A stretch of DNA of 64,000 nucleotides from NCBI GenBank assembly GCA_001643675.2, contig LSRY02000051.1:62001-126000 (forward strand), given 5' to 3'. The DNA is from Monocercomonoides exilis PA203 (Eukaryota; Protista; Preaxostyla). Below are positions 1 to 64,000 of the stretch, in pieces; position 1 is the first letter of the stretch, and each line of letters begins with the position of its first letter. The position numbers and the translations under genes are program-made. Under the pieces are notes generated by a model, which saw nothing but the letters and a program-made list of their open reading frames with translations, was not told the origin of the DNA and did no database searches.

Positions 1-599
1 ATGTTTTTAATGATGGTGATGATGATGACGAATGAAAAGTTGCGTGATATGATGTTGTTGAATTAGAAGAAGAAAAAGAGGAGGAGGAAGAAAAAGAAGG
101 AGGAAGAGGAGGAGGAGTGATGGAGAATAGCAAATTGGATCCAATACTTAAAATAAAGAAGTTGAAAATAACTTGAATGATGTCGATTGATAAAAACATA
201 TCATTCGATGAGTTGATTTCAGATGAAATAGACAATCTTCATCACAAAATATGTGAAAGTCAGTGAGATACAAACTGATGAAGATGGAAGTCCACAAATC
301 ATTGACTGATTATATGTGGTTAACCTACTTTTCCTTCAGAAAAAGGATAATTGAGTTTGTCCGTTGGTGTTCGTTGTTCAAACGAACGAAACGTCTGATG
401 AGGGTATGGGCAAAAAAGAATTCGAAATCGAAGAAGGCGTTGACGATTGAAGAAATTAACTTCAATTGCAAAATTTTCAAATGCAAAAAGAAGAAAATGA
501 AGAATTTCATGATTATGTGATTGACGTATCGATTCTAACGATTAACATTTTTTGTTGAAGTGAGACTGTTGAGAAAGATAAGGAAGGTGAAGATGAGTA

Positions 600-1760
600 T
601 GAAGAAAAATAGAAGATAACAGCTTTTCCAAGTCATGTTGGGCGATAGAAAAAACTGAATGTGTTCTGAATGAGAATGCCCAGCCAGCCCATCAGCTCCG
701 ACAAAAGAGTCGCAACTGCAAAACATATAGAACAAAAATGCCAAATAAACTGCTTCTTCTTTTTTGAGATCATGTCAAGCATTGTCAGGCTATGCATCAT
801 ACAAAATAGATGGCAGAAGTCACATCTGTCATCGTTGAGTGCAATCCAAACAATAGATAACCTCAAAACTCCTGGCTCTTTTGTTAAAAAAACGATAAAA
901 AGGCTTCTTTCTATGGCATTTCTGTTCGTGGCCAATCTTCATTCATTCAAAGAATACCTTTAAAGAAAAATGAATGAAATAAAAAAATCAAACCATCTTT
1001 TTGGCACTGAAATATTTTCCCATCTCCAATGGATTGATAATTATCAACCCAATTAGCTTTCTTGTTCTCCAAAATTGCCTCTTTCTGCATAAAATAACAG
1101 ACAACTGTACAATAAATGGCTTGCAAAGAACGTCATCGAAAGCAGAGAATCCATTGTGAAACCAATCATGAAGTCATGTCAAAGATTATATTCTCCAAAT
1201 GATAAAGTAATGAACTCCTTTTCAAAGACTTATTCAACGTCATATCCTTGCCGACGGAATTCCATCACGTTTCGTGTAAAATGCAAATGCGATTGATATT
1301 GAGGCCTATTGAGTGTCTCGCTCTGCTAGCTTCCTCCATTGTTCAATCCCCCCAATTTCCTTTCCTTTTCCACAAAATAAATCCTGCGCAATAGTTATGC
1401 CAAGTGCACTGCGGTTCCCTCAAAATGAACAAGCGGTGCAATTCAATCATTCTGATATTCTCCTCGCTTTTTTTTCTGCATCTTGCTTAAATTATTTTTC
1501 ATTCAAAATTATGCATCTGGTGTTGCATCATATATTTTGCAATATATAACCAAGTTCAAATTTCATGCAGATATTCTCCACCAACTTCCTTTTTGTAAGT
1601 TATATTGGAAAACAGCCACTCGCTCATCCATCTGTAGACAAAATCCGTGCCCTTCTGCAGTGTTATAACTCGCATAGTTGCATCCGTGGAAGTAAACCTA
1701 AGCAGCTCAAACATGCTCTGGCTGCAGCAAATAATTTATCAAAAATCTTCACTAATAAAA
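600..1760 (-). pseudogene. Degraded hAT-like transposase relic
   Basis: Minus-strand motifs occur in hAT order: ILSTDG* (1644-1624, cf. DGW), QCTWH (1411-1397, CxxH) and ET*WNS (1273-1256, cf. TRWNS). There are stops and frameshifts, no TIRs were found, and the boundaries are approximate. Confidence 0.4.
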
Positions 1761-2098
1761 TTATAGGTTGCAGACCCTTATTTATTTCAACGAAAAAGAA
1801 GAATATTTTGTTTCATAGATTTTCTTTTTTGAGGCAAAAACCATTGATGACAAAAGAGGTTTCGAATCCTGTTTTATTAGATATTTGACGGTGTTTTAAT
1901 TCATTTGATTCAATTGCACAACAATCATGAAAATGAATTTTTTTGTTGTTTTAAATTCAACTTGCTGTTTCGCAGTCTCCTTCAAAAAGACAAATATTTC
2001 TGGGTATGACAGAATTTTTGAAGAAACGAATGGTTTAAAAAATAAATGCTTCTTTTTTCTCTTTTGATTTTTCACTTTTTTTAGAGAAACTGTCACAG

Positions 2099-3427
2099 TT
2101 GGAACAATTAACTGATGCTGAGCAGAAACATAAAATCGAAGAAATGGATGATGTGATGAAGGAAATGAATTATTATGAATTTGAATCAATTTTCAACAAA
2201 GAAATATTCAACAAAATATCCAAAATAATTGAAGAAAAAGGATTATTGATTGAAAATATATTATTGTTGCTGAAACGCATAGGATATTTGAAAGTATTGA
2301 AAGGAATACTTCTTTATGGCTTTGAAAAAATTTCTTTGGGTGAAAGAATTGAGAAGATGATTGCTGAAGAAAATCTAAAGAAAAAAGAGGAAAAGAATGA
2401 AAAGCTGCTGATTGATCTGTGTGAATGCTATCTCTTATTACATGAGAATGACAGAAATTTTTCAGAAAAAACTGTTTCTGTGTGTGTGCCTTGCCTTCTG
2501 GAAGCTGCATTGAAGATGAAAGAAATCTATTGTAATCAAAAAGATGTGGAAATGATTTTTCTATCATTAAGATGCATTGACAAATATTATGTGTGTGAAT
2601 TTCAATTCGTTTTTGATATTATTGATTTCTTTTTCTTATTTTCTAATTAGGAAGTGGAACGCCAACTTTTCTGGAAAAAAATCAAGGAAATTATCCTATA
2701 TCATCAGGAACATCACAATCTAACTCAATTTGAATATCAATCTGCTTGGGAGTTTTTGAAAAACCGATTATACTACGACTACGAAGATCTGGAAAGCTTA
2801 ATTGTGAAGGAACTGCATTTTGCTAGAGAATCATCGAGAGAATTGAAAGAGCTGGCAAAGAGCGTAAATTGGATGAGAGAAAAAGAAGAAGAAAATGAAA
2901 CGAGAAGGAAAGAAGAGAAAGATGTGCTTGTTTTTGAGAGATGGCTCTATGTAATTGATGATTACTTATTATCATGCAAATTGTGGAATGAAGAATCTAC
3001 CGAGCTTTTCTGTAGTGTTGTCCAGATTTGTGGAGCGGCAAAGGAAATTCCTGGAAAAATTTACTACCAATGTCTTCGTTTCTTGAGATGTGTGATGAAA
3101 AACTATGCAATGCCAATAAATTGTTTGCTGAAATGTGAAGCAGTTGATGCATTTTTGGAGGAGATACAGCGGTCAACGTTGAATAACAGAATGATGTATG
3201 AATCTTTGGATTTCTTTTCGCATATATCAATAAGACTGAAAAAGGATGAAGATTATGAAATGGAAGAAGAGGAAAGAAAGGCAACAAAAATGGAGATATT
3301 TGAAAAGATGGAAGAAGAAGGATATGAAGATATCATTGCAAGCTTTCACAAAAGATTGAGTTTTCTTTTCAGAGAATATTGTAGCAGTTTTTCAAAAATA
3401 ATTTCTAATTATTTTGTGTATATCTAA
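2099..3427 (+). CDS. Hypothetical helical protein of a lineage-expanded family (>=2 exons)
   Basis: ORFs 2099-2650 and 2654-3427 are joined by a GT..TAG intron (~2591-2650). A possible short first exon starts at ATG 2006. The motifs EQKHKIEEM, EKLLIDLCECYL, YHQEHHNLT and FEKMEEEGYED resemble a large Monocercomonoides-type family (from recall). Confidence 0.7.
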
Positions 3428-3680
3428 GGAAATGAGTGTTACTTGTTTTGTAACACAAAAATGTTATGATTGATTTCATCAATTAATTACTCAACAAAAC
3501 TGTAAAAATGTTTTGGTTTTAAAACACAAATATATAATAATTTTTTGTATTATATGTAATTTGTCGGACTGTTTTGTAAATGTTGAAAAAAATAAATTAT
3601 TATTAATCTTTTCACGCAAAATTTTATTGTTATCGTTATTGTTAATTTTCACAACATTTCGTAATTCAACAAGCATTCCA

Positions 3681-3682
<2 letters not shown>

Positions 3683-3719
<37 letters not shown>
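3683..3719. repeat. poly-T tract
   Basis: About 37 consecutive T. Confidence 0.9.
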
Positions 3720-4329
3720 CTTTGTGACAGACGAGGCTTCAAGTGATTTGTCAGGTCATGGATGTATACTCTCAATTTCGAACAAAAAATAATAAAAGAA
3801 ATATATGGATTATTCTTTTTGATAGGTCACAAATGTTAAATTTTTGGGTCATATAAAAATATACCTTATTTGATCTTTTTTTTGTATAAAATCAATCAGA
3901 TTTCTCCAACATGCACTTTTTCTCACATCAAATAGGTTTGAAAATTCAAATTCAATATGTTATAAAGTTTTCATTATTTAAAGAAAGAATTTATCAAAAT
4001 GTGTTCAATTTTGTTAAACCCAAAAATTAAACATTTGCGACTTATCAAAAAGAATGACACATATGCTACATATCTATGCAATTTGTAAGTTTTCAACAAT
4101 CGGAAAGCCCTTTCAACAAACCCTAACCCTTAACCCAGAAAAATATGGAAAAGTTATTAAAATTCCAATCGAATGTTCATGATCTTATGAATTTAATGAC
4201 AAAATCTGAAACGGAAAAATATAAAGAAACAATATTACTATTGAATACGATCTTCCATGATAAAGGAGAAACGTAGAATTGGGTTTTCCAACGTTATAAG
4301 TATTTCGCTGATAAGGATTGACTAAAATG

Positions 4330-5270
4330 CAGAAGCAAAAGGAGAATCAGGGAGGAAACTGAAGGTTACAAATATCTTTGGTGTCAAACTTGCAGAAAAA
4401 AAACCTCAATATATAAGAATTCCATATTTTCCAAAATGAAACTTCCGATGAATATAAATTTGCAGACTCTATAGTGCTGTTGGATTGAAATTGGATTTAA
4501 ACAAATATATTTACTTACATGTGTTTATTATCCAACGATCGAATATTGGATAAGCGTTGTTCGAGTTGTTTGAACACAAACGTGGAATGAAACGATTTCA
4601 AAATTAGGATGAACGGGGAAATGCATCGAAATATATGAGGCTGTTTAGAGGAGAAGGAAATATGGAAGAGGAAAAAAAAAGACATGCTGTGGATTTTCTG
4701 TGAAGTTGAGAGGATGGAAGGAGGAGAAGCTTGAACAAATTTTGTTATCATCGTACCAGACAGAAAAAAAGAAACATTGATCCCTATTATTCAAGAAAGG
4801 ATATAAGCAGGCACAACAATTATAAGTGACGAATGGAAAAGCTGCAATTGACTGAAAGATAAAAGATATGTTTATATTCTTGTTTTCCACAAAAGGAACG
4901 ACAAAGACCCAGAAACAGGTGCTTGCACCAATTCCGTTAAAGGGTTGTGGAGTCATTGAAGAGCTTTTTTCACTTAGTAAGGTATTAGAAAAACATTCAA
5001 AATAAATCGCTTGTGCATGTGGCTTGTTCAAAGGAATCTCAATCCAAGTTTTGCTGATATTTTGTAATAAATAACACATTTTGTTCAGTATGTCAAGCCC
5101 TTAATTGTGGAAGAAGAAATTGATTTTTCAGAAAATGAAGAAATTCCTGATACGGATGAAATTCAACATGAGTAGCACGATGCTGAAATTGATGAAGATT
5201 CGTCTGGAATTGATGACGGAGAGGATGCTTTCGATTATTCTGATGAAAAAGCAGAAATCTTCAGTTGTTA
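4330..5270 (+). pseudogene. Merlin (IS1595/IS1016-like) DDE transposase pseudogene
   Basis: Translated fragments read WCQTCRKKTSIYKNSIFSKMKL, GKCIEIYE..RRKYGRG, LWIFCEVER, IVPDRKKETLIPIIQERI*AGTTIISDEW and DPETGACTNSVKGLWS, followed by an acidic tail. There are many stops and the catalytic residues are altered. Confidence 0.85.
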
Positions 5271-7220
5271 AGTTTGAATGAAAATCAATTGATTCGAAAT
5301 TTTTAAAACATATAACGATATCTTCAGATAAATATCATTTCTTCAGAAACACAAATGAAATCAATTGCAACATGAATTATCAAAATTATTAAGTCAAGAT
5401 ATTGTATTTATTTGTCCCGAAAACTTAATACTTATTATATTAATGAGCTTTTAAAAGAAACCAATATTTCCATTAAAGACTGAAAAAGAGAGAAAAGTGA
5501 TAATCACTTTGTGGATAACTTCTTTGTTCAATTCTTCAAAATTCTTCCATAAATATAATCTTTAATAAATGATTCTTCTTCTGTATTCAAGGATAAATCA
5601 CCTGGTTTATCAGATTCTTCATATTCATCAAATAAACATTTGAAAGGTTAAGCCACATTTATGTTTTCAAAGCCAAAAACAATCATCACACACTTTTTTT
5701 CTTGTTATCCAAAAAAAGACCAAAATTTTCGGTGAAAACAAATTCATATGGGTGATTATTTTTGAAATCAAAACTTTTTTCTGGGTGTTGATATTTCAAA
5801 GATTGTTCATCTTTGACAAGAAATATTTCTTTAATTTGAGAAATGTTAAACACATCTTTAATGAGCGAATGTTTAAGATTAATTCATTGAGAAATTATAA
5901 TCAAATGGAAAATAGATTTTTGGTGTTCTTTTATTCATATTCAATGCAAATTTTCGGAAAGAAAATTTCGACAGAAGAAATATGATATCAAAAATTATCA
6001 CCCGATAATGTAGTATTAATGTGAAAAATGCAAAATTGATTGAGATGTCCGTCTTTTTCTTTGTCAAACAATTAAATTTTTTATTATACAATGATCTTTC
6101 TCAACTCAAAAAAAAACTTCATTTTTCTTCAGATAAAAATTGTTAATAACACTACATTCAACATCCATTTAATCACATAAATGGGTAATTATTTTAGAAA
6201 TCTTATTTTTTCTGTAAAAACATTTGGATTGAAATTTTGTTTTGCATATTTGTCAGTGCACATAGAAAAGTAATAACACCGTCTTCAACAAAAATGTCAT
6301 TAATGCATTTAAAACGTAGGCATAGGTGTAACTGTCTACCTTTTGGAATTCTGCGTTTTAATTATTAATTTTTGAATGTTAAAAAAGCAAAAATTATTTT
6401 AAAACTTTTGTATGGACCGATTTTTCGCAAAAATTTTTGTTTCTCGTGAAAAAACATTTTTAAAAAATGACCCATAAATATGAGTTTTTTTCAAAAAAAT
6501 TAATAAAAATTGATAATTTTGAAACAAAAAGTAGATGAAATGTTATTAAATGTTATATTGTCCTATTTTAATAATAAATATTTGAGAAATAAAACATTTT
6601 AAAAATTAAATTAAAAAATTTAAATAATTTGATCAATCCCACAATGAAATATCTAGTTCACAAGAAATTAATTTCAGCTTTCTATCGATAAGAATTGAAC
6701 CCTCGTTTGAGATTATATAACAAATCATTCACATAAATATAGTTTTAAAGTATGTGATGAATGATTATCAATATATCATTCAAATTTTTTTGAATTTTGT
6801 TTATGATTTTTAAGCTGATCAACTTTGTGCAGTAGGAGGACATTCGCATAAAGTCATGGTGACAATGATAAAGAAGCATTGGAAAAACGTTTGTTTGCGT
6901 TCTTTTCAATAATTAACAATATTTTTTCTAATTTTTTGACAGTTCTCAATTAACATTGAATATTTTTTCCTGATATAAGAAGAATGCTGAAGACAAAGCA
7001 TAATTGAGTGAAAAAGATGCATTAAAGCACAGGGAGAGAATGAGATGATTATTTTTGAATAAAGAAAAGAAGCAATTCTGATTTCATATTTTTGAGGATG
7101 AATTTCCGAACGAACAATGCAATAAGGCAGAATTATTTTTTTCTTGAACGTTTCATTATAACATCAATGTTTAGTAAGGTCTAATTTCAATTTGATTTTC
7201 TCGAAGACCATTACGATATT

Positions 7221-9100
7221 TTGAATGAAACAAATGGAGGAGATAATTTCAATTACCCATATGATACGGATCAGATTGGATTTATCATGATTCATCGCAG
7301 TGATTCAATAATTGTGAGCAGTTTGAATGGATCAAACGACAGACAATGTGGAACAAACACACTTCCATGTTATTCAATTGAGCATGGGCTGGTGCATCTG
7401 ACATCTGAATATGTGAGCCAAATATTCATTGTTGAAGAGAGTGTGATTTGTGAAGAGATAAATCTGGAGGAGATGAGTCTGAGTTCGAAGAGCAGAGAGA
7501 TGTGTGAAGTTGAGGTGAAATCGGAGATTGAAAAAACAAAGGATTCTTTGATTTCAACAAGAGAAACAGTCTCGTTGATGAGGGTGATTTTTGTGTTTGA
7601 TTCGAATTACATCTCTTCTCATGAATCGCTAATATCACCAGATAAAGGGATTCTTGAGATAATAAATTGCTCATTTGACTCAAAACAATCTAATGAAAAA
7701 AGAAATATAGAATTAGCAAACATTCCATTTCACATCATTAATACGGCAGAAGGAGAATTACAACTTGATGGATGCACAATATCAAATCTAATTCTTCAAA
7801 AATCTTCAATATATCTATCACCATCACTTCCATCAGTGATTTATTTGTTTGAGATCAGCAATTCAACAGTTTCTCATTCTCTTGTTGAAATTATTGAATA
7901 TGGACAGATTGAAGGTTGAAAATATCACAGTTGAAGGAAATGAAGAATCATTGATATGTTGCCTGTCAATGAAAAAGACAATTCAGTTGACAAATTGCAC
8001 AATAGGCGGAGTCAGTTCAAACAAAGCAAAAGGAAAATTCATGAAAGTGGAGAATTGCACAGATGTGAAAATGGACAGTTGCATTTTTGACGGGAGTTCA
8101 AATGAAAGAAATGAAAAGAATTTGAATGCTGAAGAGGAGATGTGCAAATGGGAAGGATCACTTGTGGATGTTGTGAAGAGTTCTGTGATGATGAAGGATT
8201 CAACAATCTGGAATTCACCAGAAGGTGGAATAACAATGAGTGGAGGAATTGTTTTTATTGAAGCAGGGAATTTTTCAAACAATAATCCCTCAATTGAAGG
8301 ATATCCATCATTGAGAAGAAACATCATCTGTTCAGATTCAGGAACATTGAATGTGAAGAGTTTGAAAGGAGAAGACGGATTGAAGGACAATTCATCACTT
8401 TGGATGTTGAATGAAGGGTGCAGTTTTGAAGGGATTGCTTCTGAGAGGGATTCATCATTTTTCATTCCTGCATTGGAGAGTGTGGAAGCAAAAGAAGAGG
8501 CAGATTGAATGAAATTGATATTCAAATGGATGCCTATTATTCCTTGTGACTTGTCATTCAGAGTTGTGTATAAAACAGGGGATGTGGAGTTGGTCGAGAC
8601 ATATGAATTTGAGGAAGATAGCTTTGTTTCAGAAGCAGAAGTGATTGGAACAATCCCATCAGCAAATATTTCAACGATTGAAGATGAAACAGAGATTTCA
8701 GTGATGATTTTGTTTGGAAAGCAAAGGGTTGCAACTTCTCCGCAGATTCTGAAGAACAAAACACAATCAAAGACTGGAAATGATAAAGTGGTTGAAGGAG
8801 GAAAAGAAGGGAAATCTTATTGGTTGTTTATTGTGATTGTATTGGGAGTATTATTTTTGATTGTTCTGATTGTATCTGTTGTTCTGGCTGTTCGGAGGAA
8901 GAAGGCAAAGAATGAGAACAACGATCTGAGAGAGATTGTGAATGATAACATCAAGAAGGATCCGACGGCATTTGAGATGGTGACGATGGAGATGTCACCA
9001 GAGGCGCAGTGGAGGAGGAGGAGGAGGAGGAGGAGGAGGAGGAGGAGGAGGAAGAAGAAGAAGAAGAAGAAGAAGAAGAAGAAGAAGAAGAAGAAGAGAG
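7221..9100 (+). pseudogene. Truncated, disrupted copy of an expanded type I membrane/surface protein gene (beta-helix-like ectodomain + TM)
   Basis: Three collinear ORFs (7221-7919, 7849-8508, 8509-9201) are separated by a frameshift near 7910 and an in-frame TGA at 8506-8508. There is a TM helix YWLFIVIVLGVLFLIVLIVSVVLAV followed by RRKK. The copy lacks an N-terminus and its C-terminus is replaced by a microsatellite. Confidence 0.8.
9011..9095. repeat. Compound (GGA)n(GAA)n microsatellite
   Basis: Directly visible in the sequence. Confidence 0.95.
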
Positions 9101-10252
9101 AAATGCAGATAAAAAATTTGAAACTTTTTGAAATAGAAATATTGTTTATTCCGTTATTTTGTTATCATTTTTTAATGATGCATTTTCACATTGTTTTTTA
9201 ATCTTTCAAATGAGTGAAGCTCGGAACGGAAAGGCATGTGAATTAAAAGAACACGCTTTTTCCTCGATGAACTGATAAAAAATTTAAAAAGCAAAAGGAA
9301 AAACAAATATGAAATGACTATAATTTTTTTTCAACGAAGTACTTTTTCAGGAGAAACTATTTAAATTCATTCCTTTATTATTAAAAAGAAATAGCAATAT
9401 GAACACAAATAGTGATTGATAATAATCAAATTGAATCTAATTTTGATAATCAGAATGCTGAAAAAAGCACAAAAAGACAAAAATAAAATTTATATAAGAT
9501 AAATGAACATATGAGAAAAAGGCAACATAATACAATACGAACAAAATTGAGGATTTAAAAAATAACATTTTCGAAACTGATACGTTTCTGAAATGAACAA
9601 GAATGATCTTTGATATTCAAAATGAAAATGCCAGACCATTTAAAGCAAATTCAACAGTTCATTCCGATCCAATTATCTGCAATAACATTTTCATAAAGTT
9701 CAAGGAGGATTCGTCTGCATTTGCATAGCCTATCATGCCAAAAAGCCAAAAAATTAATTTCTTGTGAACTAGATATTTCATTGTGGGATTGATCAAATTA
9801 TTTAAATTTTTTAATTTAATTTTTAAAATGTTTTATTTCTCAAATATTTATTATTAAAATAGGACAATATAACATTTAATAACATTTCATCTACTTTTTG
9901 TTTCAAAATTATCAATTTTTATTAATTTTTTTGAAAAAAACTCATATTTATGGGTCATTTTTTAAAAATGTTTTTTCACGAGAAACAAAAATTTTTGCGA
10001 AAAATCGGTCCATACAAAAGTTTTAAAATAATTTTTGCTTTTTTAACATTCAAAAATTAATAATTAAAACGCAGAATTCCAAAAGGTAGACAGTTACACC
10101 TATGCCAAAACGTATGCTTTTTTAAACAATAGCAATTTATAAAATACTGGAAAGATAATATTCAATCCATTGACAAACGAAAATAAAAAATTCGAAATCC
10201 CAAAAAAAGTTATGATTTCAAAAATAATCACCCAAATGAACAAAACTTCTTT

Positions 10253-11007
10253 CACCAAAAATTATTCATAGTCGAAAAACTTTCACTCAAAATCGAAAAT
10301 TTTTCAACAAAAGTCGAAAAACTTTCAATCGAAATCGAAAATTTGAAATAAAAATTAAGAATTAAATAAAGAGAATTCAATTGAAGAACAATATAATTCT
10401 TTAATTATAGTGATAATTATAAGCAATGTTTGTGTTGTTGTTTTCTGAAAATTTTGATGATTTCGAACCTTAATAAACTCAAAAATGAACTCGAAACAAA
10501 ACAAAAACATTTGTTTCCTTCAACAAGAAAGGAGTTTTTTGATATGAAAAACTCGAAATAAGAGAACCAATATTGCGTGCATCTTTCTTCATTAATTATG
10601 TGAAAATATTAATTATATATTTTTTTGTAAATCTATTGAAAAGAAGTGTTCTTTCAAATGAAATAAGATAAAAATATATCAGAATTTCTCTCACATTTCT
10701 TATTTTTGTAATTGGACAAAAGAAGGCAAAGAAAAACATCGGAAAAAAGATGAAAAATCATTAAAACAACAAATATCATTGATATTTCAACAATAAAAAT
10801 GTTTTTTGACTTTAATTGAATTTTGTCAACTCTTTGAAATTTTGAAAAACTTCGAACTTTCGACTTTGCTTGAAAGTTTTTCGATTTCGTTTGCAACTTT
10901 TTCAACTTTAATTGAAACTTTTTCAACTTCGAATGAGAACTTTCGACTTTGAATGAAAGTTTTCCGACTTTGGTTGAAAGTTTTCCGACTTTGAATATTC
11001 TTTGGTG
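10253..11007. mobile_element. CACC-terminated non-autonomous element with subterminal ~21-bp tandem repeats
   Basis: caccaaaaattattcatagtcgaaaaactttc matches the inverse of gaaagttttccgactttgaatattctttggtg. Arrays of AAAGTCGAAAAACTTTCA-like units at 10270-10340 are inverted at ~10850-10995. Confidence 0.7.
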
Positions 11008-11370
11008 TATCTGATTTTTGAAATAAAATTGACATCACGATTTTTTAGTGTGTATATCGTATTGAATATTGCCAATATTTGTTTTGATTGAAGAAATTTT
11101 GAACAGAAAAAATAACAAGTAAAAATAAATTTAAACTTAATCTTTTATAAAGTCATTAACGTGTATCTTTATTATTGTTTAATAAAATAATTCCGTAAAA
11201 CTTAATTAATCCCGATAAAAATTGTTAATAAAGTTGAAGTTAATTTTGAGTGCTCAATTTGAAGGATAGTCCAATGTTCTTCTCTCAAAATAAAGATTAT
11301 CATAGTATTGAATGCATATATTATGAACAAATTATCTTTCTTGAAATATGATTTGATGCATTATCAGTCG

Positions 11371-14300
11371 TCAAGTGGTTGGCTTTATATACAGCTGATT
11401 GAATATTTCCCTTCTTCTTTGCCATTCTACAATATATCAAACAAAAATAATAAACATTAAAATGAAAAAGGTTCAAAAAATCATCTCTTAAAAATTTAAA
11501 AAAATATTTTTTCTCATAAATATCTCCATGCAATATTTAAAAAAAATTTAAAGAAAATCGATACCTTCAACGATGGTGCAGCCATTTCTTGAAGAAAGGT
11601 TCATTAAACCAGATGGCCATCCTTGCACAGAATAAGTTGCGCGTTCTTCAAAATCCGATGAATGAATTATAAAATCTTCTGTCTTGCTTTCTTTATCATC
11701 TTCTTTGAACTTAACATCCTGTTTTTTCGCACTTTCATCCTGAGGCCCGACATTTGTAATTTTTCTTCCATCTTCTGCTCCGAGAATTGTGATCCAACCA
11801 TCGCAATCGCCAACAACAAAATAATCCTCGTTTTCTTGAGGAATAACTGTAATGGATGTAATTTCACTTTCAAAAAGAAGAGGAGATGAAGACGTATCCT
11901 TCGCAGCGCGCAAATATTGCGCAGATTCAGCAGGAAAATGGTTGCAAGGCTCTGTGTGTGCTGCAACCAAAGGAATTGACTGCTCGGGTACTTCAATTGA
12001 GCCATGAAGAAGTTGAGGTTTTGATACCAATGAAGGAGAAGATGAAGAAACAGAATTATTTGGCAAGAGAGATGCTGAATTCTTCTGAAAAGAAGACGAA
12101 GAGGAAGAAATGCCCTTGCTTTTGCAGGAATCATATCTTCTTATTCGGCTCATTGAAGCCGGCCAGAGAGAAATGTCAAATAGCTCCATTCTCAAGTTAA
12201 AATTGGTTGGAGACATTACCAAAAGAGACTGTGAGTATGCAACAAGCATGCGAGTGGCATGGGAGTCTACAGCAACAGCAACAGGAAGCTCTGTGAAATT
12301 AAAGTGTCCAACAAAAACAGACTGGGAAACACTGTAAAGATTCAAGAATGTATGAAGAGGACGCGAAGATGAGGCAGCTGGCTGTGAAGCCGATGAAGGA
12401 GATGAAGAAGGTGTTGCAAAATGAATTGATGGTGCATTCGGAGATAAAGAAATAGAAGGCGAACGTGATGCTGCATACGATGAGCCAAACGAAGAAGATA
12501 GTTTGGGGGTCATTGAAGGAGAAAGCGTTGGGACCAAAGATGAGCCAGAAAGAGATGAAAGTGTTGGAGAAGATGTTGGATTAGAAGTGTTGTTGAAAGG
12601 AGTCAAAGAAGTTGCAGCAGAAGAGGAAGAAGGTGAAATGTCGTCTTTATCAGCCAATGCATGTGCGGATAAAGAAGGCAAAGCTGTGGAAGTCGAATGT
12701 TCATGCGAAGAGCTTTGATTTGCCAACAGTGTTGAAGAAAAAGACGATAGAGGAGAACTCTCTGAAATCGAAGGGGAGAGCAAATGTGATTGTTTTGGTA
12801 ACGACTGATTGCCACTTGCATTTAAACTTTTCTGTTCATCACCTTTTGCTTCGTCTTCATTCTTTTCACAAACAGAATCAAGCGTCGCTTTTCGTGCTTC
12901 CAGTGAATTAAGCGGTGTTGTTGAAGAGGATAAAGACGACGAAGCTGGCATTTTTGGTGTGTTATTGCTTGTCAAAGGAAAAGGATCAACAAATGTCCCT
13001 CCAGGAGTTGTCGGGGTTGGTGGTGGCGGTGAAAATGTGGAAGGGAAAGAAAATGTACGAGGAGAAGAACAGCCAGAAAATGACTGGGGAGAACCAGATG
13101 TGGCTGATGCTGCTCCTAAAAATCCAGAATTCGAAGTTGCACTTAAAAAAAGAGAAGATGAACCAAGTTCTTTTCTTTCGCCTCCTTCCCTTCCGGAAAA
13201 TCCGATGCTGCTGAGCGAGGAAATAGAGGATGAAGGATGGTGCATAGAGGATGCAGCACTCGTTCCATGCAGCCATCCTCTCTGCCGATGGCTCTGCCCA
13301 GCACCACCAGACGATGAAGCACTTGAGTTAACAGCAACAACAGGCGGGTCAGTGTGCGTCTCAAACACCCCTAGCAAATCCAAAACGGGTACATAAAAGA
13401 TCTTTCCAATTGTGGAAGGCTGCAGATCGCTTGGCTTGATAGGCGTGTGCTGCAAAACAAACTGTTGCATCTTTCTTTGACTGAAAGATCGAACTGAATC
13501 GGCGAGATGGACAGAGGCACATGACTCGCTTCCTCTTCGCTCCCGAACGAAATCGCTTCTATTAACAATTGCATTTGGCATTTGATATGGATTGCCATCC
13601 AATCCAACACCTCCTCTTCTTCCCCGTTCGGACTTGCTTGCAGTGGTCTTGGTTTTTTCTTTGGGCTCTGTGGCTATTTGTGTAACAAGTGAAACGAACA
13701 AAGGCGAATCGCACAAGACGTCAAGCAGTTTCATCTGCGTGGATGGGCGTGTTGTCAGAGGCAGGTTCCAAAGCATCATCATTCCATCGCTTGAAACAGA
13801 GCAAATCAGCTCTGGAGGCGTTGAAGTGAAGTTCTTTTGTGAAGAAGTTGTGTAAGTCTCTGAAAGATGAGAAAAAAAGTTTGTTCGCATTGAACTGGAT
13901 AGCGATTTGGATGTGTTTGAAAGTGGATTTGAAGATGAAACAGAAGTTGAATTAAGACCATTTCCAGGTACGTTATCATTTGTCGATGAAAGAAAAGCAG
14001 AAGGCATCAGTCCTTTTTCATTGAAGAGCAGAGAAAGCGGACCAGAAGCACGGGAACAACAGCAGCAGTCAACTACATCGCACTTAAATGAGTGCCCATT
14101 CAGCATTTGCCAATCTGGTTGGACGTCCCGCGCAGCAATAACAATATCTCTATTTGAAGATGAGGAAGGGCGAGACGAAGATACTCCGTTCAAAAGAGAA
14201 TTGCCTAAGTTGAGCCGTAAGTGTTCTATTGACGCATTAAGCATGAATCCTTTGGACATCCCAACAACTGCAATTGTCGGATGCCACAATGGTGACACAC

Positions 14301-17300
14301 ACAAGCAAAGGCATTCAACAGGATCGTCAGAAGCAGGATTAATCCGACGAACTGAACGAGAAGAAGATGATGAAACGAGAGAAGTTGCCGTGAGCGCAAG
14401 TGATTGAGTTTTAGATGATGCAGACGATGCAAAAGGGATAGGAAGAACAAATGAAGGAGAATTGTACAGAGATGAAGAAGTTGAGCAGTAGAAAGAAGGA
14501 GTGGGCAGGAGATGCTTGTCTTCTTTTTTTGATTCATCTTTGTCTGGTGCGAACACTCTGCTTGCAACATTCTTGTATTTGAATGACTGGGATTTCTTCG
14601 ATCTTGATGAAGAAGGCGACGAGGGAGAAAGCGACTCACAGTCTCTAAGATTGCGCTTTCTTCTGTCGTCTGGTTCGTCAACATCTTTTGGGCGGGGCGG
14701 TGTATGAATAAGCATCTCACCAGACTGAAAGTTCCACGTAGACACATTTCCCAGCACATCTGCCACGACCAGCACTCGCTGCAGCCCATCCAGCGCAGCA
14801 CAAACAAGTGGGGGTGCAGTTGGATGAATGGAGAATTTCTTTTCATTATTTCCTGTCTTCACATTCCATACGCAAACCATCCCAGACACATCAATTGAAA
14901 CTATCTGGCAGAACGCTGATGAAAACAGCACACTCAAAATTGGGTGAATATGAGCAGCTGAAAATATCGGGGTAGTTGTGTTGCTTTGAATTTGAGAAAG
15001 ATCTGATGTATTCGACAGAGTTGAAAAGGATTTTAGCGTCTGGCTCAGTTTCGTGCTGTTCTCAAGCAAAAATTTGGTGTTCTCTTTGATCATCAGTTCT
15101 TCATCAGATTGTGTTGGGTATATCGTTTTTGAGAATCCTTTCTTTTTCTTCTTATTCTCCACATAGTTCATTGATTGATATCCGTTTTCTTCAGAAGAAT
15201 AGCCCTGGTCATCTGAATCGTCCACAATTCCTGAATTCCCAATTCCGGTTAGGCTTTTATTTTCTTTCAATCTTTCTTCCTTTTCTTTCTCTTTCTGTGC
15301 ATTCAAATCAGCTGTGATATCCAACTTCCACGCTTTGATTTTATCTCCTGCTGTCAGCAAAATGTGCCTTCTCTCGTCATATGCGACAGCCGTGTACTGG
15401 TTTTGTGGGTAATACTCAGAGTGGTCTACAACTGTTTGCTTTAGCAGAAGAGACTGAAGTGACCACAATTTGATCGTTTTGTCCACAGACACAGTGATTA
15501 GCAGCTGCCGCTGTTCATCCAGAAAACAGCGCTTCACAAAACACGAATGTCCATCCAACGCGAATAGCTGTCTGCCTGTCAAATCATTGTATATAAGAAT
15601 CTGCCCCCTGGTTGTTGTAGCAATGAGCATGCTCTTTGATTTACACACAGCCATGTCTGTAAACCCATGCTTGCTCACAATTCCGTCGCTTGCTTCCAAG
15701 GGCGGCTGCTTCATTCCGCTCAGATGTGAGGGAACATCACGCGATGTTGAATACAACTGTTGCGATGCAAGCATGTTTGTTGTGCCATTCAAATTGCCCT
15801 TCATGGATGAAGATTTTCCGTATGAAATTGTCCCATCAGCTTTTACCTTCATCCGCGACATGATGAAGCGCGAGCGGTCGCATGGATATTCAGTCCAGTC
15901 TGGTTGGTAGTTCTGCTCAAGCGTTACAGTCTTCACCACCTCCCACTGCTTCTTGACCATTTCCACAAAGCACAGCGTCCCGTCCAAAGAGCACGACACA
16001 AACGAATGTGAGGATGTAACTATCATTCTGGTGATCTTACCTGTGTGGAGCTTAAAATGCGAAACAAGCTGGGCAGGTCCTTCGTTCAGAAGCGGGTTGA
16101 ATAAATGACACACTCCTTCGGCATCTCCAGCGAGGACAAGATGTGTGTCAGACATAAAAGAGGTGTCTACTGCTGATGTCACTCCAGACCCAACAGATTT
16201 GGAAGAGGATGAAGATGAGGAGTTCGAGCCATATGCAGAACTGCCACTTCGAAGGCCAGAACGAGACAGACTCGGTGATCTTTTCTGTGTTGCGTATTCG
16301 CCACTTTCTCTTTGGATTATTGAAGAAGGACTTGTCATCCGCTCCATCTCAAAAAAGTTCTTCTTTTGCTCCAGAATCTTCGCAGCCTCGTTCTTCCCCA
16401 TTCCTCGCTCCATTCCAAGAATGATCTCTTCTTTGAACGATACAACACAGTCACTTGGAGCAATAGACAGAGTTGTTATTTGTGCAGATGTAGTCAAACG
16501 GCGCATTTCAGTGAAGTCTGACGAAGAATACGCAATCAGAGCAAATCTGTTTGTCCCCACCAGAACAGCTCCTTCGTTTGGGAGATGCAACGCACATGTT
16601 ATCCAAACGCCACGCTGTGAGTGCCCTTTCGGAAGGAAGTACATCGACTGCATGGAAGAAGTGGACGATAAAGGCAATGGAAGAGATAAAGGAGCTGAAG
16701 AGGAGGAAGAAGGCTGCTTTGTAGGAGAGTGATTGTCCATTGCTCTGACTTTGTCTTCGGGTGTCATTCGCGGAGTGGAAAGTGGGGATGATGTGTTTGC
16801 CGTTGCTGAAGATGATGAGGAGAATGAAGAAGAGGATGAGGGTTCTTTCCCTTCCATTATCGCAAGCGTTTCTAAGAATGCAGACGAATAGCCAAATCCC
16901 TTCTCTTTCCTCTTTCCTCCATATTCATCCAGCGCCAGCTCTGTCGGAGTGTGGTCAAAAACTCCTTTTGAGTCCGATTCCAGCTGCATTCGCCGCCTAA
17001 TTTCCTCAACAAAATCTCTCTTTTTTCCTGTTTCTGAAAATGAGCTTGCATTCTTTGTGCCTTCGCTGCTTTTTTGTGGCTTTGGACGAGATGAATGTTG
17101 GCCTTTTAAGTTTTTCTTCTTCATTCCATCGTCACTTGAGCTGAGTTTGCTGTATTCGTCTGTGTACTCATCTACCTCATCATCGTCTGTGCTGTCGTCG
17201 CTTCCATCGTCTGTGCCATCGTAATCTTCTTCATCGCTTTCCTCGTTCTGTCTGCTGTCTCCAATTGAATCCAGATGCCCTTCCGTTCCATCCTGCTTTA

Positions 17301-20300
17301 GCCCCTTCCGATTTTTCCTCTTTCTTCGTCGATGTTTCCTCCCTTCTGTCCGCTTCATAAAATCAGCTGGCCACACACGCATCGTCGTTGGATGAGAAGA
17401 GGCGAGCCGCAGGCGCTGCTTTTCAGTGAACCGCGATGTGATCTCGACGTCTTCTGGGCGTTCGGGCATGATCAGCCCGCTCTCCTGAAGATTGTGCCTC
17501 TTGTTGTGGTTGCGCGTCATGCTCTTTGTTTGGGCAAGCGATTTGCGTGTGAGCGATGGGAGGGAAGAAGGGATATGCTGCTGGGGCGGCAAAGACGATC
17601 CAGAAAGAGTGTCAAATGAGCTCTTCTTGTCTCTCCCACTCGCTTCTCTGGGTGAAGAAGTGGCTTCTGGCTTGGATGCCCCAAATTGTTTGTTTCTCTC
17701 CTCTTTCTTCTTCAACTCTTCTGCTTCTAACTGCTTTTTTGCAACTTGTGTTGGCAGTTCCTCCAAAAGCCGAGGCTTTCCTTCAATCTTCCTCTCATCC
17801 AATCTTTTGATGAGTCGAGATGGAAGTGTGGCGTTGAAAGAAGGAGAAAGAAGGAGCGACCTCTTTTGCATGTGGAGTGAATGGAGGGAAGGCCGATGGG
17901 TGGCTGAAGAAAATAATCGCGAATGGAGAGAGGAGGGGGAAAGGATAACAAATGATTGAAATATTATGAAAAAAGAGAAAACAAAATCAAATAGATCAGT
18001 CAACGCATAAAAGCGCTTAATCATATTAAAAAGATAAAAGCAAACCTGACAAAAATTCCTCTCTTTCTTCGTTTGAAGGTAACTCAACAGAAAGTGACTG
18101 GCTCAAATTACGAAAAGCTGCAGCAGAAGAAGAAGAAGCATCCGAAGGAAGTTTAAACTGGAAGTCGAGCAGAGAAAGACGAATTTCTTTGTTTTGTGTT
18201 TGTATCCGCCGCGAAAACTGGCTAAGATCTTCAGTTGGAAGAGAAGAAGACAGGTGAAGTGGAGGAACTTGCGGGCGAGAAAGAGAAGATGCTAATGCAG
18301 AAGAAGCTGAGGAAGGAGCATTCGAACGAAATGGAGAAATAGCAAAAGAAGCAGATGATACAATTGATTGAGAGAATGAGTCTGATTTGCGGTGAGATGG
18401 GAAAGTGCTACCAAAATGTGAAGAAGAAGAAGATGATGATGATGATGAAGGGAAAGCATCAGCTGAAGACGAATATGAGGACAGATAAGAAGGTGTGGAG
18501 GATGTTGAAGAAGCAGACATGCGAAGTGACGAAGGAGTTGAAGCAGAAAAAGGATGACGAACAGATTTTTGGGGTGCGAAAGAGAAAGAAGAAGATGATG
18601 ACTGCTGTGGAGAAGCTAAAGGAGAGCATGAAGTGAATGAAATCGAAAGATTTGAAGGCAGATTAGCTTGATGTGAATGTGAATGTGAATTGGAGAGAAA
18701 CGAAAAAGAATGAGGGGTCGACGCAGAGCGTGTGACGGGAGAAGATTGTGAGTATGACAGCGAAGATGAGCTTGCATAGTGAGAAAGCGAGGCAGTCGAA
18801 GCAGAAGGAGAAAGAGGAGAAGGCGAAGAAAAGGAAGAAGAAGCCGCAGAAGTGAATCGCTTTCGCTTTGGAAGAGGGACGTTCTCTTTGATCACCTGAG
18901 GAATGGCTGGGGCAAAGTTTGGATCGACTTTTTCTGATGGAGCAAATGGAGACACGAAAGGGTGGAGAGGAGGCGATGACTGGGAAGAAGGGGTGGAAGT
19001 TGGGTTCTTTTGGGAAGAGCCACGTGGAGTGAAGGAGCAAGGAGACATGAGTGATTGAGAAGAAGGGGTTCCACCTGGCGTCAATGGCTTCTGCTCAATT
19101 TCAATGAAATGAAATGGAAAAAATAAATACATACATAAAAAGTTTTCAGAACTTTTGAAAAAAAAATAAACAAGAATCAAACCATGCTTCTTTTTGAGGA
19201 TGAAGGAGGTGTCAAAATGCTGCGGAATGTTTTTGGTGTTGGTCGAGAAGAGCTTGCAGAAGCGGGCGAAGTTGAAGGCATATGAGAAAGAGCAGATGGA
19301 GAGGCCAATTGATGAGCAGACAGAGCAGGAGAAGAGGAAGGTGAAACGTGAATGCGGAAGGAATCAGCTCCGTCTTCTGAGGCATCTTTCTTTCGAGAAA
19401 TATTCTTCTCGTCTCCGCTGGTGTTCTCTTCGTGTGAGCAAACAGAAACAACATCGCTTCTTTTTCTGCTGTCTGCACTCCTGTTTTTGTGCTCTTCTTC
19501 GCTTTCGTTTTCATCTGCGATCGATGAAAGCGAGAAAGCTTCATGCAACTCGCCATTTTCGTTTTCTTCATTTCCTTTTTCGCTTCTTCTCAAAGTGAAA
19601 TTCGAAGAGAACGAGGAAATAGATTGTGCATCGTCTTCCTCTTTGTTGTGTTTTCGTTGTTTGCTTCTGTTGATTCTCTGTTCTTTTCTTCTTTTTGTGC
19701 TTTTCCCTTCTCTGCTTCTTCTCATTTGCCTTCCTTCTTCTTCGTCTTCATCTTCTTTTCCATTTCCTGTTGAGAAATTGTCAGAATACATCAAATTGCA
19801 TTCACTTTCTTCTCCATCACGCGTCTCTGCCTCTATTTGCAGTTCTTTTTTCTTGTGCCCTTTCATTTTATTCTCTTTGATTTCTTCACTCTGATTCCTC
19901 TTCTTTCCTCTCTTTTCCTCATCCAGTTTCCCTCTCTCCGCCTCTTGCTCCTCGTTTCTTCTTCTTCTTTCTCGTCTGTCTTCACTTCTGACAGCACTCC
20001 TCGACTGTCTCATCTTTTCTCTCGTCTCCTTCACGACATCCCGGCACATCCCATACAACTCTTCCAATTGCTCCTCCCTCTCTTTCTTCTTCCGATCCCA
20101 TAGTCGCAAAAAATGCCTCGTCTGTCGAATGTCCGACGGTTCGAGATCTTCTGCATCGATGTTTGCGACAGTTAGCAAAGACCTGTCAGGAACAAGAAGC
20201 GTCACTTTGATGTCGTGAGTGTCTGCTCGCGCCACAAGAAGTTGGTTGTCTCTTCTGATTATTGGAGAGGGGAAATGTTATTTTCAGCAGATAACGAATA

Positions 20301-21178
20301 GGTCAGATATAAGAAATGTGAACGTGCAAGTTGCTTCATGACGTGAAAAAAATGAAGAGGCATACCCGCAAACAAATATGAAATCATCTGAAGGGATTTT
20401 CCCAGAATGCACTTCTAGCAATTCGATGTTCGTTCTGCGAGACAAGCTCGGAACATTCTCAGCTGGTTGAAAATGATAATCCTAGAAATTGAATAGTTCA
20501 CGAAAATAAATTTAATTTACCATTCAAAAAATAAGTTAATTAATTGTGAATCAGAAATAGACATTTGACTTTGGATGAAAATGTGAAACATTTGCATACT
20601 GTCTTCTCAACTGTGTACCCTGTTGATAGCTGATTCAAAACAAATTCATTAATCTCTGTTTGTTGAATAATTCCTTTTCCATGAGTGTCCATCGAACGGA
20701 ACATCAATCTTAACTTTGATATTGGTGTTGTCACAAAATCAGACATAACGCTGATAAACTTAAATTATTAATAAGTGAGCAAATCAAGAAATCGTTTTTA
20801 AAGGCATTTTCAATTTAATGTGCTCCAAACATTTTCTTCGTCAATTACCCCAGACTGAGATTTTGCAATATTTGATAATTGCTCGGTTAAATCAGCGATT
20901 TCTTCTTTTGAAAGTTCTTCCAAAGAAACTCCAGATGGGTGCCTTTCGATAATGCAAAGTATTTAAAATATTGACACGTGTTATCAAATGCAAACTTGAA
21001 TTTTGGTTTCATCATCTTTGTAAAAACTGACCTTCTTGTTTGAGAAAAGGCACTTTTTTCCTTTGGATTTATAAGAGTTTCCTATGGAATACATTTTTGA
21101 GAATTTGATATTTGAAATGTCTTTTTTGCTAAGCAAACAGGAAAATTTTCTAAAACTTACAAACCTCATTGAAAGCAT
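11371..21178 (-). CDS. Large multi-exon EF-hand + WD40 repeat protein (WDR49/EFCAB8/CFAP337-like) with Ser-rich insertions
   Basis: Consecutive minus-strand ORFs are joined by GT-AG introns. There is an EF-hand-like LMFRSMDTHGKGIIQQTE and WD repeats GHSCFV..VSVDKTIKLW and AHIHPILSVLFSSAFCQIVS..VWNVKTG..DGLQRVLV..WNFQSG. The last exon (phase 1) ends at TGA 11373-11371. Confidence 0.8.
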
Positions 21179-21579
21179 CCAGTTTCATCAGTAAAGCCTT
21201 TGCCTCAGAATCTAAAGTGCTTGTGGTATCTGATAATTGCATTTAAATCATTAAATTTTTTCTATATTATTCAAAAACTGACTTAATTTTTAATCCAACT
21301 GTCAGATAAGTTTTATTCTGGGTGCTGGCACAAAAAAAGAGAGATAAATATTTTGTTGTTTTCAATTACGATTTCATATATTATTCTAATTCGTGTGTTC
21401 GCAATTAAAGTGATATCAAGTGAAGGTTTGAAGAAATCGATAGATGGAATTGAAGGAAATGTTGGAATATATTTGTTTTTAAAAATATTTGAAATGCACA
21501 CGTGTGAAACGCATATACAAAAACAAAGTTAAATGAATGAATCACTTTTATTCTGTTTGGAAATTTTTGTTTATTGATT

Positions 21580-22462
21580 TTAAGAATTGAAAAATTCAAA
21601 TCTCATTTTCTTTTAGATTTCAGCCGATAAAGGAAAGGGAATAACTGATGAAACGTCAATGAAAATGAATTCCACCATGGTATAATGAAGAAAAATATGA
21701 CTGGAAGAAGATAAGTGAATACTAACAGAACAGTACACAACACTATCCCTAGAATCTCTGCAAATTAATTCAATAAAAAAAAGTGCATTTACATATTTAT
21801 TTTTAAAAACAGAATCAAACCATTTGGTGAAGTGTTAATAATAATTGATTCTGGTGGGTTGGCTAGCGTCGCACCTTCATCGTCAATTGAAGATATTTTC
21901 AATGGTACCCAAAGAGCTCTACCATTACACGCAGAGTCAGCATTTGCTGCAAGAAAACGTTGTTCTTTGTTGTTTGACTTTGAAGATTCAATGCAAGAAA
22001 ATTTTATTTCAAGTGCATATTCTCCAAAAACTTTACTTCGAGGAAATCGAAGAATAACTGCCTCGAATCCTGGTTGTAAAATTCGAGCTGCATTAAATAA
22101 AGAAGACATATTTGTACATTTATATTCAATATTTCAAATTATGCAATTGAAGACAAACCAAATTCAGCTGAAGTTTTTTGGCAAAGCACGTCTATCGAGT
22201 TCAATAAATCATTTTTCTTGTGAGATTTTGCTCTAAGAGTTGCCCTGAAGATATCTTTCAGAGTTAATCCTTGTCTTTCTTTCAAAAATTCTGAACAATT
22301 CATCAAATTTTCTGATTTATCCCAAAGAAGAATCTCCAATGCAAATTGTGAAGATTCAGAAATTTGATCGGGGAAATGAACGGGAGTGAACGAATCAGGA
22401 ACATTGAAAGAAGCAGAAACTTCTTTTCCAAAACAACATAAACAAAAAACGAGCAAATACAT
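21580..22462 (-). CDS. Hypothetical type I membrane protein (about 3 exons)
   Basis: The N-terminus MYLLVFCLCCFG is hydrophobic. ORFs 22139-22462 and 21789-22109 precede a spliced last exon from 21757, which gives the TM-like EILGIVLCTVLLVFTYLLPVIFFFIIPWW and ends at TAA 21582-21580. Confidence 0.55.
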
Positions 22463-22544
22463 CTTAAATCATTTTTAACAATTAAATGATGGAACATGAT
22501 CAAACATAAATCACATTAACTCACTTAATTAAAAGGAGTTTTAA

Positions 22545-24290
22545 ATGCAGCCAACAATTGATGATTATAATAAATCTATAAATGTTATTAAAGGACTGAT
22601 GAGCAAGAAAGACAAACTTGAAAAAGAAATATTGGAACTTAGGACTTTTCTTCTTTCTCCTGTATGCACAGATTTTATTTTGCAATTTTAGTCGTTTTTT
22701 TAAAAATATAATTTAAAAAATTCAGGAAGGAAAAGGATTTTCAGGTTATTTGTTTTCACTCCTGTTTATATTTTGTTTAAATACAGTTTTCATATTCATT
22801 GGTCACTTCAAGGAGGCTTAATTGATTCTGAAGGATTTCCTATCGAGGGTGTTGACATATTGAAAATTAGAACGGCAAGAAATCGTCATGCTTGTTTGTC
22901 TAATTTTTTATGAATGTTTCTCCGAAGAATAGTTGTGAATACTTAAAAAATTTAAGGCCTTCAAAATGATCACAAAGATTGCATGAGACAGATCGATATG
23001 GAATTGGAGCGCCATCATCAAATTGTTCGTGATTGTATTGAAACTGGGCTCGTTTTGCCAAAAGCGGATCTTAAATCTGATTCAATTTTTCATCAACATG
23101 AGGAAGAAGCCATTTCGATTTCAGCTCCATCGGAACAAATAACCAAAGATGCAACTTCGAATAAAATGACTTTGGGTGAACTTCCATTTGATAGATTGAG
23201 AAGGTTAGTGAATGAAATGGGTGGTCTTATAAGTGATGATGAAGTTTCAAAAATTGAAGATCCGATGAATAAACTCGGCAATGGATTAGAAACTTCTTTT
23301 TCATCATCATCATCTTCTTCTTCTTCTTCTCTTCTTCCTTCTTCTTCTTATATTTCTTCTTCTTCTTCTTCTTCTTCTTCTTCTTCTTCTTCTTCTTCTT
23401 CTTCTTCTTCTTTGTCGTTATCATCATTTTCATGTACGTGTTCTTCATTAGATGGTAGAGAAAAGGATTTTTCAAATAGATATCAGACATTTTCAGAGCC
23501 TTCACCCGAAGAAATTGAAAAGTTGTTGTTAACAACTTCGCAAAAGCTTTCACGTTTGCAATATTTCGATTATTTTGTTAACCATTCTATAAATGTTACA
23601 ATTATATCTTATAACTTTCGCTGTTGTAAATGTTTTTCTTTCTATCTATCAATTATAATTTTCAATGATTCATGAATTCACATCAATTATCATGCTTCAT
23701 TGTTAAAAAAATCACTTTGTTAAAAATTGGATCAGCTTTTGCTGTGTTTAAAAATGTTTTGGATTCTTCTCCTGCTTTTGTCGATGGAGTGAAAGATGAT
23801 GATGCTGTTGTAGCTTTTCACACTATCTTCAAAGAGTTAGAACAGAATGTGGATGAAGGTTTGTTAATTTCATGCTAGAGTGTTGGGTGAAAGAATTTTG
23901 TAACATTTTCATGAGCGATTATGTGATTATTGTACTGTCTTTCTCTTTTAATTTACACAAATATTTATCTGCTGTTGTTCTGCCTGCTTTTGAAAAATGT
24001 TTTGTTTGTAATATTTCATGTGTAGATGATGACGATGAAAAATTCGAAGAAGAATGCAGGCTTTTGTGCAAGCAGGTCGGCTTACTCGTTGGACAATCAA
24101 AGGGCAAACCGTTAAAAATTGCAGTTTTGAGAAAAGAAGGAGCAGAGATGAAAAACCATGTTTTAACATTAACTCCAAGGAACTGGGAAGGAAAGGGTCT
24201 TTTAGGGTTTGAACGTTACGTGAATAGCAATTTTTTATCATGAAATTTTGTTTTATTTGACACTTTAGTTGTACAATCGAGCCTCTTTGA
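22545..24290 (+). CDS. PSMD9: 26S proteasome assembly chaperone PSMD9/Nas2/p27 (Nas2_N + PDZ), multi-exon
   Basis: The spliced product contains LMSKKDKLEKEI, GLIDSEGFP..VDILKIRTARNR..CLQNDHK, PFAVFKNVLDSSPA and LTLTPRNWEGKGLLGCTIEPL*, all characteristic of Nas2/PSMD9. Confidence 0.92.
23299..23411. repeat. (TCT/TCA)n repeat encoding poly-Ser inside PSMD9
   Basis: Directly visible in the sequence. Confidence 0.9.
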
Positions 24291-25218
24291 AATGGTTTTA
24301 TGCGCATAATGTTGACAATCTTACAAATTAGCAAAATGATTGAATTTTTTGATTCAAATGCTGACTGTTATATTAACTTTATGTTAAAATTTTTTGTGAA
24401 TGTATTTTCTAAAAAGAAAATGCGCAAAAATTTAGTTTTCTTTTTTAAAGTTTCGTGTTTTCCAGTATTATTTTTTTTTTAATTAAATCAACGGAAATGT
24501 ATATTGCTAAAGATTAATAGTATCCGGAAATCATTGATTTCATGATAATGTGTTTTACAAAATAATACTGAATGAAAAATGAAAATAGTTGAAATGAAAG
24601 GTGTGAAATGAATTTTTGAAACAAGTTGGTTTGAAATGTTTATCAATCATGAAATAATCAAGAATAAAAAAAACATTCATATTTGACAAAATTGATGGTT
24701 TTGTGAAACAGTTTATTCGTTGAAAAAAATTTTCAAAATCTTAAAGCATCTAATGAGTGATTGAAAAACAGAGAGAAAAGTACTCAGCAATTGATGTGTG
24801 TGATTTTTCTATTTTGTTGAATTTTTTCTTTCTTTTTTATATTCAAACAAATAATAAATTATTTATTTATTTCTATTTTGAGATATTGTTTTGTTTTAAG
24901 AATTATTTCTTTTCAAAAACCTTATCTGTGTGCATATAAATTGTCGGTTTGAACATTTTAAATATATGGAAATTTATTTGTGGCATCAATTCTTTTTTTT
25001 GAAAAATTAAATTTCTAATATATTTTTCTGTTAGTTTAATTATTCTTTTTATTATTTTTCTTTGTTTGAACATTTCGTTCTCATGAAATTTATACAATCG
25101 AACTATGTATGTAATTGTTGTAAAATTGCTTTATGTATGAGGCATTCAAGAAATATTTGAGAAATGATATGAAAGAAAAAATGTGGATATACCACATAAG
25201 AAAGACAAAAGAACACTC

Positions 25219-25582
25219 TTAGCATCCTCCTGTTTGTTCCACTTCAGCATCAATCATATCTCCATCTTCCATATCGAGTTTCTCTGGAGTGTCAGTTGGA
25301 TTAACACGTGTTCCGTCAAGCATGAATCTTACAGAGCTTGGAATAAGATTTTCTCGTGAGCAATAAGCAGCCATCAATTTCTTCAAAGGTGTGCTTCTTT
25401 TGATTTTAAAGTAAACTTCCTCTAAATTTCAAAATAAAAATAAAAAATATTTTTAATTGAAAATTTGATCATGACAATTATCGAAAATAAGAAAATAAAA
25501 AATATGACAACAAACCTCCAGTTGCACTTCTAACGCGAACATTCAGGTATTCAGTTTTGCTTTTATCTGCTTCTTCTGACAT
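25219..25582 (-). CDS. SUMO: Small ubiquitin-like modifier SUMO (89 aa, 2 exons)
   Basis: Exons are 25582-25516 and 25421-25219, with a 94-nt GT-AG intron. The product is MSEEADKSKTEYLNVRVRSATGEEVYFKIKRSTPLKKLMAAYCSRENLIPSSVRFMLDGTRVNPTDTPEKLDMEDGDMIDAEVEQTGGC*. It is absent from the ORF track. Confidence 0.97.
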
Positions 25583-26399
25583 TGTGAGTATCTTAATTCA
25601 ATTTTGATCACTCCCTTCATTTTGTCCTGAAACTGAAATGATCATCTCTATGTATAATTAGTATTAGATGAATTGTGAAATAAAAAAAAAATTCAAAATT
25701 ATTGGGTTATTTCAAAATAACTCAATTATTTTGAAATTGTCTATGGAAATTTTGAAATTTTTGGAAAATTTTGCAATAACTCAGGCGGACATAATTTTTC
25801 TGAGAAAATATATATTATGCATATGTATGAAGTTTTTCAAAACATTTGGGTGAAAATTTTTGAAAAATCACCACAGATCAAAAAATTCAATCCATTATTA
25901 TTTACGAAAAAAAATTTCTTTGCAAGTTCAGCCTTTAAAAGCAAATGTTCGCAGAATAAACTGGACATGAGAACATCAGAATCATATTTATCGATAATTT
26001 GAACAGCTCGTAATTTATTGTATTTTCTGATCAGAATAAATGCAATATTCATTGAAATTGACACATGCAGAAAGTGATAGATTTTCGTAGAAAAACTGTT
26101 CGTTATTCTTTTTTAAAACCAAACTCATATTTCGAAGCGTGGTAATTTAAGAATGTTTCAGTTAATTTTAATTTGAAACATTCGCATTTTGTTTATTTCA
26201 GATGGTTTGATTTTTTTATCGTTCAACATTTGTCTTCACTATTTATTTTAATTGCAGATAAACAGACTGAAATGATGGATTTCAAGAATTTTTCACCAAA
26301 AATCTGTATCCCAAACATGAAAATATGCAACAACAATTAACTGAAGAGTTTGAATTCATTATCTTCTTCTTCATCCTACTCATCCTCAATTTTTTTTAG

Positions 26400-26900
26400 A
26401 ATAAAATTTGTGAAGGTTATTTGAGCGGAAGCAGAATTTGGTTTAGGCTGTAAATAAATAATTTTGAGGAAGCAAAAAGGAAACGAAGACGAGACAGATG
26501 GGTTTTGTGAGCAAAACAAAGCAATAATTGGATAAGAAGAAGAAAATTTGAGAAGAACGATTATCATTAAAAGAATAGGTTTGCTTATTATGATAATTTT
26601 TTATTTCATAATTTGTTATAATTTTTGTTGAAACTGGAATATTTTTTCAGGTATATTTACTGCGAATATATGCCTAAAGAATATGGAAAGAGAGGATATA
26701 AAATGCATTAAAGAAGTCAGAAAATAAAAATTGAAGGGTGTATGGCAGAATGAGAAGGAACAAAAATTTAAGCGAATAGAGGAGGAGGTCTTTGATGGTT
26801 TTGGAAGGCGTATCTGGTGAATCAAGTTAAAAGCAAAAAGAGAGTGCAGAAAAATTGATGAAATGACAAAAGAAGAGATTTGACAAAAAACTTGGAAGAA
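26400..26900 (+). repeat. Dispersed direct repeat, copy 1 (copy 2 at ~32725-33260)
   Basis: Shared blocks include ataggtttgcttattatgat and tactgcgaatat.tgccta.agaatatggaaagagaggat.taaaatgcattaaagaag. Confidence 0.85.
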
Positions 26901-27099
26901 AAAGAAGATATTTATAAGAAATTAGACTGAAAAAGATGATTTGAATGAAAAGAAAGAAAACATGAAAAATGAAAATAGAAATTTGAGGAATTTTTGAAGA
27001 TGAGCCAAGAGAAATGGTAAAAAGAAAGAAAAGGAATTAGTAGAAGAAGAAGAAGTATAAGGGAAAAAAGGATATTGTGATGGACATAACAACTTTGAT

Positions 27100-29560
27100 G
27101 AAAATGAAGGAGGAGAAATGGAAGGATCGATCATGCCCGTTGCACACCCAAAGGACAGCCACATGTTGTTGATTGCCAATTCTTTGCAATTCAGAAGATG
27201 TTTGTGCTGTGCCGAAGAAGCAGATACTGCTGATGCATGACAACACATTGACTCCTTTCCCCCTCCCTCGCTCTGCCTTGCCATCGGCTTGTGGAACTGC
27301 TCCACACGCTGCACGTTCCCCAGTAGCACCCCCAAAGCAGATTGGCCGTCCCACCTCGTTTGCTCTGCGGCTGCCGCCCCACGAGCTGCAATAGCATCAA
27401 CACTTCGATTCAGCCCTGCCCCCGCTGACACCACCGAAAGCACCTGCACCTGATCATCCAGCACAGGCTAACTGTCTTCGCAACTGAGCTGTTCTGTGAC
27501 AGGAAAAGAGGAGATCTGCAGTTGGAAGCATCGCACACATCTGGATGTATCAGATACAGTGTGAAAAAATCGTTGCTCTAGAACACCTCCAGCACAGACG
27601 CAAACAATGGCAGTAAGCACCTCAACAGATGGGATGCATCTCAGAAGAATTGTTGCCACAGCGCCTGCGGCGTCTGTGGATAGTACACACATACAGAAAG
27701 AGAAGAGATTCCAGCTCTGAATTTGTTATGCACCTGATATCGTAGACGAAGATGAAGACGAAGAAATTGATGCATTTTCTTAACATTTGGAGTCATATAG
27801 AACCTTTCCTCCTCTTTCCGCATCGCTGTTTCCACCAGATCGAAGTTCGGCAAGACCACTAGAAACACAGATAACTCTTCCTCACCTTTTTCCGACTGCA
27901 GCTTTCTAAACAACATCGAATAGATGTTCTAGAAGAACGGCAGCGCGTTTACCGTGAACTCCTCCTGCATAGACTTCCCTAACAGGCACACTCCACAAAG
28001 TCCTTCCAGAACAGCTCCACCCCGAAGACAATCGTCCACCGCTCCACCTCGCTCTTCTTCTGCGCTGCGTACTTCTTCTCCATGCACATGCACACAAAGT
28101 TCTCAAACTCCTGACTTAGAATCGCAACTCTTGCAAAGGTCAGCTGCGATCTTGTCTCCGCATATTCTTCACGATCGTTGACAGCGTCTGCGTTAGCGAA
28201 GGTTGTTGCTCCTTCTTATGTGGAGTCAGCAGCCGCTGCAATGGAACTTCTAACAATGCATTCATTTTCTTTTGCTCCTGCTTCTTTTAAATACAAGTGC
28301 CATCTGCTGTTTCACAATAATCTTCTTGAACAGAGCCTTCTGTACGCATATCGTCTGCTCCTGCGTCATTACAGCGAAGTCAGCATCTTCGTTTCCTTCT
28401 TCATTTTGCTAATCTTCTACCGTTCAGTCGCATCTGCTCTTCCACCACCGCAAACACTCTTTCCCTTTCCGATGTTTGCCCCTCCCACAACATTCTCATT
28501 GTTCCCAACTATCACAACAACCTCATTCCAACTGATGTTTTACCCAAGCTAAAAAACACTGCCATCCCCGATGTTCGCTGTTAACTTCTCCTAGCACTTT
28601 TCACACAGACCTTACAGCAGAATAAAAGAAACATAATATAGAACCTCCCCGCGACAACAAAAGCCAGTAAAGATGGCATGGAAAGCGGAAACCACAAGTT
28701 CGCCAGCTCTATCTCGCTTTCACCACTCACCTGCGCTCCCAGCTGTATTCAGCGCTTATTCACCATCTCGGTCCCTGCATCCATTTGTTCCGCCTTCTTC
28801 TTCATCGTTGAAAGCTTCTCATACAGCTCTTTCACCACTGCGTTGCTTTACTCCAAAATCTTCATCTTCCTTATCCGGACTATTTTATCCTACTCATACA
28901 GCTGCTCGACCAACCCGCTCATCTGCTTCGATATCCTCTAGTTGCCTCGGATCTTTTGCCGCAGCATGAAAATTTCCGAATAACTTTTCTCCTTCCTCTG
29001 GCGCTGCAAGTGCAATTATTGCAAACTTCAAAACTTCACCACACATTCTCAGTCCCGCTACCTCCAGCGTCTTCACCTCCTCCTCTTCTCCACTTCATTC
29101 ACTGCAACCCTTTGCACTATCACTTCATCATCCAGCTTCGCATCTGCAAGCCTTTGCTGCAGTGGTTGTGACATCAGCCGCCCCTTCACATATAGCATCA
29201 GCGATGAAGAAAACTGACCATAAATTAAAGAATGATCATTATCATTCACCCCGCAAATATCCGCTTGCTCCATGACTTCGTGCCTGCCGTCACTGCAAGC
29301 GATAGAAGCAGAGTAACTGGCGTAACAAAAAGCATTGCAGAAAGCGCTCAATATAACCCCTCTGCGTCTGCAGCACTCTCAGAAACAGCTTCTTGTGTTT
29401 GCATCCACTTCAGCTGCATCAGGCACCACAATCTGTAGCTGTCTCTCGATGCGGTTGATCGCTGCTTCCGATGTGAATGACACAAATATCACCTTGGCAT
29501 TCAAAGGGTCATAAGCAAGAACAGATGATTATCCTAATAAATGCACAGACACATCAAGAA
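27100..29560 (-). pseudogene. Highly decayed non-LTR retrotransposon ORF (CRE/RLE-type reverse transcriptase)
   Basis: Minus-strand fragments occur in the expected order: QLQIVVPDAAE (cf. QLGVGVPGGAE), AFCNAF (cf. DFxNAF), LIYGQFSS, AKLDD (cf. AYLDD), AGLRM, SVFLVVLP..FLRLHLRLRY, and CC..HLLNCK (zinc knuckle). There are many stops. Confidence 0.5.
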
Positions 29561-29997
29561 CCTTGATCTCTCCGCTTTTTCGTTTTTATGAAGACAAAGT
29601 TGTTCTATGAGCTGTACGTATTGAAGAAGATGAGAAAAGTTAAAAAAGAACGAAGAAGTCAACTGCTATATGAATGATAAGAGATGAAAAAACAAATGAT
29701 TCTAACCCACTTCCTTTTCCGTATTTATCTCTAAGATAAATAATAATTTTTGTGTCATTTATTAATTCTTTTTTGTTTTTGCTTAAATGAACAACAATCT
29801 TCTAATGCTTTTCAATAAATATGTAAATGAGTTCTTTCCAAATAATTATTGTGTATTTTAGGATTCATTGAAAGTGAAAAAGTCGAAAAATTGTTAAATC
29901 AAACTTTTTAAAATCTCCGGATATAAAGCAAATATAAAATTAATTCATTCACAAATAAGATTTTATTAATAATGATTGTTATAAATCAAACATAATA

Positions 29998-30446
29998 CAG
30001 TCAAAACCGGATATAATCACATTGGTTTTTGCACAACTTTTTGTGATTATATCTGATTGTGATTATACACGATGATGCTTTTCACAGAAAAAAATAAAAA
30101 TTAATTCATCGTTCAAAAAAATTTGGGTCGATTTTTTTATTTTTGGAAATTCTTCACAAATACACTTTTTTCACTTGCGTAATTAATTTTTGAACATAAA
30201 CATATATTATTTAGACTTATTTAAGCACATTTTTGAAAATCAAAAATTGAGATTTCTGGTCAAAAAGATGATTTTTCAATGAAAAAAGCACCCATTATGA
30301 TCAAAAATGTGATTATATATTTTCATCCTTGTGATTAAATGCGATTGAAAATGAATGAAAAACAAGCAAAAAATGTCGGTGCATCGAAAAATGTGACAAT
30401 ATACGAATGTGATTATATTCGACGTGAATATATCCGGTTTATACTG
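29998..30446. mobile_element. Tc1/pogo-type MITE (449 bp)
   Basis: The ends read TA|cagtcaaaaccggatataatcac and gtgaatatatccggtttatactg|TA, and a GTGATTATA motif is repeated internally. Confidence 0.85.
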
Positions 30447-32724
30447 TATAAGTGAAACTCGTTTCATTGAAAAAGTTACAAAGGAAAATTTAAGTTGAAT
30501 ACGTTGTAGGTGAATAACATAAAAAAATACAAATGAACTTAAGTTTTTGTATTCATCAGTTAGTGTTAACAAAGAATTTTGCGATTAATAAAATGTTAAA
30601 CTCTTCCAAAGAGTAAAAAAGAATGCATAAATTATTTCTGAATAAATTACGGTTAACAAAAATAAAGTTCTGATTTTTTGTGGGATAGATCAGGCTAAAA
30701 AAAAGTGATTTTTCAAAAATTTTCACCCATTTTATCAAAAAATACGCTGCAGTTTTTTTAATTAAAATAAATTGAAAAGACTTATGAAAAATATTTTTAA
30801 GTGATTAATTAAGATTATTCAAATAAAACCTTTTAACACTGCTGATTTTTGATAAATTATTGGGAAAAAATCACAATAAACGATATTCATTTCAATTTCA
30901 AAGATTTTTTTTGCAGGATTTCTTCCAAAAAAGAAATTTGAAAATGAAATATCTAAAAAAAAAGATCACATTGATGTATTTCAACAGCACGGCATCTTTT
31001 CTTCAATTCTTCAAGTTCTTGTTTCAACAAAAGTGCGGTTTCATTTTAGCTTGTGATCAAACTTCCTGTTTAGCCATTTTTCCTCGTTTTTCTTCATTTT
31101 TTTCTCTCATCATTTATTTCTTCCAAAATATCAATTTCAAATTTTTCTTCGGACAGAGTTTTTCATCATCATCGTAAGTTAAAATAAAAGCTCTTATGTC
31201 CACAAGTTTTCCACATCCAGAAGCTCTTCGTTCTCGCAAAATTCTTTTTCATCATATTTCTATCCATTGCGCATGTTTAGTCCAAAATAAGTATATAAAT
31301 ATTTGTAACAAAATATGTTCAAGCTCTAATATATTTGTTTGAAAACATTTGGCTTGCTTCCTCACTGTTCTCGTCTGTAAAGAATAAATCGTCCATTTTA
31401 AATAATTTTCCTGAATCACGACTTTGGGGAGGATACGGATGGGAACATCATAACAATCAATTGAATAATAAAAAAATACGAACGTCATAAATTTCATATT
31501 CTCATAGAAAATATAGTTGCTCCGCAGCATTCCACAAATCAAAATGAACAACTTTTATTTTCTTCAAATAAATATCGCCTTTGCAGTGTCATCCTTCTTA
31601 GCGGCAATATTTCATTTAGTCAACCTGTCCTTGTTTATACCTCGGAATCTCATTCCGTTGATAGTTTCTGAGCATTTGACATTGATTGATCATTCCCATC
31701 ACATATTTTCTGCAAAAATAGAAAAGAAGGCTCAGCTCTGTATTGTGACTGAATGGGCATATGAAGACAATGTGATAATAAAAGAATGGATTTGTGGTAT
31801 GGGATGAAGGATTTGTTCAATTGAGGATAAACATGGTTTTGGAGGGAGAAATAAACGATAAAAGGAAGATTATTTTTTGAAGGAAAGAGAAAGAGGTGTT
31901 TTAATGAGATTTAAGAAGCAAAATGGATATGCGGGAGACGGATTGTGATGGGGTTTTGAGGGGTTGTTGTTGAGATTTTTGTGAGTTGGAAGGTGTGGGA
32001 ATTGCGTTTATTATTTGAGAAAAGGAATTTGTTGTTGAGGAGGTGGGATAAGAGGTGAAAGCAAGAAGGACGGAAGATGGGTGGAGTGAATGGAATATAT
32101 TTACTGGAGGAGAGGATTAGAGATGGAAAGGAAATGGAGAGATATGGAAAAGGGATGTATTTTTTTCCAAATGCAGGGAGAGAGAGGGGGGAGGCATATG
32201 AGGTGGAACAAGAGGGAGAGTGTTTGTGGATGTATGTTTGATAAGAAAGAGAAGTGGGGTTGAAGAAAAAAAAGTAAGAGATAATTTTTTAATCTTTTTT
32301 ATTTTTTATTGAAAGGACAGTTTGGACGCGCCTCTCATTTTCGGGGCAAGGGATGGAGGCCGAGGTGGAGGAAGACGGGAAGAAGGAACGTCAGGCGCAA
32401 CACTTTGCATTGGGGGTGTGGAGACAGAGGTGCGACAAAGATGGTGCGAGGTGAGGGGCTGACCACGAAAGGGTGTTTTGCACCAAAGAGAGGTATTAAT
32501 ATTGGAGGCATTTAACTTTGATTAGAAGAAAGGTGCTAAGAGAAGAAGTAACAGGGAATGAAGGAGAAAGGAATTTTGCCATCGTTTGTGGAGGAGATGA
32601 AGGATGTGTGGAGGAGGGGCGTTGATGTTGTTTTGTGGGAAATGTGGAGAAGAAGAAGGTGATGCAGAAGAAAGGGATAGGAAGGGGCTCTTCTGATGAA
32701 ATCTTCTTCATTGCTAGTTTTTTT

Positions 32725-33260
32725 ATTGAATGGACTTTATGGAGATTATTTGAGTGGAAGCAGTACCGAGGATTGGAAATGAACGATTTTTGGGACCAGA
32801 AGGGAAGCAAAGATGAGGCAGATGGGTTTTGTTGATAGAAAGGAACGATTTTTGGAGGAGGAGAAGAAAGTTTGAGAAGAATGATCATCATAAAAGATAT
32901 AGGTTTGCTTATTATGATTATTTTTAATTTCATCGTTTGTTATTATTTTTTGATGAAACTAGGAATTTTTTATGAATAATTACTGCGAATATGTGCCTAT
33001 AGAATATGGAAAGAGAGGATGTAAAATGCATTAAAGAAGGCAGAAAACAACAATTGAAGGGGCGCATATGAAAATGAGCAGGTGCAAAATATAAATGAAA
33101 GGAAGGGAAATGAAGATAATTATTTTGAAGGTTTTGGAAGGCATCTACGGTGAATCTTGTTAAAAGCCGAAAATGTGATCAAGGAATTGATGACGCAGCA
33201 GAAAAAGAAATTTGGCAAATGATTGAGAAGTGGAAATGAAATTTTTGACGGCTTGAAAGA
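32725..33260 (+). repeat. Dispersed direct repeat, copy 2
   Basis: Collinear similarity to 26400-26900. Confidence 0.85.
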
Positions 33261-34276
33261 AGAGAGAAAAGAGGAACTGGTGTGTGGTGACTTCTTCTCT
33301 TGATGCAGAGTTGACATAAGTTGAACTGACAACTGCCTCATTAAAAAGATACTAAGAAAATTTTGTTATCAAGCTAATGTTCTTCTAATTTTCTCATCAT
33401 TGAAAAAACGCCTATGTCTATGCAAATGCTGTTTCTGGGAATGTTTGAGCGGATGAGAGAAGAGGAATGTGCTGAAGAAGAAGAAGAAGAAGAAGAGAAA
33501 GAGGAAGAGAGAGAAGCAACGAGATTTGCATAAATTTTTGGATGGTTTTGTCAATCCAATCACAAAACATAATGCTGATTTATTATCAAAATGAAATTTT
33601 ATTTTTTCTTCACTTTTTTAACATGTTTTCTTCCAGGTGTCATTTTTTTTTCTCCATGAAATATTCATTATTGCGCAAAACATCAATATTTGAAATGTTT
33701 TTGAATATTAAAAGCTCTCTTCTTTCATATTTGACGTATTCTGTAGATTTTTGCAAATCAGTAATTTTAAACCATTTTATTGAAATGTTGAAATGTTTTA
33801 AATAATGGCAATCATTTATTGTTCATGGAAACATTTCAATAAACGTATAAAACGTAAAATAATATATTTTATTTCTTTTCGATTGTCACAAAAATATGAA
33901 AAATGATATATTTCGCATTATTTGTTGTTAAACGTTCTGAAATTTGTGCAAAACATATTTAATAATATTTGTGATAAATATACTACAATTTGAGAATGCC
34001 AAAATTTTTTTGGGAAAATTGAAGATCTTCCCACAATTTTTATTAAATTTGAAATTTGTTGGCGAAACTAAAAATAACTGCCTTATTTTCGAATTTTTTG
34101 AAAAATTTCAAAATTACTTGATTATTTTAAAATAACATATGCAAATTTCAAAATTATTCAATAATTTCAAAATAACACAAAAATTGTGCAATTCATCTAT
34201 TGAAAAAGCATTCGAGAGTCGTTGTGTGAGATTTTCGAAAAACATTTATTATAACTGTTTGAAAAAAGGAGCATAG

Positions 34277-34768
34277 GGTTAGAGGGTACATAGCGACCGG
34301 TACAAAAATAGTCTTTAAGAAGAATATTTGACCTTAAAAAACTCACTTTCACGAACGTAAAAATTCTCAAAAAGAGAAATATTCGATAAAAAACTGAAAT
34401 TTTTTTGTATTAAAAAGGCAGTAGTTATTTAAAGCTAATGATCATACCCCTAAGATAAAAAAGAGAGAATATTTCTTTTTGGTTTTCATTTAGTAAAAGA
34501 TGGTTTATCCCTTGTCAAAGTGCTTATTAGGGTTATGATAAACGAAAACTTTTTGTTTATTCAACTGATTAAAGTTTTTTATTTAAAGTGAGGAAGATTT
34601 CTAAATAAAAATTAATATTGGATTATAAAGACAGGTTTTCTCAGTTAAAAATCACTGTTATACTAAAGTCACTTTCGAAATATCATAATTGCGTTTTTTC
34701 ATAATTGTATAAATAAATATAAACAAGTTGATCGAATTTTTTTTCCGGTCGTTATCTGCCCACTTACC
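34277..34768. mobile_element. Merlin-like MITE (492 bp)
   Basis: The 24-bp imperfect TIR ggttagagggtacatagcgaccgg / ccggtcgttatctgcccacttacc matches at 19/24. An exact 8-bp TSD GAGCATAG lies at 34269-34276 and 34769-34776. Confidence 0.88.
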
Positions 34769-35564
34769 GAGCATAGCGAACCGTTCATTTATTAACTTTT
34801 ATCCAAACTTTGAATTGAATAAAAATCTTCTTCACAGGGTTTGAAAAAATGAACATGCTTGATATTTTCTGCCAAAATATTAATTTTTCAAAACGAAAAA
34901 ATGCTTTATTTCAAAGATGTCTTATCATTTCATAATAAAAATAATATTTTTCCGTATTCAAAAAAACTTCATAAAGCAATCATAATTCAAACTTTGTTTC
35001 CAAGTGATTATGTTTTATTTTCTGGACAAAATATCCAAAAAAAAAAAAAGAAAAAAAAAAAGAAAAACAAAAAAATAAAACATAAAATAACATAAAATAA
35101 AATAAATAAAAATAAAATAAAATGGGAAAAAAATATTGAATACAAGGAAATGGAATATAAAAGGATTTGAATTTCATTTTGTAACTGAGATTCTTTTTGA
35201 TTTTGTTTTTTTTGAAAACAACAGAAAAACCCTCTGCTTTTTAAGCTGCTCATATTTCAGCTCTAACGATTTTTTCCCCCTGTAAAATACGTATTCAAAA
35301 TTTCAAAAAATAATGAAATAATTAGCAATCAATGATATTATTTAATTTCATTAAAATAATTTATGTATTTTTCCTTAAAAGAGATGAAAGTAAAAATGTC
35401 TGAATTTCGTGAAACAAATAAATCCTATTATGACAAAGTTTTTTTCATTCAAACTGAATGACATATTATATCTTTGTGTCAATTACTTTTGCACATAAAC
35501 AAATTAGAAGTACCCTTTACAAAAATTAAATACAACATTATTGGCAATTACGCAGGTAGCTGCA

Positions 35565-38500
35565 ATGCTTGATTCTTCAAGAACAGTTACCGCGACGACA
35601 AATGAATCTTGCACACTCCGAAATGCTGCGAAAGAAGTGCCAATTTTTACTCCGTTTTACGAACGAAATGAGGAGGAGAATGAATGCCCATCTTGTGGTT
35701 TAGCATTTATGTCAAAGAATTCTATGCGAAGTTGTGGAATTTGCTGTCGACAAATTTGTGAAAAGTTTAAGAATAACTTTTTTCGTTTCATTTTTTCAAA
35801 TTAATTTTTTTTTGAACATATAAATAATTTTCAAAGATGCCTTAATGAAAGCGCTGTTGTTCAGTTAAAAACAACAAAGCATGCTTGCCCTACTTGCTAC
35901 ATTACATATGCTTGCCGTATGCTTTATTATTTTAGATATTATTGTTATATGTTATCGTTAAAACTTATTTTTTTTTTCGAAAAGTTCCTTATACAGAGGT
36001 AAAACCTTCAACAAGGTTGACTCACATCATTCAACTTGGATTGAAGTGTCAAAGTCGCGAGACTATTTCAAATTCAATAAGAGCAATTCACTATTTTATT
36101 CGATGCTCTCGTTTAGCATCTGATTTTCAATCTTCGCATGATCAATCTGGCCTTTCTGTTTCAGAACTTGAACTTCTTTCCGAAAACCAAATGAAAATAT
36201 CCCATCTTTTGTGCTCATTTTCAACCGGAACAACTTCACATTATGCAAAGTCATTAACTGGAAACAACTCTCAAAGAAATAGTCAGAAATTAGAAAATCG
36301 AAAAGATGAAAATAACTTCAATGCACCGACAAAATGCGATTACGACTTCATTTTCAAAACTCCTGTTCGAATAAATTCCGCTTTATCTCAATTTGCAGAA
36401 GGATTTTGTCTTGGCAAAGAGCTTGGACAGACCAAAGAAGAAAGAGACAGAACGTCCGAAACAAGAGAGGATGACGCTGAAGCAGCAGAAAACGGAGTGA
36501 AAAAGAGTGCAACCGATGAAAAAGAAATTGGCAGAAACGAGAAAATTTTATCAGGCGATTCAGAATGGGAAGCGTTTCTTGCCTCGCTCACAAGCGATTC
36601 GTCTTCTCCACTTCCGACGGATGTGTCTTCCTCTCTCAACGTGCTCCGACTGATTTTGATGAATGGCACGCCATCTGCTTTTCCTGCCTATGAAGTGTTG
36701 TCTTCTGGCGGAGCTCCACTCAACACACCACCTCCCCACCCTCTCATATTCCCCAACAGAGCAGCTCATCTCCATTCAATGCAGGCACTTTCCTCATCTG
36801 AGCTTTCGTCTCTTCTTCATCAGTCTCTTTTGCAGCAGGTTCCGCTCGCAAATCCGTCTTCATCGCCTTCGGCATCGCCTGCTCCCTCTCCTCTTCATTC
36901 TCCTTCTTCGTCTGCACCACCACACACACCACAAGCCACAACACTTTCAACCACATCATTCACTTCATCTTCTGCTTCACCCTCTTCTTCCTCTTCCTCT
37001 TCCTCTTCCTCATCTTCTTCTTCCTTAGCTGCTTCTTCATCGCAGAAGTCTCTTTCATTCCCTCTTTCAAATGCCCCTCCCCTCCACTCACTCATTAGCC
37101 TCTGCTCTTCTGCTCTTCTGCTCAACATCGATCCGTTGGTTGCTCTTCTCCTGCTTTCTTTCTCTCTCTCTGCCGCCGACGACACCTCTCTCAAACTGGC
37201 TCTGCTTTATGAACGTGAAGAGTATTCAGCTGACTCTGCTGATTCTGCCTTCGATGCGATGAGGAGACAGGCACAATCTGCTCCTCTTTTGATTTCTTTT
37301 GTGCAGACAATGATCAAACAGAAGGGCGCATTTGCTGTTCTGCTGCCCTGGCTCTTCAAAATGGCTGTGCAGCCTCAACTGCCTCCTTCTTTTTCTTATT
37401 CTGTTTCTTCTTCTTCCTCCTCCTCTTCCTCCTCCTCTTTCTCCTCCTCTTCCTCTCCTCCTCCTCCTCCTCCTCTTTTTGCCTCACCGCGTGTTGTATC
37501 CTTCCTCTGCTCTGTTGCTGTCCATTCTCTTTTGAAGCGCATCAACACCACAGCTGTTCTGTCTGCCTCTTCTCAGCTCTTCTCATCGATGTCCCTTTCT
37601 CCCTCTCTCCCTTCTCTTCTGCACCCGTTCTTCTTCATCCACTCCCCTTCCCTCATCAAACTCACCACACTCTGTTTATTCCGCGCCTCTTCCTTCCTCA
37701 TTCCTCCATCTTCCTTCTGCCTCCCTTCTTCTTCTTCTTCTTCGCAGGCGCCGCCTTCCCTTTCTGCCATCCTCCGCTCGTCTTCTGCCTCACTTGCCTC
37801 GATCTATCCGTATTTGATACAGAACACTCTTTCACTGCTGATGTCCTCTTCGTCTGCTGCTGTCTCTTTCACTGCCATTCCTCCACTGCCAATCCCACAG
37901 CCTCTGCAATCAACTGCATCATCATCATCTTCTTCTCCTTCTTCTTCATCTCCTCCTTCTTCTCCTTCTCCCTCTTCTTTTTCTTCTTCCTCTTCCTTCT
38001 CTTCTACTCCTTCTCGCCCATTCCTCAAGCCCCCTCTGTTTATTGCTCCTTCATCGCCTCCTTCTTTTGCTGAGTGTTTTGCTCCACTTGTATCACTTGT
38101 ATGTGAGGCCATCATAAAAGGCAGAGGTTGCGTCGCATTAAGCAAAACTCAACATTCTCAGATCTCTTATGAACTCACTCAGAATTCATCTTTTTCATCA
38201 TCATCTTCTTCTTCCTCCTCCTCTTTTTTCATTTCGAATGCTGCTCCTTCGTTTCCCTCTTCCAACTTAGTGTTCACTGAAGCTGACCACAACACGCTGT
38301 GTGTCAGTCTCCTCTCTCTCATCGCACTCATTCGGCGCTTCTCCTTCCCTCTCACTGCCCCTGCTGTACCCATCCAGCACACACACACCCTCTCCTCCCT
38401 CTTCCCCCTCAGCCCTTCTTCTTCTTCTTCTTCTTCTTCTATTGCTAATGATGATCGCAACAAGCCCAATGAAAGATGCCCATTCACAATTGCAGACTTC

Positions 38501-38674
38501 CTCCTTCTGCTTGTGCAGCTCAACAGATTCCACCATTTTGTGCGTCTGCAGCTGAAGATGCACAGAAAGAGAGAGCAAAGAAACAACAGAGAGAAACAAA
38601 CTGCTTCTTCTTCTTCCTCTTCTTCTGCTTCTGCTCAGAAAGACACAAACACAAGCACAAATACAAACAGAGAA

Positions 38675-38706
<32 letters not shown>

Positions 38707-41700
38707 GAGAAGTGTGTGCGTGACTGAGACAGGAAATGTTATTGTTGGTGCAACTGATCAGTTTCTGTTTCTGTCTGTTTACTCAACACACTTCACAAGT
38801 CTCTACAAGGACATCGCAAGAGAAGCACTCCGCACACTCTGCTGTTATTTTGTGGAGGATCAGATCTCTTCTGCCTCTTCTCATTCTTCATCTCTCTCTC
38901 TTGCTGCTATGCTTCCTTCTTCCTCCTCTTCCTCTCCTTCTCCCTCTCCTTCTCCTTCTTCTGCTTCTGCCTCTCTTCTTCAATCTCAGCAAAGACGGTC
39001 TCTTCCTCCTCAGCCACCCACTCCCATCCCTTCCCGCCCTGCTGGCACTCCGCCTTATCTCCTTTCAAACACATCCAACGATCCAGGCAGACCAATCTCC
39101 CCTTCATTCGCAGGTGCCCGTTCAACTGCCCCTTCAAACATGACTTCTTCCCACTCGTCTGTCCCATCGCCTTCTCTCTCTTCTTCTATCTACCCTTCCT
39201 CTTCATCATCTTCTTCTTCCTCTCCTCCACCCTCTCCTTCTTCTATCCCTTCTTTGTCTTCTTCTCAAGTGAAGTCAGCCTCCTTCCCCTTCTGTCTGAA
39301 TGGCATCGACCCTCCCGTCATTCTGCAGCTGGCACAGATAGACACCATTCCTGACGAAGACGAGCACAAAGAGGCAGAGTGGGTGAGAGGTGAAGGAGAG
39401 CGAGCAGCCAGACGGAGAAGTCGGATGGCACAGCAGCAGCAGCAGATGGCACAGGGAGAGAAAGGAGTGGCAGACTGGGGGATGAACGAGGACTCTGAGG
39501 CAGGTGCAGCAGATGCAGCCACGTTTCTGTTTCAGCTGCAGTCGAAATGCCTTCCATCGACCGTTCCCTTCCGCCTCTCGTTCTTTTTGGCATTTCTGAA
39601 TGAGTCGCTGTCTCAAACAGACGTCTCCACCAACATTGCCTACTGGCTGCATGTGCTTCTCCATCTGCTCCGCGCCCTCTTCCTCTGCCGCACTCCAAAT
39701 GCGAACTCTTTCCACCCTTCTCTCCAGCCAGCAACTGTCACCTTGCCTTCTTTTCCGTCTGTCTTCTCTTTCATCGGAAGCGTCCTCTCCACACCTGAAT
39801 ACAACCCATTCGCTGCAATGTCCCCGTCTTATCTTCCTCTCTTCAGGCAGAGTGTGAATGCTGCTTCTTCTGATTCTTCTGATTCTTCCTCTTCCTCTTC
39901 CTCTGCTTCTGTTTCTGCCACATCTTCTCCCATTCGTCCTGACGATGCAGTTGATGATGCTGATAAAGACAATCAGTCAACAGCATCGTCATCATCATCT
40001 TCTAATGCTCTTCCGTCTGATTCATCTGACAACCCAACTTCTCTTCTCTCCTCTCCCACCCTCACAATCACCCCATCTCCTCTCCACTCCACCCGCACCT
40101 CCTTCTTCGATCTTCCTCCTGTCTTCTTCTCTTCCTCTCCAAAGGATGCCTCCTCTTCCTTCTTCTCCCTCCTCTTCCTTCGCGAATGTGCTGTGTTTGT
40201 GCGCCGCTTGCTTGCTCTGCCGGAAATAAAAGCGTATGTTTCAATCTCTTTCCTCCGCTATTTCTTCGGCGCTGTGCTCGACACCTCTTCCGTCTGGCGC
40301 ACGATGAAGGATGCACAAGTGCTGGACTTGGAGAAGGAGGAGGAAGAGAGGAGAAAGCGAATTGTGGCTGAGAATCCGTTCTTCTTTGCGTCGTTTGTGA
40401 AGAGACAGGCTCTGATGAAAGGAGGGCAGGAGACGCTGGACAGAACAACAGGTGAATCTGACAGCTGTTCTGCTTCTTCCTCATCATCTTCTTCTTCTTC
40501 AGATGACAATCTTCTCTTTGGAATGTTCCCTCGCCCAGTAGCCAACGATGCCTCTGCTGTTGACTTCAGCTCCTATTCTGATTATCTCTCCATTCTCAAC
40601 TCGTCTTCCCTGGAGTCGATGCTTCATGTCCTCCGCCTCTCCTTCCTCTCTGCCTATCCTATCCTCTTCACCCTTCCCCCGTCTCCCTCGCAAGTGCTGC
40701 TCAAACCGTCTTCGACTGTCGGCTTTGAGACGCCTCAGCCACTCAGCCTCTCTCTCTTTCCTCTCCCTGTGACTGCCTCTCGGTCAAGGAAGACTGTCTT
40801 TGATGAGATTGTGAACATCGCCTTTCTGAAGGAGCGGAACAGCAAGGAAGGGATGATGATGCTGATGAACTTCATGTTCCTGGAGAACTTGTCCAAAAGC
40901 AGTGAGAAGACAGCCATGAAGAGCTATGCAGTGATGAAGTCGCTGGAGGCGATGCTGAAGATACGCTATTCTCTCAGACACGATGTGTCTGTGACTGTGA
41001 AAGGGTGTCTCTTTGTGATAGCGACGGCTGTGTCATCAAACCTGAAGCAGCTGAGGAAGGCAGCAATTGACGTGCTTTTGGTCTTTCTGCAAGGAGAAGA
41101 TGTTCTGTTGGATCCAGATCTGAAGGGGACAGAGTGGATGGTGGAGTGTCTGCAGGTGGCTGAGCCGACAATTCAGCATGCGACTGTTCTTGCGCTCCTG
41201 AGGCTGTCTCAGACACACCCGCCAGACAAATACTGGGCGCTGTGGGAGAAAGTGTTCACGACGCTGCTGAATGACAAGAGGATTGTGAAGTATTCAGACG
41301 TCGACAGGACGCTTTCTGCTGAGCTGCTCACTCTTTTTGCACAGACAGCGATGAACTACGAGACCATCCAGGCAGCCCTCCCGCAGATTTTGCCTCTGTT
41401 GGGGATACCCAACACCGCACTGCAGACGAGAGTGCTCGACATTTCGATTGCCATTGCGAGGCGAGGGCCCGTTGAGCGGATGTCTTTGGATGCGCTGAGG
41501 GGCATTGAGTGGGTGAGTGCAGGGCTGCGGTCAACGCCAGATGAGATCATCTTCCGCTCGTGCCAGTTCTTTGTGGTGTTTCTGTCGACAATCCACGCAA
41601 AGCCGTCGTCGAAGATGATGCGCACCACAACCAGTGGAAGGACGTTGGAGTACAACGGAGTGAAGTTCAACAGGGTGTGTGATATGCTGGCAGTGAAGAT

Positions 41701-44700
41701 GTATGGCTACACCTTCACTTCTCTCTTGAAGCTTCTTGACCCTTCCAACCACTCACAGCGGGTGACTGCGCTGACTGCTGCTTGTTTGTCCTGCTTTGCT
41801 GAATTGGGACTGGGAGTGAGGGATTTGCTGGCTCCAGCCTCTTCTATCACCCCTTCTGCCTCCAACACTCCTTCCTTCCGCATCCAAAACGTGCCTTATC
41901 TCCACAAACTTGTTCTCCTTCTTGCGTGGAATGCGCCTCCAGTGAATCTGACACAGCCCCCAACTCTTTCCAACACTCGCCAGGCGCCTTTCTCCTCAGC
42001 CCAGCCAACTCCCCCTGCCATCCACGCAGCACGTGCCATTGCACTGTTTGTGAAACAAGACAGACGAGTAGCCCATCTTGTTGCATCTGTCTCTGTTGTC
42101 CAGCTTCCCCCTCAGTCAAAATGCACCCCCTCGTTGTATGGTGCAGCATCTGCATTGGGCGTCAATCTTTCTTCATCTGCCACTCGTCTTCTCCCCCTGC
42201 CCCATCTCATCAACGCCCTTCTGCGTGAGCATGTCGGCTCTGAACTCGCCAGCGTCCTTCTGTTTGTGGCGAATGTGGCACACATTTCAGCGCTGTTCAG
42301 AGAGAAGCTTGCAGCTGCTGGTGTGTTCAACACCATCCTCCGCATTTTATCTGTCGGTGGTGCTGCTCTGTCGCTGAAGAAGAACAAAGGAAAGCTTCTT
42401 TCGCTGCCTTTGCGTTCTTCTTCATCACCTTCATTGAAAGAGAGTGAGAATGATGAAGGGAATGCAGTTGTGGATGCGCCGATGCCAGCAGAGGTGTTGC
42501 TGGCGATGAATGATGAAGACATGGAAGGATACGAAGAGAGAGACAGAATGCAGAGTGAGTCAGAGAAGAAGGAAGAGCTTGTGAGTGAAGAGGAAGATAT
42601 GAGGAGAGTGATGGAAGAGTCGCAGATGGACCCAACAGCAGCTGTTGCATCGTCGTCTGATCTGCCATCTGACATTTTGTTCTCTTCTTCTTCTTCGGCT
42701 TCAGCTTCCACTTCCTCTTCCTCTTTATCCTCATCATCAAGAATGCTTGAATCAAATATTGATGGCATCCCTGCTTCATCTGCTGCTATGCAGACAGCAT
42801 CAGCCACAGATCAGCCAGCAAAGCACACAATTGTGGACAATCTGCCTCCTCTTCCCACAGCCAAGTGGATTGAATACTACGCCATACGGGCACTGAGAGA
42901 GCTGACAGACGAGACGACACTGCCAGTGCTGATGAAGAGCAGAGCAGACAAGGCAGTTGTGGGAGAGCCACAGGGAATGGATGGAGAGGAAGGAGAGGAT
43001 GAAGACGATGAAGGTGAGATGGCGCTGTGGAATCCAAAAGTGGGTGGAAAAGAGTGGGCACACAAATGGCTGTTTGAGCGAACGATGAGAGACAGGTGTG
43101 CGATGATCCAGAGGGCAGGGAAGAAGTTCATTATGAAGGTGGCGCTGATCACATTTGCGAGGGCTGAGCGGAGGAAAGAGAAGAAGACGATTGCAAGACA
43201 ACACAAAAAGGCGATGACTTCCACACAACAAGCGAAACCATCGCTGACTGCATCTTCCTTTGAGATTATATCGTCTATTTTGGGTAAGACCATCACAAGT
43301 GAAATGAGATCGATTGCACAGCAGGTCAGAAACAAGGCTGAGAACGCCATCAGAGAAGCTACACGGACAAGTGTGTTATCATTTCTATTTTTTTATCTCT
43401 CCATTATTTATTATAATTATCATTATTTCTTTTATTGATCTGAATGTTCTGTCATCTATTTCCTTATCCCCTCAGCCCCATTCTCTGCCTCTCTGATCAC
43501 TCTTCTTCCAGTCGATCCAGGTCGCGAGTTCGTCTCCTCCTTCTCTTTCCCTCCTTCCTCCACTGCAATTGTTGTCACCGCCCCTCCTTCTCTTGTCGAC
43601 CTCGCCCAGAACTTCATCAACTGCCTGTCTGATTATGCTGGCACCTCCTCCTCCCTCGCCTCTTACTACACAAACATGACTGGCCAGCCGCCTGTCCACG
43701 TGTTCAACGAGGCAAGAAGAACAGTGTCTGCACATGTGGAAAGAGAGAATGTGTTGACTGAAGTGTTGAGGGTGTTGCTGAGTGGAGGAGAAGGGAAGAA
43801 GACACAGACAGCCACATATTCCTCGTGCTTTTCTTGTTCTGCCTCGTTTGTGGGCGATGGGCAGACGATGGCGACGAGAGAAGAAATCACAGCTGCCTTT
43901 CTGTCGATTCCTCAGTCAGTTCAGCTGATCTCCTCTCTCCTCAGCTCTCCTCTCTCTTCTCTGCCCTTCCGCACAGAACTCGCCAGACTCTTGTTTGTTC
44001 TCACAGAAAAATCTGACGAAGGACGAAAGGGAATCGACGAACTGACGCTGAATCTGATCTCATCTGGCACATTTGTCAGCCGATTGGACAACACAGCGTC
44101 TGCCACTTATCAGGCAGTGCATACCAAACCAATCAGCAACAGCAGGCTGTACATGTTGCTGTATGATGAACTCCACAAAAGCGACAATAGCAGAATCGCT
44201 ACCAACTCGTCGATTGCTCCTTCAACATCCTTCCTGTTCATCAAGCAGAATCCGGTGAATGCCCTCTCCCTCACTCCGCAACTGTCTCAGCTCCTCCGCT
44301 CGCTCAAGAACCATGCCACAGAAACACGCATCATCGGAGCCAACAGAGCAAAAGGCGCCTTCAAACAGACATCTGCCTCTGTTCCCCCGCCGACTCCAGA
44401 AACACTCTGCTTCTTGTTCCAGCTGATTGCACTGAACTTCGAAGCAGGGCGAGGCGTGTTTGTGAAGAACAAGTGCGATTTGGGTGGGAACCGCTTCTAT
44501 TCATACTCAGATAAGCTGGCACTGACAGTGAAGGTTTCTGCTGGCCTCTCGTTTGCAGACGCCATCACCCACTCACCACAGCCAAGTGGCTTTTCTGCTG
44601 GCTCCTTTTTGATTGCATTACATACAGTGCATGAACTGGGCAAGAGAGGATTCTCATTCGTGCAGGTGAGAGACGCCAAGCTCTTTCCTGTTTTCATCTC

Positions 44701-47700
44701 TTTGCTGCAACTTCCGATGGCTTCATCGTCTTCTTATTCTCTTTCTGCCTCTTCTTCTTCTTCTTCTTCTTCTTCTTTAGCTCCGTCTCTCTATTCTCCC
44801 TCCGAAGAGCGCTGCTTCCTCGCTGCCTCGTGCATCGGCCACTTCTGCTATGTCGATCCTGCAAATGCCAAGTTGTGTGCGCGCCATCCGTCTTTCTTTG
44901 TGAATGCGATGGAGCTGCTGGCGATCCCTGCTCTGCCTGAGACACGAATGCGCCCGTCCCGCTGTGTCCGCTTTGCTGTCCTGTTTGCATTGCATTCAGT
45001 GTGTGTGATGGACCCTGTTGCTCCTTCGCTGCTTCTGCAGGCTGTCCCTTCTGCATTCAACATCGTCGCCTCGTGTCTGTTTTCTGAGGCACAACACAGA
45101 AGAGCACTGGAAAGAATGGACGAAGAGAAAGAAGCTGAGCAAGGAGGGAAGAATTCATCATCGTCATCATCATCATCATCTTCTTCTTCTTCTTCTGCAA
45201 AAGCGAAGGCAAAGGCGTCTGCGTTGATCTCCTTCTCTGCCCCAGCCACGATGACTCCCTTAGGCAGAGTGTTTGCTCTGCACATTCTCTGCCTCCTTCT
45301 CGCTGCACAAGAACAGCTTTCTCAGAAAATGTCAACTGCTCTGGTTTCCGCTCAGAATGTGCCAATGCCTTTGTCTTCTTCTTTTTCTTCTTCCTCTCTC
45401 TCTTCTCTCTCTTTCACCGCTCCTATTTATTCTCCATCATCATCCGGCTCAGCCCTCTTCAGAAATTCGCAGCTGTTGACTTCTCCTCATCTGTCTGCCT
45501 TTTCGCTGCCCCGCACTCTTCACAGGACACTCACCATCACTTCTGAAGAGGAGCATTCGCTTGTTGCCTCTCTTCTCTCTTCTCAGGCTTCCCTCTTTAT
45601 CAACTTCGTGTTTGCGCATCATCTGCTCTTCCAGTCTACTCAATCTTTGTTCTCAGATACTTCCTCCTCCTCCTCCTCTTCATTCTCTTCTCAAATCCTT
45701 CCTTCTCCCTCTCCCTCTCTCCTTCGTGTGCAGCAGCTGACTTCTTTCTCTCCACTCCCTCCAAAATGGCCACGTGAGCCCATCGCCCGCTCCTCCTTCG
45801 TGTCTGAAGAGAAGTTTGGTGTGATGATGTCGCGTGTTGGCCTGACACAGCCCATCCCTCCGAAAGATATGCAGCTGCTGCCGCCGTATGACCCCAGAGT
45901 GAGCTATCCTGTCACATACGTCGTGACACCAGGGCAGATCGTGGGGCAGTATTCTCTGCTGAATGCCAGTCAGTACTCAGACTTCATTCAAAGGCACGCC
46001 ACGAATTTCAGAATGTTCACAGCATATTTGGAGAAGTGGACAGAAGCAGCTCGGATGATGAAGCAAGGCGGGGAGAGCGATATTGGCGCGTGGAATGTGT
46101 TGTACAGATTAGCACTGGACACCAAAAACAGCGAGGCGTTGAGAACACTTCTGGACATAGCTCAGCCACAGCCGCTGGGAGTGCAGGAGAGGAAAGGGGC
46201 GAGGAATGGGATAGATGTGATAGCGAATGTGCTGGCGACTGCTGGGGCGCCGCTGGAGATACTGACAGTGGCGTCGTATGTGATGGTGCACTATTGCGAG
46301 GGAGAAGGGAAGAAGGACTTCCATCGCGTGTACTTCGAAGGAGTCGAATATGAAACGAGAACAGATTGGTTTGATTGAGTTTAATTTTTATTTTATTTTT
46401 ATTTTATTTTTTAATCTAAAAATTATTTCATTCTTTTATAAACAACATGTATTAACTTTTTTGATTATCTTATCTTATTTTATTTGTCCCATTGTGTTTA
46501 GCCATCGAAGCAAAGTTGCCTCGTATTCGATGGTGAAGCTGATCAATCTTCTTTCCCTGCCTATTCCTGAGCTGCGTCTGAATGCGTCTCGCTGTCTCCT
46601 CCACTTGACTGATGCTGGCTATGGCATGAGGGACATTCTGGAAGATGGTGCATTGGCTACTCTGATGGACTCACTCGCACAGGACGATGACGAAACACTC
46701 GAAAACACACTCTGGGTGATTGCAAATGCTGCAAGAGAAGGTTTTGATATTTTTGATTTATTTTCTATTTAACTGATTATTATTCTTATTATTATTTGAT
46801 ACAATATTCTGTAATAATCATGTTATATTTGCTAAATGTTATGTGATCATTCATTTCATCAGATCCTCTTCTCCGCAATGCCTTCTGCGACAAAGGAACT
46901 GTGCGAGCCATTTTGAAGCTGTTGGCGCAGTTCACAAATACAACCACGAACTTCTATTCAACTCCCGATCGGCTGCGGAAGAAGGCGCTTATACCAGCTG
47001 CGACGTGTGCCCTATCCAATCTCCTCTACTCGCACTGCTCAAACACCCGGCTGTTCATCGCAGAGGGAGGCATTACGCTTCTTCTTGACCTTCTGCTGGC
47101 ACCTGCCTCGCCTGCTGCTCCTTCTCAGTGTCTGGTTGACATCTGCTCAGCCTTCTTCATCCTCTCCACGCTGTTCAACTGCTGCCACAGACTGGTTGAG
47201 TGCATGCCATACTTTGCTGCCTCTTCATCATCATCATCATCTTCTTCTTCTTCTTCTTCTTCAGTGGCAGAGGCTGATTTGCCATTGCGTGTCATCTTCC
47301 ATATTCTGTGCATTGCCTCGTCGTCTGCCCCGTCTGCTCCTCCGCTGGCTGCTTTTGGCAGCGATGCGGCAGCAGGGAAAGAGGAAGCAGAGGAAGAAGA
47401 GTCGAAAAGAAGAGAGACGATGCTGAAGAGATGCTGCGTGTGGCGCTGGGTGAAGAGCTGGTGGGAGTCTGTTGGGTGTGTGGGAGGGAAGGATGTGGAC
47501 TACGGATGGTGCAGAGAGTGGGAAGAGAAGGAGAAGGAGAAGATGACAAGCGAGTCGAAGGGGAAGGCAGCTGCAATGAAAAGGAAAGAGCGAATTCTTG
47601 CTGCTGCTAAAAGAACCAGAAAGGGGAAGCGCCAGGAAGAGAAAAGAGATGATGAAAGAGATGAAGAGAAGGGCGAAGCAGAAGAGGAGTTCAGTCTTTC

Positions 47701-48213
47701 GGAGTCAGGCGATGACTCGTTGGAGGAAGAGTTTGAAGGAGACGACGAGGTGGAGTATGAAAAGCGCATTGACGACGAGGAAGAGGAGAACAGTCTGAAG
47801 AGGCAGGGTTTGTATCGCCCTCTGAGTGGCTCGCGGAATGTGATGAATGTCAAGTCGTTCTTTGGAGTCGAAAGCGGAATTGTGGAGCTGGTTGTCCGCA
47901 TCCTCAGCAACACTTCGTTTGCTTCTCTGCTCAACAGCGGTATGGATTATGATAATAGATCGAGTGAGTTACTTCGAGTAAAATTTATGAATAAATGTGT
48001 TTTGAGATTTGCAATTAATTCAAATATTATTTTTTTTTTTAACTTTTTAATGAATGATATATGTTTCTTTGGTAAATGCTCTCCCTCTACTCCCATTTTT
48101 TGACATGTTTTGCAGACACCTTTACGTCGATTCCAAGCCCATGCGAGTCTGTTGGGTTCGAGCTGGAAGATGTGCGAAAGACGCGCAAGATGATATACGA
48201 TAGAATGCAATGA
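35565..48213 (+). CDS. Giant (~4000 aa) multi-exon protein: N-terminal FYVE-like zinc finger + ARM/HEAT-like helical repeats, Ser/Pro-rich insertions
   Basis: ORFs at 35541, 35942, 43676, 46350 and 46901 are linked by GT-AG introns. The Cys pattern is CPSC..CGICCRQICE/RC..CPTC. ARM-like segments include EKLAAAGVFNTILRIL, ILEDGALATLMDSL..ENTLWVIANAA and FIAEGGITLLLDLL. The last exon ends at TGA 48211-48213. Confidence 0.8.
38670..38703. repeat. (GA)n microsatellite encoding an RE dipeptide run
   Basis: agaaagagaaagagagagagag... lies within the 2498-aa ORF. Confidence 0.85.
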
Positions 48214-49211
48214 GCTTGGAAATTGTTTTCTCATTATTCGATAAGGAAAAGCTGCTCAAAATTCTTAAATTTAATTAAGCTTTAAAACTTTGGTTTTCAT
48301 TGAACACTTTTTAAAAGAATGATCAATTATTTTTGTAACATGAATTTTTGGTTTGTGAATTCATTAAATTGTTTTGGATTGAGATTCTCCGTCTTCATTT
48401 TTAAAAGGGTTTCATTAAAATATGAAAATCTGAAGAATTTTGAATTCATTTTTGTTTGTTTGCTTTAATATGTTTTTTTCATCGTGTTCTTCCTGTAATT
48501 TAGTTGCAAGCTGTTTGAAACGGAAGTTCCAATGAAGATAATTCACAAATCATTTCACATTCTTTTGAGGGAAAATAAATGAAATGCGAATATATATATT
48601 CAATTTTTGAACTTAAAAAAAAACAGAAAAATTTTTGTAACTTCTTGAGCACTCAGCAATATTTCAAACGCTTCAAAACTATATTAAGTGAATTCTAATC
48701 TAATTCAATACGATTCCAAGAAGGTGGACAAGTTCTTCAAATATGACAAGTAGAAAAGAAAAGCTTTTCACTAAAAATTAATTTCTTCTCTTCAAAAAAA
48801 TAAAATAAAACGCAGAATGAATTTGAATTATTTTAATCGATAAAAATATTATACGAATCATATAGAACTTGTAATAAATGTAAAATATTCATTACGTCAT
48901 GTTAACAACTTTATTTCTAGCTTTTTTAAAAAATAAATTATTCATCGATTTCTCCTTTTCTTTTTCATCTGGCAAAAACATATGTTGTTGAAAACAAGCT
49001 GTTTATATATTCTTTACGTTAAGTTTGAAGAATATCCTTTCATTTTTATGCTATTCTCTTTCAAAACAATTTATATTTATATCTTAAGGGTATTACTATA
49101 ATTTGTACAGACATTTCAAGTATGCCTTTCTTTTAATTAAAAATATGAGTGCTAAGGATTTTTAGCAACAGTTTAAAGATTCATTCTTTAGCTCTTTCCT
49201 AAGAAACTTTG

Positions 49212-50822
49212 ATGCTTCCTTTTGATGATGATACTGGCGACGAGGAAGATAGCGAAGTTGATTCATGGATAGAATGGTTTTGCTGTGCTCGAGGAAATGA
49301 GTTTTTCTGCCAAGTCGATAGAAGCTTTATTGAAAATGAATATAATCTTACTGGCCTTTCCGGAAAAGTGCCAAATTTCAATTTAGCTCTCAGCGAAATT
49401 CTTGACGATTCTATTTCAGAATCTGAAATTGATCTAAACAGTGATGACGCGAACAAAAACACATGCTCACTTTACATGTTAATTCATGCTCGGTATATAA
49501 CAACTCAACAAGGATTGAGGGCAATGGTGTGTTGCTTTCATTTGTTTTTATTTTGTTTTATTTAACTCATTGGCATGTTTTCCTTTCAGAAAAAAAAATA
49601 TGAGAATCTCGAATTTGGTACTTGTCCAAATGTGTTGTGCAACGGACACCCAGTTATTCCTGTAGGGAAAAGTTTTGAGTTGGATCAAGATACTGTAAAA
49701 GTATTCTGCCCATGCTGCGAAGAAATATATACTCCAACAAGAAAACGTCATTTTGATGTTGATGGAGCAGCTTTTGGACCATCTTTTGTTCACGTATTTT
49801 TACAACAATTTCCAAAATGTTTTTTGATCAATAGACCACCACCTGTTCATTTATCAATTTATGGATTTAAGATGTTTACGAGGTATCACTCTGATCTTCA
49901 GAAATTTCTTGCTGCGAAAATCTCCGAAAAAAGAAGGCAAAAGTGTATCGAAAGTGATGGAGAAGACAATGCGACAATGGACTGGACAGATGGAAGTGAA
50001 CATGCTTCAGAAACAATGGAAGAGAGAAAGATTAAAGCTGCAAGGAGATTGAAAAGAAGCGAAGAATCTCGATTGAAACAATTACGAGCATTGACAAACA
50101 AACGACTAAGTGGAAGAATTGTTCCTGATTCTTCGGACATGAAAATTATAAAGAAGTATTTGGGGAGTATTCCATTTCCACCGCTGCCGCGTGCCAGTTA
50201 TTTTCAGAAGAGTGAATCAGCAGATGTCATTGAAAGCGACAAAATGAAAGCCCATCAATATGAGCGAGGACTGGAGCAGGACAGTGGAGAAAAGGGAAGG
50301 AGGCGAGATGTGAAAGGAAGCGAAAGAAGAGAAGGAGGAGGCGGCTGGTCAGAGAGCGCCATCAGAATACTCCTCAATGGGCAGGAGCAGGAGGCACCAA
50401 TAACATTCGGCACTTCACTCGTACAGCACCCCATTCCATCATCTCAATATTCACCTTCATCTAAACCATCTTATTTTTCATCCTCATCTCCGTCTCATTC
50501 ATTTAGCAACTCAAAGCCACATCCTACATCGTCTTCGTCTCTCTCATATTCATCTTCTACTTCTGTTCCTCACTCTGAACCAACTGGTCACTTCGAATAT
50601 GGCCAGCCTTTTGCTCCATTGCATAGTTCATTTTCTTCACAATCGTGTTCACCTGCTGCTCTTCCCTCTCCTTTTGCCTCTCCTTCTCCATCACCAGTCA
50701 CTTCGTCCACTCCCTCAGCTTCTTCTTCAACAACTTCCATTTCATCAACTCATGTTTCATCATCATCATCTTCTTCTTCTTCTGTTTCAAATATTTCTCA
50801 TGCTTCTTTACAATCTTCTTGA
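49212..50822 (+). CDS. CSNK2B: Casein kinase II regulatory subunit beta with long C-terminal extension
   Basis: Motifs are SWIEWFC..GNEFFCQVD..YNLTGL, LYMLIHARYITT, the zinc finger FGTCPNVLC..FCPCCEEIY and DVDGAAFGPSF. The intron is 49527-49589. The start codon is uncertain. Confidence 0.95.
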
Positions 50823-51293
50823 AATCAAACAAGCTGCGTGAAGTTCTTTGTTTTTGAAAAAAGAAAAAATATATATGTTCACATTTTTTAAAGAGTTTTC
50901 TTCAACTTTTCTACTTCTAATCAACATTTATTAGCCAGTGTCGTATAAACGTTCAAGATTTCAATAATAATTTTTTTTAACCCACAACGAAATCAATATG
51001 TTGAATGTTAACAAATAGAAAAAACATAAAAAGAATAAAAGATTTCTTATAAATTGAACAAATTTTATTTATTGAAAGATAATAAAGAAGAGATGAAATG
51101 TTAGAAAAAATCATAATAAGTGATGTGTGGGGAATAAGTGTGAGAAATATGAGGAAAATTTAATTTGTTCAACACATTTGATAACAGGTGTTTTATTTAT
51201 CAAATAAAAAAAAAAGTGAAGTGATTTTGTTTTTATTTTAAGATAAAACAAAAATCGAATATTTTGATTTAATTTCTTTATCAACTCATCATA

Positions 51294-51671
51294 CAGAGCG
51301 CGCAAAAAATACCGGACAAGATCGACATCTCAATAACCCCAAGAGGAATAATTCTGATAACTTTCCTCAAAATATATCTCATTAATGCAAACTCATTTGC
51401 TATACAAAACTTTCAAAACTTCCTCGTTTGTGCTCAGAAAAATATTATGATTGAAATCTCAAAAATACTCAAAATCCTATTTTTCCGAAATTTCGATATA
51501 TATTTTCTCTGTGCACAAGTGAAGCTATTTTGAAAGTCTCATTTATCAAATGAATTTGTATTGACGAAATATATTTTGAAGAAAATTGTCAGAATTATTC
51601 CTCTTGTGGTTATCGTGAAATCGATCTTGTCCGGAATTTTGTGTGATATCCGGTATTTTATGCGATATCTG
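51294..51671. mobile_element. Tc1/mariner-type foldback MITE (378 bp)
   Basis: The ends read TA|cagagcgcgcaaaaaataccgga and tccggtattttatgcgatatctg|TA. The inverted arms extend ~150 bp (gacaagatcga..caagaggaataattctga). Confidence 0.88.
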
Positions 51672-51772
51672 TATTTTCAAACCTCTCATTCTAATTTAAA
51701 TGTGAAAAATAAGAATAAATCAATTTTTAATAACATTATAAAAAAATAGTGTGGATCAAAATACATAAAGTT

Positions 51773-54700
51773 AGGCCTTTGCGACAAGGAAAGTTTTTGC
51801 AAATTGTGTCGGTCGAAAAACTCAGCCTGTGTCGAATGTTTTTTTTTTTTTTTTTTTTTTTTAATGATTATTTATTTATTTTATTTGTTTAATTGCAAAT
51901 ATTTTTTTAAATATTCATTTTAATTTCTCTTGAATTTTTTCTTAATAAGTTATTGTTTTTAAATATTAATGAATATTTACAAACTTGCATTTTAGACGAA
52001 TCGCTTTGCCTTATTTTGAATGGAATCATCATTTAATATTCATTTTTCTTGAACGAGAAATAAAGTTTGTCTTTTTCAAGAACGTCTTTTCTCTGAAACG
52101 TCATCAAACTATTTTCATATCGTTACAAATTTTCGTTAACAATTCTGACATAAACTTTGGAAAATGAAACAATAATTCACAAAAATCACTTTCACAAAAC
52201 AAAATTCAAATTCAAATTCAAAAACAATAATTATATCTTTGAGTGAATTCGGATTCAGCTCAGTTTATTTGGAAAAAAAACGAAGGATTATACAGCAGTG
52301 CTGTGTTAATGCGTTTAGTGAAATCTGTTCCTGAACTTCCGATGCATTAAATGACCTATATGGGGACCAACAAATTGAAGGAATTTTGCTTTTGACAATG
52401 AAACTGTATTTGTTCGTGGCAAAGGCAATTGGAAGTTGATAGGAAATTGCTGGATTGATGAAAAAGGTTCGGCTTTTTTTTTTTATAAAGAAGACAGAAT
52501 TACATAGCTGGATTGCATTTGTTGCAGGAAAAGATGTTGGAGCGACAAACGGAAGTTATCACCTCAATGATTAATTCAAGATGAAAGCAAACGAAGCAAC
52601 AAAAGAGGTGAGCAGATAGGGGATCGAGTCACAAGGTGAGAAAAGAGCAGGACTATTGTATTGCCTGACGCGAAGAAGCGTTCCAGTTCAGCAGTTCAGC
52701 AGCTCAACTGCTTCAAACAGCATCAGATTGCACTTTGAAGTGCGGAGAGTCAGCAAAAGAAAAGATTTCTTGTGAAGATAGGGCACAGGAAGTGAAATTC
52801 GATGTAAAGAGACGGCAGTTGAAGGGGGCAGCGAGTGCGCACAGGAAGGAGGAGAATTCTGCGTGGCTTGACAAAACAAAGAAGATTTAGCATATTGGTG
52901 ATGAGAGGACTTTTTCGTGAAGCAGATGTTTTTTCACACCTCTGGTCTGTGCTTCCTATAGAGAACCTTCTTCAGCAAGGTTGTTTTCTCTGACGCATGC
53001 AGAAAAGGGAATTCCGAACAGAACAATTAATTCTCCTTTTCCCTTCAGTCGAATTCCGAGGCCTGTTAACATCAGTGATTGAGAGAATAACAAAAGCGGG
53101 AGGTGGCCATTCATAAAGCGTGTGAAGATGGCGTTTCGAGAGAAAAAATGAAGGCAGAAAGAGGCAGGTCGTTAAGCATCTTGTTCCTTTTTTGCATGGA
53201 AATTTGGATGTGCCTGTGTTCAGTGGAATCTATATTTGTTTTGAAGTCAGAGAAGATGAAAAAGATAAAGGAAGCGAGTCATATTGCAACATTGTGGATG
53301 AAAGCACAAATAATGATGCAGATGAAGCATATATAATTCTAAATGTGTTCAAAAGAACTTTTCCTTCCATCTGATGTTGCAAACAAGCAGCTGTCTGGGA
53401 TGTAAAAAAATTGAGGAGATGCACTTCATCAAATACAAAGAATTGAGTTCGTCAAGTTGGAAAGGCTCCTCTTTCTGCAGTATTCGTTTTCTTCAAACTG
53501 AAGAATGTTCTTGGCCTTTCCCGCTGAGCAATGGATCGCATTTGTTGTCTTCGTTCCCTTTCTCTCTTCATTTGCTTCATCTGCTTCCGATCCTTTGCTT
53601 TTGTTCGGTTTCCCATAAAAACTCATGAATCTTTATTTTCTTTTGTTCTGTCTATTTTTTATTTTCTTTCCTCACATCTTCTTTCTTCTCAAGATGCTTT
53701 CATCATGTGATTAAACATTTATTTTCCAACCGCCGTTTATGTTCCACATAACAATCACTCAGTTTGTCGATGGAATTGTTGGTTTTTATTAAGTTTTGAA
53801 TTATATTTCAGTTTTTATGTCCCTTGTGCCTGCGATGTGAGATGATGAAGAGAATATGCGCTTTGCAGCTCAGGTTTTCCGAATAAACATCCAACTGCAA
53901 GCGAGAGGGTTGGGGCAGAAGAAGAAAAAGGATGAATTGACTGTGAATAACCAACTGCATCCCGTCTAATCCTAAAGGAGAAGGAGCTTTCTGTCCTTTC
54001 TCATTCTGCTTGCACATCAGTTTTTGTGTATGCAGACTGTGCTCCCTCTGTGCCCCCTCTTGAGAGCTATAGTGTGCAATCAACGATTCCAAAATGATGC
54101 ACGCGGAAGCTACAAAACTTCGCAGAATCGATAGATGGGTTCATTTGTAACTCAATGTGGGACTTGAGCAGCAACTTAGGATCTTCACAGAAGTGCATTT
54201 TGCGCTGCCAGAGAAAGATGTATATTTTCTGTGCTTTGAACCGTAAGATCACATGCCTTTCCTTCTGGATATCTAACGCAGGATGAAAAATATGATGTTC
54301 ATCTCTCAAGGCTGCACCAGTGTAACAGTTGGTGATTAACACTATCCCATCGAAAACATTTCTAATAACCCTTCTCTCTCTCTTATCGATACACACATCG
54401 AATAGAAATCAAACACTGGAATACTTTATGAAACTCCCTTGCCTTTCCGCTGCGTTCCACACATTTATCACGCAGCTGGAGTTGATAACAATGAGCTTGT
54501 TAAAGACGGACATGTTGAAGATGGAGATGATAGGTGATTGATGGCTTTGTGCATTACTGTTGGAGAGATCGATGTCTCATCTCACGAACAGTTCCTTGCT
54601 TCAAGACACGGTCTTATTTTCTTTCTTCTTCAGCTTTTTCTCCATAACAATCAATCTCTTTCATCGCTTTGAAATTTTCTTTCTTTCTTTCTCTTTCTCT

Positions 54701-57170
54701 TTTCCTTTTCTATTTGCATTCATCTTAATGCCTTCTTCTACCTTTTCCAAAATAATATGCATTTGCAGTATTTGCATATATGTTTCTGCTTTTCTTTTCT
54801 GCATTCTTGTCTCCATCTTTCGATGCATTAACTGTTTTGTCTCTTTCGCCAATTGACTGCCTGATGCGTCCAACCACTTCCAGTGTGTAAATTGACCTTC
54901 TTTTCATAATGGGATTTCGAGAGGCTGTGATCAAACATTGTATCTTACCGTTCAACACTCCGAAGAGATGGCTTTTGAATGGAAGCTCATCGAATCGTCG
55001 ACTTCTATTCGATGGACTTTCAGACGAGGACAAGGAAGGCTTTTTGTGGAGGAAAGAAGAAAATGAAGGAGAAGAACGGTGAGTGAAAAGAAAGAAATGA
55101 TGGACGAGGTTCTGAATATGAGAAGCGAAGTTTGTTTCAAGCTGAATGCTTTAGAGAAAATGTTTAAATAAAAAAATTTGAAGTATATGAAGTATTTGAA
55201 GAAGAAGAAAAGGAAGAAGATAAAGATAAGGATGAAGATGAAGAAGCAGACAAACTATGAAAGACAGAAGTTGACACAGTTCAAGAAGCTGTCCTTTTTG
55301 CAGTCTTCTGCAGAGTCGTCTTCAGAACCTGTATCTGATGCTTAAACAAAATGCTTTCTGACTCTTTTGAAGTCATGCGTTTGTGCAAATGGAACATGAT
55401 GAGGCAGCTAATGAACTTTGCTTTGAAAAATAGTTGCGACTCACTATCTTTTGGAGGCTCTTTAGTCATTTCACTTGTGCAAATCCCAGGCTACGAAGAG
55501 AGAAGGGAAGGATTCACAATATCATTTAACAGCCACATGCGTATTGGCAGTGAAAAATGCGAATGGACAATCATCTTTGTGGTTTTAGCTAGCTCGACTG
55601 GATCAAAGATATTTTCATTCAAACCACAATAATCAATGTGACTATTTATCTGCTGCTCATCGCCTTTGCTCCCCAGTTAGTTCAGCAGCACCCCTTTCAC
55701 CTCCTGAATCAGCTGCATTATCTCGTTGTTTATCTTCAAGGAAAACAGAACCCTCCAAATTTTCAGATCAAACACCATCTTTTCATTCTTCCTAGTATTT
55801 GTCTTCTATAAAATAGCACAGCATTGCATGGCTTCCACAAATTGAGAGAAATGAGATACTTGGAATGAAGCCCGTATCTCTGCTCCTTTTGTGAGGCATT
55901 CAGCAGAGTGATAATTGCACAGATACGCAGATTGATAAGCCTCAGATCCGAATTTCTCTTGTTTCAATCCTGAGCTAATAAATAAATAAATAGAGAAGAA
56001 GAAGAAAATTGAGCAATTCATACTGAATGAAACAAGGTCTGGCTTCTTTTCACTGGTAGCCTTTTTTGTGATCCGTCTTCACATCTTCGTGTATAAAACC
56101 ATTTCAATAAGCGTGTGAAAGGTTCTATGTCAAATTGTTTTCATGTTCCCTTTTGAAAAAATCCACATCCCGCGGTTATATCCCATTGAATTTAAAGCAT
56201 TTCAAAGCATCTATTAAATGTTTTAAAGACATCAAACGAATGATTACTATGATTAAAATGCTCAACTGAACTACTATTCTTCTTTTGACTTTAAATGACA
56301 AAGTATTTTCATCTTCATTCTTCAAATTCTCAGTAAATTCTTTTTCTTTTTCTTTCTTCCGGATAATTTTTAGAATTGTAACTATCTTCATATATTCGAT
56401 TCTTCTTGCAATTTCCATTTGAATGAGTCTCTTTTCCTTTTGCATTCGTAATTAAATTATTCAAATTATAACAATTAATATCAAAATATCTTCACAAGCA
56501 TAGATAATTTGTCAAATCTCAATGTCCTGCCATTCGCATTCAAATTTAAAAGCAAAGTGATTAGTTAAACCTTCCACATATCTTTTCCAGCGGTTTCCAG
56601 GAGTATTGTGTTTTAAACAAAATTAAAAAAACATAATTATGGATTTCAATTCAGTTCTTTTTTATTGATAGCAAATTTTTGAACATTAATATACATAAAC
56701 AGAAAAATGTAAAACAAAATGTTTCATAAAACGATGAAAATATCGAAAAATATATCAAAAACTCAAATTCTATCTCCGTCTTATTTAAATGCTTATTCAT
56801 AATTATTTTCTTTGAATAGAATAAATAAAAAACAATTTTTGAAAGAAAAAACGATTACAAAATAGAATATTCGTTCGACAGATTGATCTTTTCGACCGAC
56901 TGATCTTTGTCGTTAGACTGATCTCTACAAAGATCTGTCGATAACTTATTGAAATTTTTAAATACCAATAAATTAAATATTTGTTTGTCCGAATCAAGTG
57001 GAATTTTTTTTTTTTATTTAATTTATTAAAAATATAATTTTATGTAAACAAAAAAGCAATTTTTTTAAATGTTTTGTTTTTTCGTTTATAAAAAAATAAA
57101 ATACAAGCCGACTGTAATGTCGGTCGACTTGTCGAGCTGATGAAAAAATGTCGGTCTGTCGCAAAGGCCT
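51773..57170. mobile_element. 5.4-kb non-autonomous DNA transposon (short TIR, long TSD; MULE-like) enclosing decayed cargo
   Basis: The TIR is aggcctttgcgaca / tgtcgcaaaggcct. The TSD ACATAAAGTT lies at 51763-51772 and 57171-57180, and extends to 12 bp (TACATAAAGTTA) if the ends are GGCC. GTCG/CGAC motif clusters sit at both subtermini. Confidence 0.88.
52500..55100 (-). pseudogene. Highly decayed DIRS-like (tyrosine-recombinase retrotransposon) RT region
   Basis: Minus-strand fragments occur in DIRS pol order: VVGRIRQ (cf. VGGRL), SGKAREFHKVFQCL (cf. GKWRKILDCR) and LRDEHHIF..ILRF..Y (cf. D.KDAYHHI..YL.F). The sequence is heavily mutated and the assignment is by eye. Confidence 0.4.
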
Positions 57171-57433
57171 ACATAAAGTTATAAATTTCGTTCTTAATTT
57201 GCAACAAAAAATTATATTTTTCATTCAAATATATAAAATTTTATCCATATGACTTTGAAAATGATCAAAAACAATTGTCCTGGAAATGAAATCACTCAAA
57301 AAATTCACTGTATAATATAACAAAGTTTAGATATTGTACATAAAAAATATTTCCTTGATTTAATTTTTTATTAAATAGTTATTAATCAATAATTGATCTT
57401 AAATAATCTCAAATTTGAAAATTTTTTGTAAAA

Positions 57434-60346
57434 ATGTCCTTAAAAGAAATAAGAAGAATACTCCAAAGAATTTTGATTCTATTCTCATTTGTATTACAAT
57501 TTCAACAAGGAGAAGAAATTTATGTGACGAACGGAGGAAATGGAGATTGATCAATTTCAAATCCATGTGGAACACTAACAGAAGCCAAGAATTTATTAGC
57601 AGAATCGACAAGCACTTCAGCTTTGACAATCAAAATAATAAAAGAAGGAACTGTGGGAAATGAGCTTTCAGCGGAAGCTATTACATTCTCAATGAACTCA
57701 GAAATTACGATAGAAGGAATCGACAGTGCAGAAGAAAGCACGAAAGTGGAGATCGACTGCGGCGCAGCTTCTGGAGGAGATCTGTTTACGTGCGAGAAAA
57801 GGGTGACATTGAAGTATTTGGTGTTTAGCTTCCCAGCAACATCTGGGTCAGGAACAAGTGGATCTAGAGCAAATGTGGCTTCATCTGCGCTGATAAATGC
57901 TAATACGGGATCAGTTTCTCTAACAATTGAGACTTGCGAGTTTAAGCGGCCTGGCTCTGGGAACAATATTGGAATCCATCTTGTGAAAGTGAGTGCAGGT
58001 TCATTGAGGATGACAGGAGTTGATTGCACTGATAATACAAACAGTGTTTCATTTTCAACAACACCGTTTTTGGTTGAGGGAACAACATCAACGGTAACAT
58101 TGACCGGATTGAATCTGAAGAAGATTACATCGAGTGCAAGTGCTGTGGTGAAAATGACATCAGATGCGATAACAGTGACACTGGATGGCTGTACATTCAC
58201 AGAATGCAATTCAAATGGTGAAACAAGTGGAGCATTGCATGTGGAAAGCGGCGGAACAGGTAGCACATTTAAGATTGGAGATACAGACAAAACGACATTT
58301 ACTTCGTGCACTTGTACCAATGGGAAATCAGGTGGGATATATCTGAAAATGACAGGAATTGCAAGTGAGAAACAATTGAGCTGGGGCACTGGTGTAAAAT
58401 TGGAGTTTAGTGAGTGCAATGCAGCAGGATCAAAGATTACAGGCTTGTATCTTGATGTGCCAGTAGGTCTTCATGAGAATATTGCAAAAGCAATGAAATC
58501 AAGTTTTGCTAAGAACTATGTTAGAGGAACCTATGATTGGTATGTTGCAGTGAAAGGAGCCGATGGAAGTGCTGATGCTGTTGATTTCATCACAGAGTAT
58601 TTTGATCCAGAGTAACCACCAAAACCACCCACTCCAATTTCAATTGTTTATGTAAAGTATAATGCTGAAAGCTCTGGTTTAACATTCAATGAACCAATTG
58701 GAAGTTTAATGAGTGCATACAATTTATTCTCTTTCTCATCAAGTTTGAAGATGTATTCGATGAGAATAATTGCTAAAGATGATATGATAAAGGCTGAAAC
58801 AATATCTTTTGAGAGAAGTGAACAATTGACAATTGAAGGAATTATTAATGCTGAAGGAAAGAATGAAATTGCAAAGATGGATTGCAAGATTAATTCAGGA
58901 AGTGATTTATTCACATGCAAAAAGAGTGTCACTTTCAAATACCTTTCATTTGCCTTTCCATTGTCATTGAAACCAAATGGAAAGAGTCAGTTCAATGAAG
59001 TGACAGATTCACTTGCGTTAATTGTTTCAGAAGGAGGAGATTCAAAACTCACAATAAACAATTGCGTATTTGTTCGACCGAAAGTGCAAGCAAATGAGGG
59101 AGAGAACATTGCAGACATTCATCTTGTGAAGGTGAAGGCAGGAGATGTGAGTTTGGAAACAGTGAGCTGTGTTGATGGGGGTAACAAAGCGACATTCCAA
59201 AAGCTTCTGATAGATATAGAAGGAGCGAAAGGAGTGACGCTGAAGGGAGTGAAGGTGAGCAATGTTGAAGTTGAAGATGGGGCAGCGATCGGAATTGTAG
59301 ATGGAAGTGAAGAGGCGTCGAGTGTGGTAATTGATGGGCTGAGCATGGAAAGTGTTGAATCGAAGAATTCAGAAACCGCAGGGCTGATGATCAAGATGAC
59401 ATCAGAATCGTCATCAGTGGAGTTGGGAAGAGAAGAGAAATTCTCGTTCAAATCATGCAAATCACCACAAGGAAAGTCAGGGGCTGTGTTCATTGAGATG
59501 AAAAATTCAGTTACGAATCTGAAACTTCCAGCAGAGGGCAAGCTGGATATTGATGGGACGAACACTGGGAGTGGATCGAAATCCACATCACTGTGCATTG
59601 TTGCTCCAGACTTTGAGGAGTTCAGCAAGCAGGATGGGGCGTTTGAGTTTGCGAAGGATTACAAAGATGAAAACTCTGGGTGGATTGTGGGAGCCAAGGA
59701 TGACAAATCGAAACCTGTTGATATCTATGAAAAGTTCCTGAAAAAAGATAATCCTGCTGTTGATCCCGAACCAGCTCCACTTGAAAAAACAGACAATAAA
59801 AAAGCAAACGGTGGAGTGATTACAATTGCAATTGTTGTACCGATTGTATTTGTTGCTATAGCAGTAGCAGTCGTGATTGCTGACTTAGTTTATGTCCGAA
59901 AAAGAAGATCAAATTATGGTAATGAAACCGATGATCAATCGACAATTGGACCTGGAATTCGTCTATTTTCGAAAGACAAAAATGATAACGAAGTCGAAAT
60001 GGTTGCTTATCCAAAGAATAGCAGACAAAGTGAGATTAACTTACTCTCGAACACTGAAAGTAATAATCAGTTCGAATCTACAGACCATTTGAACGATGAA
60101 AACTCCGAAAAAGAGATTAAAGAAGCTGAAACAAATATTGAGGAAAGCGTTCAAAATGTTAACATTATCAATGATTCAACAGATCTTGATAATCGTTTAG
60201 TTTCTGAAGCATCAACCGATGTTTCAGAAAAACACGATGCGCAAACAACGACCTTGGAAAATGAAGGACACAACGAACAAGGCGAACCTCATATTGATAT
60301 AAGTTCTGAGGAACAAAATAATAATAATGAGGAAGCTCGTTTGTAA
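57434..60346 (+). pseudogene. Type I surface protein (signal peptide, two tandem ~330-aa beta-helix-like modules, TM, acidic tail) with two in-frame stops
   Basis: A single frame from ATG 57434 to TAA 60346 is broken only by TGA 57548-57550 and TAA 58613-58615. The internal repeat is AEAITF..TIEG..DC..GGDLFTCEKRVTLKYL vs AETISF..TIEG..DC..GSDLFTCKKSVTFKYL. The TM segment is VITIAIVVPIVFVAIAVAVVI. Confidence 0.8.
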
Positions 60347-61529
60347 AAAAGTCAATCTGTAAAGTGTTTTGCTTTGCTTTGTCATAGGACAAGTCCAACT
60401 GAAGCCTTTTTCTTTCATTTTCCTTTATTGAAAATTTTTTTTTATAAATTTTAACTTATAAGTGAAGTTTACGTAATTTATTTTGAAAAAAGTTTTGAGC
60501 AGAAATATTTTGACAAAAATATTTTCGCCGTTTTATCCATTTTTTGAAAATGGAAGTTTAACCCTATTCATTCATATAAAGTTATATCTTATATATGCAC
60601 GTTTTGCGCATGTACAATTACAACAATATTTATGCATATTTTTTTTTTCCATTCTGAACATTTGTGAAATTGCATTTAGCAATTCACTGTCTACATGCAT
60701 TGCATATGTAGTATCTTAATTTTTTTAATTGTTATGTATTTTTTATTTTTCTATTATTATCGGTATAATATTTATTTCTGAGAATATTTTATTTGTGAAA
60801 TTATCACAACGTTATACCACAGATTTGATAAATAAATATCAAATTATTTTAAGCAAAATATGCTTTTTTCTTTTTCTTATTTTTTTCGAAGAAATTTTTA
60901 AACTTTTAGAATAATCAACAGTTTTTTAAATTCGTGTATGAGAAAGCTGAGAAATCAATAAACAATTTAAGTTACATTTCCATTCATCAACAAAGTATTG
61001 AGTCTATGGAACAGAATCATTAAGAAGTCAAATCAACTTTCTTTGGTTTGCATCATTCGCAAATTCTTTTATTTTAAGCTTGGTTGTTTCATCTGAATGT
61101 GAAACAAGTGCTCTTGTGAAAAGAGTTTTTAGCCAATGCCGGAAATTCATTGCTCACTAAATGATTACCATCGTTAAAAAACCCGGGAATTTTTCAAAAA
61201 CCCGGACTTCATGAAAAAACAGTTCACGATTATCACGTCAAAAAGCATTTTCAATAATTGAATTATTTCTCGTTGAATATTATTATTAATGAAATATCAA
61301 AAAAACAAATCACATTTAATTGCTATTGAATATACATCGTCAAAAAAATTCTATTTTGAAATATATTTATTTCTCAAAAAGAAAAAAAAATAAGCATTCT
61401 CCAATTGTCATATTTTTCATTTTCACAATTTTTTGACACTTTGATGATTCCTTTTTAAGAAGCCTAAACTAAAAATCATAATTAATACTCACTTTCATAA
61501 AAAATTGATCAAAAATCAAACCCATATTA

Positions 61530-63397
61530 ATGGCTATTACAAAAGAATTGTCGTTACCAGAACAAAGGAAAAAGTTGGCAACCTCCGAAATAAGAAGGTT
61601 AAAAACAACATCCCAAAAAATATTTGAACTGCGTAAGGATCATATAATAACAAGAAAAGTGGCTGTTGATTCTGGCACAATATCAAATGGCTCATGGTAC
61701 AGAGGAATAGCGGCAGAGAAGCAGAAAAGGCAGGCGGGAGTCAACGGAAGACCTCCGATAATTACGCCAGATTTAATAGAAAAAATCGAAAACCAAGTTA
61801 TTGTTCATCTCTCAAAAGGTGAAACAATAAGAGTTAAAGACGTGCACAAAATGGTTTATGTTTAATTTTTATTATAAAAATTAATTTTTTTAAATATTTT
61901 TAGATTGTGGAGCATTTGGAACAATTCTCAAAAGACGAAGAAGCGAAAAAAATACCAAGTTTAACAGCCGCATACTATGTTATTCAAAAAAGTTCTATAT
62001 TGAAGTCAGCTGTTTCAAAGCAATTGGACACTGCAAAAATATCTTCCCAATCTTCTGATTCCGTCAGAAAGTGGTTTGATGAACTTCCGCAGATTGTGAA
62101 TGAGAAAGAAATAGTCCCATCAGGTATCTTAAATTTTGATGAAACTTCACTTCATCTGGGTGAGGATTCTTGCAAACTTGTGGTATGTCTGCAAAACCAG
62201 AAACCTCCTTCGACTCCTTTTCCGAAAAAGACTTCTAATACAACATTGTGCTTATGTGCCTGCGCAGATGGCTCATGTTTGTCATCTTTTCTTCTTTGGC
62301 CTGCGAAAAAAATTCCAGTGGAATTTCGTATGCTTTCATCGTTCAACATAAATTATATCTTCGCATCTTCAGGATGGATCACTTCAAAAATCTTCGAAAA
62401 AATTATGCTTGATTATTGGCTTGATAATATTGAAAAAAAGATGAAAGATGGAGGAATGAAATTTGCATTGTTCCTGATGGACAACCATTCTTCCCACAAC
62501 AGTGAAGCTGTTGAAATGGTTGCAAAAAAGAAAAACATCATCAGAAAAAAGTTTCCACCGAATTTTACTCATCTTCTACAACCGTGCGATAATTCAATTT
62601 TTGCACGATTCAAGAAAACAATGGGTGATTCTTTTTGAAAAGTCACAAATCTTTAATTTTCAAATAAATCAAAAATTTCATATTTTGCTCAAATTTCTGT
62701 TTCAGCTCACAAATCTCCTCAAGAATGAATGAAATTGTATTATCAAGATTTTGATTCCGTTTATGTTAAATTTGATATTTGTTAACAATATATTTTGCCA
62801 AATATGATATTTTTAATTTATTTGAAAATTAAACATTTGTGACTTTTCAAAAAGAATCACCCATAAAATAATAGCTTCAAAGCTCCAACTGATCATTCTT
62901 CTGCAGCGTTTCGCTCAGCCATCTTCGATATTCTTCCAGAAGCTCTTTCTGCTGTGGTCGCACCTTCAAATATTAAGCATGCATTCAGGCAGACGGGCGT
63001 TTGGCCGGTCAAAGCTACTCCGGTTCTTGAAAGAATAAGTGGAACACCTGAAAAGGAAGCATCATTGAATGACAATGAGAATAAAGAGCAGCTGTTTGGT
63101 AAATTTTCTCCAAAGAAAAAGAAAATTGAAGATGAAAAAAAAAGATATTGTGAAAATGAATCTATTCAAAAGATGAAAGAAAACAACTGTGCTTCCATTC
63201 TTCGAAAAGAAAAAAAGAAACAATCGAGAGAAGATTTATTGGATTTGAAAAGAAAAGAAAAGAAAGAAGAGAAAATGGAGAAAAGAAAAGAAAACAGTTG
63301 CAGGAGAAATAGCTACAAAATGAAATGGAAAAGAAAATGCATGAGGATTGATTATGACGACGACGCATATAATCAAAGAAAGATATCGAAGATATAA
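61530..63397 (+). pseudogene. pogo/CENP-B-like DDE_1 transposase, one intron, disrupted
   Basis: Exon 1 (61530-61853) encodes the HTH and GRPP, followed by a 50-nt intron at 61854-61903. The triad is NFDET / MDNH / QPCD with 35 residues between the last two D. The C-terminal IKHAFRQTGVWP lies after the MITE. Confidence 0.92.
62623..62862. mobile_element. GGGTGA-TIR MITE (240 bp) inserted in the pogo transposase
   Basis: A perfect 28-bp TIR gggtgattctttttgaaaagtcacaaat is flanked by AT on both sides. Confidence 0.93.
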
Positions 63398-64000
63398 CGA
63401 AAATTCTTCAGACAATTGTTCATTGGTTTGAACGACAAACAATTGCAACTCAATCAAATCCTTGAAAAGTGCATTTATCATGAAGAATATATTTTTTTAT
63501 TCGTTATTCATATAACAATTGTTTTCTCATTTCAGAAAAGTCCAACAAAATAGAAATAATTGAAGTTTATTAATTCGTATTAATGTTTGAGGCATAGAGT
63601 TTTGAATATAAGCAATTTTATTTGCGAACAAACACAAGTGGCATGGAAATATAAGAAACAAACAACAAATTCTAACTTTCAATTATACAAAGCCAAAAAG
63701 CAGTTAGAATTTCTTCTATGATTAAAACATATAACTCAATAAATATTGAAAGAACAGATATGATTTCAATTGATGTATGAATCATACCTGCTTTTATATT
63801 AGTTTGTATTGCGGAAATCATAGAGGAATACTTGTTTTGAATAAGTTTGAATGCAAATTTAAAAAAAGGCTTCTCCGGGTTTTTGAAAAATTCCCGGGTT
63901 TTTTAACGATGGTACACAAGATTTTTTGATCCTTATTTTATAAACATTACATATTTAGCAAAGCTAATGTGCTTTAACATTCAAACAAATTAAACATTAT

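Follow-up and report, generated by a model that had tools for sequence, protein, structure and literature searches.

The Merlin transposons of Monocercomonoides sp. PA203 have been described from more than 100 copies belonging to at least 7 families (Lopes et al. 2021, PMC8101967). In most of these families, as seen on a fragmented 454 assembly, the terminal inverted repeats (TIRs) are 23-29 bp long, and pseudogenised copies retain both their TIRs and their target-site duplications (TSDs) (PMC8101967). Merlin TIRs begin with 5'-GG and cover a range of 24-462 bp (as summarised in PMC8101967). Non-autonomous elements, cargo and kinase genes are not mentioned in PMC8101967, and the terminus of the element analysed here was not found in the parts of its supplements that were covered. 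Elements of the Pack-TYPE are known in plants as Pack-MULE, Pack-CACTA, Pack-hAT, Pack-PIF and Pack-Mariner (PMC8903248, PMC6379663). With regard to the host genome, about one third of it has been attributed to a kinase-like gene family of M. exilis and the associated "unclassified repeats" (PMC8767320).

The window, which is the whole stretch of 64,000 nucleotides that was analysed, contains at positions 6319-10106 a transposase-less element of 3,788 bp. The element and its flanking duplications consist of the following parts:

6311-6318, no strand: target-site duplication, left copy, AAAACGTA, 8 bp, read directly and identical to 10107-10114
6319-6674, plus strand: left TIR, 356 nt, beginning with GGCATAGGTGTAACTG, 100% complementary to 9751-10106
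6675-7049, plus strand: subterminal transposon backbone, family-specific, 375 bp, with 58 genome-wide candidates (query 6675-7049)
7050-9015, plus strand: cargo, a pseudogenised piece of a gene from the host transmembrane kinase-like family, 58-65% amino-acid identity to MONOS_16010
9016-9097, plus strand: purine microsatellite, (GGA)n followed by (GAA)n, where the cargo breaks off on its 3' side
9126-9750, plus strand: non-coding filler of 625 bp, present in the non-autonomous sub-lineage only
9751-10106, minus strand: right TIR, 356 nt, inverted partner of 6319-6674
10107-10114, no strand: target-site duplication, right copy, AAAACGTA, exact

The preliminary description had claimed identical 356-bp TIRs, an exact 8-bp TSD and the lack of a transposase, and these statements are borne out: the two arms, separated by 3,076 nt, are fully complementary, AAAACGTA is present on both sides, and a tblastn comparison of the 381-aa transposase of the family with the element 6319-10106 gave no match. 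A chance origin of a perfect inverted repeat of 356 nt is impossible. It had also been considered that the 356-bp unit could be a repeat with a TSD of its own at each copy; however, the 8 bases on the inner sides of the arms (6675-6682 and 9743-9750) are unrelated to AAAACGTA, which ties the duplication to the pair of arms rather than to each arm. When the genome was searched with the 356-nt arm, at least 42 scored homologues were obtained among 224 candidates, most of them arranged as facing inverted pairs and almost all beginning at the terminus. The 16-nt terminus has 115 matches in the genome versus 34 in the control, and the size of the family is only about 40 elements (~80 termini above control). 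A MITE (less than ~800 bp, no coding remnant, high copy number) was ruled out by the length of 3,788 bp, the 1.95-kb gene remnant and the 7 copies of this form.

Judged by sequence, the ends of the window element are Merlin-derived, as had been suspected: the same termini flank a PF12762 transposase, the TSDs measure 8 bp and the ends start with 5'-GG. The transposase was assigned through a whole-domain HMM match, in which the 381-aa ORF of the copy on contig C40 matches PF12762 (DDE_Tnp_IS1595) with E = 2e-21, covering positions 6-153 of the 153 in the profile. In 9 elements a match to the transposase is enclosed by family TIRs, and overall the termini flank such a transposase in at least ten copies, each having an 8-bp duplication of its own. 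The autonomous partner sought after the preliminary description has been found: these relatives carry identical first 16-22 nt of the termini, and some have intact transposase ORFs (the copies on C40, C13, C61 and C8 are free of stops). TSDs of 8 bp were recognised in 12 of 16 elements, all distinct (10 perfect and 2 at 7/8). In the window, the duplication AAAACGTA fits the TSD size of Merlin (8 or 9 bp), and the start of the TIR, GGCATAGG, and its length of 356 bp are within the Merlin pattern (5'-GG, 24-462 bp). TIRs in the family measure at least 335 bp and up to 3.76 kb, the arms of the autonomous copies (0.86-3.76 kb) being beyond the known range of Merlin TIRs. Eight further pairs sharing the 16-nt terminus are located on C1 (733533-737123 and 801515-805104), C27 (63114-65787 and 98518-101190), C25 (765401-768552 and 1178062-1181217), C57 (416305-423328) and C91 (696074-706169), outside the 15 elements examined. 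The autonomous copies on C40 and C13 show 16 differences in 8,220 aligned columns (99.8% identical), with different flanks and different TSDs; such identity at separate loci indicates that the family moved recently. An apparent homology of flanks with the C8 copy was alignment slop, and it vanished when the flanks alone were compared.

The cargo corresponds to residues 278-939 of MONOS_16010, an element-borne ORF of 1,277 aa, and comprises part of the ectodomain, the transmembrane helix and some 65 residues at the start of the cytoplasmic portion. It has neither the N-terminal part nor the kinase-like C-terminus, three in-frame stops (7056-7058, 7182-7184 and 8506-8508) interrupt the reading frame, and there is one frameshift near 7909-7910, which, being single, is a possible consensus error because the assembly is nanopore-based. 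The claim of a 5'- and 3'-truncated, frameshifted membrane-protein gene is thus confirmed, and so is the origin of the fragment from a coding-gene family of the host, given its match to the giant transmembrane kinase-like family, the largest membrane-protein gene family of M. exilis, an amitochondriate protist. No Pfam domain was found in the ectodomain, for which a right-handed beta-helix or Chlam_PMP-like fold (Atlas feature search scores of 0.82-0.87) is only a lead. The parental gene was also sought, and the genome search yielded no host gene more than 82% identical to the window cargo, the closest DNA relatives having identities of 79-82%.

A gene of the same kinase-like family is carried by 15 of the 15 elements examined, in the same orientation and ~730 bp from the same (left) end. 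The same cargo at several loci with different TSDs, named in the preliminary description as supporting evidence, was found; different cargos between the same TIRs were not, since no unrelated cargo occurs among these 15 elements. In several autonomous copies the gene extends to its normal C-terminus inside inverted arms of 0.86-3.76 kb, it is often present twice, once per arm, and in some of them intact ORFs of 903-1,277 aa have been annotated as genes. Both cargo junctions of the window copy are shared by six non-autonomous siblings, and in seven non-autonomous copies the cargo ends at a common 3' break (aa 935-947), with microsatellite and filler shared as well. The nested copy on C25 aligns over 3,971 bp in a single alignment, collinear through both cargo junctions; collinear alignments also cover the copies on C58, C52 and C14 and, in the autonomous arms, the leftmost 1.1-2.7 kb. 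Besides, five copies, four of them autonomous and one non-autonomous, share an 870-bp deletion (aa 421-717) that begins and ends at the same points. A capture by the window element itself, as first proposed, is contradicted by the six siblings that are collinear through the junctions and by the autonomous partners, which carry the gene at the same place.

Outside the cargo, the backbone is collinear across all the family members compared, and many of its scored matches are facing inverted pairs within Merlin elements. At the backbone/cargo junction the identity between sub-lineages is only 60-67%, and for this reason the exact junction cannot be placed to the base. The microsatellite stands where intact genes have a purine-rich coding stretch (RRAEREAE). 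Complete copies of the filler number only 7 genome-wide; they show 77-78% identity, and each adjoins a TIR. The initial 206 bp of the filler are additionally matched by an inverted pair on contig C1. The filler is absent from all the autonomous copies examined, so the window element did not arise by simply deleting the interior of any known one.

In a tree built on query-anchored protein alignments, the cargos are scattered at no fewer than 7-9 separate places among the host genes, and a single-clade origin of the element-borne cargos was rejected (delta lnL 1047, AU p = 4e-6). The nearest rows to the window cargo are host genes on contig C41. Nearest relatives switch segment by segment along each cargo; in the nested C25 copy, the stretch aa 571-716 has 94% identity with the host protein P0071 and the other segments reach at most 82% with their best matches. 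Structural characters (TIR subtype, 625-bp filler, deletion and 5' extension) are in pairwise conflict with one another. On sequence grounds, the mosaic segments and the conflicting characters point to recombination and gene conversion. As the host family is itself segmentally mosaic, the polyphyly of the cargos can be explained without new captures.

The identity of the arms is 96.7-100% within an element versus 79-88% between elements, and in siblings with TIRs 79-86% identical to those of the window copy, the two arms of each match one another at 97.9-100%, which indicates concerted evolution of the arms. The C40 copy has arms without a single difference over their outer 2,267 bp, followed by an inner 520 bp with 13% divergence. 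Because of this concerted evolution a perfect pair of TIRs gives no date for the insertion, and TIR identity is unusable for dating insertions in this Merlin family. The earlier argument that clean ends reveal recent mobilisation is consequently unsafe, the arms being near-identical within elements whose TIRs differ from one element to another; only the intact target duplication hints that the insertion is not very old.

The region 6319-10106 quite likely represents a non-autonomous element of a Merlin family (IS1595-like DDE cut-and-paste) carrying an inherited and reshuffled gene of a host family. A gene of the kinase-like family would have entered the ancestor of this Merlin family, and the window copy would have received it already truncated. 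Later on, recombination among the elements, together with patchy gene conversion involving host paralogues, may have reshuffled cargos and backbones, and it is proposed that for this reason the cargos now lie in different host clades. Arm-to-arm conversion would keep both arms identical. We infer that the transposase of the relatives, with a staggered cut of 8 bp, would mobilise the window element in trans. A bolder extension, put forward tentatively and with more doubt than conviction, is that these Merlin elements possess a permanent "cargo slot", overwritten again and again through recombination or gene conversion with host paralogues (at least 7 cargo lineages) and duplicated into kilobase-long arms that evolve in concert. 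If true, a transposon with such a slot would take part, as a mobile element, in shuffling the receptor-kinase-like family, and no gene-carrying (Pack-like) system would have been documented before it in the Merlin superfamily. We know of no comparable gene-carrying case in any protist.

A true capture of the Pack type, in which the transposase-less Merlin shell itself took the host-gene fragment and other shells did likewise independently, either by template switching during gap repair or by mobilising DNA located between two neighbouring insertions, would also produce cargos at seven to nine or more places among the host genes and the rejection of one clade. The 5' extent of the cargo, which varies among elements (aa 1, 15, 129, 179 and 278-307), and the C61 cargo, collinear with host proteins across ~1,860 aa, agree with it, and random captures would often hit a family that with its repeats occupies about a third of the genome (PMC8767320). 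Nevertheless, this explanation is unlikely, because independent captures do not account for one family, one orientation and one distance of ~730 bp from the same end in 15 of 15 elements, nor for the common break at aa 935-947 with microsatellite and filler in seven non-autonomous copies, nor for alignments that run unbroken across both cargo junctions; moreover, no parent with more than 82% identity was found for the window cargo, and the segmental mosaicism of the gene family is sufficient to account for the polyphyly.

Conversely, the gene could be an accessory gene of the transposon, the host family being derived from element copies that lost their ends. The presence of intact, annotated ORFs (903-1,277 aa) in part of the autonomous copies and the frequent duplication of the gene in both arms speak for this idea, which is nevertheless very improbable: there are thousands of host-gene candidates (4,588 candidate matches) against some 40 elements, the host genes are longer (intact ORFs of about 1,700-3,100 aa), and their first 130-220 residues are missing even from the longest copy carried by an element. 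Besides, the backbone query 6675-7049 has no scored match on the gene-rich contigs C41 and C42, only one family terminus (0-1 mismatch) exists on the whole of C41, and by coordinates neither family termini (0-1 mismatch) nor subterminal sequence were found near the host genes of C41 and C42. As for an inverted duplication made by the assembly, which is nanopore-based, or a coincidence of two solo 356-bp repeats bracketing a host pseudogene, both are extremely improbable in view of the 8-bp duplication at the outer sides of the pair and not at each arm, the arrangement of the arm homologues (mostly facing pairs, nearly all starting at the terminus), the recovery of the entire interior between such pairs at six other loci and the same architecture in fifteen relatives. 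Four DNA sequencing runs contain the stretch, but all derive from a single sample, probably the one behind the assembly, and are thus no independent evidence.

The cargo gene has implications for the annotation of the genome. At least four annotated "genes" of M. exilis (MONOS_16010, 7487, 15949 and 17342) are transposon cargo, and some of the sequence counted as "unclassified repeats" can be reassigned, the cargo family being the kinase-like family that with these repeats is behind about a third of the genome (PMC8767320). The element, which had been suggested to help explain the expansion of the surface-protein family, can account for little of it, because some 40 elements are too few for the thousands of host matches.

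The window element is similar to the described Merlins of PA203 (PMC8101967) in organism, superfamily, DDE_Tnp_IS1595 transposase, 8-bp TSDs and 5'-GG termini, but it differs from them in belonging to a family with TIRs of at least 335 bp to 3.76 kb and in containing a gene of a host family. What is new with respect to those elements is that Merlin transposons are able to carry and move host coding sequence. With the Pack-TYPE elements it shares the condition of a transposase-less class II element with TIRs and TSD in which a coding-gene fragment has been moved to several loci (transduplication), whereas it differs from the plant elements in its superfamily (Merlin) and its host (a metamonad protist), and in that the autonomous partners hold the cargo too, in a longer form, with one gene family in every element examined. 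The name "Pack-Merlin", suggested in the preliminary description and found neither as a term nor as a described case in the literature search, suits the element under the operational definition of Pack-TYPE (PMC8903248), but not in the sense of an acquisition by a non-autonomous element. The window cargo looks inherited and converted rather than captured piecemeal.

With regard to their arms, the closest parallels are Galileo (P superfamily, Drosophila) and other long-TIR or foldback-like elements, in which TIRs of hundreds to thousands of bases vary in length between copies, the arms are near-identical within a copy, and chimeric copies arise by exchange between sub-lineages. However, the transposase of Galileo belongs to a superfamily different from that of the Merlin family studied here, and to our knowledge no Galileo or foldback-like arms are built from a host protein-coding gene. 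The inverted arms of Merlin elements are able to reach several kilobases and to be held identical by concerted evolution.

The window element is a real, non-autonomous Merlin element that carries a gene fragment. The preliminary description, a 3,788-bp element with identical terminal inverted repeats (TIRs, or arms) and an 8-bp TSD, was confirmed as written, and its features in the window are the following:

6311-6318 and 10107-10114: TSD copies AAAACGTA, directly outside the arms (read from the sequence)
6319-6674: left TIR, 356 nt (repeat search of the window)
6675-7049: subterminal stretch, 375 bp (genome search)
7050-9015, + strand: cargo, matching residues 278-939 of MONOS_16010 with 58-65% amino-acid identity
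9126-9750: non-coding filler, 625 bp
9751-10106: right TIR, 356 nt (repeat search of the window)

The arms are 100% complementary, with a spacing of 3,076 nt, and constitute the one outstanding inverted repeat in the repeat search. When the sequence is read, the inner-side bases of both arms bear no relation to AAAACGTA, which assigns the duplication to the whole 3,788-bp unit rather than to two separate 356-bp repeats. The subterminal stretch has 58 candidates in the genome, many of them as inverted pairs within elements, and judged by this distribution it is transposon-specific. An assembly artefact is very unlikely as the source of the element, being contradicted by 15 relatives of the same architecture; the sequencing runs that contain the locus all derive from a single sample and do not provide independent evidence.

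The genome searched comprises 82,301,135 bases in 101 contigs (M. exilis PA203 nanopore assembly, PMC8767320). The search with the window arm gave at least 42 scored homologues among 224 candidates (identity 79-89%); nearly all of them begin at the terminus and most form facing inverted pairs, 3-14 kb apart. The 16-nt terminus GGCATAGGTGTAACTG was counted 115 times in the genome at up to 2 mismatches, vs 34 times for the control. The 8-bp TSDs, each unlike the others, were present in 12 of the 16 elements inspected (perfect in 10, 7/8 in 2). Autonomous partners were also found, with transposase matches between family TIRs in nine elements and no stops in the copies of contigs C40, C13, C61 and C8. 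The copies discussed below include:

G000:C40:438804-447022 (L031): 8.2-kb autonomous copy, intact transposase ORF
G000:C13:361774-369988 (L032): 8.2-kb autonomous copy, intact transposase ORF
G000:C25:1201151-1214079: 12.9-kb autonomous family member, TSD CAAAAAAG, host of the next
C25:1204732-1208630: nested 3.9-kb non-autonomous sibling, TSD ACTTCAAT

The C40 copy contains a 381-aa ORF that matches PF12762 (DDE_Tnp_IS1595) with E = 2e-21. The suspected Merlin origin of the ends is thus borne out, and the assignment of the family rests on this domain match, the TSD length and the 5'-GG termini, all of them in agreement with Merlin. The family transposase has 758 first-look candidates in the genome. 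No matching TSD was seen in the element loci L033, L034 and L035 or in the C21 element; three of these have GAATTTT in one flank (left in L034 and C21, right in L035), which could reflect either a target preference or recombination in which copies exchanged flanks.

At 1.4 kb upstream of the element (window 4645-4956) lies what remains of another, different Merlin-type transposase; its identity to the family transposase, over residues 148-257 of the latter, is 30%. Besides, a ~110-nt inverted repeat (5724-5832 / 10151-10263; 70% identical, 83% over a 54-nt core) brackets the insertion, which may lie inside an older short inverted-repeat element. Just downstream (10253-11007) there are two tandem arrays of a 21-bp unit in inverted orientation, with arms of up to 84 nt and complementarity of 76-87%.

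The cargo is interrupted by stops at 7056, 7182 and 8506 and by a frameshift near 7909, and its 3' break is a (GGA)n(GAA)n microsatellite. It spans part of the ectodomain, a single TM helix and ~65 cytoplasmic residues; the label of surface or membrane protein is a reasonable one. The C-terminal domain of the full protein matches only the C-lobe of protein kinase profiles (PF07714); in the host proteins P0001 and P0003 the match covers only ~161-258 of the PF07714 and PF00069 profiles. A simple motif search of this domain found neither HRD nor DFG, and the family may be composed of pseudokinases. The ectodomain has no Pfam match, a beta-helix or Chlam_PMP-like nature being a weak lead. The gene family has 4,588 candidate matches in the genome, with intact host ORFs of ~1,700-3,100 aa (74-77% identity), and every homologous protein found is a MONOS_* entry of M. 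exilis. Its counterpart in the literature is the family of "protein tyrosine kinases", reported among the largest gene families and overlapping with the 35% of "unclassified repeats" (PMC8767320). Four element-borne copies figure in the M. exilis annotation as ordinary genes (MONOS_16010, MONOS_7487, MONOS_15949 and MONOS_17342), at L041:3001-6834, L035:2003-4591 and in the C21 and C7 elements.

The cargo is a family trait and no private capture. The gene was found in 15/15 elements examined, in constant orientation and starting ~730 bp from the same end. Autonomous copies have a longer version, which in most extends to the normal C-terminus; most carry it inside extended inverted arms (0.86, 1.58, 2.49, 2.7, 3.19 and 3.76 kb) with 96.7-99.9% identity. 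The C61 copy has two ORFs of 584 and 1,277 aa (the latter being MONOS_16010) with one stop between them; taken together, they follow host proteins collinearly, starting at about residue 130-220 and continuing to the end. The window element is one of seven copies (window, C25 nested, C14, C58, C52, C41 and C29) that make up a non-autonomous sub-lineage, all with the filler, which as a whole occurs nowhere else in the genome search. The cargo break before the filler, at aa 935-947, is the same in all sub-lineage copies examined. The window element aligns unbroken across both cargo junctions with the C25, C58, C52 and C14 copies, in the case of C25 in one single 3,971-bp alignment. The proposed capture by the window element itself is not supported, given these common junctions and the same gene in autonomous copies. 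The search for a parental gene found no recent one, since the nearest genomic DNA is only 79-82% identical. The filler's first 206 bp match an inverted pair 4.9 kb apart (G000:C1:2261814-2262018 / C1:2266700-2266904), and part of it may have originated as an end of another transposon family.

Independent, repeated capture by different elements is the main rival, and the polyphyly of the cargos alone would suggest it. In trees from a query-anchored protein alignment (aa 278-935; 20 element-borne copies and 116 annotated family proteins), the element-borne cargos are scattered, well-supported branches forcing at least nine changes (FastTree) or seven (IQ-TREE); under a one-clade constraint the log-likelihood falls by 1,047 units (AU p = 4e-6). 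The nearest rows to the window cargo are host genes, e.g. P0104 (1,630-aa ORF, C41:651961-656850), near which genome searches found neither subterminal sequence nor a family terminus (0-1 mismatch). Repeated capture is, however, opposed by pairwise conflict among TIR subtype (TCTA vs CGTC, positions 17-22), filler, deletion (870 bp, identical boundaries, aa 421-717) and 5' extension; all four combinations occur, which requires recombination between elements. Against it is also the closest relative of each cargo, which shifts segment by segment: in the nested C25 copy, the stretch aa 571-716 shares 94% identity with host protein P0071, the other segments at most 82% with their best matches. Together with the common junctions, this favours exchange after a shared origin, whereby host paralogues and other elements would have contributed patches by conversion or recombination and so made the cargos polyphyletic.

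Activity of the family appears to be current or very recent. Between the C40 and C13 copies, 16 of 8,220 aligned columns differ, mostly in short repeats; this 99.8% identity, at loci with different flanks and TSDs (CTCCTAAC and AGAAAAAG), indicates very recent movement. The recent mobilisation of the window element read from its clean ends is not borne out: sibling TIRs are 79-86% identical to the window's and the filler is common at ~78%, yet within each sibling the arms are 97.9-100% identical. Transposition leaves differences between arms as they are, so the likeness must come from arm-to-arm conversion, and perfect arms are therefore no sign of recent movement. In the C40 arms (L031:501-3238 vs L031:5994-8719) no difference occurs over the outer 2,267 bp and 69 (13%) follow in the next ~520 bp, a sharp switch that looks like the edge of a conversion tract. 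As to the age of the window insertion, all that the intact 8/8 TSD suggests is that it is not very old.

At least seven Merlin families have been published from M. exilis, with 8-bp TSDs and, for most, TIRs of 23-29 bp; non-autonomous elements, cargo and kinases are not mentioned there (PMC8101967). The window element agrees with the operational definition of Pack-TYPE elements (PMC8903248), but differs in their mechanistic core, acquisition by the non-autonomous element itself. "Pack-Merlin" thus stands in the operational sense only, neither term nor case being found in the literature searched. Overall, Merlin ends and a host gene fragment remain from the preliminary interpretation, whereas own capture and recent movement deduced from perfect TIRs do not. 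In its long, variable and concerted arms, the Merlin family described here is reminiscent of Galileo-type elements.
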